From Corallochytrium limacisporum Hawaii (taxonomy: Eukaryota > Protista > Pluriformea), in contig PDIP01000008.1 in assembly GCA_002811645.1 (NCBI GenBank), positions 78,749 to 142,748 of the forward strand: a DNA stretch of 64,000 bases. The letters run 5' to 3'. The notes beneath the pieces were generated by a model. It was not told the DNA's origin. It ran no database searches and worked only from the letters and a program-made list of their open reading frames with translations. Of this stretch, positions 1-64,000 are shown one piece after another. Numbering within the stretch: position 1 is the stretch's first letter; each line of letters begins with the position of its first letter. Position numbers and translations under genes: made by a program.

Positions 1-1
1 T

Positions 2-1282
2 TGCGAGCACCCGCTCCTGAAGGAGAATGATATGACGGTCATGGAACGGCCTCTTGATTTCCAGCACGGCTCCGGGCTATTGAATCTCATCTCCAAGGTT
101 GCCCGGTCCCAGGACATTCGCAAGAGCGGCCGGTGCTACCCCGTATCTAAAGTCGGTGTGCAGGGTGTTGCCATGCTCATCGCCATTGGCATTGGCGATC
201 ACGAGAAGGCGCAGGAGATTGCCCGGGGCATCGAACATATTCTCAAGCATCATAAGGAGAAGCTGCCCCACGCCCCCATCTACTGTGTACATGGTGTGCT
301 GTTGCTGATGCAGTATCAGTACTTCCGGCTTGGTGTAAAATACCCCGAGGTGGCCCTTGAGGCGTTGGACGCCCTCGGCGAGACATTCGATTTGGCCTAC
401 GTGGCCTCCCGAAACAGTCACATGTACCTCGGACGGCAGCCCCCACGGAAACGCAATGAAGAGGAGCGGATCCGTCGCTTATCCGCATCCGCGGAAGCGA
501 GTCCCGGTCCGCCAATAGAGTCCAAGAGCTTCGATCTGCAGGACCGTCGTGTAGTAACTGGCGGCGGTGCCTATGTCACTCCAGGCGGTGTGGCAGTCAA
601 GGGCATTGACCCTGTTACTGGAGAAACCGAGACCATGGCAAGCGAACCCTTGGCATCCGGCACGGAGGCTCACCAACTCTTTGACTCGACTAGCACGACA
701 GGAACGACATCCCACCCAGACACAACTGCGCTTGAAGAGGATTCGAACCTGCGAAGCCAACGTGACCTACAGGAACTGGCCAGTATTTTCGCAGGCGAGG
801 TCGCAACCCTCAAGCACGAGGACATTGGCCTGGACTATCTGGACCAGTCTGGTAATCTGCTAGCCGGCTGGGCGAATGGAGTCCCTGGTCGTCCGCGCCA
901 GGAGGAGCGTGACCTACAACAGCAGCAAGATGCTGTCAGTCCTACGGCGGCTGCCAACCCACCGTCTCTTTCAAATCTGAGCGACCCGTTCGGTTTCGGT
1001 GGCAGCAAGGCGATGAATGCCGCCGCCATGCAGATGGTGCAGGACCCACGAGCTCTCATGGCGCAACTCCTTGACGGACCGGATGTTGGGTCCGCAAACG
1101 ATGCGGCTGCCATGATCTCTCAGCAGTTTGATTCTCAGAACGGTCTGTTCGGTGAGATGATGCGTATGCACATGGAGAACGGTAATGGAAACACCTCTAT
1201 GGGAAACATGTTTGGCGGGATGTCCGGACAGACCCAGGGCAACGGCAGCCCGACGAACCGAACGGATCCTTTTTCCAACTGA
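2..1282 (+). CDS. C-terminal part of a protein truncated by the window edge; helical region then a low-complexity Q/M/N/G tail; possibly a transcription factor
   Basis: The frame is open from base 2 through the ATG at 32 to TGA at 1280-1282. The tail resembles an activation domain, but no DNA-binding domain is inside the window. Confidence 0.5.
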   Translation, partial: CEHPLLKENDMTVMERPLDFQHGSGLLNLISKVARSQDIRKSGRCYPVSKVGVQGVAMLIAIGIGDHEKAQEIARGIEHILKHHKEKLPHAPIYCVHGVLLLMQYQYFRLGVKYPEVALEALDALGETFDLAYVASRNSHMYLGRQPPRKRNEEERIRRLSASAEASPGPPIESKSFDLQDRRVVTGGGAYVTPGGVAVKGIDPVTGETETMASEPLASGTEAHQLFDSTSTTGTTSHPDTTALEEDSNLRSQRDLQELASIFAGEVATLKHEDIGLDYLDQSGNLLAGWANGVPGRPRQEERDLQQQQDAVSPTAAANPPSLSNLSDPFGFGGSKAMNAAAMQMVQDPRALMAQLLDGPDVGSANDAAAMISQQFDSQNGLFGEMMRMHMENGNGNTSMGNMFGGMSGQTQGNGSPTNRTDPFSN

Positions 1283-1996
1283 AGCAGCAACATCTTGTAC
1301 GAATGTAGGCCACTTGGCATCCACTCACACACACGCACATAGAGCATGTGCCCGTGTTGTCTTAAGAAATTAATTCTTTCAATATATCATACCAATACAT
1401 CATACTTCTCATATCACATAGTTCCTTGCTCCGTTTTTGCAACGGCCGCGCCACCGTGCGTCTGGACTCTCAGAAAAAGCTACGAGCAGCTTGTGGTGCA
1501 GTGGGCCCGCCATCGGCGGGGAAAGGGGCCCCGGGTCTATTTTTGGCCCTTGCAGTACCAGAGCCCGGAACCTCTGGTCAAAGACTCCTTCGGATTTCAT
1601 CCCCCCCCCAAACCCTTTTTCTTTACGATCTCTACTGTTCGAGTACCGCTCTCTCCCAAAACTATCCCCAGGCCCTTTTACGAAAAAGAAAAAAAAAAGG
1701 GGGGAAAAAAAGGGAAATAATTGGGCATACTAAGGGGAAGTCGTGTCACGCCGAACAGCAGGGCAAATGTGCAAGATATACGCGGTCAGGAAGGATCCCC
1801 TCTCGACGGTCCGCAATCGCGACAGTCGGAGAATCCGTCGGCTCCCGGGAAACATTTGCGGGCCAGTTACACGACCAATGTTGATTTAATCAACGTCCTT
1901 AAGGTACAAACGATAAGGAATTCTCAACCATTGTTGCATTCGACGGACCAGAAGCGGCGGTGAAGACCTGAGTCACATAGTTCAGACACTCCAAAC

Positions 1997-4264
1997 ATGG
2001 CGGCTACGGGGGTCCCAGTGGAGGTGCTCGGGCCCTACTTGGCCAAACATATGCCTAAGGATGCCATGGCTGGTTTAAATCTGCAGAAATTGACTTGGAA
2101 GTTAAAGAAGTTTGGAGTGGGACAGAGTAACCCCACGTATCAAGTTGCTGTTTCGGACCCTTCGGGATTGGTTCGAAAATTTGTCATGCGTAAGCAACCT
2201 CGAGCCAAGATTGTATCCAAGGTCCAGCACAGAATGGACAGGGAGTTTATGATCCTCGACCGACTCAGCAAGGCAGGCTTTCCTTGTCCCAAGGTCTACC
2301 ACTACTGCGATGATGGTCAGATCATAGACGGAAAGTTTTACGTGATGGAAATGGTGGAAGGTAGGCTCTTCGAGGACAGTCTCCTGAAAGGTATTGGGAC
2401 ACCAAAGGACCGCCGGCTCGCTTACCTCTCAGCAATCCGTACCCTAGCAGCCCTGCACAACACAGACTGGCGCGCTGTGGGTCTCGGAGCATACGGAGAT
2501 GGTGGTGGATTCACCAGTCGTCACGTAAAGTCCATGCAATCGCTTGCAGAGATTCAGGAACAGAGGGTCGGGCCAGAAGCTAAGATCCCGGGCTTGGGGA
2601 AGGCTGCGCAGAGGCTGGCCCTATTGCAGCCGGATGATGTGGTCTGCATCATGCATGGAGACTTCAAGTTTGATAACCTGATTTTCCACCCGACCGAACC
2701 CCGAGTGATCGGTGTCCTGGACTGGGAACTCGCTACAATTGGCCACCCTCTCGTTGACCTTGTATATCTTACCTCCAGCTACGATGTGCCGTACAATCCA
2801 GAGATCAAGGCCGGGTGGATGAACGGTATCATGGGCCTCGATTTGGAAGCAATGGGTATCCCTACGAAGGAAGAATTACTGCAGGAGTACCTTCGCGCAT
2901 GCAAGCATTCGTTTGCCATGGAGGACATGGCGTACTTTGGTGCTCTGCAAGCCTTCAAGGGGTCGGTGATCTATCAGGGCATCCACATGCGGTTCCAACT
3001 CGGCATGGCATCCGCAAGCGAGAATCGACTGGGGGACACGGCTTTGTACCTGCAGGCCACGATGCAAAAATGTAACGATGATCTCGACCGTTACGAAAGA
3101 ACTGTTCGGGCCAAGCGGTGCCGCAAGAGACCCCTGACCGTCTACGGCAATATCACGCCCGAAGATGACTTTCCACACCGACGCAGCAAAACTGACGTCC
3201 GCTTCTTCAACTTTGTGACAGACGAAGGACCCGTGCACGGTTACAGTGGATGGCTACACATTGAGAACATACCGAACCCCCGCGGATCACCGAAACCGTT
3301 CCGCTGTGAGGCAACCTTTGTGATCTGCCTTCCACGGCACCAGGGAATGCTCTTTCGTTTCGAAAAGCAAGACGTCGATGCCAACAATGGCTTCGATATC
3401 CGCGGCATTACCATCCATGTGCCGGAAGGAGGTCGCCAGGTCAACTTGCGAGGCCGGGGTAAATGGTTCTATCTTCCGGATCCGAGTGACCTCAAAACCC
3501 CCGGTGTGGCATTCCGGAATACGAAGAAGAACCGTTGGATTGGTGTCGACATTGAACTGCAATTCATCTCGCATGGTACTCTGGTGGGCTATGCCAGCGA
3601 AAAAACTCGTGACCAACCAGCCACACTGACAGCATGTGGGTTCCAGGCTCCGGTCAAGCGGGCTGCGGGCACGAGCCCTGGCAACCATATGTACACAAAC
3701 TGCTCTGTTAAGGGTCTGCTTACTGCCAACTTCCCACCGAATGTAGACAGTGAGTTTGGCGCTGGCCCTGGCCCGCTGCGCAATGTAACACTCAAGGGCA
3801 ACGGTTGGCGTGAGGTGGTGTGGGGGTCGAAGAGCATTTGGCACCGTCCTGTAGACTACACCTTCTGCAGCGGCCACCTCGGTCCCAACAGTTCTTTCCA
3901 TCTCACATTCCTTCACAATCAAGAGACAGGCCAGCGGAATTTGGTCCAAGGGTTGGTGGTCGAGGACGGTATTCCGCGCGGTGTAGATCAGTGTGGATTC
4001 TACGACCTTCCGGTTGTGGGTAGCGCCTCAGATGGTTCAATCGGTGCGCGGATGTTGTTGACCACAGATCTAGGCACTATCTACGATGTCACGGGTCAGC
4101 GAGAGGGACGGGGCCTGCCACTGCGGAACCGCCATGCTGGACAGACTCTGGTCATTGAGCAAGGTCTGTTTTCCTGGACTGTAAAGAACGGAACCACGGG
4201 CGTTGTCAGGCAAGGGGCTGGCTTTGTGGAGATTACGCAGGTCACTGCGGAAAGCAAGGTCTAA
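1997..4264 (+). CDS. ACAD10/11-type aminoglycoside-phosphotransferase-like kinase fused to a C-terminal DUF7064/7065-like beta domain
   Basis: 755 aa. Kinase motifs [28 protein letters not shown] and [16 protein letters not shown]. The C-terminal half has no acyl-CoA dehydrogenase motifs. Confidence 0.8.
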
Positions 4265-4412
4265 ATTGTTAAAGCTACAGTTACTGTCATAATGGACCAT
4301 AGTGCATCCTCAATGTTATTGACTAGGCTTGGAACCCTTTTATTGGAAAAAAAACTCAAGGTCAACAAAGTTACAGACGCTTGTTTCTCAAACATTTCAC
4401 AGTTCACACATT

Positions 4413-5450
4413 TTACAGCGTGCTGGACACTGTGTACTGTGTACGGGAAAGGCAAGCAACGGCTTCCTCGACGTACATGCGTACAATGTCGGCGGCAGGC
4501 CTGATGTCATGAATGGCACCGATACCCATGCCGGACGGGAAGAACTCGCGGTCGACGTCGATGTTGGGCTCATCCTGACCGTAGTTCAGGTGGTTGATAC
4601 CCAACTCCATGGTCTTGATGGCCATGTCAGGGAATGGCAGGGGCTTCTCACCGCTATTCTCCATCTGCGTGGTGTATTTGTTGCGCTGAACACGGCACGT
4701 CTTGCCAGTGTAGAATTTGGTAATGACAGTGTCATCGATCGACAGATCAACCACGCGCTTCTTGAAGCCCTTCGCAGTCACCGCTTCCGGGGTGGCCACA
4801 AAGCGGGTTCCGCACCAAATACCGTCGGCACCCATAGCCAGGACGGATGCAAAGGTCATGCCATCCACGATGGAACCAGCGGCAACCACAGGAACCTTGT
4901 CACCGACGGCCAGGATGGCCTGGTGCAGCAGGGGCAGCAGTGGAGTGGTGCCAGTGTGGCCACCTCCCTCAGTGCCCTGCATGATGACAAAGTCACAACC
5001 GGCGTCCACGGCCTTAATCGCGTGCCTTACGCGACCGCACACAGTGCCGACCAGAATGCCCTTGGACTTCATGTGCTCAATGTCCCTCCGGGGGACTCCG
5101 AGACCCGCGACAAAGGCCTTAACTTTGTGCTTTGCCATGATCTCGACGTAGGGAGCGAGATCACCAGGTCGGCTGGAAGGGACCAGGATGTCAATGCCAA
5201 TAGGCTTCTGGGTCTTTGCCCTGGTCTTGGTCAGCTCGGCGTCTAGTTCTTGGGGATCGTATTGGGCAGCGCCCATGCAACCAAAGCCACCAGCCTCAGA
5301 CACAGCGGCGGTCAGATCGGACAGGGTCACACCGGCCATACCAGCACACATGATTGGGTGTTGAACACCCAGGAGCTCGGTGAGGCGAGAGGTGATGGTG
5401 CGAGACCGGGGATCGATGCGAATGGGTGCTACCTTGCCTGCCTTCGACAT
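4413..5450 (-). CDS. Nitronate monooxygenase / FabK-like FMN-dependent oxidoreductase
   Basis: 345 aa. Motifs LLGVQHPIMCAGMAG, AVSEAGGFG, QGTEGGGHTG, PVVAAGSIVDG and GADGIWCGTRF. Confidence 0.9.
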   Translation of the reverse strand: MSKAGKVAPIRIDPRSRTITSRLTELLGVQHPIMCAGMAGVTLSDLTAAVSEAGGFGCMGAAQYDPQELDAELTKTRAKTQKPIGIDILVPSSRPGDLAPYVEIMAKHKVKAFVAGLGVPRRDIEHMKSKGILVGTVCGRVRHAIKAVDAGCDFVIMQGTEGGGHTGTTPLLPLLHQAILAVGDKVPVVAAGSIVDGMTFASVLAMGADGIWCGTRFVATPEAVTAKGFKKRVVDLSIDDTVITKFYTGKTCRVQRNKYTTQMENSGEKPLPFPDMAIKTMELGINHLNYGQDEPNIDVDREFFPSGMGIGAIHDIRPAADIVRMYVEEAVACLSRTQYTVSSTL

Positions 5451-6156
5451 GATTGACCTAATTGTTTAACCTTGATATTCCTTTATCTATGGATCTGTTG
5501 AATGGAAAGGGGATTAACCCCACAGCATTCTCGTCCGGTCTCCTACTGGGCCTCCCTGAAATACCTATCCTTTCCTCGGCATTTGACTCCCGAGTATTTG
5601 CCTCATTCACATGACAAGTGAATTTGATATCACAGGTGGCAGTCGCAACATTCGTAGGGAAGGGTATCTTTCCCCGGGCGGCTATCGCGGTGACATCGCA
5701 GAAACGTATAAGTGCCGCTCTTCCACCTTTTGGGAGCAGGAGGCACTGACGGCCCCTCTCTCCCCCCTCCCCCCCCCTTCCCTCCCGGCCCAGTCTCTGC
5801 CATACTGAGCGCGTGAGTTGTGTTGTTTCGTGGAGGTGACGTAAAAAGCCAGTCTCAGTATGGCACTGGTAGTATGGAGAACCACCCGTGCAAGAGTCCT
5901 GAGCGATAATGCACAACAAACTGGTTCATCGCGGCCAAGAGCAATCGTCGCGATCAGAAGTGCGAGCGCATTCCGATAGTTTTGGGAGTGAGAGGAATTG
6001 TCACATCAATCCACACTACCATTGCTGATAATATAGATTAAGCAGACAATGGACCCCATGCGCAAGTGTTTACCTACTTCAGGGTCGTTGTGTCCTGGTA
6101 GCGGGGCGACCTTGCCTGATCCGTACAGAGTAGTACAGCAAACAAAAGTACCCAAC

Positions 6157-7113
6157 ATGCTCCGCATTGCATCTCAACGTCTTGCAGGCACCGCTCGCAG
6201 TGCTTCTCGCAGCGCGCTGCATCAGGTCAGGACCATGGCTGATCAGCAGGGTGGTTCTGGTGGCGGCCTGGTCCTGCCCGCAATTGTGGCAACTGCGGCA
6301 GCGGGCGGCTACTACTTTTACAGCACTGGATACTTTGACAATCCCGAACCGGCCTTGAATCCTAAGGAGTTCGTCGACTTCACAGTCTCCAAGGTTGAGA
6401 CTCTGACACACGATACCAAGCGAATCACCTTTGGTCTGAAGCGCAACCAAACTTCGGGTATCACTGTGGCTGGTCTAGTCCTGCTGCAGGCTGAACTCAA
6501 GGGTGAGAATGTCTTGCGCCCCTACACGCCCACTACGGGCCCGGACGTTAAAGGCAGACTAGAGTTCGTCATTAAGAAGTACGATGATGGTGCCTTCACT
6601 CCCTACGTCCACAGTCTCAAGGTGGGTGACAAGGTCTCCATCAAAGGTCCCATCACTAAGATAAAGGTTGAGCCCAACTTCAAGCAGGAGATCGGTTGCG
6701 TTGCTGGCGGTACAGGAATAACACCCATGTACCAGGTTATCAAGGAGCTGCTCCGTCATCCCGAAAACAAGACCAAAATCACTCTGCTGGCTGCCAACAA
6801 GAGTGAGAGCGACATCCTGCTGAAGAAGGAACTGGACGAGCTCGCCAGCAAGAATCCCGATCGTTTCACCGTGCAGTACGTCCTTGACAAGGCGCCTGCC
6901 GGAAAGCCTGAGTACGTTGAAGGATTTGTGACTGCGGAGGTTGCAAAGAAATTCCTGCCTCCTCCAAGTGAGAACAACCTCATTATGGTTTGTGGGCCGC
7001 CTGGGATGATGAAGGCTGTCTCCGGAGACAAGAACCCCGACAAGAGCCAAGGTGAGGTCAGCGGTGTCCTGAAGACACTCGGCTACACCAAAGACATGGT
7101 CTTCAAATTCTAA
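6157..7113 (+). CDS. MCR1: NADH-cytochrome b5 reductase, mitochondrial (Mcr1-like)
   Basis: RPYTP FAD motif, AGGTGITPM NADH motif, CGPPGMM and C-terminal VFKF. The ATG at 6157 gives an Arg/Ser-rich presequence then a hydrophobic anchor. The ORF track starts at 6049. Confidence 0.9.
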   Translation: MLRIASQRLAGTARSASRSALHQVRTMADQQGGSGGGLVLPAIVATAAAGGYYFYSTGYFDNPEPALNPKEFVDFTVSKVETLTHDTKRITFGLKRNQTSGITVAGLVLLQAELKGENVLRPYTPTTGPDVKGRLEFVIKKYDDGAFTPYVHSLKVGDKVSIKGPITKIKVEPNFKQEIGCVAGGTGITPMYQVIKELLRHPENKTKITLLAANKSESDILLKKELDELASKNPDRFTVQYVLDKAPAGKPEYVEGFVTAEVAKKFLPPPSENNLIMVCGPPGMMKAVSGDKNPDKSQGEVSGVLKTLGYTKDMVFKF

Positions 7114-7594
7114 ATGTTCTGTTGACTCTGCCACATAACAACTGCTTCAAGGTGATGCATATACAAGATCTTAGAGAATCTGGTCGAATACACTTCGGGT
7201 GATCGGCGTTTTCCCCCCTTGCCCTGTGTCGCAAACGTACTTAAATGGACTCCCTTCAATTTTCTTTCATTCATTGTGGGCTATACCTCCAGGGGCACAC
7301 GGAGGGTGGGTACCGTCACTATGATTCTGTCCGACGGGGCGTCTTTTCCCGCCCTCGGCCATTTCGGCAGCGCGACGGCAATGGGGCTTACCTAGCCGGA
7401 CACAACAATCTCGAACAAACTATTAAACGCAGCAATATTTGCGATCAATAGCTCTGAAGAATAAACCCCATGTATAATTGAAAACGTCTGTCGATGTGAA
7501 GGGATGAAACTGTGCATAGATGGACGTCCTTGGTGCCAGCAATCGTTAGAGATCAGGATGTTAACACAAATGTAGACTTGGTAAAAACGCAACG

Positions 7595-10543
7595 ATGTCG
7601 GAAAACACGACAACATTACCGCAAGTTAAGAACGGGTTAGGAAGTGATGGAAGCCTGGGTGAGGGCTACCTGCCACAGCGGTCACCACGACCTGATATTC
7701 CACCATTGAATCTCATTCGATCGGCACAGGAGAATTATGAGGAGGTGGCGACAACACCAGCACTGAAGCAAGGCTTGGAGTCCTTTAAGGTCGGGGGAAT
7801 GCTTACAGACGTGCCACTGGAGACAGAAAATAGTATGGGAGGTACATCCCAAGTACGAACCCGCGCCAACATGGACAATGTTGACCCGAATACTCAGGAC
7901 GTGTTGCGCAACATTAATCTGAAAATGAACGAAATCATTGATAAGCAACGCGTAAGCGAAACCGGGGACAAGATTGAATTTGAATATAAGGACACGGCGG
8001 ACATCAAAACTGAGCTGGCAGAGTTGTATGCGTACAGTGAGATTCGGGAGATTCGGCGGTATCAAAAGCGTTACCTTCAGAAGCGTCGGGAGGAAGGTCG
8101 CCCCTGGCTAAGCATGGATGAAGAGGAACAAGCAGAAGAGATTCAGACATGGCTCAGTGATATGGAGTGTGTCAGCGAACAGCGACGCATGGTTGCAGCT
8201 ACAAACATCCTGTTAGTGTTACAAGGCAGTATGGCAGAGAATCTGACCGGTGACGAGCAACTAAATTCCGCAAAGAAGGGTGCCCACTTAGTCTTTGAAC
8301 AAGGAACGTTTCCTATTTGTCTGGATCTGATGTGCTCAGCCATCTGGCGCGGGTTACACGGCGAGAAGTTGGATGGTGGTAGAGGTAGTTTGAATGGATC
8401 CAGCACATCAGTGTCCAATTCTGGTGCTGATGGGCCGCTGATCCGTGGGAGTAGCCGTGGAAACGTCAAGGACACAGTAAACTCAAAAAGCAACGCTGCT
8501 AACCAGGCGGTGAGGCTGCATGCCAACATCATCTACACTCTGATTGCACTGTGTGATCATGAAGAAGAAATCAGGGAGATGAGGAAGACTCTGCACAGTA
8601 CGAATGCACCGAATGGCCAGAACTACATTAGTTTCATGTTCCAGACCATTTCTTTGTATGCCGACGCGCGGAGGATGTATCTCCCAGTGAAGAAGGCACT
8701 CCTGCTGACATGGCGGCTCATTTTAGTCTGTTGTGGCGGACTGGAAGAACAGCGACAGATGAAGCATGAAATGCGCAAAAAGGCTGGACTGCGTAGTTAC
8801 AATGGACGTACAAAGGCACGGCAGACCGAATACTCTATGCACTACACATCGTCTATGAGCCGCCGGTTTGGGGCCCTTATTGCAGCTGATCTGGAAGCGC
8901 TTGACACCCGCCATGCGGAACTCTACAGTCAAAATCTAGACCGAAGTGCTGTGCCTCCAGCCTTGCAGGAAAGTATCGATACCATGAAAGATCATCTGTA
9001 CAAATCCCTTGCAGAGCATCAGATAGAGCAAGAGCGGGATCTTGAAAGACTTCGCATGCGGGATCACTTGAAGTATGAAAAAGAATTGCGCAAAACTCAG
9101 GAAGCACGGCAACGTGCCAGCGACATGGAGGTTTTGTACGCGACCCTACTACCCCGTCTGCCCCAAATGATTGTGTCCATACTAAAGATTCTCCTGGCGG
9201 CAATTTCAGGAGCGCAAGAAATCCAACAGATGCAACAGAGTCAGCAAAATATCAGTCATCAGGGATCAAAACGAGATTCGCGCATCGACATCATGATGGA
9301 AGTGGAGGAAACGGGAGCAGATGGTGCTCATAACGACGTGACACAGACACCGGAGACAACGACGGCTACCGACGCAGACGAGAAGAGCCCTCCACTGTTC
9401 AAAGAACCGGCAATTGGGTCAGGAAAACATGGAAGTGGTACAGAGGGTGGTGATAGACGAATAGAACGCACGGAAAGTGGAGACTCTCTGGACAGCCACG
9501 CGGATGACAGCGTTCTGTCGCACTCCCTGTTCATGTTTGTGGAACGTATGCGCCACAAGGAGGTGCTTTGCAAAGCGGTCAGTGCGATTTTAATTCTACT
9601 GCTAAAGCATCTCAAAGTGAATCATGTCTACCAGTTTGAATTTCTGGGACAGATTCTCACGGATGCGAATTGCATCCTGCTGATCTTGAAGCACTTGAAT
9701 CAGAGCTCAGCCACTATTCTAACCGTCACACCGATCATTGAGGAGTTTGAACTCTTCAGCGAAAAGAATGTCGGAGCATCTCTGGGCAAATTGAACCTAC
9801 CTACTACACCTCGCGGCCTGGAAGACTGTCTGCAGCCGCGTGCCAGCTACCGCAACTACTTCACGTTGGTCAGCCTACTCAAGGTCATGCAAAAGCTGAC
9901 AAAGCGTAAGCCTTTGCGAACCATGATTATGATCCAGGCCCGGGGCCCCCTCATTCTGAAGCGGTACCGAAACATCCAGAACAACACTATGCAGCTGACT
10001 ATCCTAAAACTGTACAAGAGCATGTCACGCATGCTTGGTCGGAAGTGGCGAAACTGCAACATGATGTTGGTGAGTGCGATCTACCACCAAGTACCCCATT
10101 CTATGCATGATGATTGGGCCTACAGCAGCGACGCCGAGAGCAACAAGGGCCTGCAGGTCGACGAACAGGCGCTTCGTGTCGCAGTGCAAAGCTTCAACCA
10201 GCGGTACTACAGCCACGGCCAGATGGGAGAAGGTGGAGCAAGCAGCAAAGGTAGCAACTCATCTCTTTCTACCACTGGTGTAAGCGGGAGTGGCAGTGCC
10301 AGCGTCCGAGATCCGAACACGACGGCCGCCCTGCTCACTGCACAGGTCAATGACGATGACCCTGATGACCACTCTGTGCTGCACGCCCATCTCCAACGAG
10401 CGAGTCGGAACACTGTCGAGGCCTTGTACGGTCGCACGCTTGGGGGGCCTGGAGACATGCCCCCGGAAATGAGCGAGGCGGAGTTGGAGTACCAATTTGA
10501 GACCTGGCTTAGTCGTCGTCGTGATCTGTCTTGCTATCTTTGA
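7595..10543 (+). CDS. STRIP1: Striatin-interacting protein (STRIP1/2, Far11), STRIPAK subunit
   Basis: 982 aa. Motifs FEYKDT..ELAELYAYSE, PVKKALLLTW, RHKEVLCKAVSAILILLLKHLKVNHVYQFE, LGRKWR..NM and DDWAY. Confidence 0.92.
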   Translation: MSENTTTLPQVKNGLGSDGSLGEGYLPQRSPRPDIPPLNLIRSAQENYEEVATTPALKQGLESFKVGGMLTDVPLETENSMGGTSQVRTRANMDNVDPNTQDVLRNINLKMNEIIDKQRVSETGDKIEFEYKDTADIKTELAELYAYSEIREIRRYQKRYLQKRREEGRPWLSMDEEEQAEEIQTWLSDMECVSEQRRMVAATNILLVLQGSMAENLTGDEQLNSAKKGAHLVFEQGTFPICLDLMCSAIWRGLHGEKLDGGRGSLNGSSTSVSNSGADGPLIRGSSRGNVKDTVNSKSNAANQAVRLHANIIYTLIALCDHEEEIREMRKTLHSTNAPNGQNYISFMFQTISLYADARRMYLPVKKALLLTWRLILVCCGGLEEQRQMKHEMRKKAGLRSYNGRTKARQTEYSMHYTSSMSRRFGALIAADLEALDTRHAELYSQNLDRSAVPPALQESIDTMKDHLYKSLAEHQIEQERDLERLRMRDHLKYEKELRKTQEARQRASDMEVLYATLLPRLPQMIVSILKILLAAISGAQEIQQMQQSQQNISHQGSKRDSRIDIMMEVEETGADGAHNDVTQTPETTTATDADEKSPPLFKEPAIGSGKHGSGTEGGDRRIERTESGDSLDSHADDSVLSHSLFMFVERMRHKEVLCKAVSAILILLLKHLKVNHVYQFEFLGQILTDANCILLILKHLNQSSATILTVTPIIEEFELFSEKNVGASLGKLNLPTTPRGLEDCLQPRASYRNYFTLVSLLKVMQKLTKRKPLRTMIMIQARGPLILKRYRNIQNNTMQLTILKLYKSMSRMLGRKWRNCNMMLVSAIYHQVPHSMHDDWAYSSDAESNKGLQVDEQALRVAVQSFNQRYYSHGQMGEGGASSKGSNSSLSTTGVSGSGSASVRDPNTTAALLTAQVNDDDPDDHSVLHAHLQRASRNTVEALYGRTLGGPGDMPPEMSEAELEYQFETWLSRRRDLSCYL

Positions 10544-10638
10544 ATCATAATGAAAACATTTGAAAGCTATTGATTTACATAGTTTGCTATTTACAGCTTC
10601 TGCCATGTCCTAAGACTTCCGATGTTACTGCCATGTAG

Positions 10639-11763
10639 TCAGTCTAGTCCGAATGAAGACTTGTCCTTCGGTGTCCGTTTGTGATTCTTGGGGTCCCGTT
10701 GATCCCCAAAGATATCGTCAAAGGCCCTGCCTAGGCTCTGAATGACGTCTGGAGTGGTTGTGCTCCGGCCACACTGTTGGAAAGCAAGGTAGCCAGCTCG
10801 GCGGGTCAAGGTGGCCGCCCCAAGAGCCGCCAACATGGCGCGGTTCTGCCATTTATCTACGTCTATCAACTCCTTATCTACGCCTGCAAGCATGGACTTG
10901 CGATCAAAGGCCCAAGACAAGAAGGTACCCATCGTCCCAGCCAAAACATCCCCCTGGCCACCGCTGCGCCGCCAATTGCCCTGTTCATCGCACCTAAGCG
11001 CGGAAAGTGATAACGAAGCCCCTTCACAACTGATTGTGTCCACTTCCGCTTTCCGCACCACCACCATACCACCCAAACCAGTGCTAAGCTTCTTCACCTG
11101 TTCTTCAGCGGTCCCTTGGTCCTCGGACAGGTCTTGATCGGGCACAAAGGCCTCCCAAAGGTAGCGAAATTCGTTAACGTTGGGAGTTACGATCCCTGCG
11201 CCAGTGCTATTCGATCTCAGTGATTGCACAAGCCCACGATTTTGACTGAGCAAAAAACATCCGTCACCGTCAAATAGCAGTGGAACGCTATGTTCAACAG
11301 CGGCGAGGGCTACTGCAGTCGCGCATTCAAGCATGATCTTGTCCCTTCCAAGACCTGGCCCAATCACCACCGCACTAGACCGCCGTATCCAACTGATGAC
11401 GTCCCCTTCGTCCATGAAGTATCTACCTATATTTGCTTGGGGCACTTCGAGACCATACTTTGTTACCTCGTTCTGAGTCGCAAACACACCGCGAACGATG
11501 AGTTCGGGAGAGTAGGACTTGATCACTGGAGCCGCGTCCCGGGAACACAGCACAAAAGCCAGGTCTGCTCCGGCCCTCAAACTACTCTCTGCTGCATAGT
11601 AGGGAGCGCCCGTATACTCATCGCAGCCTCCAACAATCATGATCTTGCCTGCTTGGCCCTTGTGCCCGACACGCAGCGGCGGTGGCACATGTGACATCAA
11701 GTACCGAATTACCTTACCCATTTTATCTGCCATGATCAATTGGTTCCCCGTCTGCTTTGTCAT
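10639..11763 (-). CDS. NAXD: ATP-dependent (S)-NAD(P)H-hydrate dehydratase (CARKD/NAXD)
   Basis: Motifs HKGQAGKIMIVGGCDEYTGAPY, IKSYSPELIV, VIGPGLGRD, TPNVNEF and RRSGGQGDVLAG. First ATG is 11763 (alternative 11733); the track start at 11778 is GTG. Confidence 0.93.
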   Translation of the reverse strand: MTKQTGNQLIMADKMGKVIRYLMSHVPPPLRVGHKGQAGKIMIVGGCDEYTGAPYYAAESSLRAGADLAFVLCSRDAAPVIKSYSPELIVRGVFATQNEVTKYGLEVPQANIGRYFMDEGDVISWIRRSSAVVIGPGLGRDKIMLECATAVALAAVEHSVPLLFDGDGCFLLSQNRGLVQSLRSNSTGAGIVTPNVNEFRYLWEAFVPDQDLSEDQGTAEEQVKKLSTGLGGMVVVRKAEVDTISCEGASLSLSALRCDEQGNWRRSGGQGDVLAGTMGTFLSWAFDRKSMLAGVDKELIDVDKWQNRAMLAALGAATLTRRAGYLAFQQCGRSTTTPDVIQSLGRAFDDIFGDQRDPKNHKRTPKDKSSFGLD

Positions 11764-12175
11764 TATATTCCTTAGCACCTCTCGGATAAACTTGCTTCGT
11801 CGTCATCTTTAACTGCTAATGGAACACATTGCTATGTGAGAGTGTTCAACTTGTACCCTTCGATCCTCACACTTTGGGCTTGCAGTGGCAACTCGAGTAC
11901 GAACCTATTCAACTCTACTGGGCAGTGCGACGAGTCGGTCGAGCGGGTTTTTTGGAGGCGACAGGTAGGAAACAGGGAGTTCCCGCGTAACGCCAGAACA
12001 CGGGGAAACTGAGGAGGGGGAATGTTTCCCATCTCATGCGAACAAACTGTGGGCTAGTTGACAGTAGTCAAATCAAGAACAAAGTTGAATGTAATAGCAC
12101 GCTTGCTTATACGAGGATTTTACGTGACCCTGTGCTGTGGCACAACTACAACATCTTTGCTTTCCTCCAGTTTAA

Positions 12176-15100
12176 TCAATCGAGCAAAATGGAGTAGCGC
12201 TCTTTCCATGACGTTTCCCATGTGTCGAGGATCATTTTGTTAATCGCAGGACTGTCCATATCTGGACTGACTTCAGCATTGACGAGTGCATTTACGAAGT
12301 CATTGCAGGCTTTGGTCAGGGCTGGATCGTAAGCCACTTCCGTGACATATTTTTGCATGCGAATGGCACGTGAAAGGAAGTCCAAGTCAGGGGAAGCCGC
12401 ATCTGACCGAGTGCTGAGGCACTTCTCGGCTGGTTCCAGGCAATCCAGGTACGCAGCGACCACGAGTGTGGTGAGAATGACGTTGTACGCATTCATGTGG
12501 GAAAGCATAAGAATGCTCTCCAATAGTTCCATACTTCTCTTTCCTCCCACACGCCAAAGACCGTACTCGGTCTTTGTACTGTTCTCCTTGGCAGGGTGAC
12601 CATTCTCCCCTCCGTTCTCCTGCGCTTCTGTCTCCCCTTCTGTAGATGCTTCAAATGTCCATGCCTCAAACTTGCCCTTACTGGTGTGCTGGTCTTGAGC
12701 GACCATCAGCAGGTTTGGCAGACCTACCGGGCCCACCAGACCTGTCGCAGCCATCAAGAAGCGGTGGGCTGGCAGGCGCTCCTGGAGCATATCGGGGTCA
12801 CTGTTAGCGTTCTCAGGGATACTGGTGTTGCTTGTGGTAGCCTGCAATTTGCCCACGGCAGCACTGTCTTCGTCTTTGGTAACATCCACCGCACTGCCCG
12901 CCTTGGTCACCCCTGTATTGCTCACTTGTTTGAGCGGAGCATCAGACGAAGCCGTCTTCAAGCAAAGTATCAGTGATTTCCACGCTGGTAGAATTATAGC
13001 GACCAGGTCGTCTTCGACCTCCGTCAGCCAAATGGGCAGCATCTGGCCAATCTTGTGCACCCACCGCAAGCGTTTGCCTAAATCCGCTCCGAATCCACCG
13101 GGAAAGGGTGCACCGTGCCTCTCCATGTAAGTACGCAATCGCGGTTCCACCTCGATACCCACATCTGCACAAACAAAGAGCAGGAATGCTTTGTAGCCAA
13201 CAGCGGAAAGGATACTGTCTCGTTCCACATTGGGTGCCAGCATATGTGCGTCCAACTCGCTCAGTTCCGTAAATTTGACATCGCTTGCCGTCCCGTTGCC
13301 CTGGGGTTTCTTCAAGGAAGAATTGTTGCTGCCCAAAGATCCAGCCCGCTTGCGCAACACACCCTTCACGTTCGAGGTTGATGGCGTCGAAGTCACCTCA
13401 TCATCACCCATATCCAAAACCATGTCCGCGTTGGAAATTGTGGGATCAGTCCCCGCGGCAGCCAGGTCTTCTCCATCGACGCCTGAACCTCGCACCGGCT
13501 CCAGTGTCATTGACCCTGAGATTGTTGGATATTTTTGGTCACGTGCACGTCCACTTTCCCGGGGACTGGGTGTATCTAGCTCTGCATCTAGGTCCGCAAA
13601 GGAGACCGAGGTACCCCGCAACCGCCCGCGCGGTTTGGTGGGAATTGTATCCCGAATCGCCGACCGTGAGACACGCTCCGATCCGGGGACTGACCGTGGA
13701 TAGGGAGTGCCGGACGCACGCCGTCGTGAATTGATCAGCGGACTACCAGGTGCGCGGTTTTTGGTCTTGAGATACTCTGTGACCTGTACACTCATTTCAT
13801 TCAGTATGCTGACGGTCACGGCGTAGCCAAGGTGTCGCGGAGGCATTTTCAGCTTTGGGAAGTGGAAGACGCCACCGACTATCTCGGCGATTCGTGCCAT
13901 ATCAATACGAGAGTCACCAGGGGGCGGTGGCAAGGATCGGAATGGTCCTTCCATGTTGACATTGTGGTAGAAAGGATCCTGAGAGAAATCAAAGTCACCC
14001 TTCATCACAGCCTTCCGTAAGGATGCCCGTGAACGTTCGGAGTTCGGTCCACAGAGCGTCACTATGAGTGCCCGAATAGTTTCAGTAACGTCTGTCATTT
14101 GTGTGGCCACGTATTTCTTCAAGTAATTACCCTCACTGCTCTTAACATCGCAGAGATCGCTGAGCAAGATGTTGATAATGGATAAAGCCTTCGCAATCCC
14201 TAAGGGCAACACAGGATGTCCCTCAATCCATCCGCTGGTCAGGTCAGTCCGACTGAAAGCGGGTTTAAAGAGAGCCATAACCAAGAGGTTCCTGATCACA
14301 TTATATTCTGTGGTCTGAAACCGCATGATAATGTTATCATGAAGGTTCCGACAGAACCATGACAAATCTTCCGGAGGGTTCTCCTTGGCCGCGTTTGCCA
14401 ATGCTTCGAACATTTCTGAATATAAGCCTCCAATATTCTTTACATTCTCAATGTAAAGCTTGGGCCCAACATCCCGTCCAATTTCGAACGACGTTCCTGC
14501 CTGGACATGGTGTTGCAAGAGAGGGCCTAGGATTTTCTGCATCCATGGCAGAGCAACACGCTGAATCACCTTGGATACGATAAGGAATAGGCTGTTCTGT
14601 TGATCCTCGAGAATACTATTGGGGTTGCCTGCTAAGCTTACTGCGTAGGGAATGAGTTCGCGCATAAGCTCTCCGATGCGTCTATGTCTCTGATACACAT
14701 CCACCACAGTCCCGTAGAACTCTCGCTTGATCTCCCACTCAGCCGCGTTGTCCAGGAAGTGGAAAACGGAGAAAGGCGACTCCAATAAGAGCCCACTAAG
14801 GCTGCTGCTGATGTACAGTGGTACTACTTCAGTTGTGGAACGCATTGATCGGATGCGAATGCGAGGACCACGAAGTTGTCCCCGAGGAGTCTGCACATCG
14901 TACAGGGCGACAGACTCTTTGTCAGTTGGTAAATCAATGATAGGTAAGGACACCATACCCAGAAGAATTTCACTGAGCAAAGCCTTTGCATACAGGAATA
15001 TCTTGATTTCCGAATGCTTACCCTTGAGATCACCCAGCATTAACCCGTGCTTCCATACAGGGGCACTGACATTAGGACTCTTCTTTGTGACGCAGACAAT

Positions 15101-15868
15101 TTCTGTATCCAACATAACAACGCACCAATACTCTCCCTTGCTCCATTCCGCCATCTCTTCAATGCTGACGAATACATCGTCTAGCATTTCATGCGACTGA
15201 AGAATTACACTTCGCAGGGCGGACAGGGCAAAGTCACGATCAGTAGCGTTCTCCATGCGAAGGAAAATGTCACATGGCTGTGTGTAGTCCCGGATCATAA
15301 CCACAAAGAAATACCCAATCACACTCGCACAAACTTGCCTGACACTGGTGTTGGTTGCAATTGGGAACTCTAACGCCAACCCCGGAGAGCCTTTCTGCAG
15401 CTTCCGCCACAGGATATGCTGTTGACCAATCTGACCCTTACCCATAAGGTGAACCTGACTTGCCAAACTGGTCAGAGATGGGACATGTTTTACCTTCTTC
15501 TCTATCGCAGGTTGCGACTCGGCACCGGCTTCAAGTTCTTCAGATGGTGACGACACAATCTCAGGTGCCTCTACCAGATTAGATTCTGCGATGTGTGCAT
15601 AGAATCCGGAGTTCCTGAGCAGTTTGTTTCTCACATTGTACAATTTCTTTACGTCCTTAGCGTAGTCATCTGCCACCTTCACCTTCGGCCTGGCCTTTGT
15701 CAACTCAAAGGTGAACTTCCGCGGGCTGTCCTCGTCTACTTTCAGAATACCATCTATGAAATGAGACGGCTTCGGCTCATGGTTGCGTTCTACTACGAGG
15801 ATGGAGGCGTTACAGGAGAAAGGAATGCCCACAGGCATCTGCTCATAGTCAAATTGTGGATTCGCCAT
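12176..15868 (-). CDS. Large C2 + RasGAP-like domain protein, catalytically divergent
   Basis: 1230 aa. C2-like segment (APVWKHGLML..IKIFLY..LGMVSLPI) then RasGAP-like helices (PWMQKILGPLL, SFEI, PPEDLSWFCRNL, LFKPAF), a disordered linker and a helical C-terminus. Confidence 0.65.
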   Translation of the reverse strand: MANPQFDYEQMPVGIPFSCNASILVVERNHEPKPSHFIDGILKVDEDSPRKFTFELTKARPKVKVADDYAKDVKKLYNVRNKLLRNSGFYAHIAESNLVEAPEIVSSPSEELEAGAESQPAIEKKVKHVPSLTSLASQVHLMGKGQIGQQHILWRKLQKGSPGLALEFPIATNTSVRQVCASVIGYFFVVMIRDYTQPCDIFLRMENATDRDFALSALRSVILQSHEMLDDVFVSIEEMAEWSKGEYWCVVMLDTEIVCVTKKSPNVSAPVWKHGLMLGDLKGKHSEIKIFLYAKALLSEILLGMVSLPIIDLPTDKESVALYDVQTPRGQLRGPRIRIRSMRSTTEVVPLYISSSLSGLLLESPFSVFHFLDNAAEWEIKREFYGTVVDVYQRHRRIGELMRELIPYAVSLAGNPNSILEDQQNSLFLIVSKVIQRVALPWMQKILGPLLQHHVQAGTSFEIGRDVGPKLYIENVKNIGGLYSEMFEALANAAKENPPEDLSWFCRNLHDNIIMRFQTTEYNVIRNLLVMALFKPAFSRTDLTSGWIEGHPVLPLGIAKALSIINILLSDLCDVKSSEGNYLKKYVATQMTDVTETIRALIVTLCGPNSERSRASLRKAVMKGDFDFSQDPFYHNVNMEGPFRSLPPPPGDSRIDMARIAEIVGGVFHFPKLKMPPRHLGYAVTVSILNEMSVQVTEYLKTKNRAPGSPLINSRRRASGTPYPRSVPGSERVSRSAIRDTIPTKPRGRLRGTSVSFADLDAELDTPSPRESGRARDQKYPTISGSMTLEPVRGSGVDGEDLAAAGTDPTISNADMVLDMGDDEVTSTPSTSNVKGVLRKRAGSLGSNNSSLKKPQGNGTASDVKFTELSELDAHMLAPNVERDSILSAVGYKAFLLFVCADVGIEVEPRLRTYMERHGAPFPGGFGADLGKRLRWVHKIGQMLPIWLTEVEDDLVAIILPAWKSLILCLKTASSDAPLKQVSNTGVTKAGSAVDVTKDEDSAAVGKLQATTSNTSIPENANSDPDMLQERLPAHRFLMAATGLVGPVGLPNLLMVAQDQHTSKGKFEAWTFEASTEGETEAQENGGENGHPAKENSTKTEYGLWRVGGKRSMELLESILMLSHMNAYNVILTTLVVAAYLDCLEPAEKCLSTRSDAASPDLDFLSRAIRMQKYVTEVAYDPALTKACNDFVNALVNAEVSPDMDSPAINKMILDTWETSWKERYSILLD

Positions 15869-16580
15869 TGTGTTGTGGCGTTTCTACATAGACTCAATCT
15901 CTACCCAGCTCTGACTGACATAGTGAGATGCCTGAGGTACGGCGTTTCTTGCACCGGTGATCTTGCAAACGTTATCTTCACTACATGAACTCAGACTTAC
16001 CCTTTTCTAAGGTGGCAATTGACCCACGTAGAAGGCGCTCATTTCATACCACCACAAGCGATCCCGTCCACCAAGAATCGGTAATTTACACTCATTCCTC
16101 CACTGTCAACATTGGACAAGGGAACCCCGTCCCCCCTACCCATCCCCGCTATCGCAACTAATCAACAAGCAAAGTAGCATGTACTGGTACCGCCCGCCCA
16201 ACCCAATCCCTCTAAGAATATATATCTCCCGAAAACACAGTCCTCCTAATTCATGAATAGGAAAAAAGGAGGGGTGCGCGCCGCTTCCTTGGTGCGCCGG
16301 TGTTTGGGGGTGGAGGCGAGTCAAAAAAAAGAGATCTTCGACAGCCCACTATGCTTTCCTTACACAGTGGTTACTCGGAACAGGACGGCCCTTTCGCCTC
16401 ATCCGTCTCGACGGCCCCCCCCCCCCAGAGCGCCTTCCCAACCACCCCTGACGCCCACCAGTCGCAGGCGTTTCTTCCGATTCCCATTCCCTCCCATTCC
16501 CCACACAGAACCCTTTCGTCCCCGTGCCGGTGTTGCAGCAGTCATCACTTTTTCCATACGTTCTCTACCGTTGGAGGCTG

Positions 16581-16587
16581 TATAAAA
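16581..16587 (+). promoter_or_regulatory. Candidate TATA box
   Basis: TATAAAA directly after a C-rich tract in the divergent RasGAP/Spt20 spacer. Function is unverified. Confidence 0.3.
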
Positions 16588-18045
16588 TCGCCGCGCAAAA
16601 AGCCACACGAACACAACGAAGTGGTGGTACGCGCATACCAACAAGGCAGGCCGGCAGAACGGTAAGGCTACTCGTCCTTTGTCCTTTTCGCTCTGCATTC
16701 CACCTGCGGGTCCACCGCCGCTGGGGCCCCTTTCTGGCCCATGCCCGTCCGTGTGTTTGGTTTTTCTTCTCCGTGGGCGCACTGCAAAAATATTTCTTCC
16801 TGTTTATCTAGGGTTTCCATAGAGAAAATACAGCGTTTGTGCGAGGTGAAGTGCGTGGAGCAAGACACATCGACGCGCTCACCTTTTGTGCGTCAGAGTC
16901 CGTGCCCTTTTTTTGATTTCGGGTGTTTCTCAGTCTAGGTTTGCTGCGGACGGATTAGGACCCTGCTCATTGGCTGGACCGTAGATTGTGGCACTTTTGT
17001 TTATGGAGCGGACTCTCTAACCGATCACTTCCGTCGAAGAGAACAAAGGAATTGGGATGGGCTCTGTCGGGTATGGAATTTTTGGGCCCCCGAGTCGCAA
17101 GCGGGCAACACGCATAGCTCTAAATGTGGTCGCAGCGGGGTAGTAGCGCAAGCAACGGTGCGCCAGACTGGGCTTCTGCCTGTCCATACTCGTCGAAGTT
17201 GCATCCGTTTCAAGACCCGTTTTGTACAGTGGGGACGATCCCATGGGAAGCTTACTTCACCACTGCGCCAAAGAGTCTTTGAGCATGGACCAACATCCAC
17301 TACCGTGTCCTGTGCAAAGGCAGCTAGCTATTCGCGGCTGGAGGTGGCCATGGAGAATGGGGATGGTAGCGGATCACTTCGCCGTTATCGAATGATGAAC
17401 AACCCACGTTAAATTAGATCCTACATAGTGTCACCTACGATACAAATCTACCGTGCAACTGCTGGAATTCAGGGTGGTTAGTGGGCTGTGGCCATGCTAA
17501 ACACCACTGTCCCACTAGAGCAGATGTGGATGACGGCATCTCCGAAGGATATACGCCATGTGAATGCGCTAAAACGGGAGTCTGATATTGGGATAGTTAG
17601 GGGCCTAATTTTTTGCCCCGGCGGCTAAGGGGAGCAACGGCGGAGCGAGTTCCAGGCGCCAGGTCGGGGTCTCAGAAAGGCAGAGGAGAGAAATCCGATA
17701 TTTCCTAGCCACATCGCCGTCTGCACAATTGCCTTCCCAGGACGTTTCAAGTTGGGAACCAGTTGCGAACAATGTATGGGCAGTGGGAATATGGTGCGTC
17801 CTATTCTGCTATTTTGGAATGCACTAGTTTTCAGCATCTGAGCGCAGTTTACATAGTGAGAGAACTGCGAAGCTGGCATGAATTGTCACTCGTGAGTGCC
17901 CATGGTTAGCGACGTAGTGAAGCTACTTTGCATGCGAGTTATCGATTGATCGGGCAATATGTGTGGGCTGACATAAGATTGACGGACCTTTTTATGCAAA
18001 CGAAATAGCAATATGTGACTCGTCAGGGAGTTCTTTTGAAACAGG

Positions 18046-21000
18046 ATGGTGGGCACAACGGAGCCAGCCGACATGGCTCTTACGCCTGCGCAGGTGAAGC
18101 ATCTGTGGACAATGTGTGAAACAGCTAATACTAACGGGGCTGGAAACACTGCACCAGAAATAGATATCAAAGAATGGCCTCCAGCGTTATCAATATCCAT
18201 ATATGACGATGGAATAGCATTTGATGGGCCGGATGAACCGGAAGAATATGAAAGCGATTCGCGGAGATCCCGGAAACGTTCGATACACCCTTGGTTGCCG
18301 TCTATGGAAGGATTTCTGAGTGATATTGCCCGTGGTTACATTCCTCATGGTCTCGTTTCACTACTGAGGCATCTTGATCCCCCGCCGCGGTATCGTAATG
18401 GGAAACTACGATTCCAGATTATCAACTATGGCGATATGCATGGCGAGCCCACGAAGAGTATCATTGAGCTGCGACCGTCAAATCTCAGCACGTCTTCAGA
18501 CGTTGCAGAATTCGTGTATGAGGAGAATCAAAGCAACGGCATGCGAAAGGGCGCAATTTTGGATGCCAATGAAGTGGAGGCGCAGGTTGTGAATGCGATG
18601 GCAGGGCCATTATGTCTGTCTCCGGATCCAATGGTTGCGATGGTGGACAATTGGATGGCGCATAATAGTGAAGCAATTGGCTTCCGGATTTCGAGCAGTT
18701 TAGACTCTCAATCTATCCCTACCTTTTCACATTTGATGAAATGGTGCGATGATTTTGGTAATATGTCTCTGGGTCAGGACCCTGAGGAAGGACGCGCTTC
18801 TTCGGCAATTGGCGTGAGAAAGGTACTGAGAAAGATGCGTCGGAAGACAGCAGAATCATCTCCATCTGGATCGCTTGTTCCCTTAACTCAGCTGAACAAA
18901 CCATCATACCAGGACCGTGTGAAGATTCTCAACGCGAAAGAGGAGAAGACTACCCCAACATGGCCCAAAGGGATTAAGGTCATACAACCAAAACCGGATC
19001 CGAAGCTAGAGAACGGCAGTGCAGAGCGGGAATCAGGACTTCCGACGCGTGCATCTGTACGGCAAGAGCGATACATGCTGCCTACTGATCCAGAACAATT
19101 CATCGAGATTAGAGCACATCCTGACCTGCCAGAAGGAGCCTGGATTGTCAGACTGTTTGCTGGCACGGGAGATACAGATGTTCTCCTGACCAAGTTTACA
19201 TCTATGAGTGCAGATGATGGCAAGGAAAAGGTTTCAAAGATCGTCGATGAGGACGAACATGTCTTGTTCGACAACTCGACGCTCTACGATTTGGATCCTG
19301 ATGTGGATGAATTGGTGGAGAATGAGAATGAGCGTTTGCCATACTACATCCCGTCGAAACCCGTAGAGAAAACTGATGCCAGCAAGGAGGAGAGCACGAA
19401 GGATGCTACCGAGGAAAAAACGAAAGGCAAGAGCAGCATGAACATAGGAAGTCCAGCAACGTCAGTTAAAAGCAATGTTACAGATGCATCTGCGACAGCA
19501 GCAGCAGCCGCGGCGGCGGCGGTGGTATCCAGTTCATCTCGCAAAGAAGCTGAAGATAGGAGACGTCAGCTGGTGCAAAACTCAGCTCGTGTGCGCGTCG
19601 CAAGTGAACAGGCTGTGGATGCATTGTTCGCAGAAGTGCGCCGACAGAGTCGTCGTCAAGGACTGAAAATGGTTCTTGGTTCGGTCAAGAAACCTGACGA
19701 GGCGAGGTCGCCGTCCGTGGCTTCTGATGCCGACACCCCAATTTCACCACGTAGCAAGCAATTGCCCACGGTAGCGGGAACAGTGAGTAAGAAACGTAAT
19801 GGTAAGGAGCCTCTTTCGGTCCGTCGCCTGAGCGAGTCGTCAGTAGGAAGCGTGTCCAAGAAGAGCAAAGGCATTGCTCCGTCAAAGCTAAGCGCTCAAG
19901 CCAAAAACAAGGCAACTTCTCACAGCACGCCAATTGTCCCGGACAAGGGGAAGGCATCAGCTGGGAAGATGGCCAAGACTAACAGTATCCAGGCAAAGGC
20001 ACCAGCGTCACGAGCAGACAGCCAGACAGGCAAAGGCAAGAATGGACCCAAACATGACAAAAGGGCACAGGCTGCTGCAGCTGCTGCAGCAGTTGCGGCT
20101 GCGGCTAACAAGGATGCAGCCAACGATATCAAGAGCCACGCAAAGGAGAGGGCAAAGGGTAAGAAAGGCAAAGAGGGTCCAGACTATGATGCTGCGAATG
20201 CAGCTGTAATGGCTGCACTAGCAATGCAAAGTGCAGCCGCTCAACAGTCCACTACCACCACGTCCCCACGCAACTCGAAGACAAGTGCAGGCCAATTTGC
20301 GCCGTCATCTCGCAGAAGCTCAGAAGCCAAAGCGCCTCTGGGAGAAGAACAATTGGCAAGAATCGCTGCCACCAAGGCCAGGAATCGGGAGAAGATGGCC
20401 AAGATCAATATCGCCAGTGTCGCGAGTCTGGTGAAGACGGATGGGAATGGGAAACATGTAGGGCCGGTTAGGAGGTCGCCGCAGCAGATTGCAGGTCACT
20501 CAGCTCCAGCAAGCAAACGTGGTCTAGATGCCACGCAGCTCAATCAGCTGCAGGCGTTGCAAAACCAGTTGGCATCTGGACAGTTGCATCGACAGCAACA
20601 GCAACGCACACCGTTTGCAGATGGTGCTGGTAGTCTTCGAACCACCTCACAGGCTACCCTGACGAGCACTGCCGCCGTTGCTCCTAGGACAAGCGCGACT
20701 CCGACGGCCTCCACATCATCAGCTACCAATGTGCGGTCCACTGTGGTCAAACAGGGCGATGTCTCCTCGTCGGCAGCTATGTATCGGCGAGCGAGCCAGC
20801 AGCAGTCCCTTGGTCAGGTACCTCAGCAAGGTGTTAGTTCGAACACCACAACGCAGCAACAGCAGAGGCTGCAAGCACAGCGGCGGGCTCTGAAGCAGTA
20901 CATGGTCCATCGCATGCGGCAACTGGGTAAAACTTCGTTGACCCCTGTGGAGCAACGAAAACTATTTAATGAATTTCAAGTTTTGCAAAAGCGCCGCATT

Positions 21001-21612
21001 GAGCAGATCCGGCAGAAGCAGATGCTGGCACGACAGCAGCAACAGCAACTGCAGCAGCGGCCGACAGGCAGTGCCGTGTCATCCTCTGCGAGTGTTGGGC
21101 AACCAACACTAACATACCAGCAGCGTCTGCTCCTGCAACAGAAGCAACGGCAGCAGCAGCAGCAACAACAACAACAACAACAACGCCAGCGTCAAGTGCA
21201 GGCACAGGTACAGCAACGAATGGCACTGGATGGCAATGGAGACCTTTCCGACCTTTCCAGCATCTTGCAGCGTGGTGCCAGCAGTTCTGCGAGCGATGCC
21301 CTGTCCAACATTCTTGGCGGAATTGGAAGCAGCTCGCAATCACAACCGCTGACCTCACCGGTCTTTGGCAATGCCGGGTCAATGCCAGGGTCTCTCGGTG
21401 GTATGGGTGCTAGTGATGACCTCCTGAGTAGTGTACTTGGTACGGGAAACGCGTCCAGTGGTGGATCAAATTCACTTGGCCTTGATGGCAACAATGGAAA
21501 CGCCAGCCTGCCCTTCAACACACTCAACAACAATGGCCCGCAGCAAGGCATGGACATGAACAATCTCAGTTCCAGTGAGATTGAAAAGTTTTTCAAGGAT
21601 ATATCCCGCTAG
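18046..21612 (+). CDS. SPT20: SAGA complex subunit Spt20 homolog with a long Q/S/A-rich C-terminal region
   Basis: The N-terminus follows the Spt20 pattern: PPALSISIYDDG, FLSDIARGYIP..L, YRNGKLRFQIINY, LRPS..S..DV and EAQVVNAMAGPLCLSPDP. Confidence 0.75.
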   Translation: MVGTTEPADMALTPAQVKHLWTMCETANTNGAGNTAPEIDIKEWPPALSISIYDDGIAFDGPDEPEEYESDSRRSRKRSIHPWLPSMEGFLSDIARGYIPHGLVSLLRHLDPPPRYRNGKLRFQIINYGDMHGEPTKSIIELRPSNLSTSSDVAEFVYEENQSNGMRKGAILDANEVEAQVVNAMAGPLCLSPDPMVAMVDNWMAHNSEAIGFRISSSLDSQSIPTFSHLMKWCDDFGNMSLGQDPEEGRASSAIGVRKVLRKMRRKTAESSPSGSLVPLTQLNKPSYQDRVKILNAKEEKTTPTWPKGIKVIQPKPDPKLENGSAERESGLPTRASVRQERYMLPTDPEQFIEIRAHPDLPEGAWIVRLFAGTGDTDVLLTKFTSMSADDGKEKVSKIVDEDEHVLFDNSTLYDLDPDVDELVENENERLPYYIPSKPVEKTDASKEESTKDATEEKTKGKSSMNIGSPATSVKSNVTDASATAAAAAAAAVVSSSSRKEAEDRRRQLVQNSARVRVASEQAVDALFAEVRRQSRRQGLKMVLGSVKKPDEARSPSVASDADTPISPRSKQLPTVAGTVSKKRNGKEPLSVRRLSESSVGSVSKKSKGIAPSKLSAQAKNKATSHSTPIVPDKGKASAGKMAKTNSIQAKAPASRADSQTGKGKNGPKHDKRAQAAAAAAAVAAAANKDAANDIKSHAKERAKGKKGKEGPDYDAANAAVMAALAMQSAAAQQSTTTTSPRNSKTSAGQFAPSSRRSSEAKAPLGEEQLARIAATKARNREKMAKINIASVASLVKTDGNGKHVGPVRRSPQQIAGHSAPASKRGLDATQLNQLQALQNQLASGQLHRQQQQRTPFADGAGSLRTTSQATLTSTAAVAPRTSATPTASTSSATNVRSTVVKQGDVSSSAAMYRRASQQQSLGQVPQQGVSSNTTTQQQQRLQAQRRALKQYMVHRMRQLGKTSLTPVEQRKLFNEFQVLQKRRIEQIRQKQMLARQQQQQLQQRPTGSAVSSSASVGQPTLTYQQRLLLQQKQRQQQQQQQQQQQRQRQVQAQVQQRMALDGNGDLSDLSSILQRGASSSASDALSNILGGIGSSSQSQPLTSPVFGNAGSMPGSLGGMGASDDLLSSVLGTGNASSGGSNSLGLDGNNGNASLPFNTLNNNGPQQGMDMNNLSSSEIEKFFKDISR
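21151..21183 (+). repeat. (CAG)4(CAA)7 polyglutamine repeat in the Spt20-like CDS
   Basis: Read directly; encodes 11 consecutive Gln. Confidence 0.9.
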
Positions 21613-22060
21613 AACAATATGATGCCAACTAGATTCCGTAGAAACTTTTATGATTAGCACGACACATCTTGTTTGCGGCGTTCCTAGTCATGTAAGGGAG
21701 GAGCGCCTATATACGGGAGGTTCCCGGCCTAGTTTTTAGCTGTCCGCTCCCCGTACGGCTGGCGCCAAAACCCCCCTCCAAAACCCCCGAAAGGGGGGCT
21801 TTGCAGGGGGCGGCTCCCTGAACTAAGGAGTGTCGCGAACCCGCCGGGTTGCGATGGGGTATCTACGGACAGTCGGGTCCTACCAGGTACTTCAAAGCAA
21901 AGACAACAGATACCAGACACGCAATACTCTCTTGGTCCTGCTTGTTCCCCAATACACTTGAAGCTGTATATGTGTTATGGGGACTACTGGGACAGATGAC
22001 GGGACCAGAGCCGTGTAGTTATGTTCCTAAAGAATGTAAAGGAAGAACGCAACCTTCACA

Positions 22061-24415
22061 ATGTTCGGTTATTTGGCATCTTTCTTTGGGAGCCTGAGCA
22101 GCACCCCTGAACCGAGTCAAAGTGAAGACAATGATGCCGAAGATTCAAATGCCAGAGCTTGCTCCGTACCAACGCTCAGGAAACGGGCTTCACTCGCAAC
22201 ATTTGAGAAAGAATCGAAGCACAGACGCATGGCGAATTTCACTCCTGTGAGTTCTAGAGGCACATCAGAATTACACATTGAGAATGCCAGCGGGAGCCAC
22301 TCAGATTCGGACCCCATTGATAATGCTGGCTCCACCCCTTTATTGCCCGAGAACATAGAACCAGTGGAAGAAGGTGAGGAAGAACAAGAAGCCGTGTCCC
22401 TGCTCCTGAAGAAGAATGTAACGGAGGAAAAAAATGGAGGGAAGGCCAACCAAAGGGATCATGTCTCCCGGGAGAGTTATCAAGATTATGAAGAGCAACA
22501 CAGCAAGGGACCCTCAGAGGACTCGGAAAAAGAAAACGGAAAAGCCAGCTGGGAACAGAAAGATTTAAGATCACATGCACAGACGGATTCCAAGGCGATT
22601 GGACGATTGACAAGATCAAGAGGTCTTGCAACTGAAGTAGTCGCGGAATCTGAGGAGTCACCAGTGAAAACGCACATCATGCGGCTTAGAACACGAACTA
22701 TTAGGAAGCCTGGGAACACGTTGTCAATGGATAAAAAGAAAGATCGGGTTTTCTTGAAGCATGCTTATGCATGGGCCTCCATCGATAGCGACTCTGATGA
22801 CGATACTAGAGACCTAAAGAACATCACGCTCGGTGACGGAGTGGACCCAAAGAATCTTAAAATCTTGGAGGATATTGCAGATAAGAGAAGGCGAAGGGAA
22901 GAGAAAGTTGGCCTATTGACTTCAGACGATGAAGCGGAGGAACAACAGCAGGCAAGCCGGCAAGGAGACACGGCCACTTTTGCACAGGTGCTCAAAGCAG
23001 CTGATCTTGGTGACATTGGAGAGACTGAGGAGTTTGTCCACTTTCCGTCAGATAACCCTGAGTGCCTTTGGCAACCTGTGAATGTACCCCATGTGCTCGA
23101 TGCCATTGCGGAAAAGACCAGCAACCAAGGGTTCGAGATTGCTCGCTTTGCTATATTCTGGCGCTTGCGACATCGGGACCGTATCGATAAGAGTGATCTG
23201 ACTCAGCGACTCTTGAAGATGCTGATTGCGGGGTTGTTTTCTAAGAGTCCTGCGAAGAGGGCCAGCATTCGGGAGCAATTTGAACTAGTCCTGCATCGCA
23301 TCCGTGGCCTGGAAGGATCACAGGGGGTAGTTTGGTTTCTGGAGAAAGAGTCCTTTCAAACATTTCTTAAGTGCTTCCGGGTGAATGCCAGGGACGAGGA
23401 GACCATAAGCACGTTGAAATCGAGTCAGGCTTTCGAGGATGTGACCACGGACTGGCTCCGTTCGGACTCCATAAATCAGCGGGCCAAAACTCGTGCGTAC
23501 CACCAGGTTGGGCAAGCCCGGCAATTAGACGAGGCTGAAGTAGGGGAGCGTGTCATGTATTTATTGCGCCTCCTGGCCAAATGTTTAGTCATGGATGTTG
23601 TGGAGTACAGCACTGCCGACTGCTATGAAGTACTGAAATTGTGCTATACACATATTCCTCTTGGTGGTGGGTTGGCTGCCATGGAGCTGGTCAATAGTAT
23701 TCTGGCGAAGACTTCTGGCGTTGCCCCTGAAGAGATAGTCTATGGAATAGCGGGGTCAATACCGGCGGCGGAAGCAGAGGCTGTGCATGTGGTGGCCATC
23801 ACCCCTCCGTCCCTGTTTAAAACGAGGTTATGTAGTGCATTGGCTGTGCTGTCCTCCCGGCATGTTTTGGAATCTTGGACGGCAGTCAAGACCAAAGAGT
23901 CAGGTGTCCCGGGAGAGTCACAGAGCGACTACGATGCAGTGCCCGCCGCGAAGAGCAAGCCAAAGCCGGCCCTGGGGGACGTGCATGCATGCTTCATTGG
24001 CTCGGTCGAGACATTGCAGCAGATTCCTCTTGGACATAGACTGTTGCACCACACTGCCGCAGCTCGCACGACTGAATTTAGTCAATTGTACAACGCTCTG
24101 TGGCTTCTCAATCGTTTATACTTTTTGCTACCGTCGAATGAAGTCCAGGCAGTTCATTCAGACCTGCAACGCCTGCTCACTCATCTTGAAGGTGGCATTC
24201 GGGATCATTCGCACTTTTTTGTCGCCCGAACAGAGGTTAAAGGTCTCGTCACACGTTTTCAGACACAGATCCGTATTGCAAGCGATTCGTACGATCCGCT
24301 CAGCGACAAGAATCTCGAAGCCGCTAGTACCCCGATGCGGGAGGACTTGCAAACTCAGTCACAGCAATTGTCACAGCGATCGGCGCTAAAGCATGTGGCC
24401 ACTAAATTGTTCTAA
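22061..24415 (+). CDS. Probable SLF2/FAM178 (Nse6-like) SMC5/6 loader subunit
   Basis: 784 aa with a disordered acidic N-terminus and helical C-terminus. The terminal LEGGIRDHSHFFVARTEVKGLVTRF resembles the SLF2 C-terminal pattern I-R-(E/D)...R-T-x-V-K-x-L-V-x-R as recalled. Confidence 0.55.
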   Translation: MFGYLASFFGSLSSTPEPSQSEDNDAEDSNARACSVPTLRKRASLATFEKESKHRRMANFTPVSSRGTSELHIENASGSHSDSDPIDNAGSTPLLPENIEPVEEGEEEQEAVSLLLKKNVTEEKNGGKANQRDHVSRESYQDYEEQHSKGPSEDSEKENGKASWEQKDLRSHAQTDSKAIGRLTRSRGLATEVVAESEESPVKTHIMRLRTRTIRKPGNTLSMDKKKDRVFLKHAYAWASIDSDSDDDTRDLKNITLGDGVDPKNLKILEDIADKRRRREEKVGLLTSDDEAEEQQQASRQGDTATFAQVLKAADLGDIGETEEFVHFPSDNPECLWQPVNVPHVLDAIAEKTSNQGFEIARFAIFWRLRHRDRIDKSDLTQRLLKMLIAGLFSKSPAKRASIREQFELVLHRIRGLEGSQGVVWFLEKESFQTFLKCFRVNARDEETISTLKSSQAFEDVTTDWLRSDSINQRAKTRAYHQVGQARQLDEAEVGERVMYLLRLLAKCLVMDVVEYSTADCYEVLKLCYTHIPLGGGLAAMELVNSILAKTSGVAPEEIVYGIAGSIPAAEAEAVHVVAITPPSLFKTRLCSALAVLSSRHVLESWTAVKTKESGVPGESQSDYDAVPAAKSKPKPALGDVHACFIGSVETLQQIPLGHRLLHHTAAARTTEFSQLYNALWLLNRLYFLLPSNEVQAVHSDLQRLLTHLEGGIRDHSHFFVARTEVKGLVTRFQTQIRIASDSYDPLSDKNLEAASTPMREDLQTQSQQLSQRSALKHVATKLF

Positions 24416-24490
24416 TAATTCAAAGAGCCAAAATGTAGTATAGTACAAGGAACATGTTTTGATCAAAGGCATAGCCCGCTTTACGGTTTC

Positions 24491-25585
24491 CTATCCCTTG
24501 TTATGCCGATTCCCCCACCCTCTTGGGTGCGTGTCCTTCCAGTCGTCGTCCGCTCGTAGCTTTCGATACTTTTCGTCGTTGTCAGCATCGTTGTCAGAGT
24601 CGGCCTCTTCGTCCTGGCCTGCACCTTCACAATTACCAGCGTTCATAGGACCCCCATCAGGCAGCCGGCCGGCCGCAATCTCGCGATCTGCCCACTCTTC
24701 GGGAGTCATTGTCGGCGGCGCTGCGGGATACCCTCGACCAAATACGCCACGCATAATGTCATCCCGGGTGATCTTCAGAGGGCCGTGAGCCAGTGGGTCG
24801 CCTGAGGCGATCGCTTGCTCCCTTCGTTTTCGCCGGGCCTCGTCATCACGCGCTATTTGCTTCTCTAGACCTCCCTCGCGCTCTTCGATGCCGGCAATTT
24901 GTTTTAGCATAGTCATCTCCTCGTGCCAGTAACGAGCATCGCTCAGCAGTTCCAGCATTTGCAAACGCAGGCGAGCCAGAGTAAAACTGCGTAGTAATTC
25001 ATCATCGACAACGTCTTCATCGATTTCTCCCTTGTTCCCGATCGGTGCGAGGGTGTTGATCTTGGAAGTCATTTCCTCAATTTCACCTTTGAGTTTCTTC
25101 TCCTCCGAGCGATGGTTGAGCAGCAGATCACGCCGAGCCTGCGGGTTTGCCTTCAGCGTATGCCCGTAAAATGCAGAATGTAGCATGGAGCGCAGCAGCT
25201 TGGCCTCATCGTTGCGGTTCAAGTCTGTCGCGCCGCCTTCCTCGTTGTATCCGCACATATCCATGTAGTCCTCCGCAAAGTTGCGCACATTAATCAGCGC
25301 CTCCTGCAGGTATTGTATCCTTGTCTCTTTCTCCATACTTGGTCTCATTCCCAAGAGCTTTGCCCGGTAAGCCCCCAAAGAGAGAAATTGTAGATCCAAT
25401 GTTGGTACATCGTCTATGAACTCGTTACTGGAGAAAATGTCCAGCGCATCAACCCGGTGAGCTAGCGTACCGATGTTCTCGATGGCCCGGTTCCATTTGG
25501 CCTCATCGTATTCATCTTCCAATTCACTACAGAGAGCAACTGTTTCTCTCAGTAGAGGTCTTGTTTCTTTAATTTCCTGAGGCAT
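24491..25585 (-). CDS. TAP42: TAP42 / alpha4 (IGBP1) PP2A-family regulator
   Basis: Motifs IFSSNEFIDDVPTLDLQFL, VFGRGYP..PTMTPEEW and C-terminal DDWKDTHPRGWGNR. Confidence 0.93.
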   Translation of the reverse strand: MPQEIKETRPLLRETVALCSELEDEYDEAKWNRAIENIGTLAHRVDALDIFSSNEFIDDVPTLDLQFLSLGAYRAKLLGMRPSMEKETRIQYLQEALINVRNFAEDYMDMCGYNEEGGATDLNRNDEAKLLRSMLHSAFYGHTLKANPQARRDLLLNHRSEEKKLKGEIEEMTSKINTLAPIGNKGEIDEDVVDDELLRSFTLARLRLQMLELLSDARYWHEEMTMLKQIAGIEEREGGLEKQIARDDEARRKRREQAIASGDPLAHGPLKITRDDIMRGVFGRGYPAAPPTMTPEEWADREIAAGRLPDGGPMNAGNCEGAGQDEEADSDNDADNDEKYRKLRADDDWKDTHPRGWGNRHNKG

Positions 25586-26360
25586 AGTTATGGTGTACTA
25601 GTCCATGCACCTTTCTTCCTCTAACACTATTCCCATACTCCTATGAGTCCTTATTCCTATCACTGGTTGAACAGAATAGAACACATCTTGCGCATAACAT
25701 CTTGGAATTTGACAATATCTGGAAAATAAACACCAGTCAAATACCAAGCCAAAACGGTTGTGTACACACTCTTCTCCACGGGACCTCCTTGGCACCGAGC
25801 ATTCCGGAAGGCCTGTGATCCACCTTCGGGGCAGAGCCGTTGGGCACTCGAAGCGGGAAGCCCGTCGGGCTCTGTATAACACCACAGCTGGCCAGTGGCT
25901 TTTTTGGCTTTTTGCGACCCGTTTACCCGCCACGGCAAAATTAGGCCCCGGTTCAAACACTGGACGGGTCAAAGACAGAAATGAGAAACCCCTCCCTCCG
26001 CCTGGGGAAGAGGGATGAGAGGTAAAGTGGTTGGTGTGTGTCAGGACGCCACAACAAATCCTTAGCTGAAGTAATATCATCCCTTACTTTTCCGCAATTC
26101 ACTTGCGCAAAAGTGCATCGTTTTGCGTTGGTAGGTGAGTGGGAAGAATGAGGGGATCTCGGAAGCCCGGCAATTGAGCGCGGTGGAGCCACGTATTCGA
26201 GAACAGGAGTGGAATGATCTAGGGTTCCAACACTGGTGTTTATTAGCAAGTCTATTGAGCTTATGGTACGGGCCATTGAGAGCAGACATTGAGACCTGTG
26301 GCAAACCTGAACGTGAGAGATCACAATTGATACTGCAAGACCGCAGATTTGCTAGTAGAG

Positions 26361-27206
26361 ATGGGGGAAGTCGAAGTTCATTACCGCAACAAGGCCGAAT
26401 TTGACAAAAAGCTCGCGGCAATCAAGGCAGATGGTCACCAGCGTCTTCAATTCATCACAGATTTTGACATGACCCTGACAAAATATAATGTCGGTGGCGT
26501 AAAGGGGTCGTCTTCTCATGGAATTGTAGAAAACTGTCCCGACCTTTCAAAGGAGTACCATGCAAAGGCTCATGGACTCTTTGAAACATACTATCCCATC
26601 GAAATCGATCCTAATCTGACCAACGAAGAGAAGTATCCCAAAATGGTAGAATGGTGGAGCAAGGCACACGACGCCCTAATCGAAGCCGGTATGCGTCGAG
26701 AGTACATGGAGCGAGCAGTTAAGGAAGCCAATCTAGCCTTTAGAAATGGAGTTGAGACAGCCCTGAAGTGCTTACGAGATGCGAATGTTCCTGTCTTAGT
26801 GTTTAGCGCTGGGCTAGGTGATGTCATCGATGAGATCTTTAAGCAATACATGGGAGGACGAGACGGCAACACGCACATTATTGCCAACTGGATGAAGTTT
26901 AACGACAATGGTCTCTTGATTGATTTTCAGGGTGAGATCATCCATGTCTTTAACAAAAAGGAACAAACAATCCACGGAGAGTTTGCCGAACGTGTCAGGC
27001 AGCGCCAGAATGTCATTCTCTGCGGTGACTCACAGGGCGATGTGCACATGGCCGACGGTGTCGAGGCCGAAACTGTGCTCAAAATCGGTTTCCTTAACCA
27101 CCATATCGAAAAGTCGCTCCCAATTTACAAAGGGATCTATGACGTAGTAATCACCAATGATGCTGAATTTTCATTTGTGAATGACATCCTGAAACAGACC
27201 TTATGA
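26361..27206 (+). CDS. NT5C3: Cytosolic pyrimidine / 7-methylguanosine 5'-nucleotidase (NT5C3, HAD family)
   Basis: Motifs ITDFDMTLT, YYPIEIDP, MVEWW, VFSAGLGD, IHVFNK, GDSQGD and LKIGFLN. First ATG is 26361; the track start at 26349 is TTG. Confidence 0.93.
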   Translation: MGEVEVHYRNKAEFDKKLAAIKADGHQRLQFITDFDMTLTKYNVGGVKGSSSHGIVENCPDLSKEYHAKAHGLFETYYPIEIDPNLTNEEKYPKMVEWWSKAHDALIEAGMRREYMERAVKEANLAFRNGVETALKCLRDANVPVLVFSAGLGDVIDEIFKQYMGGRDGNTHIIANWMKFNDNGLLIDFQGEIIHVFNKKEQTIHGEFAERVRQRQNVILCGDSQGDVHMADGVEAETVLKIGFLNHHIEKSLPIYKGIYDVVITNDAEFSFVNDILKQTL

Positions 27207-30200
27207 TGCAGCTTCTCCTCTAACTATTGACAGGAGTTTCCCGTTTCAAATTACACTTGGCGTATAGTACGATTTCTTAACTATGGTATGGGTTTGCTAT
27301 TAATTGTTAAAGAAAACTACGATCCGAATCTACGTAGATAGAAATCTTATTCCTTCTTCTCCTCGGTCTTGCTTCCCCCGCGCATAGACATAATCAGGTA
27401 CACACCAATAGCACCGCCAAGCACCGCAAAAACAGTCTGCATATACGAAAAACATTTTGAACAAGAATTCCAAGTTAGTCTACAGTTCCGATAGTCATAA
27501 ATCCCTGAAAGTAGGTCTACCACCAAATACTTACATTGCGCCGTCCAGCCCGGGTCACGGTGTTGAAGATGCGTGGATCATGAGGTTCGGGTTCTCCGCC
27601 GGCCATTTTGACGATATCAAGATGTTTCTTGTTCTGACAAACAATTTATCCCTTGTTTACTAGTGATGAACTCCGTAGCGGAATGAAATTGGAAGGTTTG
27701 CCAGCCTCATATAGGTATGCTGAAGGCGAACAGACTGAATGAACTACACCCAGGGTACTGTGTGACCGGCTCACTAATCCCAAGCCGGGTTCTTGATTGC
27801 ATCGCAGTGTGTGCACACACCACCATTACACGGCCCGTTCAACAATTGACACACGGGGGGTGTAGCGTGCTACCAGACCCTCTGTATCCATTGTTTGGAC
27901 CAATTGTTTATGTCCAGTGGGTGCAGTACATTCACTATAATGAATGACAGGGTGAGTAAAAGGGACCATGACGGTAGTCTCAGTATTGAAATAGGACAAA
28001 CACCTGAGGGGAGTGAGGGGGAGTCACAATAAACTGATGCCCCAAAATATCGTTAACTTGAAACATTGATAACTGATACTCTAACATACATACTTATTTC
28101 AAATTAACTACCACCAAGCGCTCGAGGGAGAAGCGACACAATGAAGGAAAATTCGTCAGCACGCGCAGTGATCCACCAGCCCACTTTCACTGCTGCTCTA
28201 GTAATTCTTTGTGGTCACCCAATTTCATAAAAAGTCAATGAGACATTCACTCAGCGAAACCTTCGTCGCGAGTGCACGAGGACGGAGTTCATTGCCCATG
28301 CGTGGGTGTTCCCGAAAACACTTCAATGAATCCTTCACTATCATCGTGCTAGACTTCCGTTCGAAAGCAGTGGAGGTCTAGATACACTGACCATGGCAGG
28401 CACGAATACCCTGCATGCTGGGTTATGGATCGACTGAGAGCGCTGTGTGTTCCTGTACCGTGTTCGGTGCGCGCTGCCAGCGTTTGGCAGCTGTAAGTTG
28501 TCCACCAGAGTTGTCCTTCGTCCCCATGTCATGGCAACCGTGTTTCGACGTCCCATACATATTGTTCCTTTGTTTCCTTTAGGATTCGCTATCCCTGGTC
28601 TCGATCGTCAGGTGGGGCTGAAGGGGGGGGGGCTTGTTGGACCAGAGCCTGTGGAGTGCGCGCGCCAAAGAAGTATTTAGAGAGGGAGTTTTCTCAACAT
28701 CTTCTTGTCTTCTAAGATGTACGTTTAAGTTGGACAAGGTTAGAAGACAAGACTGGGCTCACCGAGATCCTGTGATGGCATCTGACCGTTTCACAGTACA
28801 TATAGTACGCGATTGGTGCACAAAGATAACCTGAGCTTTAAGGTACCTACACGCCAATCGCAAGAGGGTAGGAACTGGAACGTTCCTCATATTCTAATTG
28901 CGCGGTGCCAGAAATGGACAATTCTAATAATGAACATACTGACAAACCTCTAAGTTTCAAATGGGTAAGGGCCCAGACTCCCTGTGGAACAAAGCCGACT
29001 CAGCCCACGCTCAGTAACTTTCAACTTCCTTTGACTTCTTATGCTGAATTCATAGAACTAGCCTGTGATGCGGTACCATCGGCCGATGCGGACTCGTTTT
29101 GCCAACACGTTTTAGTCTTCATCGTTCGAAGTCTCATCGCAATTCGACGATTTCTGGTAAGGCGAGCCAAGATTCAACTGTGTGCATGGAATGTTGAGTA
29201 ATAAGCATGTTTCGAATTCCGAAGGAAATTAGCTCTTGCGTTTGTCTGCGACATGGTTCCCCGGGATTCGTTTGCAGACCTCGCGAGTTTTCGCCAATCC
29301 ATCCACACAACAATTGTTACGAGGCTCCCCGCCCGCGAAATGAAAGGCACATTCAGCTTTCGATGAATATGACAAGGAGCGCCCAAGAAAAAATCAATTA
29401 GCTAACAATGTCTAAAGAGTGAACGCAGCCCAAACTTGTGACGAATTGTTGATGTTCACTTGTCGTGGGCTGACGTGTTGATAAGCCCAGTGCACAGGGT
29501 TGGTCAATACATTTACTACTAATATCCCGCGTGCTCATACAGAGAGATAAAGAGAAGCGTGCGTTCAAACAGTTGGGGCTGTTCATGTCTTCCCCTTTAT
29601 CGGATTAGGAACATCCAAACGAATTCGCGGTCAGGTTGCCAGCCATTATCAATGGTCTTGGCCAATGCCGCCACTGTTGTACCTCCTTTGATTTCAAGTT
29701 TCGACTCCGAGTCTTGTGTGGGCAGAAGTACTAAGAAACTGAGACACTGGACAGATTAGTGCCCCACTCACCGCTGCTAAGTTTACGGTCCGAATGAGCA
29801 GTATTGTCCCGTAGGATCCGACCTGGGATATGTATTTTCTAAGTTGGAAAGAAGGGAGGCTAATCAGGTCCGAGATATGGGCCGCGGGGAGCGAAAAATA
29901 CTTCACCTGTCAGGGTCATACATAGGACGAGTGCTCAACAGAAACGTCCGATAAAGTCATACGAGTGAGCCAAAGAAATTCGCAGGGAAGGGGGGAGGAT
30001 TGCACGCACCCTTGCTGTCCGGCGCACTCCGGAGTGATCCGGAGTGTATCCGAGCGATTTGGGGAGGAAGAGGAGGGTGGGGGGACGTTCCCAATATACC
30101 TACGTGTTTTTGCGTTTCCGTTTAACAGGATGCGTTCGGTTGCATGTGGCTGGACTCGCTAATGGATGTCTGCGTCCCGCTACCTCAAGTCTCTTGGTTC

Positions 30201-32874
30201 TGCCTGGTGTTGGAGACCCCAATTACGGTACAATAGACCAGTGTTCAGAGCATAGGCTCCTAAGACCAAGACGAGGTGTGAGAGAATTCTGATTTCGTCC
30301 ACCTTACTGCTGGACTGTGAACCCGTCCACAAGGACGCCTATAATATGATTATTTATATTGCTTGTCCACTCCATACTTCCTCGGAGAAACCAGCGCTCG
30401 CGGAATAGACGCATTTTTGTGTTTCATCTTTAGAGAGGCTTCTGCTGCCTCGTGGGGACTAGACGCGAACATTGCTCCCAATTTCACTTGATACAGCCAG
30501 TGGGATGTCAGTGCAGCCATGGTCGAAACAGCTTTCATTTCACGGTACCGATGGAGCGCACGGCATTCACCAGCACAATTAGGTCGGCATAATGATGTCG
30601 TCTGTGACCAAGCCATGAATTGGGAGTGCATTTGGTCAGGCTCCTCTTGATATCGGATTTCGCCCGCCTGGATTACTCTCGACTTGACTTTTCCTTGGTT
30701 TTGCGTTAATGAGAGCTGCAGGGAGAATGGCCTGTGAATGCAGATCGATAACCCGCACAATTACCTCCGTAACCCCACTTACATCGTCGAGTCAGCCATT
30801 ACTTAGTAAGGATACCTGGATTGCTGATGGGATATTGACTCCGTACACACCTCACCAAGCATATGGGTCAGGGGTACCTAGCTGTGCAGTAGGAGGACAA
30901 GAGTACAACAATAGCGTTTCCTTGTCGCAGGTCCCAAAGAAACGCATTGTATCAAATGAACGGATGCGACCGAGATATATAGAACAGAGATAGTCTTCTG
31001 CCTAAGAAGTGGTAGGAAAAGATCAGTTAGAAAACAAAAACAGAAAACGAAAGACCCTTCCATCGCGGAGTTCGATCCAATTACAGTTTTCTTCGCTCAC
31101 CCTCAGCTCCGCCGCTGAAACGTACACCCACACAAAACACAGGCCCCGAAAGCATCTCCAGGTTCTGGACGAGAAGTAATTGCCCTTTGTACTTCAGCTT
31201 CGACTACTGTGAACGTACATATATCCCCGGCCACGCGCAGGGTGTGGTTCTCCCCCTTTTTTTGCGTTTTTGTCGCATACACCGCGTACTGTTTCTGTGT
31301 TTCTCTTCAACCGTCAAGGGGGCGCAAACTTGCTCGTGTTTGGGACCCAATGTTGCAGGGAATCATGACATTCTCCGAGTCACGGTGGTCTAACTTTAAG
31401 CATTGGCTGCGGTTGCTAATAATTTTATTGTGCGTTCCCGTCGTCCAAGCTCACCCTATAGCCTCGTTGAGACTACGCTACATGTTCTGCGAGCGCTGTT
31501 CCCCACTCTCCTTCGTATACGTTCAGAGTTTTGTTTCCTTACCACGTAAGAGAAACCGGTCGGGGTGAGCGGCTTCGAGACCTCGTGTCGCGCCGGAGAT
31601 TTTCTGGGTTTGTTGGGGAACAAAGAAGGTATCGTATGTGGCGACACAAAGGGACCCTCGAGGGGTTCTGGAGGACGGCAAACTGTGATTGGCACCTACT
31701 TAGACTTCCTCAAGGTTTATGCTAAGCTAGTTTGCTAAGGAATTTCTATGGAAATGGAAAGAGTTCAGTCAAAACGTGCGGAGTATAAAGATACCCCTTT
31801 ATTTCCCTTTGAGCTCCCGCGGGCGCATCCTTGGAGGAGGAGCGACACAGATAAAGCAAATTCAAACACAATGGGGCTTGGTATAATTTGTGCCCATATG
31901 CTGGGTCACAGTGCAGCAAGGACATTCTGACCAGATGATGTCAATGGTAGCACACCACTATTGCACATGGAGGAAGCAACGTGTACTGAGAAGAAAAATT
32001 TTATCTCGTTGTTCTTCTCTCTGCTCCGTGATGTTCAGGTAGTATTCAGGGTCGTCTTCCCGTTGCTTTCGCTGTCCACTGTTGCCCTAGCTAGTTCCTG
32101 TTGTAGGCGGTGAAACCGTGTGGTGCGTCACTATTTATTCAGTACATCCAATATGGGAATTTGAATGGACGGGGTCAAGCGCGGAGACGACACCATCAAT
32201 GTTTGAGGCGGTGTGTGATCCTTGTCGGTGGCGTCAGCGCCAATTTATTGGCTGAAAGCCCTCTCCCTACTGTCGCTCGCTTCAGCCTCCCACTCATGTC
32301 ATCTCGTCTCATTCTTATGTATACCAGGTATTAAGCTGACTATGCTCCTCGTGCTCGTAGCTGAGTCCAAGCTGAGCTCCGCCCATGCCTGGTTAAGGCA
32401 GCCGAAATGCGCTGTAAGCGTTTCTTCGTTCCTGCGCAGAAATGAGATTGATTTGCTGCATATATCGGTAGAGAGGAATCGCGGGCCCCATCGAACTCCA
32501 AGACCGACTTTCCGAGTTACCTATGAAACCCGAGATCGAAGGGCAATAGGCAATATGTGCAAATCCCCGGCAAGACGGCAAGCCCGAGCACTTTTCGTTT
32601 GTGAGTGCGCTGAAGATCCTACGCAATCCGAGGGAAAACTTCAGGAACCAACAATGCAGCATAAGAGTTGGGGACCTCGCGGAGGGCGTTGATGGGAAGA
32701 GGGGAAAGGGATGTTGTCGAGAACCCCCTTCCCCAGACCTGCTGCCCTAGGAGCCGACCTGTATACAAAGTACCGACGAACTTTTGAAACGGAAAACCGC
32801 TGGTCCCAGCGAAGGGCGGGGGCCTCGGCAAAACTGCGGGTGCGACCATTGTTGCGTGAAAGGTGCTGTGGTGC

Positions 32875-32944
32875 AGAGAGAGAGAGAGAGAGACAGAGAG
32901 ACAGAGAGAGAGCGCGACAGAAAGAAAGAGAGAGAGGGAGAGAG
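32875..32944 (+). repeat. Imperfect (GA)n microsatellite about 770 bp upstream of the histidine kinase
   Basis: agagagagagagagagagacagagagacagagagagag... read directly. Confidence 0.9.
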
Positions 32945-33710
32945 GTCCCGCGCCAGAGGGGAAGAGCGACTTCTTTTTCTAGTTAAGTTTCAGCTAGCAA
33001 AATTCCTTCCATTGTTCAATTCCCCAACCCCACGGAGTCGATATGTGCAAGTGAGACCACTGCGAGCGTGCCCTGTTGCACGAGCATTTCCGAATTCCAC
33101 CTCTTTCCCCCTCCCCCTCTTGGAACTCAGTGTGTACGACATTCCCCTGCCCCCACTTGTTTCTTCCTCAGTACTTTGGTCTCATTGCTTTTTTATTCTT
33201 CATTCGAAGGCTGGAAAAAGTTTTTATTTTAGTCCAACCGCTGTGGTGATTCGTCTGTCCGCCGGTGGCCCTGTATGGGCTTCCCCCCTGTTTTTTCCGT
33301 TTGGTAAGCCGAGGATTGGGGCGGGGCTGCGTCACTGCCCCTTCTGTTTTCTCCTCCTTTTTCTTCTTGATTCTACAGCTCTGCATGGAACCGGTTGTCG
33401 GACAACGGAAGAATCAACAGGGGTATCAATTAATGGGACCCAAGAACACACCTGTACACCGCACCGACGAAGTTGACCGTGAACATCCGAGCTCGAGGCT
33501 CACGAACGTTTTGGTGTGTGCTCCGACGAAACAGAAAACCAGTGCTGGTTCTTTGCCTAGCGAGTACGGAATACGAAAGTTATGGTTCCACACTCCCTGG
33601 GTATTTTGAGGTTCCGATCACCGCAACAGGTATGGGTGTGCTTTCCTTTTATCCGCACTGTAGTTACTTACAGGGATCAGTTTTCGGGTATATACACATG
33701 AGGAATAAAA

Positions 33711-36497
33711 ATGGACGAGCATAGCATTCAAACAGCGTTGCTCTTTATTGTGACTCTGCTGCTTGCATTTAACATTTTGCAGCAGCAGCGGAGCTCCCGG
33801 TTGATCCAGAAGGAAGGGACTGCAGAGAAACTGGTGGAGAGCAAGTCCCATGCTTCGAGCAAGGCGCCGGAAAAGGTAAAGCCCGCACAGCGCACGGGTG
33901 GCATGTGTCCTGTGGGAGCGGGTGGCAAGAGCAGTGGCTACCGCGGCGCAGAGGCTTCTTCGGAGTACTGCCCGCCAGAGCTGATGTTGAGTATGGAACA
34001 GCGCAGGAACGTTCGTGGTCGCCGATGGGGTGGTGCCTCGAAGGTTTCTCGCATTGAGGACCTTCTGGTTCCTCAGGACTTGACAAAGTTTGGTCCTGAT
34101 GACCGCACTCGCACCATTGCCAGAATTATGGGTGCCATTACCCGCGCTCACGGACTGCGCGTGAACAATGAGTCACGAAACATTGTCTTTGATATTGTCT
34201 TGGACGAAGTTTTACAGTTGTCAAATTCAGAATACGGTTTTATTGGCGAGTGGCACCAGGCACCTGAGGTGGAAAGGCCGCACTTACACACATATTCAAT
34301 CACCAATATTGCATGGACCAAGGAATTGAATGCCTTCTACCGGGAGCATATGGAGTCGGGTCTGTATTTCTACGATTTGAACAATTTGTTCGGCCACTGT
34401 CTCATTTATGGTATGCCAATCATCTCGAACAGTCCCGCTGAGCACGAACTCTCTGGAGGTCTGCCAGTTGGCCATCCTCCTCTTAACGCTGTGATGCTTT
34501 TGCCTTTCAAGGACAACGCCGGGCAAGTCTATGGGTGCATTGGCATTGCCAACCGTCCCGGTGGTTACAACGAGGATGTGCGCGACTTCCTGAGCCCTTA
34601 CATTACTACCATTGCTCAGCTCTTGCGTTCGTACCGCCAGGATCGCAAGGCGGAAGAATCCAGGAAGGCTATGGACCGGCAGAGTGAACGCCTAAACGCG
34701 GTCATCGAAGCAGCCAGCTCAGGTATTTGGGAAATCGATATGGAAGATAACAACAAATTCTATGCCTCTGCGGCTACGTACAGAACGCTTAGCATGGACG
34801 TCCACCAGAATTCGGAATTCAGGGGGTTGAGCATGTTTGAAGCCTGCGCCGTAGATGCCAAAGAAATTGAGGCTCTGCGCGCTTTCTTTGGAGAATGCGG
34901 GAAATTTAACGATGATCCGTTGACAAATACTCGACCGAGGTGGAACGAGCACATTATCCGCATGTCCAACGCAAAGACTGGTGCGGAGCAGCACATCCTG
35001 GTGCGTGCGAACACCATCGTTACCAAGGACCCCAAAGTACGCATCTCTCGCATTGCCGGTAGTATTGACGATATCACACAGAAGCTTGAAATGGAACAGG
35101 CAGTAATTCGGGCCTCAAACGCCAAGTCTGAATTCCTCGCCAATATGAGCCACGAGATGCGCACTCCTCTGAACGCCATGCTGGCAGGGTGTGACATCAT
35201 TGATAGCAATAGCAGCAGCAACGAGGTTCACGATATTGTCAACCTCATGCGGGTCAGTGCGAATCACTTGACTAACCTGGTCAATGACGTCCTTGACTTT
35301 AGCTCTGTGGAGTCTGGCCGGATCAAGTTTGATTGGGGTCCAGTGGATGTCCAGCAGCTCCTGGCTGCTGCTCTGGATATCGTTCGCCCGCAGGTCCGCG
35401 ACAGCGTCAACCTGGACATTGTTCTGACAACACCTGTGAACAAGGTGATTCATCTGCCTCATACACGGGTTCTTCAGGTTCTGATCAATGTGCTTAACAA
35501 TGCTGCCAAGTTTACTCACTCCGGCAATATTTCTTTGATTGTCGATGGTGCACCAGAGCTCATTGAGGGTCTGGAGCTCAGTGAAGAACATCCGGAGGTA
35601 ATTCTATTCAGCGTCAAGGATTCTGGCATCGGTATACCCCAGGAGAAGCTCAATGCCATCTTCCAACCGTTCACCCAGCTAGACATGTCCTCACAGAAGA
35701 AGTACCGGGGTGCTGGCGTGGGTTTGGCTGTGTGCAAGAAGATTTTGAATACTATGGGAGGAGACATTCGGGTGTCCAGTGCTCAGGGTGTCGGTTCCAC
35801 GTTCTACTGCTATTGCCCATGCAAGTTTTTGGGTGAGGACAAGTTGGTTCGGGGATCCATTTCCATGATTCCCCGTGTCACTGCACAATATGAGTCTGAC
35901 TGTCTTGCTAACATTCGCCGCATGTCCTACGAAGCGGACTCGGAGACCCAATCTACGTCCAATTCGATTCCGAACTCGAGCTCCAATTCCAAGGCATACA
36001 GCTCAACTGAGGAGACTGACGGAGATTCTGGATATTGCGATGACTTTTACACTGCCGATGTGCTGGTCGCAGAGGACAACAAAATCAATCAGAAAGTTAT
36101 CACCAAGCTCTTGGACAGTGCTGGCATAACTAGCTATAAATGCTCGAACGGAAGCGAAGCTGTCAAGGCGGTGCAGGCCAGGGTCAACAACCCGTTCAAA
36201 GCCATATTTATGGACATCAACATGCCGGTCATGGATGGAATTGAGTCCACTCGTATCATCATGAGTCAGTGGGACACTTGGACTGGTGACCGCTCTGTGT
36301 CCCGTCCCAAGATTGTTGCCTTCACTGCCAGTGCCTACCGAGAAGATGAGGCCAAGTGCCGAGAAATGGGCATGACTGCTTTCCTGCCTAAACCTGTTCG
36401 CAAGGAAGACGTTCTGGCGGTACTGCATCAGCTCAACCTGACCGCCACAGGCCCTCGTCTCAGCTTTGCCGAGACTGCCGATATGAACTCCACTTAA
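33711..36497 (+). CDS. Hybrid sensor histidine kinase (TM/signal anchor, GAF, PAS-like, HisKA, HATPase, receiver)
   Basis: H-box EFLANMSHEMRTPLNA, N-box QVLINVLNNAAKFT, G1 DSGIGI, F-box FQPFTQ, G2 GAGVGL. Receiver VAEDN, FMDINMPVMDG, FTA and KP. GAF motifs SEYGFIGE, ITNIAW and GGLPVGHPPL. Confidence 0.95.
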   Translation: MDEHSIQTALLFIVTLLLAFNILQQQRSSRLIQKEGTAEKLVESKSHASSKAPEKVKPAQRTGGMCPVGAGGKSSGYRGAEASSEYCPPELMLSMEQRRNVRGRRWGGASKVSRIEDLLVPQDLTKFGPDDRTRTIARIMGAITRAHGLRVNNESRNIVFDIVLDEVLQLSNSEYGFIGEWHQAPEVERPHLHTYSITNIAWTKELNAFYREHMESGLYFYDLNNLFGHCLIYGMPIISNSPAEHELSGGLPVGHPPLNAVMLLPFKDNAGQVYGCIGIANRPGGYNEDVRDFLSPYITTIAQLLRSYRQDRKAEESRKAMDRQSERLNAVIEAASSGIWEIDMEDNNKFYASAATYRTLSMDVHQNSEFRGLSMFEACAVDAKEIEALRAFFGECGKFNDDPLTNTRPRWNEHIIRMSNAKTGAEQHILVRANTIVTKDPKVRISRIAGSIDDITQKLEMEQAVIRASNAKSEFLANMSHEMRTPLNAMLAGCDIIDSNSSSNEVHDIVNLMRVSANHLTNLVNDVLDFSSVESGRIKFDWGPVDVQQLLAAALDIVRPQVRDSVNLDIVLTTPVNKVIHLPHTRVLQVLINVLNNAAKFTHSGNISLIVDGAPELIEGLELSEEHPEVILFSVKDSGIGIPQEKLNAIFQPFTQLDMSSQKKYRGAGVGLAVCKKILNTMGGDIRVSSAQGVGSTFYCYCPCKFLGEDKLVRGSISMIPRVTAQYESDCLANIRRMSYEADSETQSTSNSIPNSSSNSKAYSSTEETDGDSGYCDDFYTADVLVAEDNKINQKVITKLLDSAGITSYKCSNGSEAVKAVQARVNNPFKAIFMDINMPVMDGIESTRIIMSQWDTWTGDRSVSRPKIVAFTASAYREDEAKCREMGMTAFLPKPVRKEDVLAVLHQLNLTATGPRLSFAETADMNST

Positions 36498-36783
36498 TGT
36501 CTGTGTCGAGACCACATTTCCATGCATATCACATATCTCCTATTGAAAGTTATTTCTCGACACACAGGCACATAAAGCATTCACATAGAATCATAAAATA
36601 TACATCATGGCCATTGCACTATACATGCATTTCTGCTTTAGTGGATGTACGCACCTCTACATTGGCCTGGCCCGGCTTCTGGCCAGCCAACTGTTCACGA
36701 TGCTGCGCAATTCGCCAAAGAAAGGCGAAAGATTAACGAAAAAGGGATTCCCCCGGGGAGGAGAGGGAGGGGGATCGACGGGA

Positions 36784-36811
36784 GTCATCCCATCGTCATC
36801 CCATCGTCATC
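36784..36811 (+). repeat. Short tandem repeat (GTCATCCCATC) x2.5
   Basis: gtcatcccatc gtcatcccatc gtcatc read directly. Confidence 0.8.
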
Positions 36812-36974
36812 TAGCTGAAATGGCGAAAACTCATCGATAGGTATGCTTTCGTGGCAAGCTACTCGACGAGTGCCTTTGAGAGTAGGTTTGGAAATATTTA
36901 TGTGCCCTTAATCTTGAACGTGCTAAATTGTTCCACTGAAAGCTGCGTGATCCATAAACGCTCAAGGTCAAATC

Positions 36975-37508
36975 ATGAACTCTGAACACAAACAGTTGAA
37001 AGGCTTAACGGCTGCTGATGCCTACAAACTTTGGAAGGAAATCGATCCTGCGCAGTGCAAGTTGGAGAGACTCAATGGTCGCTATAAAGCTGGAATTTGG
37101 ACGCTCCCAGGTCTCAGCCATCAGACTACAGTCAGTGTCATGAACGTGGTCATGGACTGGGCCGGTCTGAAGGGCTGGTGGGGCAAGCAATTTACTGGCG
37201 ATGGCCGTGGCATCAATATCTGCTACCCGGACGCAGATAAGATCTTTCAGCGTACGAAGAGTCTTGAGAAGCGCTGTCCTATGCACATTGTGGTACAACC
37301 ATCACTAGTCGACGGAAAGCCTTGCGTTTGTGTCCAATATCGCAAGGAAGATGGTGCCTTTGCCCCTTGGACTGGTGTGTACGATGAGCTACGTCCCTTG
37401 GATGACGATACTTGGATTGGTATGGCGGCCCTCAATTTTGGTGGAAGCACCTTTGCATGGGCCACAGCCAATCCGTTCCTGCTCGAAAAGGTTGGCCCGG
37501 CGGAGTAA
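36975..37508 (+). CDS. Small uncharacterised protein resembling bacterial GXWXG-type hypothetical proteins
   Basis: 177 aa. Motifs LNGRY, GWWGKQF, SLVDGKPC..Y and DELR..DDTWIG resemble a bacterial hypothetical family from memory. Confidence 0.6.
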   Translation: MNSEHKQLKGLTAADAYKLWKEIDPAQCKLERLNGRYKAGIWTLPGLSHQTTVSVMNVVMDWAGLKGWWGKQFTGDGRGINICYPDADKIFQRTKSLEKRCPMHIVVQPSLVDGKPCVCVQYRKEDGAFAPWTGVYDELRPLDDDTWIGMAALNFGGSTFAWATANPFLLEKVGPAE

Positions 37509-38589
37509 ACCGCCTCGCATCTCGGCCAAGTTTGCTCAGTGTCCAGGCCCTCTTTGACACCAAAATACAATCCTTGTCCCCAACGGTGTTGATGGATGAC
37601 TTATTCCTTTGATTTAGAATAGAAGCAAAGGCATCCCACACCGCCCTCCCCCCTCACGAATCCATGACCATTTCCCTCCCCTCCAGTCCCAAATGAAGAT
37701 CCTGCCAGAGTGCGATTGTATCTCAGATGCCCACCCGCTACCGTCCCTGGCGACCCGTGCTGTCTAACGCGGCCGGAGGGAAGGGGGAGGAAAGGAGGGG
37801 GCTGGCGCACCGCACACAAAATAGCACACGTCCCTCTTTTCAGTCGCTGCGAGACCAAATAAAGAAAATTCCGATGCCCTTTGAGAGACCCGAAGCTTTG
37901 GCTTCCCGTTTATTTTGCGGCGGACTGAGGGTGGATCTCGGTTAATCTGGTCCATTTCTTGTTTCCTCCGACGGTTTGTCCTCTTTATCGACGTTTCCCT
38001 TTCGTCGTGGCCCGATAGTGGAGCAGTGACACATAACGGGCAGGGGAAGCAAAATGAAAGGGTCGAAACTTCCCGGTGGAACCAATATTAACTTGTTGCG
38101 GGGTATTCTGCTATGTATTCTTGGCGGGGGGTTGTTAGCAATAGAATGAATGCGTAGTAGCAGCGTATACGTCTCAGTCGCGGTGCACTCAGCAAGCCCA
38201 GTGTCCCCAACCACGCACCAACCCCAACCCAAACACAAGGGGAGCGAACGCGCGGGGACTGAATTTTCCCTTTGGCAAGCCAGGGGCAGCGGGTGAGATT
38301 GGAAACCCCGGAGTCTCAGAAAGGAAGGTCTTTGGAGTTCAAGATTTTGTCGAAGAATGCTGAAAAGAGCAGCTATAAAATGGTAAATGCTATGACTTCA
38401 TTATGGTTATAAGAGAATAATCTGCAAAGAGGGATCCTCGTGTTGAAGAATTGCTAGAGGGTGATGGCACTTCGTCATCTAATATACGACAACGACAAAC
38501 CATTGTGAGGAGTTTGTCCTCGGAAAATCAGGTATGGTGGACCCTTCGTAGATCATGTCTTCATAAGGGATGAATTGTAGTGTATAAAT

Positions 38590-40851
38590 ATGTTAAGGTC
38601 TGGGTCCTCAGCGAGCTTCCAGAAGTTGAGGTCTGGTATTTCAAACGGTGGGTCGCGAACACATTCGCGGCAAGGTTCTGCTGATATCGGTGGCGCCGCC
38701 AATGTCAGGCTGGGCAGCGGACAAACGACCCCACGGGGGGATCGTGCCTTTAGTAGTCAGCTAGGCTATTCGACTGGGACTGCTTCCCCGCTGGCTTTAT
38801 CACAGGCACCGCAAAAGCCAACAGAGACGAGAATTGATGGCCTTGGCACCCTATCAGGAAACGGACAAGACTGGGACTACATCACACCTGGAAACCAGAA
38901 TGAGCCAGCCAACTACGATCCGACGGGCAAGTCCAAACACAAAATAGGGCACAAATTGAAAAGATTTAGGTCTCACAGCACGAGACTCGGAGCAGCCTGG
39001 CGCAGGCGCCGGCCGCTCTATATTTTGGCACTTATTGCTGCCATTATGATGCTATTATACATTTACTGGGATGAATTCGTAAAAACGACGGAAGCATGGT
39101 CATGGGACTACGAGGTAGGGTTTGTTACCTCGGCCCCATCAGGAGACAAAAGTCCGCATAACACTCAACACTTCCCAGACACAGAATTGCCACAATTTTA
39201 CGTCATCATCGACGCTGGAAGTAGTGGGAGCCGCATCCACATTTATGAGGCGACCTATGACGAATCAGGTGAATTGGAGGCCCTAGAAGCGATGCGGATC
39301 GGAGACGACAGGGAGATGGCAGTGTTAAAGATTGAACCGGGTCTTAGCTCGTACAGCCAAACACCAACGGATGCTGTTACCAGTCTCAAGGAACTCATTG
39401 ACTATGCTGAAAACCTGATTCCAATTACTGATTTGCCAAAGACAAATCTCTACGTATTGGCGACGGCGGGTCTACGCCTTCTGGACGACAAGACTCGATT
39501 GCGCTTGCAAAAAGCAATCGAAGATGAGTTACCACATCAGACTGCAATGAAATTGGTAGAGGTGGACACTCTCGACGGACAGTGGGAGGCTGTCTATGCA
39601 TGGCTAAGCTTCAACTGGATGCAGGGTAAAATTGTCAAGGAATTTGAGAACAAAAATACTCACAGTCTCCCTGGCCAAAATTTTCCATCAGGACATAAAA
39701 CGTGGGATGAGATTAGTAGCTTTCCGGTTATTGACATGGGGGGCGCCTCCGCGCAAATTGCAATGGAAGTACCCGGGTCACCTGGGAAGCTCGACCTGGA
39801 TGAAAATGATCCCGTTGTCTCACTTCAGCTGAGCTCTGATCATCCAACGTACCGCCTCTTCATTCATTCCTACATTCGGTTCGGGGCTAATCAGGCCAGA
39901 AAACGTTATCTCAGGTGGCTGCTGGCCAAAGAGTCAGGGAAAGGAAACGCCCAAGGAGACGCTGGTTCACGCATTCATGGCGACAGCATTGTTCTCAAGG
40001 ACCCATGTCTGCACCCCGATCGCAGTGATGATGAGGAAATTGACAAGCTGAAAGTTAGTGTTGAAGGGACTGGAAACTTCTACCAATGTGCTGAAAATCT
40101 GAAGTTTCTCTTTGACAAAACCGCTCCATGTTCTAACAAGCCCTGTGCATTCAATGGCGTGCATCAACCCGAGCTCCCATGGGGAACACATGAGATCTTC
40201 GGCATCAGCGAGTTCTGGTACACTTCTTGGGATGTATTCCACTTTACAGGGCCCTATGACGAGGACACATTCGTCAAGGCGGCTGAGGCATGGTGCCTCC
40301 GTGACTGGGATGCTCTAGTGGAAGAGTACGATGCTGGTCTTTTCCCAACTGCAGGCCGCACTCGTTTCCGTGATCAGTGCTTCAAGTCTGCCTGGATGCA
40401 CACTTTCTTACACTATGCCTTTGAAATGCCAAAGTCCGCCACCTTCCACCCCATTAGCAAGGTCAACGGTGCGGAAGTGTCCTGGACCTTAGGAGCTCTT
40501 TTGCACCGCATTTATGACGGGATCACTGAAGCTCCAGTGGATGATGAGGATGAAGGCGGTGACGCGGAGCAAGAAGTCGCGTTGCAGCGCAAGAAGCAGC
40601 AACAACAACAGCAAGAAGGCACAGGAACAACTGATGAACACTTTGCCGACGGTCCGGTTCCCCAGTTCCTCGGTCTTGTGTGGTATAATTGGATGGTCGT
40701 TTGCACCATCGTAGGCGTTGCCGTCTACATCTGGCGCCGTAGGCAGAGGAACACCATTAGCCTGCCCACTCACGCTGATGTAAACAACGGTGGCATCAAC
40801 GGAGACCCATATCGTCAGATCTATGAGCGCGGATCCATGTCCTACATTTAG
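38590..40851 (+). CDS. GDA1/CD39-family apyrase (ENTPD4/7, Ynd1-like) with N- and C-terminal TM segments
   Basis: Apyrase conserved regions IDAGSSGSR, ATAGLR, GQWEAVYAW, DMGGASAQI and SWTLGA. Hydrophobic helices flank the catalytic domain. Confidence 0.93.
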   Translation: MLRSGSSASFQKLRSGISNGGSRTHSRQGSADIGGAANVRLGSGQTTPRGDRAFSSQLGYSTGTASPLALSQAPQKPTETRIDGLGTLSGNGQDWDYITPGNQNEPANYDPTGKSKHKIGHKLKRFRSHSTRLGAAWRRRRPLYILALIAAIMMLLYIYWDEFVKTTEAWSWDYEVGFVTSAPSGDKSPHNTQHFPDTELPQFYVIIDAGSSGSRIHIYEATYDESGELEALEAMRIGDDREMAVLKIEPGLSSYSQTPTDAVTSLKELIDYAENLIPITDLPKTNLYVLATAGLRLLDDKTRLRLQKAIEDELPHQTAMKLVEVDTLDGQWEAVYAWLSFNWMQGKIVKEFENKNTHSLPGQNFPSGHKTWDEISSFPVIDMGGASAQIAMEVPGSPGKLDLDENDPVVSLQLSSDHPTYRLFIHSYIRFGANQARKRYLRWLLAKESGKGNAQGDAGSRIHGDSIVLKDPCLHPDRSDDEEIDKLKVSVEGTGNFYQCAENLKFLFDKTAPCSNKPCAFNGVHQPELPWGTHEIFGISEFWYTSWDVFHFTGPYDEDTFVKAAEAWCLRDWDALVEEYDAGLFPTAGRTRFRDQCFKSAWMHTFLHYAFEMPKSATFHPISKVNGAEVSWTLGALLHRIYDGITEAPVDDEDEGGDAEQEVALQRKKQQQQQQEGTGTTDEHFADGPVPQFLGLVWYNWMVVCTIVGVAVYIWRRRQRNTISLPTHADVNNGGINGDPYRQIYERGSMSYI

Positions 40852-40974
40852 GCAGAAGGTGTTCAACATACATATACTGATACTCTGTGTAGTAGTAATC
40901 TCTGGTTTGTCCCTTGCCTGTGAACAGCTGCCCATTGCTTACAGTTTGGGTTTCGAACTAAGACTGCCAGGGAG

Positions 40975-42657
40975 TCATACGAAAGGTTGAGGCTTGTCGC
41001 CCACACCACCAGCAAGCTCATAGGTTTTCAAAGCCACGGTCACAGCAAGTTCGTCGCACTGCTCCCGGGTCTCGGCTTCTGCGTAAACACGGACGACGTC
41101 TTCAGTGCCGGAAGGACGCACGAACGACCGACCCGACGGGTATTTGCGGACAATCTCGTCGATAGCCTCCTGCAAACCTTCCGGGGTCACAACTGTCTGC
41201 TCGGCATTCGTTGTCGTGATGGCGGTGCGATCGGCAACGCGAACCTTCATCTGACGATTGGGTAGGTCGTTGTACTTGGAATTCCATTCAGAAAGGGACC
41301 ATCCTTTCAGGGCCAGGCAGGCCTCGACCAGCAGGATGTCAGACAGAGCATCACCGACAGTCTCGTTGATGACCCGAACCAGAGCGCTCAGAGTCTTGTA
41401 GGCAGTCTTACCCGTATCGTTCAAAGCATTGACGTCGACACCCGCTAGACGCTGCTTGGTAGCAGGGCTGAAGATGACTGTACCGTGGCCATTGGCCTCA
41501 AAGTACACGCCGACGTCGTGCTTCACTGCCTCGTGGTGAAGGTGCTTAACACCCGTAGGAGTGAAAGGGGCCTGCAGTTTCAGTTCCTGGGTAATGTACT
41601 TAGTGCTGGAACCGTTTGCGTAAGCAGTCTGCACGACGGCGATTTTTGTGTCAAGGCCAATGGCAGTGAATAGATCGGTCAGGGCCGTAGCAGCGAGGGT
41701 GGCAATCTTATCACCGTCAAGTAGGCAGAATTTTCCATCATCATTGACGTAGTAGTAGACCACGCGGTCGGCATCACCGTCCAGGGAGGCGGCGCGGTCA
41801 CCAGGTTTCAGATCCATACCGGCAGGTGCTTTCTGGCCGACTTTCACGTAGTCAGCACCGCAGTCGTGGTTCAGCTTACCTGTGGTACCATCGTTGTAGA
41901 CAGTGATCTCCAGCACTCCCGCCAGCTTTTCTCCAAAGGCTCGGGCCTTGGGTGCTCCGACACCGTTAGCCGCATCAATCATAAGCTTCTGCGTCTTGTG
42001 GGCGGCGGCAGTGACACCCGTGTCCAGTACCTCTTTGTAGGCTGTGCTGAGCTTGGTGAAATATCCTTCTTCAGTCGGCTCACCATACTCTCCATTAGTG
42101 TTCAAGCAACATACGATGTAGTGCAGCTGTGGAGTGGTGACGATTCCAAGATCCTGCACGGTGCCACCAGTCGCTTCGATGCCAGCGACGCACTTGGCGA
42201 GCAGAGCCTCGCCTGAGGGCCGAGTATCGCGACCCACGACGACTAAAGGCTTCACGGTAGTGTCGACTTTCTGGTCTTCAATGATTGATTTCACTACGGC
42301 CTCGACCCCGTCGGCGGAAGCGTTGGCCAGCTGTGTGGCACAGGCTTCCCAACTGGATTCGAGCATCTCCCCCAAAGGGTCGACAACTTTGACACCATTG
42401 TCTTCCTCAGGGTTGTGGCTAGCTGTGATCATTACACCAATACGCTTACCACCTTGGGCCTGGGAACGAAGGGCAGCCAGGACACCGATGCGGAACATTG
42501 CTGGTGGTAGCTTGTCGGCATGCATGCGGAAACCCGCCGTACCGTACGTGTACTTGAGACCATCAGGGATGGGATTGTCCACACAACCGGCTTTGATTTT
42601 GTCACTCATCTCTTCAGTCAACTTGAGCAGGAGTATTTTATTGTTGGTATTGTCCAT
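40975..42657 (-). CDS. PGM3: Phosphoacetylglucosamine mutase
   Basis: Motifs YGTAGFR, MITASHNP, DGDADR, GVYFEANGHG and RSFVRPSGTEDVVRVYAEA. Alternative start at 42609. Confidence 0.96.
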   Translation of the reverse strand: MDNTNNKILLLKLTEEMSDKIKAGCVDNPIPDGLKYTYGTAGFRMHADKLPPAMFRIGVLAALRSQAQGGKRIGVMITASHNPEEDNGVKVVDPLGEMLESSWEACATQLANASADGVEAVVKSIIEDQKVDTTVKPLVVVGRDTRPSGEALLAKCVAGIEATGGTVQDLGIVTTPQLHYIVCCLNTNGEYGEPTEEGYFTKLSTAYKEVLDTGVTAAAHKTQKLMIDAANGVGAPKARAFGEKLAGVLEITVYNDGTTGKLNHDCGADYVKVGQKAPAGMDLKPGDRAASLDGDADRVVYYYVNDDGKFCLLDGDKIATLAATALTDLFTAIGLDTKIAVVQTAYANGSSTKYITQELKLQAPFTPTGVKHLHHEAVKHDVGVYFEANGHGTVIFSPATKQRLAGVDVNALNDTGKTAYKTLSALVRVINETVGDALSDILLVEACLALKGWSLSEWNSKYNDLPNRQMKVRVADRTAITTTNAEQTVVTPEGLQEAIDEIVRKYPSGRSFVRPSGTEDVVRVYAEAETREQCDELAVTVALKTYELAGGVGDKPQPFV

Positions 42658-43595
42658 TCATAACGCCAGGTTCTTTTTGTCTGATCTGCCATCAGTCAAG
42701 TAACTCTCCACCCACAGCTCTTGTACAATGGAGTTCCCGGACAACCCAATGATCGCTGCGTGTCCGGCCCCTTTCGACCGTTTGATCTGATCATTTCCAT
42801 AGTTGCGGTTCGGTGGTATTTCGCTTACTTTCTTTTTTTTTTGTTTTTGTTTTTTCTTCTCGGCGCAGAGAGAGGGTTTTGGCAAAAAAAAAATCATTGG
42901 CTTTTTAGATTGGCCCCCTCCCATCCCAGAGGAGGGGGGGGTGGGTGGTACTTGGGCTCTCCGCAGTACTCGGCATACGGCGCGGAAAACAAAAGGGAGC
43001 GCGCACGGTTCTATGAGCGGGAAAGAAACAAAAAAAAATACAAGAAAAAGAGACAACAAAAAAAAAAAAGAGAGAGAGAGAAAAAATTGGGCTTAAGGCG
43101 GGGGTGAAGGTGTAGAGATCTAGTCTCCCCCCCCGGGGGGGGGAGGGGGCCTTGGCTTCTCGCCACAATGGAAAAACCCTTCTTCCCCGACCGGCCGATT
43201 TCCTTTTTTCCGGGGTCGGCTTCTTCTTCAGTGGGGACACACTTGCCCTTACTTTTTTACTGAACGAGGAAAGAAAAACCCGTCCCTGTTCGGACCCTGG
43301 TTGGGTAAGGCCCGGTTGAGGAAAGTGGGGGGAGGGGGGGAGCGGGACAAGAAAAGCTGGGCCGGGCCAGTGAAAAGGTCTCCCGTCCTCGTCCGACCGT
43401 GGTGGGTGGCCGGCACGAAGGGACGGGCAGGTAGACTCTCATGGCTGCCAATGCTTTCGGGGTGATAGCAGCCGTAAACCACGCTCATGTCAGTAGCAAA
43501 TTGTATGGAACAGAGATAAATGTGTATGAAATATTGCTGATGATCGAAAGACGTAAAATCACCAATGGTTTGATAGTATTCCGCATACCCACTAG

Positions 43596-44684
43596 CTACT
43601 CCGGAGGATGTGCGTAGTCCATGACCTTGCGATGCAGACGGTGTTGCAACCGTTGGCTGCGGTAATATGCACGCAGGAAGTGTTTTACTCCGAAATACAG
43701 CAGCCCGCCAACCAAAGTGCGGTGAAATTGTGTCTGAATGCGACCACGGAAGAGCACGCTGCCTATGGTAGCAGCAATCGTGGGCAACGCGAGCGCTTCA
43801 ATAATTCCACGGGCGAGAGGGACCCGGTCGTTTGAATCAAGCACCTCTAGGAGCATCTCTTCGTCCTCATCAGTGATGCCTGCTGCCGCCATGTCCTCCC
43901 GAATGACCTCTGCCTGTACCGCCCGTGCGTAAGCGGCATCGTCGGTTCCGTCCTGTTCACTGGTCTCAAAGTTAGCCTGCTGTACCGTCCCCTGCCGCTG
44001 CTGTCTTCCTTGCGCCGCCTGTGCGTCTGCAATGCGAGCAGCAAGATCACGTCCACGAGGACGTTGGCGTCGTTGCTGTCGATGGACACCCACAAGCATG
44101 ACTGGGTGGATGAAGTTGGGAATCACAAGCATGCAAGGAATCATGGGCAAAGTTGTAAACAGAACTGCGGGATCCATGCGCTGCAAGAGTTCCAGACCCT
44201 TTTCCGTACCAATGATCTGGCATATCGCAAAGCCTCCATATGTGACTGCACTGAGGTACATAGTACTGAACATCATACCAATTGCAGCCAAGGGGCTTAA
44301 TGCGTTGGCGGCCGCATCCAACACGTCAATAACCTTGACAAGTGCGTCATCCTCCGTGCTTTGAATAAGGTACTTTACCTTGCATTGCGGGCAAGATACT
44401 GATACGCTAATATTCCCTTCTTGCTTTTCGTCGATCCATCGCTGTATGCACGCTTGGTGGACCCACCGGGTCGAACCCTTACACAGACATGGCTGTGCCC
44501 AAATCTTCCTGGTCTCTCGGCTGCGAGGAATTACCTGCTCCTCACCAAGACATACCCAGCAGGTCCGTGATTCTGTTGGTTGAAACGCAAAGCGCTGTGC
44601 TTCATCGGTCTCCATGTCTGCGTGGTATGCAAATCCTCCGCGTTCGTATTCTAGACGTTGTCTCTCCAGCTCAGCTTCGTCCAT
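43596..44684 (-). CDS. MARCHF5: Mitochondrial RING-CH E3 ubiquitin ligase MARCH5/MITOL
   Basis: CWVC..PCLCKGSTRWVHQACIQRWIDEKQ..CPQC, SAVTYG, ALALPTIA and RTLVGG. First ATG is 44684; the track start at 44723 is TTG. Confidence 0.92.
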   Translation of the reverse strand: MDEAELERQRLEYERGGFAYHADMETDEAQRFAFQPTESRTCWVCLGEEQVIPRSRETRKIWAQPCLCKGSTRWVHQACIQRWIDEKQEGNISVSVSCPQCKVKYLIQSTEDDALVKVIDVLDAAANALSPLAAIGMMFSTMYLSAVTYGGFAICQIIGTEKGLELLQRMDPAVLFTTLPMIPCMLVIPNFIHPVMLVGVHRQQRRQRPRGRDLAARIADAQAAQGRQQRQGTVQQANFETSEQDGTDDAAYARAVQAEVIREDMAAAGITDEDEEMLLEVLDSNDRVPLARGIIEALALPTIAATIGSVLFRGRIQTQFHRTLVGGLLYFGVKHFLRAYYRSQRLQHRLHRKVMDYAHPPE

Positions 44685-45753
44685 TGCAGCGAATAAGCCA
44701 AATATGACACCACTGGTTCCCAAAATTGATGGTTAAATTTATTATTTAAATCTAAGCCTTCACACCATCTTGATTCCGCCTCTTTCTTCTATATTATGTA
44801 AACACCCGACCAATAGTCGCTGTTCGCTTGACTTCTGGTCACGTCACGTCATATTGCCATAGCAAGTTCTTCTTTTGAATACCTTTTTTTGAATACCATT
44901 CAAAAGAATCTTCCCTTGATCGCTTCTGTGAATACGAAGCACATGAATTTAAAGGTAGAATAGGGACAACCGGATGGGTGTCCAAACCTTTGTTGGTCCA
45001 AGTGCTATCTTGCCTTCAGATGGCTTCTGCTGAGCTATTCTCCACTGCGAAGAATTGAACCGTGCACCTTCCCCCGGCTACCCTCACCCGACTGGGGGCG
45101 TGGCTTCGGTCTGGTACTGAAAGGCCTCGGCTTTACTGCTTCTTTGCCCCAGAAACTCAGAAACTCGCTCAGACGAACGGCTGGAGAGTGGGGCAATGGG
45201 GGGGGTGGTTTAACGATAGGTCCTGGACTTTCAAAGTAACTCGTCTGGGGTACTCAATCCTGCTGCAATTTTTCGGTATTTAGTCTATATGCCTGCTTCA
45301 GTTCTCATGCTTGATGTCGTCGCGATAAATATGACTTTCTATGGTTGACAGCATTTCGTCCGTCATATGTCCGCCTCCCTTTCTTAGCCAAACTTCCTCC
45401 TCTTGATCACCAAACCAGCCCGCAGTATTTTAATCCATTTAAATATTTTGTTAGGGGTTTGCTAATTTCCATGGGTGCGGAACGGGTGAGGGTGAGTCGG
45501 TCTCGCTGATGGCCCGCGGCCCGTGACGGTGTTGGCGTGGACTTTTGGCGCGGTTCGCAGGTGATCCCATGTGCGGAATCAGCCGAAGATATTTGAAGAC
45601 TGGGATGTGGGAATTGGATATCAGGCAGTTTTCTGTTATAGAACAATGGGCAAACCAAAACCGCAGGGAACAATGAGCACAATAGCTAGATTTATGGCTT
45701 TCATTTGGTAGGGACTACCCCATACCAGAATCAAGACTGGAGCGCTGCTCAGA

Positions 45754-47379
45754 ATGAATCACGGGGACGATACTGCGCCACGGGCTCTCTCAAAGCGTGA
45801 ACAACGGAGACGCGATTATGAGCTAGATGAAGCACGTAAGGCTGGCACAGCCCTTCCAGAACGTGATGAAAAGGGTGAAGTGATCAACCCGCACCTGCCT
45901 AAATTTATTCGAAGTGCGCCTTGGTATGCGGATAGAGGCCATCCTTCTCTTAGCCACCAACGGAAAGATAAGGGGGCAGAGAGTGAAAAGAAAGAAATTG
46001 AAGCCGGTAAGAATGGGCTTTGGTACAAACGTGGACGAGAGGCCAAGGATTTCTCCGATGTTGGAAGCAAGTTCCGCAAGGGAGCTTGTGAGAACTGCGG
46101 AGCAATGGGACACAAACGGAAGGACTGTCTTGAAAGGCCCCGCAAGCGCACAGCAAAAGGCATGGGAACCACTCTCACAGCAGAAGATATGGCGCAGCCG
46201 GAGATGACGCACACTTTTGAGAGCAAGCGTGACCGTTACGCGGGATATGATCCGAAGCAGTACAAGAGCGTGGTACAGAAGTTTGCATTGTTAAGGAAAC
46301 TAAAGAATGACATGAAGAAGGATGGTCATGATAAACGAGAAGCAGATGAAGCTGAAGATGTTTTCAGATTGTTGGAAGGTGAAGATCCGAACGATTCCGA
46401 GCTGCGTGCCATCCTGGAGGAATTGGCGGAGATTTCGGAAGGGTCTGATGATGACGAAGAAGACAGGGAACGTTGGAGCCAACTGACGGACGCAGAACGG
46501 CAAGAAATTGATGCGCTGAGGGCCGGGAGAGGAAAGGAACACAACCTGCGCCTCCGTGAAGACACTGCCAAGTATCTTCGCAATTTAGATCCAGATTCTG
46601 CACACTACGATCCGAAGAGCCGTAGCATGCAGGAGGATCCGTACTCGGGGAAGGACACCGCCTCAGCAATAGCTGCTTACCACGGCGATAATTTTGAAAG
46701 GTACACGGGGGAGGTCAAGAAAGTCACAGAGCAACAGGTTCTGGCCTGGGAGCTTGCGGAGAAAGGTAAGCTGCAAGCTGACCTGTTTGCGGAGCCGACC
46801 AGGGCGGCACAGAGCTTAGCGCATGTAGTCGAAGCCAAGGAAGAACGAAAACGGGAGATTGCTGATGCCATTCGGGAAAAGTACGGTGATGGCGGCGGTG
46901 CAGTAAAGCGACCATCAGCATCTGCTGAAACAGAAGAGCCAGACACTCATGGCCATACAGAACAGTGGGCCTCCTGGAACGACACGGAGGGTAATCCAGG
47001 GTATGCTTGCTGCCACAATATCATCAAGAACTCTATTTGCACCGGACAGGCTGGCCGGAAAGCGCAGACTGCGCAAGTGGCTATGCAGGAACAGGCCAAG
47101 CAAGGACAAGAGCAGCAGAAACCGAAGTCATTGGTGGAGGAGCATGAGGAACAGTTAAGGAAAGGTTTGGTACAGACCAAGACCATTCCTGCTGATGCCA
47201 CATATGCTGACTTCCACAGCAAGCAAGGCAGTGATAGTTACAATGAAATGGAAGTCCAAGATGCAATGAAGCGCCTGCAAGACAATACAGTCACCACGGA
47301 CGAACCAACACATGCTGAGCTTGAAGCGTATCGACGGTTGAAGCAGGCGAAGGACGATCCCATGGCCGTAAAGAAATAA
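45754..47379 (+). CDS. SLU7: Pre-mRNA splicing factor SLU7
   Basis: INPHLPKFI..APWY, zinc knuckle CENCGAMGHKRKDCLERPR, NLRLREDTAKYLRNLD..SAHYDPKSRSM and terminal DDPMA. Confidence 0.95.
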   Translation: MNHGDDTAPRALSKREQRRRDYELDEARKAGTALPERDEKGEVINPHLPKFIRSAPWYADRGHPSLSHQRKDKGAESEKKEIEAGKNGLWYKRGREAKDFSDVGSKFRKGACENCGAMGHKRKDCLERPRKRTAKGMGTTLTAEDMAQPEMTHTFESKRDRYAGYDPKQYKSVVQKFALLRKLKNDMKKDGHDKREADEAEDVFRLLEGEDPNDSELRAILEELAEISEGSDDDEEDRERWSQLTDAERQEIDALRAGRGKEHNLRLREDTAKYLRNLDPDSAHYDPKSRSMQEDPYSGKDTASAIAAYHGDNFERYTGEVKKVTEQQVLAWELAEKGKLQADLFAEPTRAAQSLAHVVEAKEERKREIADAIREKYGDGGGAVKRPSASAETEEPDTHGHTEQWASWNDTEGNPGYACCHNIIKNSICTGQAGRKAQTAQVAMQEQAKQGQEQQKPKSLVEEHEEQLRKGLVQTKTIPADATYADFHSKQGSDSYNEMEVQDAMKRLQDNTVTTDEPTHAELEAYRRLKQAKDDPMAVKK

Positions 47380-47443
47380 AGAAATTAGAACTACATGCAA
47401 TTTTCGTATGTTTTTGGACTATTTGGTGCGGCTTAGTTCACTA

Positions 47444-50296
47444 CTAATCGAACGGAATGACAACGGAACGGTATCGTACGTAATCGCGAATGATCCAGAA
47501 TGAGGAGCGGATCTGTTTTTCCGTATGGCTTTCTCGCATGGATGTAAAGAATTGGTGCTTCACACGTTCGCTCACCACGAGATTGTCAATCTCTTCCAGG
47601 ATCCGCTGCAGAATGGCGTCAAAGCGTCGCTCAATGATTTGGTGAATGAGCCACAGTAGCTCCGCAATGTCCACCAGGACGTACCGTGGCAAGTCGAAGG
47701 CCACAGCAAGGAAACGACGTATCAGGCTGTAGTCGTACTGCTTTAGAAAATCGGTCGTGACACCGAAGGTGATAGAGCTTGCACCGCCATCGTTGTTTAA
47801 TCCTTCGGACAGAACCTTGGAATACAGTTCGCATACACTGCCGTTGGCTTCCCGGTGGTCCATGCACACTCCGTGATAGGCCAGCTGCATGACCAACGCG
47901 AACAGATCGCTGGTCATAAAGTCTACGGGATACCACTTGAGCATCTTGCACTGCAGACGGAAGAAGTCTTCGACGACATGCGGACTGTTGGTGAAGTCTT
48001 CCAAGCTCTGAAGTTTGCCAAACACCTGCTGGCACATCAGGCGATGCATGTCGAGCAGAGGCTGCCGAAACGTATCACCGTACGGTCCGAGTACGTCCAT
48101 CAGTGTACACGCGACGTAGAGGTAGGCACTCTGACCACTGGCATGGTATGCTTTGGCTAGAAAATCGACAAGCGGCATGAAGAAATTCTGGGCTAAGATA
48201 CCCAAGTTCTTGATCAGGTACCGAATGCATCGGCACAGATTCTCTGTCATCCGCGTCTCATTTGTGTACAATTCAGCTGTTTTCTCAAAGTAAGGATACA
48301 ATTCCTCGGCAAGCGCGACCATAGGATTTTTTTCATGGCTGCGCTGTTGTGCAGGTGGGATCTCTACGCTCCGAAAGATGTGGCTCAGCGAGTACAGTAC
48401 ATTCTCCAATCTTGTCTTCTCTCGCGACTTGATCCGTTGATCGTTGTCCACCTGACTTGACCACTGTAACAGCTGCACCAAATCAGAAATGAAAGGACGA
48501 CATAGGTCATTGAGAGCGACCTGCATTTGTTCAGGTGGCATATGCAAAATGACAGCCATGGTACCCTCCAGTGCGTCATTGTATTCCGCTGGTGAGACAT
48601 GCGACTGCTCAGCGGCGGTCAGGAAGTGTTTAACCGTGTTCAAATGCTGCACAACGTTGGCACGGCTGGACAAGAGTACTCTACGTAGAGCGCGGCAGCT
48701 ATAGTGTTGCAGGTCCTTCACCTGGACTGTCATGATACAGATCTGCAGGAATTCGCCTACGAATTCGCTGTGTGTACGCAACCAATCGTCCAATCGACCG
48801 AGCAACTGCAACGAAGTCGCTCTCAGGCATGGGTGATTTCCATCCTTAGCAAACGACACTGCAGTGGCAAAGACATCCCGTGCCATGCGCGACTGATCCG
48901 CATCAATCATGGTGATGATCCACGAAATACAGAAGAGACGCGACTCCACAAGTTTCCAGTGTACATTTCCTGCGGTCAGTCCCCCAGCATGGCCATTGCT
49001 TACGCCTTGGAAATTGTTCAGAAGTAGTTGGATGCACGGTTCCACGTCGACCATTAGCACGCAATCCTCTAAGATCTCCGCTGCTTTCTCGCGCCGGTAG
49101 ACAGCTTCGTCGTTCTTTGACAGAATCTTTTCTACGTCCTCCGGTAGCTGAACCAGGTCAGCCAGCGTCAGAACCAGCTGCTCAAAGTAGGGTCGGAAAG
49201 TGGGGATCACCGCCGGACGATTTGCATCGATTCCATTGGCCAACTGGTACCAGAATCCAAGACATACTTCACTAATCTCGTAGTCTCCATACTTCGTACA
49301 CACCAGAATCACCTCCACGATCTCCAGCCAAGCTTCCGAGGCTTGATCAATAATCATGTCTACAAAGCTCTCACCAAGATCGCAGAAAACCACAGCCAGA
49401 TGCAGGATGGTCTCCGTGTCTTCTTCGTTTATGGCCTTAGCCAGATTCTGCCGCAGGCTCATGACGGCAGGCACAATCTTTGCCATTAACGGATCGTATT
49501 GCTGACGATCGTCACAAACGTACAAAATAGCAGAAATGGCCTCACATGCCGCATCCGTGAGCATCGGCAAACTCACAGCTTCAAAAGTAAAGGAAAGGAT
49601 TGGAGATTCAGCTAATTGTACAATCTCCAGGCACTCGTATCTTACCCAAGCAGCCAGACAGCGGAACAGAGCGCGATAGTTCGCGGCAAGTGTTGCCTCA
49701 TCAAGCGAATTTCCTTGTGACGGACTAAGTGCTGAAAAGCACTTGTTCATTGTGTCTAAAGCCTGGTTGCCGAAGCGATACAACTCATCCCGGAACTCAT
49801 ACCGCCGCTCATCATCAACGCGCACCTTGTAGTTACCAGTCTCATCCGGCAGTGATAGTAGGAGTTCGATCAAAGGCAAGAACTCGGAAGTGTTTTGGAC
49901 CTGATTGAAAAGACCCAAAACTGGTCGAATGGGTTCCTTCCAATCCTCAAATTGCAGCGCAAGGTCTGCCACAGCAGGCGCCAACTGCCTGATCAGTATG
50001 GGCTCCGTACGGTTTCCCGGTTGCGTAACAATATGCAACAGTGAGTCTCGTAGGGACGGCAGAGACTCCTTGGGCAGCTCCACAAGGTCGTCTTCTATTT
50101 TCCGTCGCATGGTCATTGCTGCAAACACTTTTGCATCCAAGGGTACATCAGTTGTGTTCAGAATTATGTCGCAGACCTGCCAGGCCTCTTGCGACTTCTG
50201 TACCTGCTCCAACCATGTCTGTACACTAACGTCACCGCCATGCATACGCTGCAGCGCTGCGAGCACTTCTTGCGCCTGAGCGTTTGGATCTGACAT
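47444..50296 (-). CDS. TNPO3: Transportin-3 / Mtr10 (importin-beta family)
   Basis: WLEQVQKSQEAW, FAAMTMRRKI..DL.ELP..SLRDSLL, CLGFWYQL and PHVVEDFFRL. First ATG is 50296; the track start at 50323 is GTG. Confidence 0.88.
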   Translation of the reverse strand: MSDPNAQAQEVLAALQRMHGGDVSVQTWLEQVQKSQEAWQVCDIILNTTDVPLDAKVFAAMTMRRKIEDDLVELPKESLPSLRDSLLHIVTQPGNRTEPILIRQLAPAVADLALQFEDWKEPIRPVLGLFNQVQNTSEFLPLIELLLSLPDETGNYKVRVDDERRYEFRDELYRFGNQALDTMNKCFSALSPSQGNSLDEATLAANYRALFRCLAAWVRYECLEIVQLAESPILSFTFEAVSLPMLTDAACEAISAILYVCDDRQQYDPLMAKIVPAVMSLRQNLAKAINEEDTETILHLAVVFCDLGESFVDMIIDQASEAWLEIVEVILVCTKYGDYEISEVCLGFWYQLANGIDANRPAVIPTFRPYFEQLVLTLADLVQLPEDVEKILSKNDEAVYRREKAAEILEDCVLMVDVEPCIQLLLNNFQGVSNGHAGGLTAGNVHWKLVESRLFCISWIITMIDADQSRMARDVFATAVSFAKDGNHPCLRATSLQLLGRLDDWLRTHSEFVGEFLQICIMTVQVKDLQHYSCRALRRVLLSSRANVVQHLNTVKHFLTAAEQSHVSPAEYNDALEGTMAVILHMPPEQMQVALNDLCRPFISDLVQLLQWSSQVDNDQRIKSREKTRLENVLYSLSHIFRSVEIPPAQQRSHEKNPMVALAEELYPYFEKTAELYTNETRMTENLCRCIRYLIKNLGILAQNFFMPLVDFLAKAYHASGQSAYLYVACTLMDVLGPYGDTFRQPLLDMHRLMCQQVFGKLQSLEDFTNSPHVVEDFFRLQCKMLKWYPVDFMTSDLFALVMQLAYHGVCMDHREANGSVCELYSKVLSEGLNNDGGASSITFGVTTDFLKQYDYSLIRRFLAVAFDLPRYVLVDIAELLWLIHQIIERRFDAILQRILEEIDNLVVSERVKHQFFTSMRESHTEKQIRSSFWIIRDYVRYRSVVIPFD

Positions 50297-50746
50297 CACG
50301 TTTATTTGTACTATGATGGACACTCTCGGGAGTGTCTCTCTACTATGTGATCATATTGAAGCCGTGCTCAATGACGCGCATATCGGCAGTGTGGTGTGCA
50401 TGGGTCCTTCGTTTGAAGTTTCCCTTGCAGATTATTATCTCAAGACAGGCGCCTGTAATAAGTAGCAACACACGAAAGACCTTTGTCTGAAGCGGGCACC
50501 ATTGTGTTCATCGAATGCCACGGGGTCTTCATTGTGTCGTCTCAGCATGGCGCACCCGTCCGTACCTTCTCCGCCGGCTAAGAGACCGACCCTCGCGGGA
50601 CTAAAGCTGAACCTATTGCCGCCCATATTGAATTCCAATTAATGACTTTAAAATGTTAGGGGTCATCTTATTTGATACGGTGGGACATTGAGAAGGGATA
50701 GTGGACATAGTGGGGGGATGCGAATGAGTCCCTAAAGTTCTTTATT

Positions 50747-52624
50747 TCATCTACCAGCAGCCATGTTGTGCCAAACAACCGCAGTGTCCTGCTCGGTACG
50801 GATCGGAATGTTGGACTTCAGGTTGAAGATCCGGCTAAGAATGAGCGAGAAGAGCTCACGAATGTTGATACCATCCGCGGCACTGCAAAAGATAAGCACG
50901 GCATTCAGTTCCTTGGCAATTGCCAATGACTCTTGCTGCACCTTGATGCGTTCGGCATCCGGTAGCTCGATGAACTTATCGTACTTGGTGCCCGCAATGA
51001 TGGGCGCTGCATTGGGGTTGCCCGACATGGCCAATTGGTACCAATCCTTTAATGCCTCTAGCGAATACGGCTCACTGAGATCATAGACGTAAATCAGCGC
51101 CTCCGATTCCCGCGTGACTGTCGGGAAGCTGACCTTCTTAAGAGTCATCTCTGTACGCAGCCCAAGATCCCAGATGCTGAAGAGCACGGCATTACCGCGG
51201 ATGACAATCTTCTTTTCGTAGTTTTGTACCCGCTTGGTAGAATTGTAGGTGCGATCGAAATTCTGCGAGATGAAGCGATTGATGATGGATGTCTTACCCA
51301 CTCCGTGGTCACCCAGAACTCCAACTTTGACAATGATTGCCGGCCGGGCAGCTGAGCTCATATTTGAAGTCAAGGACGTGATGGTGTTCTGCCGAGAGCT
51401 TGTATCTGAAGTCGATGACGCGGGAGATTGACTACCCGGTTGTACCTTCTCCACCAGAGAGGTCAACTGGTTGCCCTCTGCGCTCTTCCTCAAGTTCAAA
51501 CTGTTGTTCTTTGACTCTGCGTCGACGCCACTGTCCGTGGAACTCATGGAAGTCTGTGCACCTACCGCATTATTGGCCGCAGCAGCGGCTTGTTCCTTGG
51601 CTAGCTGCGCAGAAATGGCAACACCTTCTTCTTCTTTGAGCGATATTGTGGCCTCACTGATCACATCATCGAACATATTTGTGACCTTGTTCACTTCATC
51701 TTCCTCAGTAGTGGGCGTGTCTATGCTTTTGGTAGTTCCAACCGCGCTCTGCTGCTCTGCGACAATGCTTTCCAGCTCCTTCATGATCTCATCTTGATCA
51801 AGGCTCATTTCCCGCAGATCAGGATTCTCCATGCTAACATCCCGTGTTGATGATGCATTGGATGCCGCCAAAGTGGACTGTGAACCAGACGTGTACCGAA
51901 TATTGCCTGCTGCCTGGCTGCTCACATTGCTATGAAGACTGCCCTTCCTTCCTACGAGCGTTGCGTTGCTGTCTTGTGTTTCTAGCGGGGCTTCTTCCGG
52001 AATGCTTTGTCTGCCGCCATCCTCTGCAGATGAATTCCGTTTCGCCATTGCTGCTCCGGCGCGTCTGCTCACAGTCGTGTAGTCCTTTTCCTTTATACCC
52101 GCGCTGTTGTCAGACAGCCATTGCTGGAGGCCCTCAATCCAGACCTGGGTATTATCTCCTGAATTCCTGCGCCATACAGAAGGCGGAGGAACAACAATTT
52201 CATTGCCTTCAATGCTTAACTCATCGACAGCAAGATTTTGTAGGTACGGAGGCAAGTGTGTGATCCGGTTGTAGCTCATGTCTAGCTTCTTTAGTAGCGC
52301 CATCCATTCGGGTTCCTTAGGAGGCCATGTTGCTACCTTGTTATGTCCCATAAGTAATACTCGAAGGTTCCGCAGCTGCGAAATTTCATTGGGAATTTCT
52401 CTTAAGCGGTTCCACCGCAGATCTAGCTTGTATAGCAAGTGTAGGCTGTTCAGCGAAGCTGGACACTTCTTCAGCTGGTTCCTGCAGACGACAAGACACT
52501 GTAAGTGCTCCTTTAACAGACTAACCTCTGCAGGGATGCTTTTTAAATTCTGCCCGGACAGATCCAAATCCTTGGACTTGCCTTCTTTGGCTTCACGCAA
52601 TTTGCGTGATACTGCGCTGCCCAT
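50747..52624 (-). CDS. Predicted N-myristoylated LRR protein fused to a C-terminal Spg1/Tem1-like small GTPase domain
   Basis: MGSAVS N-terminus and about 6 LRRs (LDLSGQNL, LDLRWNRL, LLMGHNKV, LDMSYNRI). Ser/acidic linker. G domain GDHGVGKTS, FSIWDLG, GTKYD and LIFCS. Confidence 0.85.
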   Translation of the reverse strand: MGSAVSRKLREAKEGKSKDLDLSGQNLKSIPAEVSLLKEHLQCLVVCRNQLKKCPASLNSLHLLYKLDLRWNRLREIPNEISQLRNLRVLLMGHNKVATWPPKEPEWMALLKKLDMSYNRITHLPPYLQNLAVDELSIEGNEIVVPPPSVWRRNSGDNTQVWIEGLQQWLSDNSAGIKEKDYTTVSRRAGAAMAKRNSSAEDGGRQSIPEEAPLETQDSNATLVGRKGSLHSNVSSQAAGNIRYTSGSQSTLAASNASSTRDVSMENPDLREMSLDQDEIMKELESIVAEQQSAVGTTKSIDTPTTEEDEVNKVTNMFDDVISEATISLKEEEGVAISAQLAKEQAAAAANNAVGAQTSMSSTDSGVDAESKNNSLNLRKSAEGNQLTSLVEKVQPGSQSPASSTSDTSSRQNTITSLTSNMSSAARPAIIVKVGVLGDHGVGKTSIINRFISQNFDRTYNSTKRVQNYEKKIVIRGNAVLFSIWDLGLRTEMTLKKVSFPTVTRESEALIYVYDLSEPYSLEALKDWYQLAMSGNPNAAPIIAGTKYDKFIELPDAERIKVQQESLAIAKELNAVLIFCSAADGINIRELFSLILSRIFNLKSNIPIRTEQDTAVVWHNMAAGR

Positions 52625-55093
52625 GTTGTTGGCTTATATTTTGCTACTTTTCCGCTGTTTTAGTATCCTAGGTCATGGTTCGACCCATTTCGCTACCATT
52701 TCGTCAATTTATCATTCACAATTGGATCAATGGAGCATGACTTGACCATGAACTGAGAGTCAAGTACCGTGTGTGCATGTTCTGTTTTGTCTACCACCCT
52801 GTCGGACTCCTTCAAAAAGATATTTCTTGTCTGAAACACCATGTCACTGGAAACTTTAAATGAGAGTTTTGCCCAGCAGCGAGTGCATCGTTTCACGTCC
52901 AATTACAAAAAATGAAACTAAATGCAATCGGAAACATTGTAAGCTTGTCACAAACATAGAAGCAGCACAGCAGAGCGAAGCACCTCTAAATTAAGAACCC
53001 CTGTTCACAATGCGAGGCAGGAAAAAGGCCTGAACCAGACTGAGCCCGGATCACACGGACCTCATTTCTTGCCCAGTTGAGCGAGGGCCCCTCGCCCCTC
53101 TCCTTTCGCCCCGGAAACCCACGGTCGCGCACAGCAGCAGCGATAGCCGCACCACTTCGCCGAAGTGTCACATAGAAAAGTAGCAGACCCGAAAATGCAG
53201 GCCCATACACTGGGTAACGAGACATTAAACTGGAAAAAGTAAGCGGGAAAGAAAATAAGGGAAAAAATAGAGTGGCCGAGGCACACACAGCAAGAAAAGA
53301 AAAGGCAAGAAGAAAGAATGAACGGTTTCGCGCTTTTGAGGCCCGCGCGAAAAAAAGGGAATCGAAAATTCGGGCCGGCCTTTTTCTCAAGGTGTTCGCC
53401 TCCCTGCGCAGGGAGAGTCGAAAACCTCCTTCTTATCTATATGTCATTTCCAACAATCATCATAAATGCTAGGACAAGCTCTCTGGCTTACGCTTTAGCC
53501 GCCTTCCCAGAATCCCCCCACACTCTTGAACGCCATGGGGTTCCCCTCGAGCGATAACGTAGGTGGGTTCTGTACTGGAATGCATGCAGGTGCAAGCCAA
53601 ATGAAGTGGCACACGCACACGCACACACACACCCACCCGATGTGCTACACCGGGATGTAACCGATTCTGCGTATTCGCGATGGATAAAGTTGCCAAAAGA
53701 AGAAATTAGACAGAACAAATTCGAAACGTCCCGCTAACGGTGTGTTCTGTAGTTTCAATGGTACACGCAGAAGGTATTGCCGCGAACCCGACACGGCAGC
53801 ATGACTGAGAATCGCGGCAGCGGCCACCAGCAGTAGCGGCGGGCACCGTCCGAGGACGAAACTAACCAATTTTTCGTAAGCGAGAGAGGGTAGAAATCAT
53901 CCACCGAGACAAAATATTGGCCAATGCTGGCGCGCGGAGGGAGAATTCGTGGACCACTGCCGACAAATGAACAAAAGGTAAGCGGGAAGGGGATAGATGA
54001 GCTGCGATGGGAAGCTGCCGAAACCCATGCTTCCCTTTTACTTGATCATCTTTTGAACTGGGCTCCGGTCGTTTGCGATGCACCACTTGGACACTCGGGT
54101 CCACGATGCATTGATTGAGAAGGAAAGGCAGGGCTGGACCACACGGGAAGGTCTGAAACACTTGATCAAAACACCAAAGAATGCTTGAGAACCTACTACC
54201 AACAGGGACACCACAATGAAGTAGTTAACAATCGATTACTTTAGGAAGAGGGTCCTTCAGCGGGAGGGAAGCAATGGGGTTCCCTCCGACAGACAAACAG
54301 GGGACTATGGCGGAGAGTTTCCCTGCCCCCCCGTGACAAGGGGACTTCGCTGTTTTCTGAAACCCCACTCCCGCCCCCGTTGGGTGCGGTGGGGAGGGGA
54401 CCCAACTGTTTCAGTGTCCGAACCCGTTCGGGTTGCTTCGAAAACTTCAGTGTTTCAACGTGAGAACTGGGTTTAGGACGAAAGACCCTACGGCCGCCGT
54501 GTGAAGGGGGGGTGAAGCTGATGTCAACGAAGGGTGACGCTGCGACGCGGTCACAGCCTCATAATTTCATACAGTTAGTACTGAAATTGATCAATCCTCC
54601 AACGACGGTTGGGGGGGGGTTGTTGTTGTTGGTGGGGGGCGGGAAAACAAGGAGGCGGGGAGGAGGAGAGTGTTGTCTTGGCTCCGATCCGTACGCGCAT
54701 CGAATGCTGAAATGGCGTGGGGAGGGGAGTCCACTTTCGTGCTAACCGGGCCCCGGCCATTTGAATTCAATATACGGAAACACCGGGCGATTCGGGTCTG
54801 TGCAGGAGCGAAGGAGAAAAAGCCGGCGGACGGGTGGCGCGCGCCCGGGTTTGATCGTGAAAGTGTCGGCGGGCCACCAGAGTTTGCGAGCTTGAAGGTT
54901 CGCCTCGCCACACACAGGAGACACAAGCTATCTGACATTTCTATGTCCGGAAGTGAAAGACGTCGTGGAGTCTAGACAACCATGAGGGCACCATTATGGT
55001 GTTAACTGTATGGTGGTCAAGTTGTGATCTAATTTTGCAACTGGGAAATCATGACATAGAACGAGTTAGTTAGTCCTTTGACCCTCAGCTAAG

Positions 55094-57550
55094 ATGGAGA
55101 GTGCTGCGCACCCCTTCATGTCTATGGAGACAGCTCTGTTGTATCCAGAGGAGCCAAATTTTGTCTGGGATGATTGCAGCGTTTTCATCAACGAAGCCAA
55201 ACCTGAGTGTTTGATTGAAGTACAGACGGGGAGGCTGCGGACATGTAATTTAGAAGTCGATGTGGTGCAGAACGCATCCACAAGAGCAAGCAGAAAATTC
55301 GACAAGGCACCAGTGAGAGTCACTGGTGATTCCGATACCACAGTCACCCCACATGAGGACAATCTTCGAGGGCGAAGTCGAACCATCTCACTCCCGATGG
55401 AGAAACCACTTATCAATGCAGCACTGTCACCGGATTGGATGCTTCTTGCTTTGCAATTTACGCCAAACGAGGTCTGGGTTGCAGGATTTGATGGGGGCCA
55501 TGTCCAAGGTGCTGACGATTCCGCGGATCTGACGGTCGGGACCAAGGGTGTCAAGTTGCGCACAAACGTGCAAGGGGGCCACAACGCACGTATCCTTGGC
55601 TTCTTGTGGACGTTTGTGAACGAGCTAGTCATAATCACAGACAGGTCCGTGGAATTGTTTCAGATTATTGTGCAAGGTGATGGGAGGAAGAAAGCCTTGC
55701 CCACGAAATCGTACTCCCTGTCGGTGTCATGGTACCGCTACAGTGCAGAGAGACATGTACTAATGATTTGCGGTAACCCAGATGGCAGCCTCTTTGTGCC
55801 GATTCAGTTCAACTGTGGAACTTGCCACAGACTTATGAAATTTAATGTGAAACCAACAGTGAATCGATTCGGCACGGCTAAGCCGCGCGCACCGATGATG
55901 TTCTCAGCTGGTCTGAGTTCAGTGTGCAACATTTACGGCCAACTTTTGGGCGTCTTTGTTGTACCCATCGGTAGAGAGGAGCAAACAGCTGAGATGAAGA
56001 GCAGCAGAATGAGTCCAAATGCTGATGAGTGGCCAGTAAACCTCATGGTTTATAAGATCACCCAGGTGCAATCACAACAGATCTTGAACTTCCCGTTGCC
56101 AATTACAAAGGTGCGCAGTTTGTGCATTATGGACAATCTGGTGATTGTCCACGGCCAGCATGCAAGCATGGCCATCGATCTTTTTGACGTTCTCTACTCA
56201 GGACAGCTCACGTCCGCTCTCAAGCTTTGCTCCGATGTGACTTCACTGCAGCAGAGTACAACACATGATGCTCAGTCTGGTATTGCCAAACCATTCATCA
56301 ATGCGAACACTACAGTGGAGGCTATCCTGGACCACGCCCTGAACACCCCAGAGAATGTGGTAGAACCATTGAAACACAACACTCCGATACTCATGGGTCC
56401 TGCACCGGTCTTCATGACACACGCGCGTGGAAGTCTTGCAGGACTGGTCACCCCATTGAAACAGGGAGATATGGACGCCTCGTTCATGTCATCTCACATT
56501 CCGCACATCCAACACTATGCCTTCCTCGGCCATGCTGCGGCTCTTGCTGCCTCAGAGGGTCATTTTGCCTGGTTCGAGCTCGACTTGTGGGCGGCAGAGT
56601 TTTATGTCGTCGACCCCTTGCAGGTTGTGGCTTTCCACATGCGGCGACGAAAAGGTCGACCAATTCTGCGTGCATATCTTCTGCAGCAAATGAAGGATGT
56701 GGTGCATCTGAACAACCCGGACCATTTAGATGATTTGTCCGCGATCCTGCGCCTGGTTCTGGCTGCGCCTGCGGATAAGGCGTCATCACGGGAAAGCAGT
56801 GACCTGCGCTCCACGGATTCGGAAGTGACTCCCATGAGTCTAACCCGCGGTAGTTCCGCTGCACACTGGGAGCAAGGAACGACCAGCAGACTCGGGCTCC
56901 TTCGACGCCGAGCGACTCAGTACATGACGGCACGAGGTGTTAATCCAGGCTGGCAGTCAAGTCCTTTAGATCTAATTCTCGTGTACGTCCGTGGATTGGA
57001 CCTAGACAGCATTATACTTGACGTTGTCTTGCCAGCATCACGTGTGATCAGCAAGGTTGAGGAGGACGAGTATGACTATGATGCTGTATGGCTCGTCCTC
57101 ATGTGCTCGACAGTGATGGAAACTAGTCTCCTTGTCAATGACGGTGCGGGATGTCACGTGTCGCAGGAGACCATGGCAAAGGTGCGCAGGCTTCTTCACA
57201 AGGTAGACAAGGACGATATTGCATTGCAGCTGGCTGCCATGCTCCCGACTCAGAGTGATACCACTGAAATTAATCGATACCGCCGCGAAGCTCTGCAGTC
57301 CGTTTTCAACAAACTGAGCGTGGACACACTCATTTCCGGCGACGTTCCCTCAGAGCAGCTCCTGACGTGGACACAGGCGCAATTCCGGCAGGCCCAGGAC
57401 GAGAACGATGAGAAACGCATGCGTGATATCATTGGCTTTGTGGAGAAAAGCGGACTCACTGATCGTGCTAGAGAGATATACAACACCGAGGCACTCCAGT
57501 GCCTACGAGATATGCACCACGAACTCAAGGCGATGCAGATGCAGCATTAA
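55094..57550 (+). CDS. RMC1: Regulator of MON1-CCZ1 (RMC1/Mic1/C18orf8)-like protein
   Basis: The N-terminal propeller region LSPD..LLALQ, ILGFLWT..ELVIITDRSVELFQI..KSYSLSVSWY and MDNLVIVH resembles RMC1. The C-terminus is divergent. Confidence 0.7.
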   Translation: MESAAHPFMSMETALLYPEEPNFVWDDCSVFINEAKPECLIEVQTGRLRTCNLEVDVVQNASTRASRKFDKAPVRVTGDSDTTVTPHEDNLRGRSRTISLPMEKPLINAALSPDWMLLALQFTPNEVWVAGFDGGHVQGADDSADLTVGTKGVKLRTNVQGGHNARILGFLWTFVNELVIITDRSVELFQIIVQGDGRKKALPTKSYSLSVSWYRYSAERHVLMICGNPDGSLFVPIQFNCGTCHRLMKFNVKPTVNRFGTAKPRAPMMFSAGLSSVCNIYGQLLGVFVVPIGREEQTAEMKSSRMSPNADEWPVNLMVYKITQVQSQQILNFPLPITKVRSLCIMDNLVIVHGQHASMAIDLFDVLYSGQLTSALKLCSDVTSLQQSTTHDAQSGIAKPFINANTTVEAILDHALNTPENVVEPLKHNTPILMGPAPVFMTHARGSLAGLVTPLKQGDMDASFMSSHIPHIQHYAFLGHAAALAASEGHFAWFELDLWAAEFYVVDPLQVVAFHMRRRKGRPILRAYLLQQMKDVVHLNNPDHLDDLSAILRLVLAAPADKASSRESSDLRSTDSEVTPMSLTRGSSAAHWEQGTTSRLGLLRRRATQYMTARGVNPGWQSSPLDLILVYVRGLDLDSIILDVVLPASRVISKVEEDEYDYDAVWLVLMCSTVMETSLLVNDGAGCHVSQETMAKVRRLLHKVDKDDIALQLAAMLPTQSDTTEINRYRREALQSVFNKLSVDTLISGDVPSEQLLTWTQAQFRQAQDENDEKRMRDIIGFVEKSGLTDRAREIYNTEALQCLRDMHHELKAMQMQH

Positions 57551-57638
57551 TTATGGGCACTCTGAGTAAAGAATCGTATTTACAGTATCTATTTCAGTAC
57601 GTTAGCAAACGGCATGTGACTGTGAACCGCAAGGTCCT

Positions 57639-58937
57639 TCACTCTTTCTTGTTCCCTTCGCCGTCTTCCGCATCTGGTGTCTCTGTGGCCTCTGGCTCCT
57701 CCATCGCAGGCAGCAAGTCTACCGCACTGCCTCCATCTACCAGGGCCGGAAACGAGGACAACGTCTTGCGCAAGGCCTCCATGTTAGTACTGGCAGCTGG
57801 AGAAGCTTCACTTTCTTCACTCTCTTCCGTATCAACGTTGAGGGCATCAACAAGGGTTTGCACGTAGGTGCCAGTTAAGGTGGCTCCGTTGTTGCGGCCG
57901 AGCATATGCAGGCCCTCCTCGACTTGGCCCTGAAGCAACAGAGCCGCGGCTTTGTACAGTTCGTTGGCTTCCTGATGCTGCTGTGTCTCTAACTGAACTC
58001 TGCTGAGCACATCAGTCACGGCTTTCAGATGGCTTCCGTCTCTCAGGCGCAGCTGGGCATCAGCAATGACAAGCAGACTGTCCTCGCTAAGGGCGTCCGC
58101 AGGCACCGCATATATTGCCTGCCCGACAATGCGATCAAGGGCGGTGGAATCTCCACTCGTCTCTTTGGCCTCAGCTTCTTCCGAATTCTCACCTGCAGTT
58201 GGTTCATCGCCCTCCTCACTCTGAGCCTTTGGTGGACTAACGAGAGCACTCGCAAATACAGCCGCCTTGTCGCGGTTTCCGTGGATGACCCGCAAGAGTG
58301 CGTCGACCTCGGCAGCGTCACACGGACTGGCCTGGCGGGCTTCAGCGCGGTACTTCAGCATTTTCAAGCTTGCTCGGATAGCCTTGTCGCTGATATGAGC
58401 TCTGGATTCCAGAGCCTGCGCCAGAATGAGACCGTCTTCCTCACGCGGCAGGAAGTAGCCGAACTTCAGCGGTTCCGTTAAAATGTCGACTGCCTCCCAT
58501 GACTTCTTTGCTCGCAGGTAGGCACCTAGCATGGCGGCTGCCGTCCTTTCATCGACAAGATGGTACTTCAATCGCCAGCTGCGCGCAATTTTCTTCAGAC
58601 TTGACAAAGCTTTGTTGCCTTTTGGTCCTTCCTCAACACTCTGCCACGCACGGAAAAGGATGTTATTTGGCACGCCCGTGTCAGCCAGGCCACGGCCCTT
58701 CTGTTTGCTTGGCTTTCCTTCGAGCTTCTTTTCCAAATATTCAATGTCTTCTTCTAATGTGGTGAGTTCATGATGTCTGGAAAAAGATGTGTAACGATCA
58801 GCTCCATTGAAATCAGCGGAGGTGGGCTCTGCAGTTAATTCCACGGGAACAGCCAGAGACATTGGGCGTACCCAAAGCGAGCTACTGATTCCTCGGGAAA
58901 CCCGGAATCGGACTGCCGTTTGCGGCAGTCTAAGCAT
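57639..58937 (-). CDS. Mitochondrion-targeted helical-repeat protein, possibly mS27/PPR-like
   Basis: Arg/Ser-rich, acid-free N-terminus (MLRLPQTAVRFRVSRG). The segment MLGAYLRAKKSWEAVDILTEPLKFGYFLP resembles a PPR-like repeat of mitoribosomal mS27. Confidence 0.5.
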   Translation of the reverse strand: MLRLPQTAVRFRVSRGISSSLWVRPMSLAVPVELTAEPTSADFNGADRYTSFSRHHELTTLEEDIEYLEKKLEGKPSKQKGRGLADTGVPNNILFRAWQSVEEGPKGNKALSSLKKIARSWRLKYHLVDERTAAAMLGAYLRAKKSWEAVDILTEPLKFGYFLPREEDGLILAQALESRAHISDKAIRASLKMLKYRAEARQASPCDAAEVDALLRVIHGNRDKAAVFASALVSPPKAQSEEGDEPTAGENSEEAEAKETSGDSTALDRIVGQAIYAVPADALSEDSLLVIADAQLRLRDGSHLKAVTDVLSRVQLETQQHQEANELYKAAALLLQGQVEEGLHMLGRNNGATLTGTYVQTLVDALNVDTEESEESEASPAASTNMEALRKTLSSFPALVDGGSAVDLLPAMEEPEATETPDAEDGEGNKKE

Positions 58938-59248
58938 AGCGTACTGTAGATGTGCTGAGTACTATTTAGACTGTACCCTAAACTACTTAGTATGTTCTCT
59001 TGAACTCAAGTGCTGCCGTTCTTCCACTTCTTTACTCTCGTTCCACCCATATCATATAGATCTTCATATGAACGCTCAATCCGGCTAAAAATCATAAAAT
59101 TTAAGATACCTGTCACCTCTATACCATTGAGATCCTATGCAACACACCATCACCTGCGATATGCGTCATGGCAGACACTCGTTCCAATCCCAGCACAGCG
59201 GCCCCTTCCCATGGGTGTGTGTGTGTGCAGAACTCCCCCTCCCCCCCC

Positions 59249-59577
59249 NNNNNNNNNNNNNNNNNNNNNNNNNNNNNNNNNNNNNNNNNNNNNNNNNNNN
59301 NNNNNNNNNNNNNNNNNNNNNNNNNNNNNNNNNNNNNNNNNNNNNNNNNNNNNNNNNNNNNNNNNNNNNNNNNNNNNNNNNNNNNNNNNNNNNNNNNNNN
59401 NNNNNNNNNNNNNNNNNNNNNNNNNNNNNNNNNNNNNNNNNNNNNNNNNNNNNNNNNNNNNNNNNNNNNNNNNNNNNNNNNNNNNNNNNNNNNNNNNNNN
59501 NNNNNNNNNNNNNNNNNNNNNNNNNNNNNNNNNNNNNNNNNNNNNNNNNNNNNNNNNNNNNNNNNNNNNNNNNNNNN
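59249..59577. other. Assembly gap (329 N)
   Basis: N run immediately preceded by a poly-C tract. Confidence 0.99.
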
Positions 59578-59923
59578 CCTTCCGCTTGCTTCCCCCGCCC
59601 TGGCCGACTACCAAACTCCCTCCCATCCGTTGAGCGGGACCGTTGTACCGGACAATTTCATTTTCGGTTCCCCGCGCGATGTGCCCCGGGAACAAAAACA
59701 CTTCCGACAAGGGTGGCGTAGGAGACATTGTTGCCCCACTGCGCGCTATTGGAAATGACGGGTACTTCAGTGCTATAGCGCGGTGAACATAAAATTTTGT
59801 AGTGCTGACATGGTTGTGACATGAAGGACACGCCCAGAAGTTGGATTCATCGACGTAGAGTGCAGGCAACAAACATGTTTGCTGGGTACATCTCGAAAAT
59901 AACATACGCAATATAACGCAGAT

Positions 59924-60637
59924 ATGAATATAGAGGTATTGCGCGCAGAGATGCGCAAGCGCACCATAAGCACCAATACACAGGAACGAAAGGCCACAGA
60001 ATCACGTACAAGCACAACACAAACAAACACGCAGCAACCATTGTCATCCGCAAGGTCAAGAAGGGTCGTGGCTCATTCGTCAAGTACAGAGACTGGCGGT
60101 ACGCGGGAGCATAAACAGTGTATCAAATGGCGAGATGAAGCAGTTAAGAGCAGTCCCATTGTACGCGGACTGATGTTTGCCATGAAGCGTCGCGGTTGTG
60201 GTGTTGGTGAGGCCAACCTGCTTTGTGAGCCGTGCTCAGAGTATGTTGGTGGTGGTTTTAGTCTTGACGATGGCATAATTTTGTGTGAGAACCGCCTAAT
60301 CAGCCAAGGTCATGCCGCTGATACATTAGCTCACGAGCTGATTCATGCATTTGACCATTGTCGAGCAAAGGTGAACTGGGATTCCTGTCTTCATCACGCT
60401 TGCAGCGAGATCCGTGCTGCAAATTTGAGCGGTGACTGCAATTTCTGGCGTGAGATTTCCCGAGGCTATGTCGGTATTGGTGGACACCACAAGGAATGTG
60501 TCAAGCGGCGGGCATACCTATCCGTCAAGTTGAATCCGAGCTGCACAGAGCAACAGGCAAAGATTGCAGTCGACAATGCGTTCGACACTTGCTTTAAGGA
60601 TCTCGCTCCCTTCCTTGAGATCCCTCGTAAACATTGA
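59924..60637 (+). CDS. ATP23: Mitochondrial inner membrane metalloprotease ATP23
   Basis: GGF..GIILCEN, TLAHELIHAFDHCR (HEXXH), HHACSEIRAANLSGDC and CVKRRA..SV. The start could instead be 59951. Confidence 0.95.
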   Translation: MNIEVLRAEMRKRTISTNTQERKATESRTSTTQTNTQQPLSSARSRRVVAHSSSTETGGTREHKQCIKWRDEAVKSSPIVRGLMFAMKRRGCGVGEANLLCEPCSEYVGGGFSLDDGIILCENRLISQGHAADTLAHELIHAFDHCRAKVNWDSCLHHACSEIRAANLSGDCNFWREISRGYVGIGGHHKECVKRRAYLSVKLNPSCTEQQAKIAVDNAFDTCFKDLAPFLEIPRKH

Positions 60638-60810
60638 ACATCATCCCTATCATATTACAATCATCGTGCTTCGCCGTCTTGACGATGGCATCAGTTTTTG
60701 AACATTCTTACATAGAACACCTATAAACATGGTCAGATTTTCAAACTAAGTCTTGGTTTATGTATATTGAATGGATGGTCTTTCGATGCTATAGTGACCG
60801 CATGTCATAT

Positions 60811-61317
60811 CTAGAAGCGCGGTGGCCGAGCACGACTGTTTTCTTTATAACTCTTATCCCTAGAGTCATCATTTGGCAAATCTGATTCCTCTTGCAGGCG
60901 GTCCATTGCAGTGATTGCCTTCAACACTGTACGCTTGTTTGTCTCTTGAATTTCCCCACCGAGCACCAGTTCGTCAAGCACGAAGTAAGCCTTTTCGAAG
61001 TTAAAGATAACATCGAGTTCACAGACGCTACCAAAATACTTATCCAGTGTTTCTACAAACCGGTGCACAATCTCAAGAGTGATTAACTCGTTGTCGCCAT
61101 CTTCTATTCCAACACAGAAATACAGGGACGCGTAACGCTTGTACACAATCTTGAATTCCTTCCACTCTAGGAAATTACACATTTTTGGTTTCCGCGCCAG
61201 AATCGTAGTTGTCATCTCCCTCATAATTTTCTTCTTTTCCTTCTGTGTGTAGGCATGGTACCACTTCTGCAATCGACACTTGCCTTGTCGGCTAAACAAG
61301 AGGATAAAATCGATCAT
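60811..61317 (-). CDS. AP1S1: AP-1 adaptor complex sigma subunit
   Basis: [26 protein letters not shown] and [26 protein letters not shown]. Confidence 0.96.
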
Positions 61318-63022
61318 ATTGGCTGTTGTCAGTCCCGACGACGACGATGCACACTCGTCACACGCTGGATATCCTCAGGGCGTCACCGTGTGATGGTGAT
61401 ATGAGAGACATCACAGGTGACATTTACTGCGTCCTTTTTCTAGCTTCCAATATGAAATGAAATCTCTACTTTTTGGTGACACGCAATGTCCAAGTTCGAT
61501 GTTCTGTTGAGATTGGGTGAGATGACCGCTAGCTGATGAGAACGGAAAAGCCAGCAGCGCAGTCCAGGGCCAGAGGCATAACAACGGAGATGCAACCCCC
61601 GGTCACCGGCCCTCGATACTTTCACTACCGCTCCCTACCCGACTCCTCGCTTTCAAGGCATTCTCAACCGGGCACAGCAACCTCCTGAAAGCTAAATATG
61701 AATCAAAACAATCAAATCAAGAAAATGTGTATAAATGTACTTAATATATCGCATCACCCCTTGATTCATATATATTTGATTGGATTAAAATTATCATATA
61801 ATGTTCGCAACATTTTGGGACATGATTATTCGGATTATAATGAGAGCCATTTCGTTAGTTGCCCTATTTTCCAACCGACCGATGGGCCAGCAGCAGCACC
61901 CTTGCCTTCCCCAAACTCCCCCTCTCCCCCAAGAAATTAGATGCCACAGCTCCGCACCTTCCTGAAGCCAAAATGGGAATAATCTATACTGAATATATGG
62001 GATATTGAGACCCCCGCGCACGGCAAAAGCAGACCCGGCCACACGTGATTTTCTGTCACCGTCGTCACCCATCCCAACGGTTTGATGGTAGTGTCCCGCC
62101 AATGGCGGGTTTCCTCAGGAGCAGGTACCACGCACTCAACTCCATACATTTACATTAGAAATAGGCGATTGGGCCGAGAGAGAGACCAGGCGCACCTGTC
62201 ACACACTTGGCCATCCCCTTTCCGCCGGATCTGTCGAGAAAAAAAAAAAGGTGATGCAGAATGTGTAGTGGTACGAGAATTCAGGTAATATGTACGTGAC
62301 CCTGTGGTACGATAAACTTTCCCAACATTGGCTATCCAACACCACAGCATAGGGCACACTCCGAAATTCTCCTTTTTCTTACCGGGCCGTAGGGGTGTGT
62401 GTGTGGATCCCCTTTCGAAACTGTTCAAATGCCCTGGATTCTGTTCCATATATTTGGTATGGGAATTTACATATTTCACGGCAACGTCAGATTGGTGGTC
62501 CCACTGCCTTGTGCCGACGCGGCAGTTGACTCGTTCTGGAAATGGGGGAGGGGTCGTGGGGCAAAAAAAAAAAATGGAGAAGAATGCAAGAGAGAAACTG
62601 CCTCCACTCTATCGCTTATTGGGAAGAAAAAGTGGGTTCCGATTAGTGAGAAAATGGGAGTTTTTTCCTCGTTACCCCGTCTCCTTGCATTGTCGACCCA
62701 CGAAATGCGTTGGTCCAAGTACTATGCCGTGACACATGAGTTGTGGTGACCACCTCCAATCACAGTTCCGAAATAGCAAAATTGCTCAAGAGAGTGCGCC
62801 TGTGATCGCTGGTGTCGCATACAGGTCAGTTGGAACTTTACGAGTGGAATTTTGCACGGGACTATCACAATATTGTGTTAGTAGAGGTGATATGGTTAAT
62901 GTCTCTTCGCGCAACATTCCTTCAGGGCAAGGTTAACAAGGTACTAGAAGTGCAGAATTCGTAAGATCAGCACGCATTTTCCCCTTCAGTATTCACGGAA
63001 TCATCATTTATACAGAATCACG

Positions 63023-63778
63023 ATGGCTGTCAGAGAGAACGCTGCCGAGGTCCAGCGCGTTCTGGATGCGAAAGACTACTATGCGGTATTAGGCATTGAA
63101 AAAGGAGAGACAAATGAGAGTCTGATTCGCCGAAAATACATTCAGATCAGCCGGGCAATCCATCCGGACAAGAACGGAAATGATCCCGAGACTACACAAG
63201 CTTTCCAGAAGCTCAGCAATGCCTACTGCACTCTAAAGGATCCTTCCTCTCGTCGCATATATGATTTGGGTGGCGCAGGCGCCAACGTCAATGCTGAAGA
63301 GGCTCTATCTGAACTCATGGAACAACTATACAAGGAATTTGTGGCGGGTCATTTTGAGGAAATCCTTCGGGTAATTGACCAGGTGAACGCACAGAGCCCT
63401 GAAACTCAACTTGACAGAGAAAGTGTACGGGAACTTCTTGAAAGGAGTCACGAGGTCTTCCATTCCGTTGACAGCGCATACAAGTTTGTGAAGCCGGATC
63501 TGCTCGAGTTTAGCGCTGCCTACCAACAGATGGGACAGTTGAGTTATCTGAACGTTTTGGGCCGGGCGGCTTTCATTTTTGAGCTGTGGATTATCATTCT
63601 GGGCGTACCCTTGAAGACTGAGAAATTGCACTGGATACTTGAGAACACTATCAACCTCATTATCTTTCAACTGGAGCTTGCTCGCGATACCTGTCGAGGT
63701 GCCAACAACATGTTCTCCGCTGCTGCGTCTGGTCTCTTTGGATCATGGGAAAGCGAAGCCGAGGTCACCAACTACTAA
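63023..63778 (+). CDS. DnaJ (class C) J-domain protein with a hydrophobic C-terminal segment
   Basis: DYYAVLG, HPDKN and FQKLSNAY..L.D..RRIYD. Confidence 0.88.
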   Translation: MAVRENAAEVQRVLDAKDYYAVLGIEKGETNESLIRRKYIQISRAIHPDKNGNDPETTQAFQKLSNAYCTLKDPSSRRIYDLGGAGANVNAEEALSELMEQLYKEFVAGHFEEILRVIDQVNAQSPETQLDRESVRELLERSHEVFHSVDSAYKFVKPDLLEFSAAYQQMGQLSYLNVLGRAAFIFELWIIILGVPLKTEKLHWILENTINLIIFQLELARDTCRGANNMFSAAASGLFGSWESEAEVTNY

Positions 63779-64000
63779 GAAAGCTTTCATGACATTGCTA
63801 TCGTAGAATTAGCCACCATCAACTTGCACTACGGGACTCAACACTGATGGGTTACCCCGACATAATGTACATCATGGCAATTGCCAACACATTCGTATGA
63901 ATCCAACATATCGCATAATATCGGCTAGAAACAATGCATCCATTGTCGGTCAATATGAACATCACATCAATATACTAGCATCATACCCGTTACCATCATC

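Follow-up and report, generated by a model that had tools for sequence, protein, structure and literature searches.

Gene Structure and Coding Signal

The window analysed is a stretch of 64,000 nucleotides (64 kb) of Corallochytrium limacisporum Hawaii, from an assembly of 24,109,830 bases in 286 contigs. Positions 50747-52624 of its minus strand form a single uninterrupted open reading frame of 625 codons including the stop codon, which begins with ATG-GGC (MGSAVS) in the context AACAACATGG; upstream of this ATG, the open frame gains just three codons (628 aa open frame). The initial annotation of the locus had reported this frame, the MGSAVS start, leucine-rich repeats (LRRs) and a set of G-domain motifs, and all of them were recovered at those places by inspection of the frame, Pfam, the AlphaFold model and the alignment. 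The features of the gene are the following.

50747..52624, minus strand: whole gene, one 625-codon open reading frame without need of an intron (codon statistics)
52571..52624, minus strand: N-terminus, aa 1-18, in which the MGSAVS N-myristoylation consensus precedes a basic patch (R7, K8, R10, K13, K16, K18)
52175..52570, minus strand: LRR module, aa 19-150, with six repeats of SHOC2/Rsu1/Roco "Ras-group" type (Pfam, AF2 model, Foldseek)
51350..52174, minus strand: linker spanning aa 151-425, with a high content of Ser, Ala, Thr and Glu and largely disordered or of low confidence (composition, coding statistics; pLDDT 31-56 over most of it)
51563..51796, minus strand: predicted helices within the linker, aa 277-294 and 307-354 (AF2 pLDDT 53-83, no alignment depth)
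51359..51361, minus strand: internal Met422, a candidate alternative start 8 residues ahead of the first strand of the G domain (sequence)
50750..51349, minus strand: G domain of the Spg1/Tem1 family, aa 426-625, no C-terminal Cys (Pfam Ras, 38% identity to the organism's own Spg1, trees, AF2)

No stop interrupts the frame, vs. 35 and 32 in the two alternative frames of the same interval. A codon log-likelihood model trained on 17 long open reading frames of the window preferred frame 0 in all parts of the gene, with scores per codon of +0.13 for the LRR, +0.19 for the linker and +0.28 for the G domain; the training genes themselves scored 0.14-0.30, and the off-frames about -0.26 to -0.46 (-0.37 and -0.28 in the linker). 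The strongest coding signal within the gene was that of the G domain (0.28 per codon, GC3 0.65). Since the codon statistics of the linker also favour frame 0, this region is coding and not an intergenic spacer between two genes. None of the long open reading frames of the window requires an intron, and for the 24.1 Mb genome of C. limacisporum a density of 0.0 introns per kb of coding sequence has been reported (PMC5560861).

N-Terminus, LRR Module and Linker

The protein starts with Met-Gly, has a small residue as its sixth and a residue other than Pro as its seventh, and we take MGSAVSR to match the PROSITE N-myristoylation pattern G-{EDRKHPFYW}-x(2)-[STAGCN]-{P}. The myristoylation site named in the initial annotation is thus present as MGSAVS, at the level of a consensus, and one N-myristoyltransferase gene was detected in the genome (1.6e-74). 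A C-terminal prenylation motif was also looked for, and no Cys was found in the last 10 residues, so that the protein is not prenylatable. Given the absence of a C-terminal prenylation site, a membrane seat would be provided by the predicted myristoyl anchor together with the basic patch, which would hold the protein on the membrane. N-myristoylated small GTPases include the Arf family and plant ARA6/RabF1. These resemble the present protein in having an N-terminal MG... lipid anchor instead of C-terminal prenylation, but they belong to other families and carry the anchor directly on the G domain, whereas here it lies 425 residues away.

The Pfam families LRR_8 (2.3e-09), LRR_1 and LRR_14 cover aa 20-171. 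In the full-length AF2 run, made without an LRR alignment, aa 1-175 were mis-modelled as low-pLDDT helices; the LRR was folded separately, as an AlphaFold model of aa 1-180 based on an alignment of 45 LRR segments. This model (pLDDT 86.5, pTM 0.80) has a helix at 3-13 and, behind it, beta strands at 19, 43, 66, 89, 113 and 135, about 23 residues apart. Six strands correspond to six LRRs, in line with the approximate number that the annotation had given. A Foldseek search identified SHOC2 (E 3.5e-9), Leptospira LRR proteins and Rsu1 as the nearest solved folds. Within the genome, the nearest LRR is that of a SHOC2-like all-LRR protein with 31% identity, a level that points to no recent donor of the module. 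SHOC2 and Rsu1 thus come closest to the LRR model in structure, and in SHOC2 the concave face is, according to PDB titles, where a Ras-family GTPase is bound. The protein studied here differs in that it has six repeats only, a GTPase in cis and no known partner. The LRR module would serve to recruit a partner protein.

The linker was expected to be a Ser-rich segment of roughly 270 aa. Its in-frame, Ser-rich character was confirmed, while its length came to about 250 aa (176-425). It is not wholly disordered, as AF2 placed helices inside it, and the two at aa 277-294 and 307-354 are predicted with moderate confidence. This long, Ser/Thr-rich and partly helical segment would act as a flexible tether and may be phosphorylated.

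Phylogenetic Placement of the G Domain

Over aa 433-599, the protein matched the Pfam families Ras (1.5e-22) and Roc (4.6e-17). In the full-length AF2 model the G domain reached a pLDDT of 91-98, falling to 73 at residues 490-500, which correspond to switch II, and it superposed on Rab and Rac structures with TM-scores by target of 0.80-0.89. A sequence search returned no solved structure of Spg1 or Tem1. The presence of a separate canonical Spg1, which the initial annotation had proposed to check, was established: a stand-alone protein of 236 aa with the WDLGGQ and GTKYD motifs is encoded on another contig (L002:1354-2061). It is by far the best match of the G domain in the genome (38% identity, E 2e-47), where all further small GTPases reach at most 30% identity to this domain. 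Given that this canonical copy is also in the genome, the LRR-fused copy is an extra paralogue.

An exhaustive HMMER comparison against 1.84 billion protein representatives yielded 11486 relatives of the G domain. The best non-self relatives were Spg1/Tem1 proteins (37-38% identity, E about 1e-33), and those with names include an Entamoeba "septum-promoting GTP-binding protein", the TEM1 (YML064C) cluster and fungal small GTPases. Maximum-likelihood trees were built under LG+C20+F+G4 with PMSF for sets of 128 and 104 rows and under LG+G4 for a set of 35 rows. In these trees the query sits inside a long-stemmed clade (stem 1.1) that holds all named Spg1/Tem1 proteins. The clade including the query was recovered with SH-aLRT 99 in the 128-row tree, with UFBoot 100 and SH-aLRT 99 in the 104-row tree, and with 99/99 in the 35-row tree. 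AU tests run on the 35-row set under LG+G4 rejected a grouping of the query with the Roc clade (delta lnL 20.8, p 0.011) and with the Rab/Ras/Rho clade of the genome (delta lnL 58.7, p 0.003). The trees, with clade support of 100/99, and the AU tests therefore uphold the earlier assignment of the G domain to the Spg1/Tem1 type and not to Roc or Rab. Within the clade, no sister relation of the query was supported in the 104-row tree, and its end branch measured 1.65 vs. 0.09 for the canonical Spg1. Judged by its sequence, the query is an extra, fast-evolving Spg1/Tem1 paralogue; an end branch of 1.65 could also reflect a relaxation of constraint.

A placement among Rab proteins was considered and rejected: the protein has no prenylation Cys, it falls outside the Rab groups in every tree, and the AU test gave p 0.003 for the Rab/Ras/Rho grouping.

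Word-index searches gave few matches. The full-length protein retrieved LRR and Roco proteins only, through the LRR; the G region compared with full-length candidates retrieved one Asgard protein only; and the G domain alone retrieved only two small GTPases without a name. As the HMMER search returned 11486 relatives, these sparse matches reflect the index and not an absence of relatives. A whole-protein atlas comparison gave scores of at most 0.86 to cyanobacterial Roc clusters, which is of use as a lead only.

Conserved and Altered GTPase Motifs

The query was aligned with 84 representatives of the Spg1 clade, in which 35 columns are conserved at 80% or more. The G-domain motifs, all on the minus strand, are located as follows.

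51290..51313, minus strand: G1 P-loop, GDHGVGKT, intact (alignment, sequence)
51227..51238, minus strand: switch I, TKRV, with the Thr kept and Arg465 replacing the Gly of the family (72/84) (alignment)
51155..51169, minus strand: G3, DLGLR, with Leu489 for the DxxG Gly (74/84) and Arg490 at the Gln position (alignment)
50978..50989, minus strand: G4, TKYD, the Spg1/Tem1-type variant of NKxD, intact (alignment, sequence)
50876..50887, minus strand: G5, CSAA, with Ser581 kept; the organism's own Spg1 has CSTS (alignment, sequence)

The query is identical at 27 of the 35 highly conserved columns. The residues retained include G438, G443, K444 and T445 of the P-loop, T463 of switch I, D486, G545, K547 and D549 of G4, S581 of G5, and N587; the C-terminal tail motif ILSRIFNLKSNIP is present as well. 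Six of the 35 columns show conservative changes. The non-conservative ones are the replacement of a Gly by Arg465 in switch I and that of the DxxG glycine by Leu489. The canonical G3 (WDLGG-Q) and switch I (T-L-G) are absent, being replaced by DLGLR and TKR, and alignment with the organism's own Spg1 revealed a 3-residue insertion in switch II, after G3. The alignment thus bears out the intact P-loop (GDHGVGKT) and G4 (TKYD) of the initial annotation. Its broken G3 and switch I stood in part: the losses of the DxxG glycine and of the switch-I glycine are real and unusual, but the loss of the catalytic Gln proved a weaker argument than supposed. This position is occupied by Gln in just 36 of the 84 representatives, by Asp in 12, Ser in 9, His in 7 and Arg in 2, and about 17 of the 84 representatives have, like the query, a degenerate G3 (e.g., P0076 from Bolivina). 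Loss of the Gln is common in the Spg1 family and loss of the DxxG glycine is not. Because the Gln position varies across the family, its loss alone is no proof of lost GTPase cycling.

A close parallel to these changes is found in degenerate-G3, Spg1-like paralogues of other protists (e.g., P0076 of Bolivina, P0110, and P0096), which lie in the Spg1 clade and have kept the P-loop and G4 but not the DxxG Gly, the Gln, or either of the two. They differ from the query in that none has an LRR, and they show no supported sister relation to it.

Distribution of the LRR-Spg1 Fusion

The 1.84 billion representatives searched with HMMER were clustered at 50% identity, and the best 150 of the 11486 matches were examined. 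By phmmer, no match to the LRR or to the linker occurred among the best 149 of the 11486 relatives, a scope in which, given the 50% clustering, a very divergent orthologue could be missed. Ten long Spg1-like proteins had no LRR by Pfam, their odd extra domains being IBR and PRELI. A metagenome scan gave no close relative. No COR domain was found in the protein by Pfam or in the whole genome (PF16095), where the multidomain Ras-like proteins besides the query are Miro and a GTPase-PH-ArfGAP protein. A literature search combining Spg1, Tem1, leucine-rich repeats and phylogeny returned an unrelated MOB review alone. Within the scope searched, then, no relative combining an LRR with a Spg1-type G domain came to light; the annotation, too, had known of no description of this architecture. 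Taking together the lack of an LRR in the best 149 relatives, of COR in the genome and of a relative in the metagenome scan, the fusion looks lineage-specific, as far as sequence comparison goes.

The protein shares with Spg1 of S. pombe and Tem1 of S. cerevisiae the same clade (100/99) and the hallmarks FSIWDLG, GTKYD.F, an IFCS-type G5, the IN..LF helix and the NLK..IP tail. With the organism's own canonical Spg1 it shares 38% identity and the lack of a C-terminal prenyl Cys. It differs from the family in its six LRRs, its 250-aa linker, its myristoylation consensus and its very long branch, and in having DLGLR vs. DLGGQ, TKR vs. TLG and the 3-residue insertion in switch II. Known Spg1/Tem1 members, in contrast, are stand-alone or have unstructured N-terminal extensions only. 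Roco proteins (LRRK2, MFHAS1, and those of bacteria and Dictyostelium) are similar in that an LRR of similar type lies N-terminal to a Ras-like G domain. However, the query is without COR, its G domain is C-terminal and is placed outside Roc by the trees and the AU test, and a 250-aa linker separates the two domains, vs. the direct apposition of LRR and Roc. The absence of COR from protein and genome, the trees and the AU test against Roc agree with the earlier view that this is not a Roco protein, and the resemblance looks like convergence in architecture.

Alternative Explanations

Taken jointly, the reading of this locus as a real, lineage-specific gene, with a fusion, a membrane anchor, a nucleotide-binding but non-standard switch and a place in the SIN/MEN field, is in our judgement the probable one. 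It has to be weighed against a normally cycling GTPase, for which a TBC-type GAP (Bub2/Cdc16-like) would give the catalytic residues in trans and whose unusual G3 would be tolerated; apart from its membrane anchor and its LRRs, such a protein would be an ordinary switch. The GAPs of Spg1/Tem1 are TBC proteins, and in Rabs, TBC proteins provide catalytic residues in trans. Normal cycling would also accord with the intact G1, G4 and G5, with the variability of the Gln position (Gln in just 36/84, Arg in 2), with a lead to a Bub2-like TBC-only protein in the genome, and with the Roc domain of LRRK2, which has Arg at the Gln position and hydrolyses GTP nonetheless. Such cycling is unlikely, though deserving of some weight, since the DxxG glycine of 74/84 relatives is Leu in the query, switch I has Arg for Gly and switch II a 3-residue insertion; the DxxG glycine is required for switch-II movement in Ras-like GTPases. 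The same changes, non-conservative in both switches, could instead mark a pure pseudo-GTPase that binds no nucleotide and serves as a structural or docking domain only, or a gene drifting toward loss. The terminal branch (1.65 vs. 0.09 for the canonical copy) would fit this, as would the fact that no orthologue was found among the best of the 11486 HMMER matches or in the metagenome scan. We consider it quite unlikely in view of the intact P-loop (GxxxxGKT), TKYD and G5 Ser, the 27 of 35 columns kept, the fold predicted with confidence by AF2, and a coding signal that is the strongest of the gene precisely in the G domain (0.28 per codon, GC3 0.65).

Doubts of another kind concern the fusion itself. 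The G domain could be made alone, from Met422 or an internal transcript, in which case the fusion would not be the main or only protein; the position of Met422, 8 residues ahead of the first strand of the domain, and the stand-alone state of canonical Spg1/Tem1 speak for such a product. Against it stand the single stop-free frame, the coding-type codons across 250 linker codons with many stops in the other frames, and the compactness of the genome, for which an intron density of 0.0 per kb of CDS has been reported (PMC5560861); together they leave two products a slim chance. A degenerate Roco protein (LRR-Roc) that has shed its COR domain would account for the order of LRR and then GTPase, for the Pfam Roc match (4.6e-17) and for the Roco proteins returned through the LRR by the full-length word search. 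Canonical Spg1 proteins match Pfam Roc too, so that this match is non-discriminating; the G domain lies inside the Spg1/Tem1 clade with a Roc grouping rejected (p-AU 0.011), and the whole genome gave no match to COR-A, all of which makes a Roco origin highly improbable.

Proposed Function and Significance

In the explanation that we favour, i.e., a lineage-specific gene with a non-standard switch, a short SHOC2-like LRR module with an N-terminal myristoylation signal would have been joined to the extra Spg1/Tem1 paralogue. The G domain would still bind guanine nucleotide, as suggested by the intact G1, switch-I Thr, G4 and G5 and by the 27 of 35 conserved columns kept. Leu489, Arg490, the switch-II insertion and Arg465, read in the light of structural knowledge of the Ras family, suggest that it may no longer be a normal on/off switch; more likely, it would be fixed in one state or would offer a nucleotide-dependent docking surface. 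The likeliest field of action would be the SIN/MEN-like module of the canonical Spg1, i.e., cortical control of cell division or cellularisation. This is the weakest step of the explanation, family membership being its one basis. Canonical Spg1/Tem1 GTPases work at the spindle pole, upstream of the Cdc7/Cdc15 kinase and under the control of the Bub2/Cdc16-Bfa1/Byr4 GAP. Leads to such a pathway in the genome are the canonical Spg1, four Mob-family genes and a TBC-only protein of 308 aa encoded at L070:1351-2277. Among the Atlas clusters nearest to this protein is one named "related to cell cycle arrest protein BUB2" (score 0.94), which makes it a lead only. We infer a membrane-tethered, non-canonical switch or scaffold acting near a SIN/MEN-like module; the role of cytokinesis or mitotic-exit regulator, exerted by a hydrolysis-deficient or pseudo-GTPase, as put forward in the initial annotation, is retained as a hypothesis.

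A bolder form of the explanation would have an Spg1 paralogue, anchored at the cortex and fixed in a single state, dock components of a SIN/MEN-Hippo-like kinase cascade through its LRR and G domain at the plasma membrane. This is a long shot. If true, such docking would mean that cytokinesis or cellularisation is also controlled by a distinct route based at the membrane, and could help explain the uncoupled nuclear and cell divisions of this organism. Corallochytrium is reported to divide by binary fission as well as through coenocytes, its nuclear division being uncoupled from cell division, and to be open to stable transfection (bioRxiv 10.1101/2020.11.12.379420).

Spg1/Tem1 proteins form a broadly conserved and little studied group of GTPases (PMC4736243). 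In yeasts, Spg1/Tem1 triggers cytokinesis and mitotic exit. To our knowledge, animals are without Spg1/Tem1. A close unicellular relative of animals retains the canonical Spg1 together with a second, LRR-bearing version that has a predicted membrane address and an altered switch. Were this version an idle lineage-specific fusion, it would be a mere curiosity of domain shuffling. If expressed and functional, it would represent a natural experiment in which a spindle-pole GTPase has been rewired to the cell cortex, and would parallel, by convergence, the LRR-GTPase design seen in Roco proteins.

Linker and genomic context of the LRR-GTPase fusion gene

Two helices are predicted within the otherwise disordered linker of the fusion protein, one of them of approximately 48 residues, and they could form a coiled coil or serve as a docking helix. 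The gene lies on the same strand as a Transportin-3/Importin-13-like gene located 423 bp downstream.

Window 51563-51796, minus strand: two predicted linker helices (aa 277-354)
Window 47444-50323, minus strand: Transportin-3/Importin-13-like gene, 959 aa (Pfam TPR_TNPO3_IPO13, Xpo1, IBN_N)

On its other side, 2.47 kb without a long open reading frame (52625-55093) separate the fusion gene from a divergent gene at 55094, a spacer that is large given the compactness of this genome.

Spg1-related and other relevant genes in the genome

The following genes were found in the same genome (assembly G000):

L002:1354-2064 (contig C237, approximately 30182-30892), plus strand: canonical stand-alone Spg1/Tem1 orthologue, 236 aa, with WDLGGQ and GTKYD
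L070:1351-2277 (contig C181): TBC-only protein, 308 aa
L038:133-2013, minus strand: Miro (GTPase-EF hands-GTPase)
L040:1-2247, minus strand: AGAP-like GTPase-PH-ArfGAP protein
L050:229-1971, plus strand: SHOC2-like all-LRR protein, 581 aa

In the tree, the canonical orthologue had a very short branch adjoining the fungal Spg1 proteins. This holozoan-like genome therefore retains the GTPase, which animals are not known to possess. The TBC-only protein is a candidate Bub2/Cdc16 GAP for Spg1; among the Atlas clusters closest to it is one named 'related to cell cycle arrest protein BUB2' (score 0.94).

Degenerate G3 motifs across the Spg1 family

Approximately 17 of the 84 Spg1-family representatives from other eukaryotes also combine a degenerate G3 with a conserved P-loop and G4 (for example, P0076, P0096, P0110, P0133, and P0185). 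Such non-canonical Spg1-like paralogues, seemingly not treated as a recurrent phenomenon in the literature searched, appear to have evolved repeatedly within the family.
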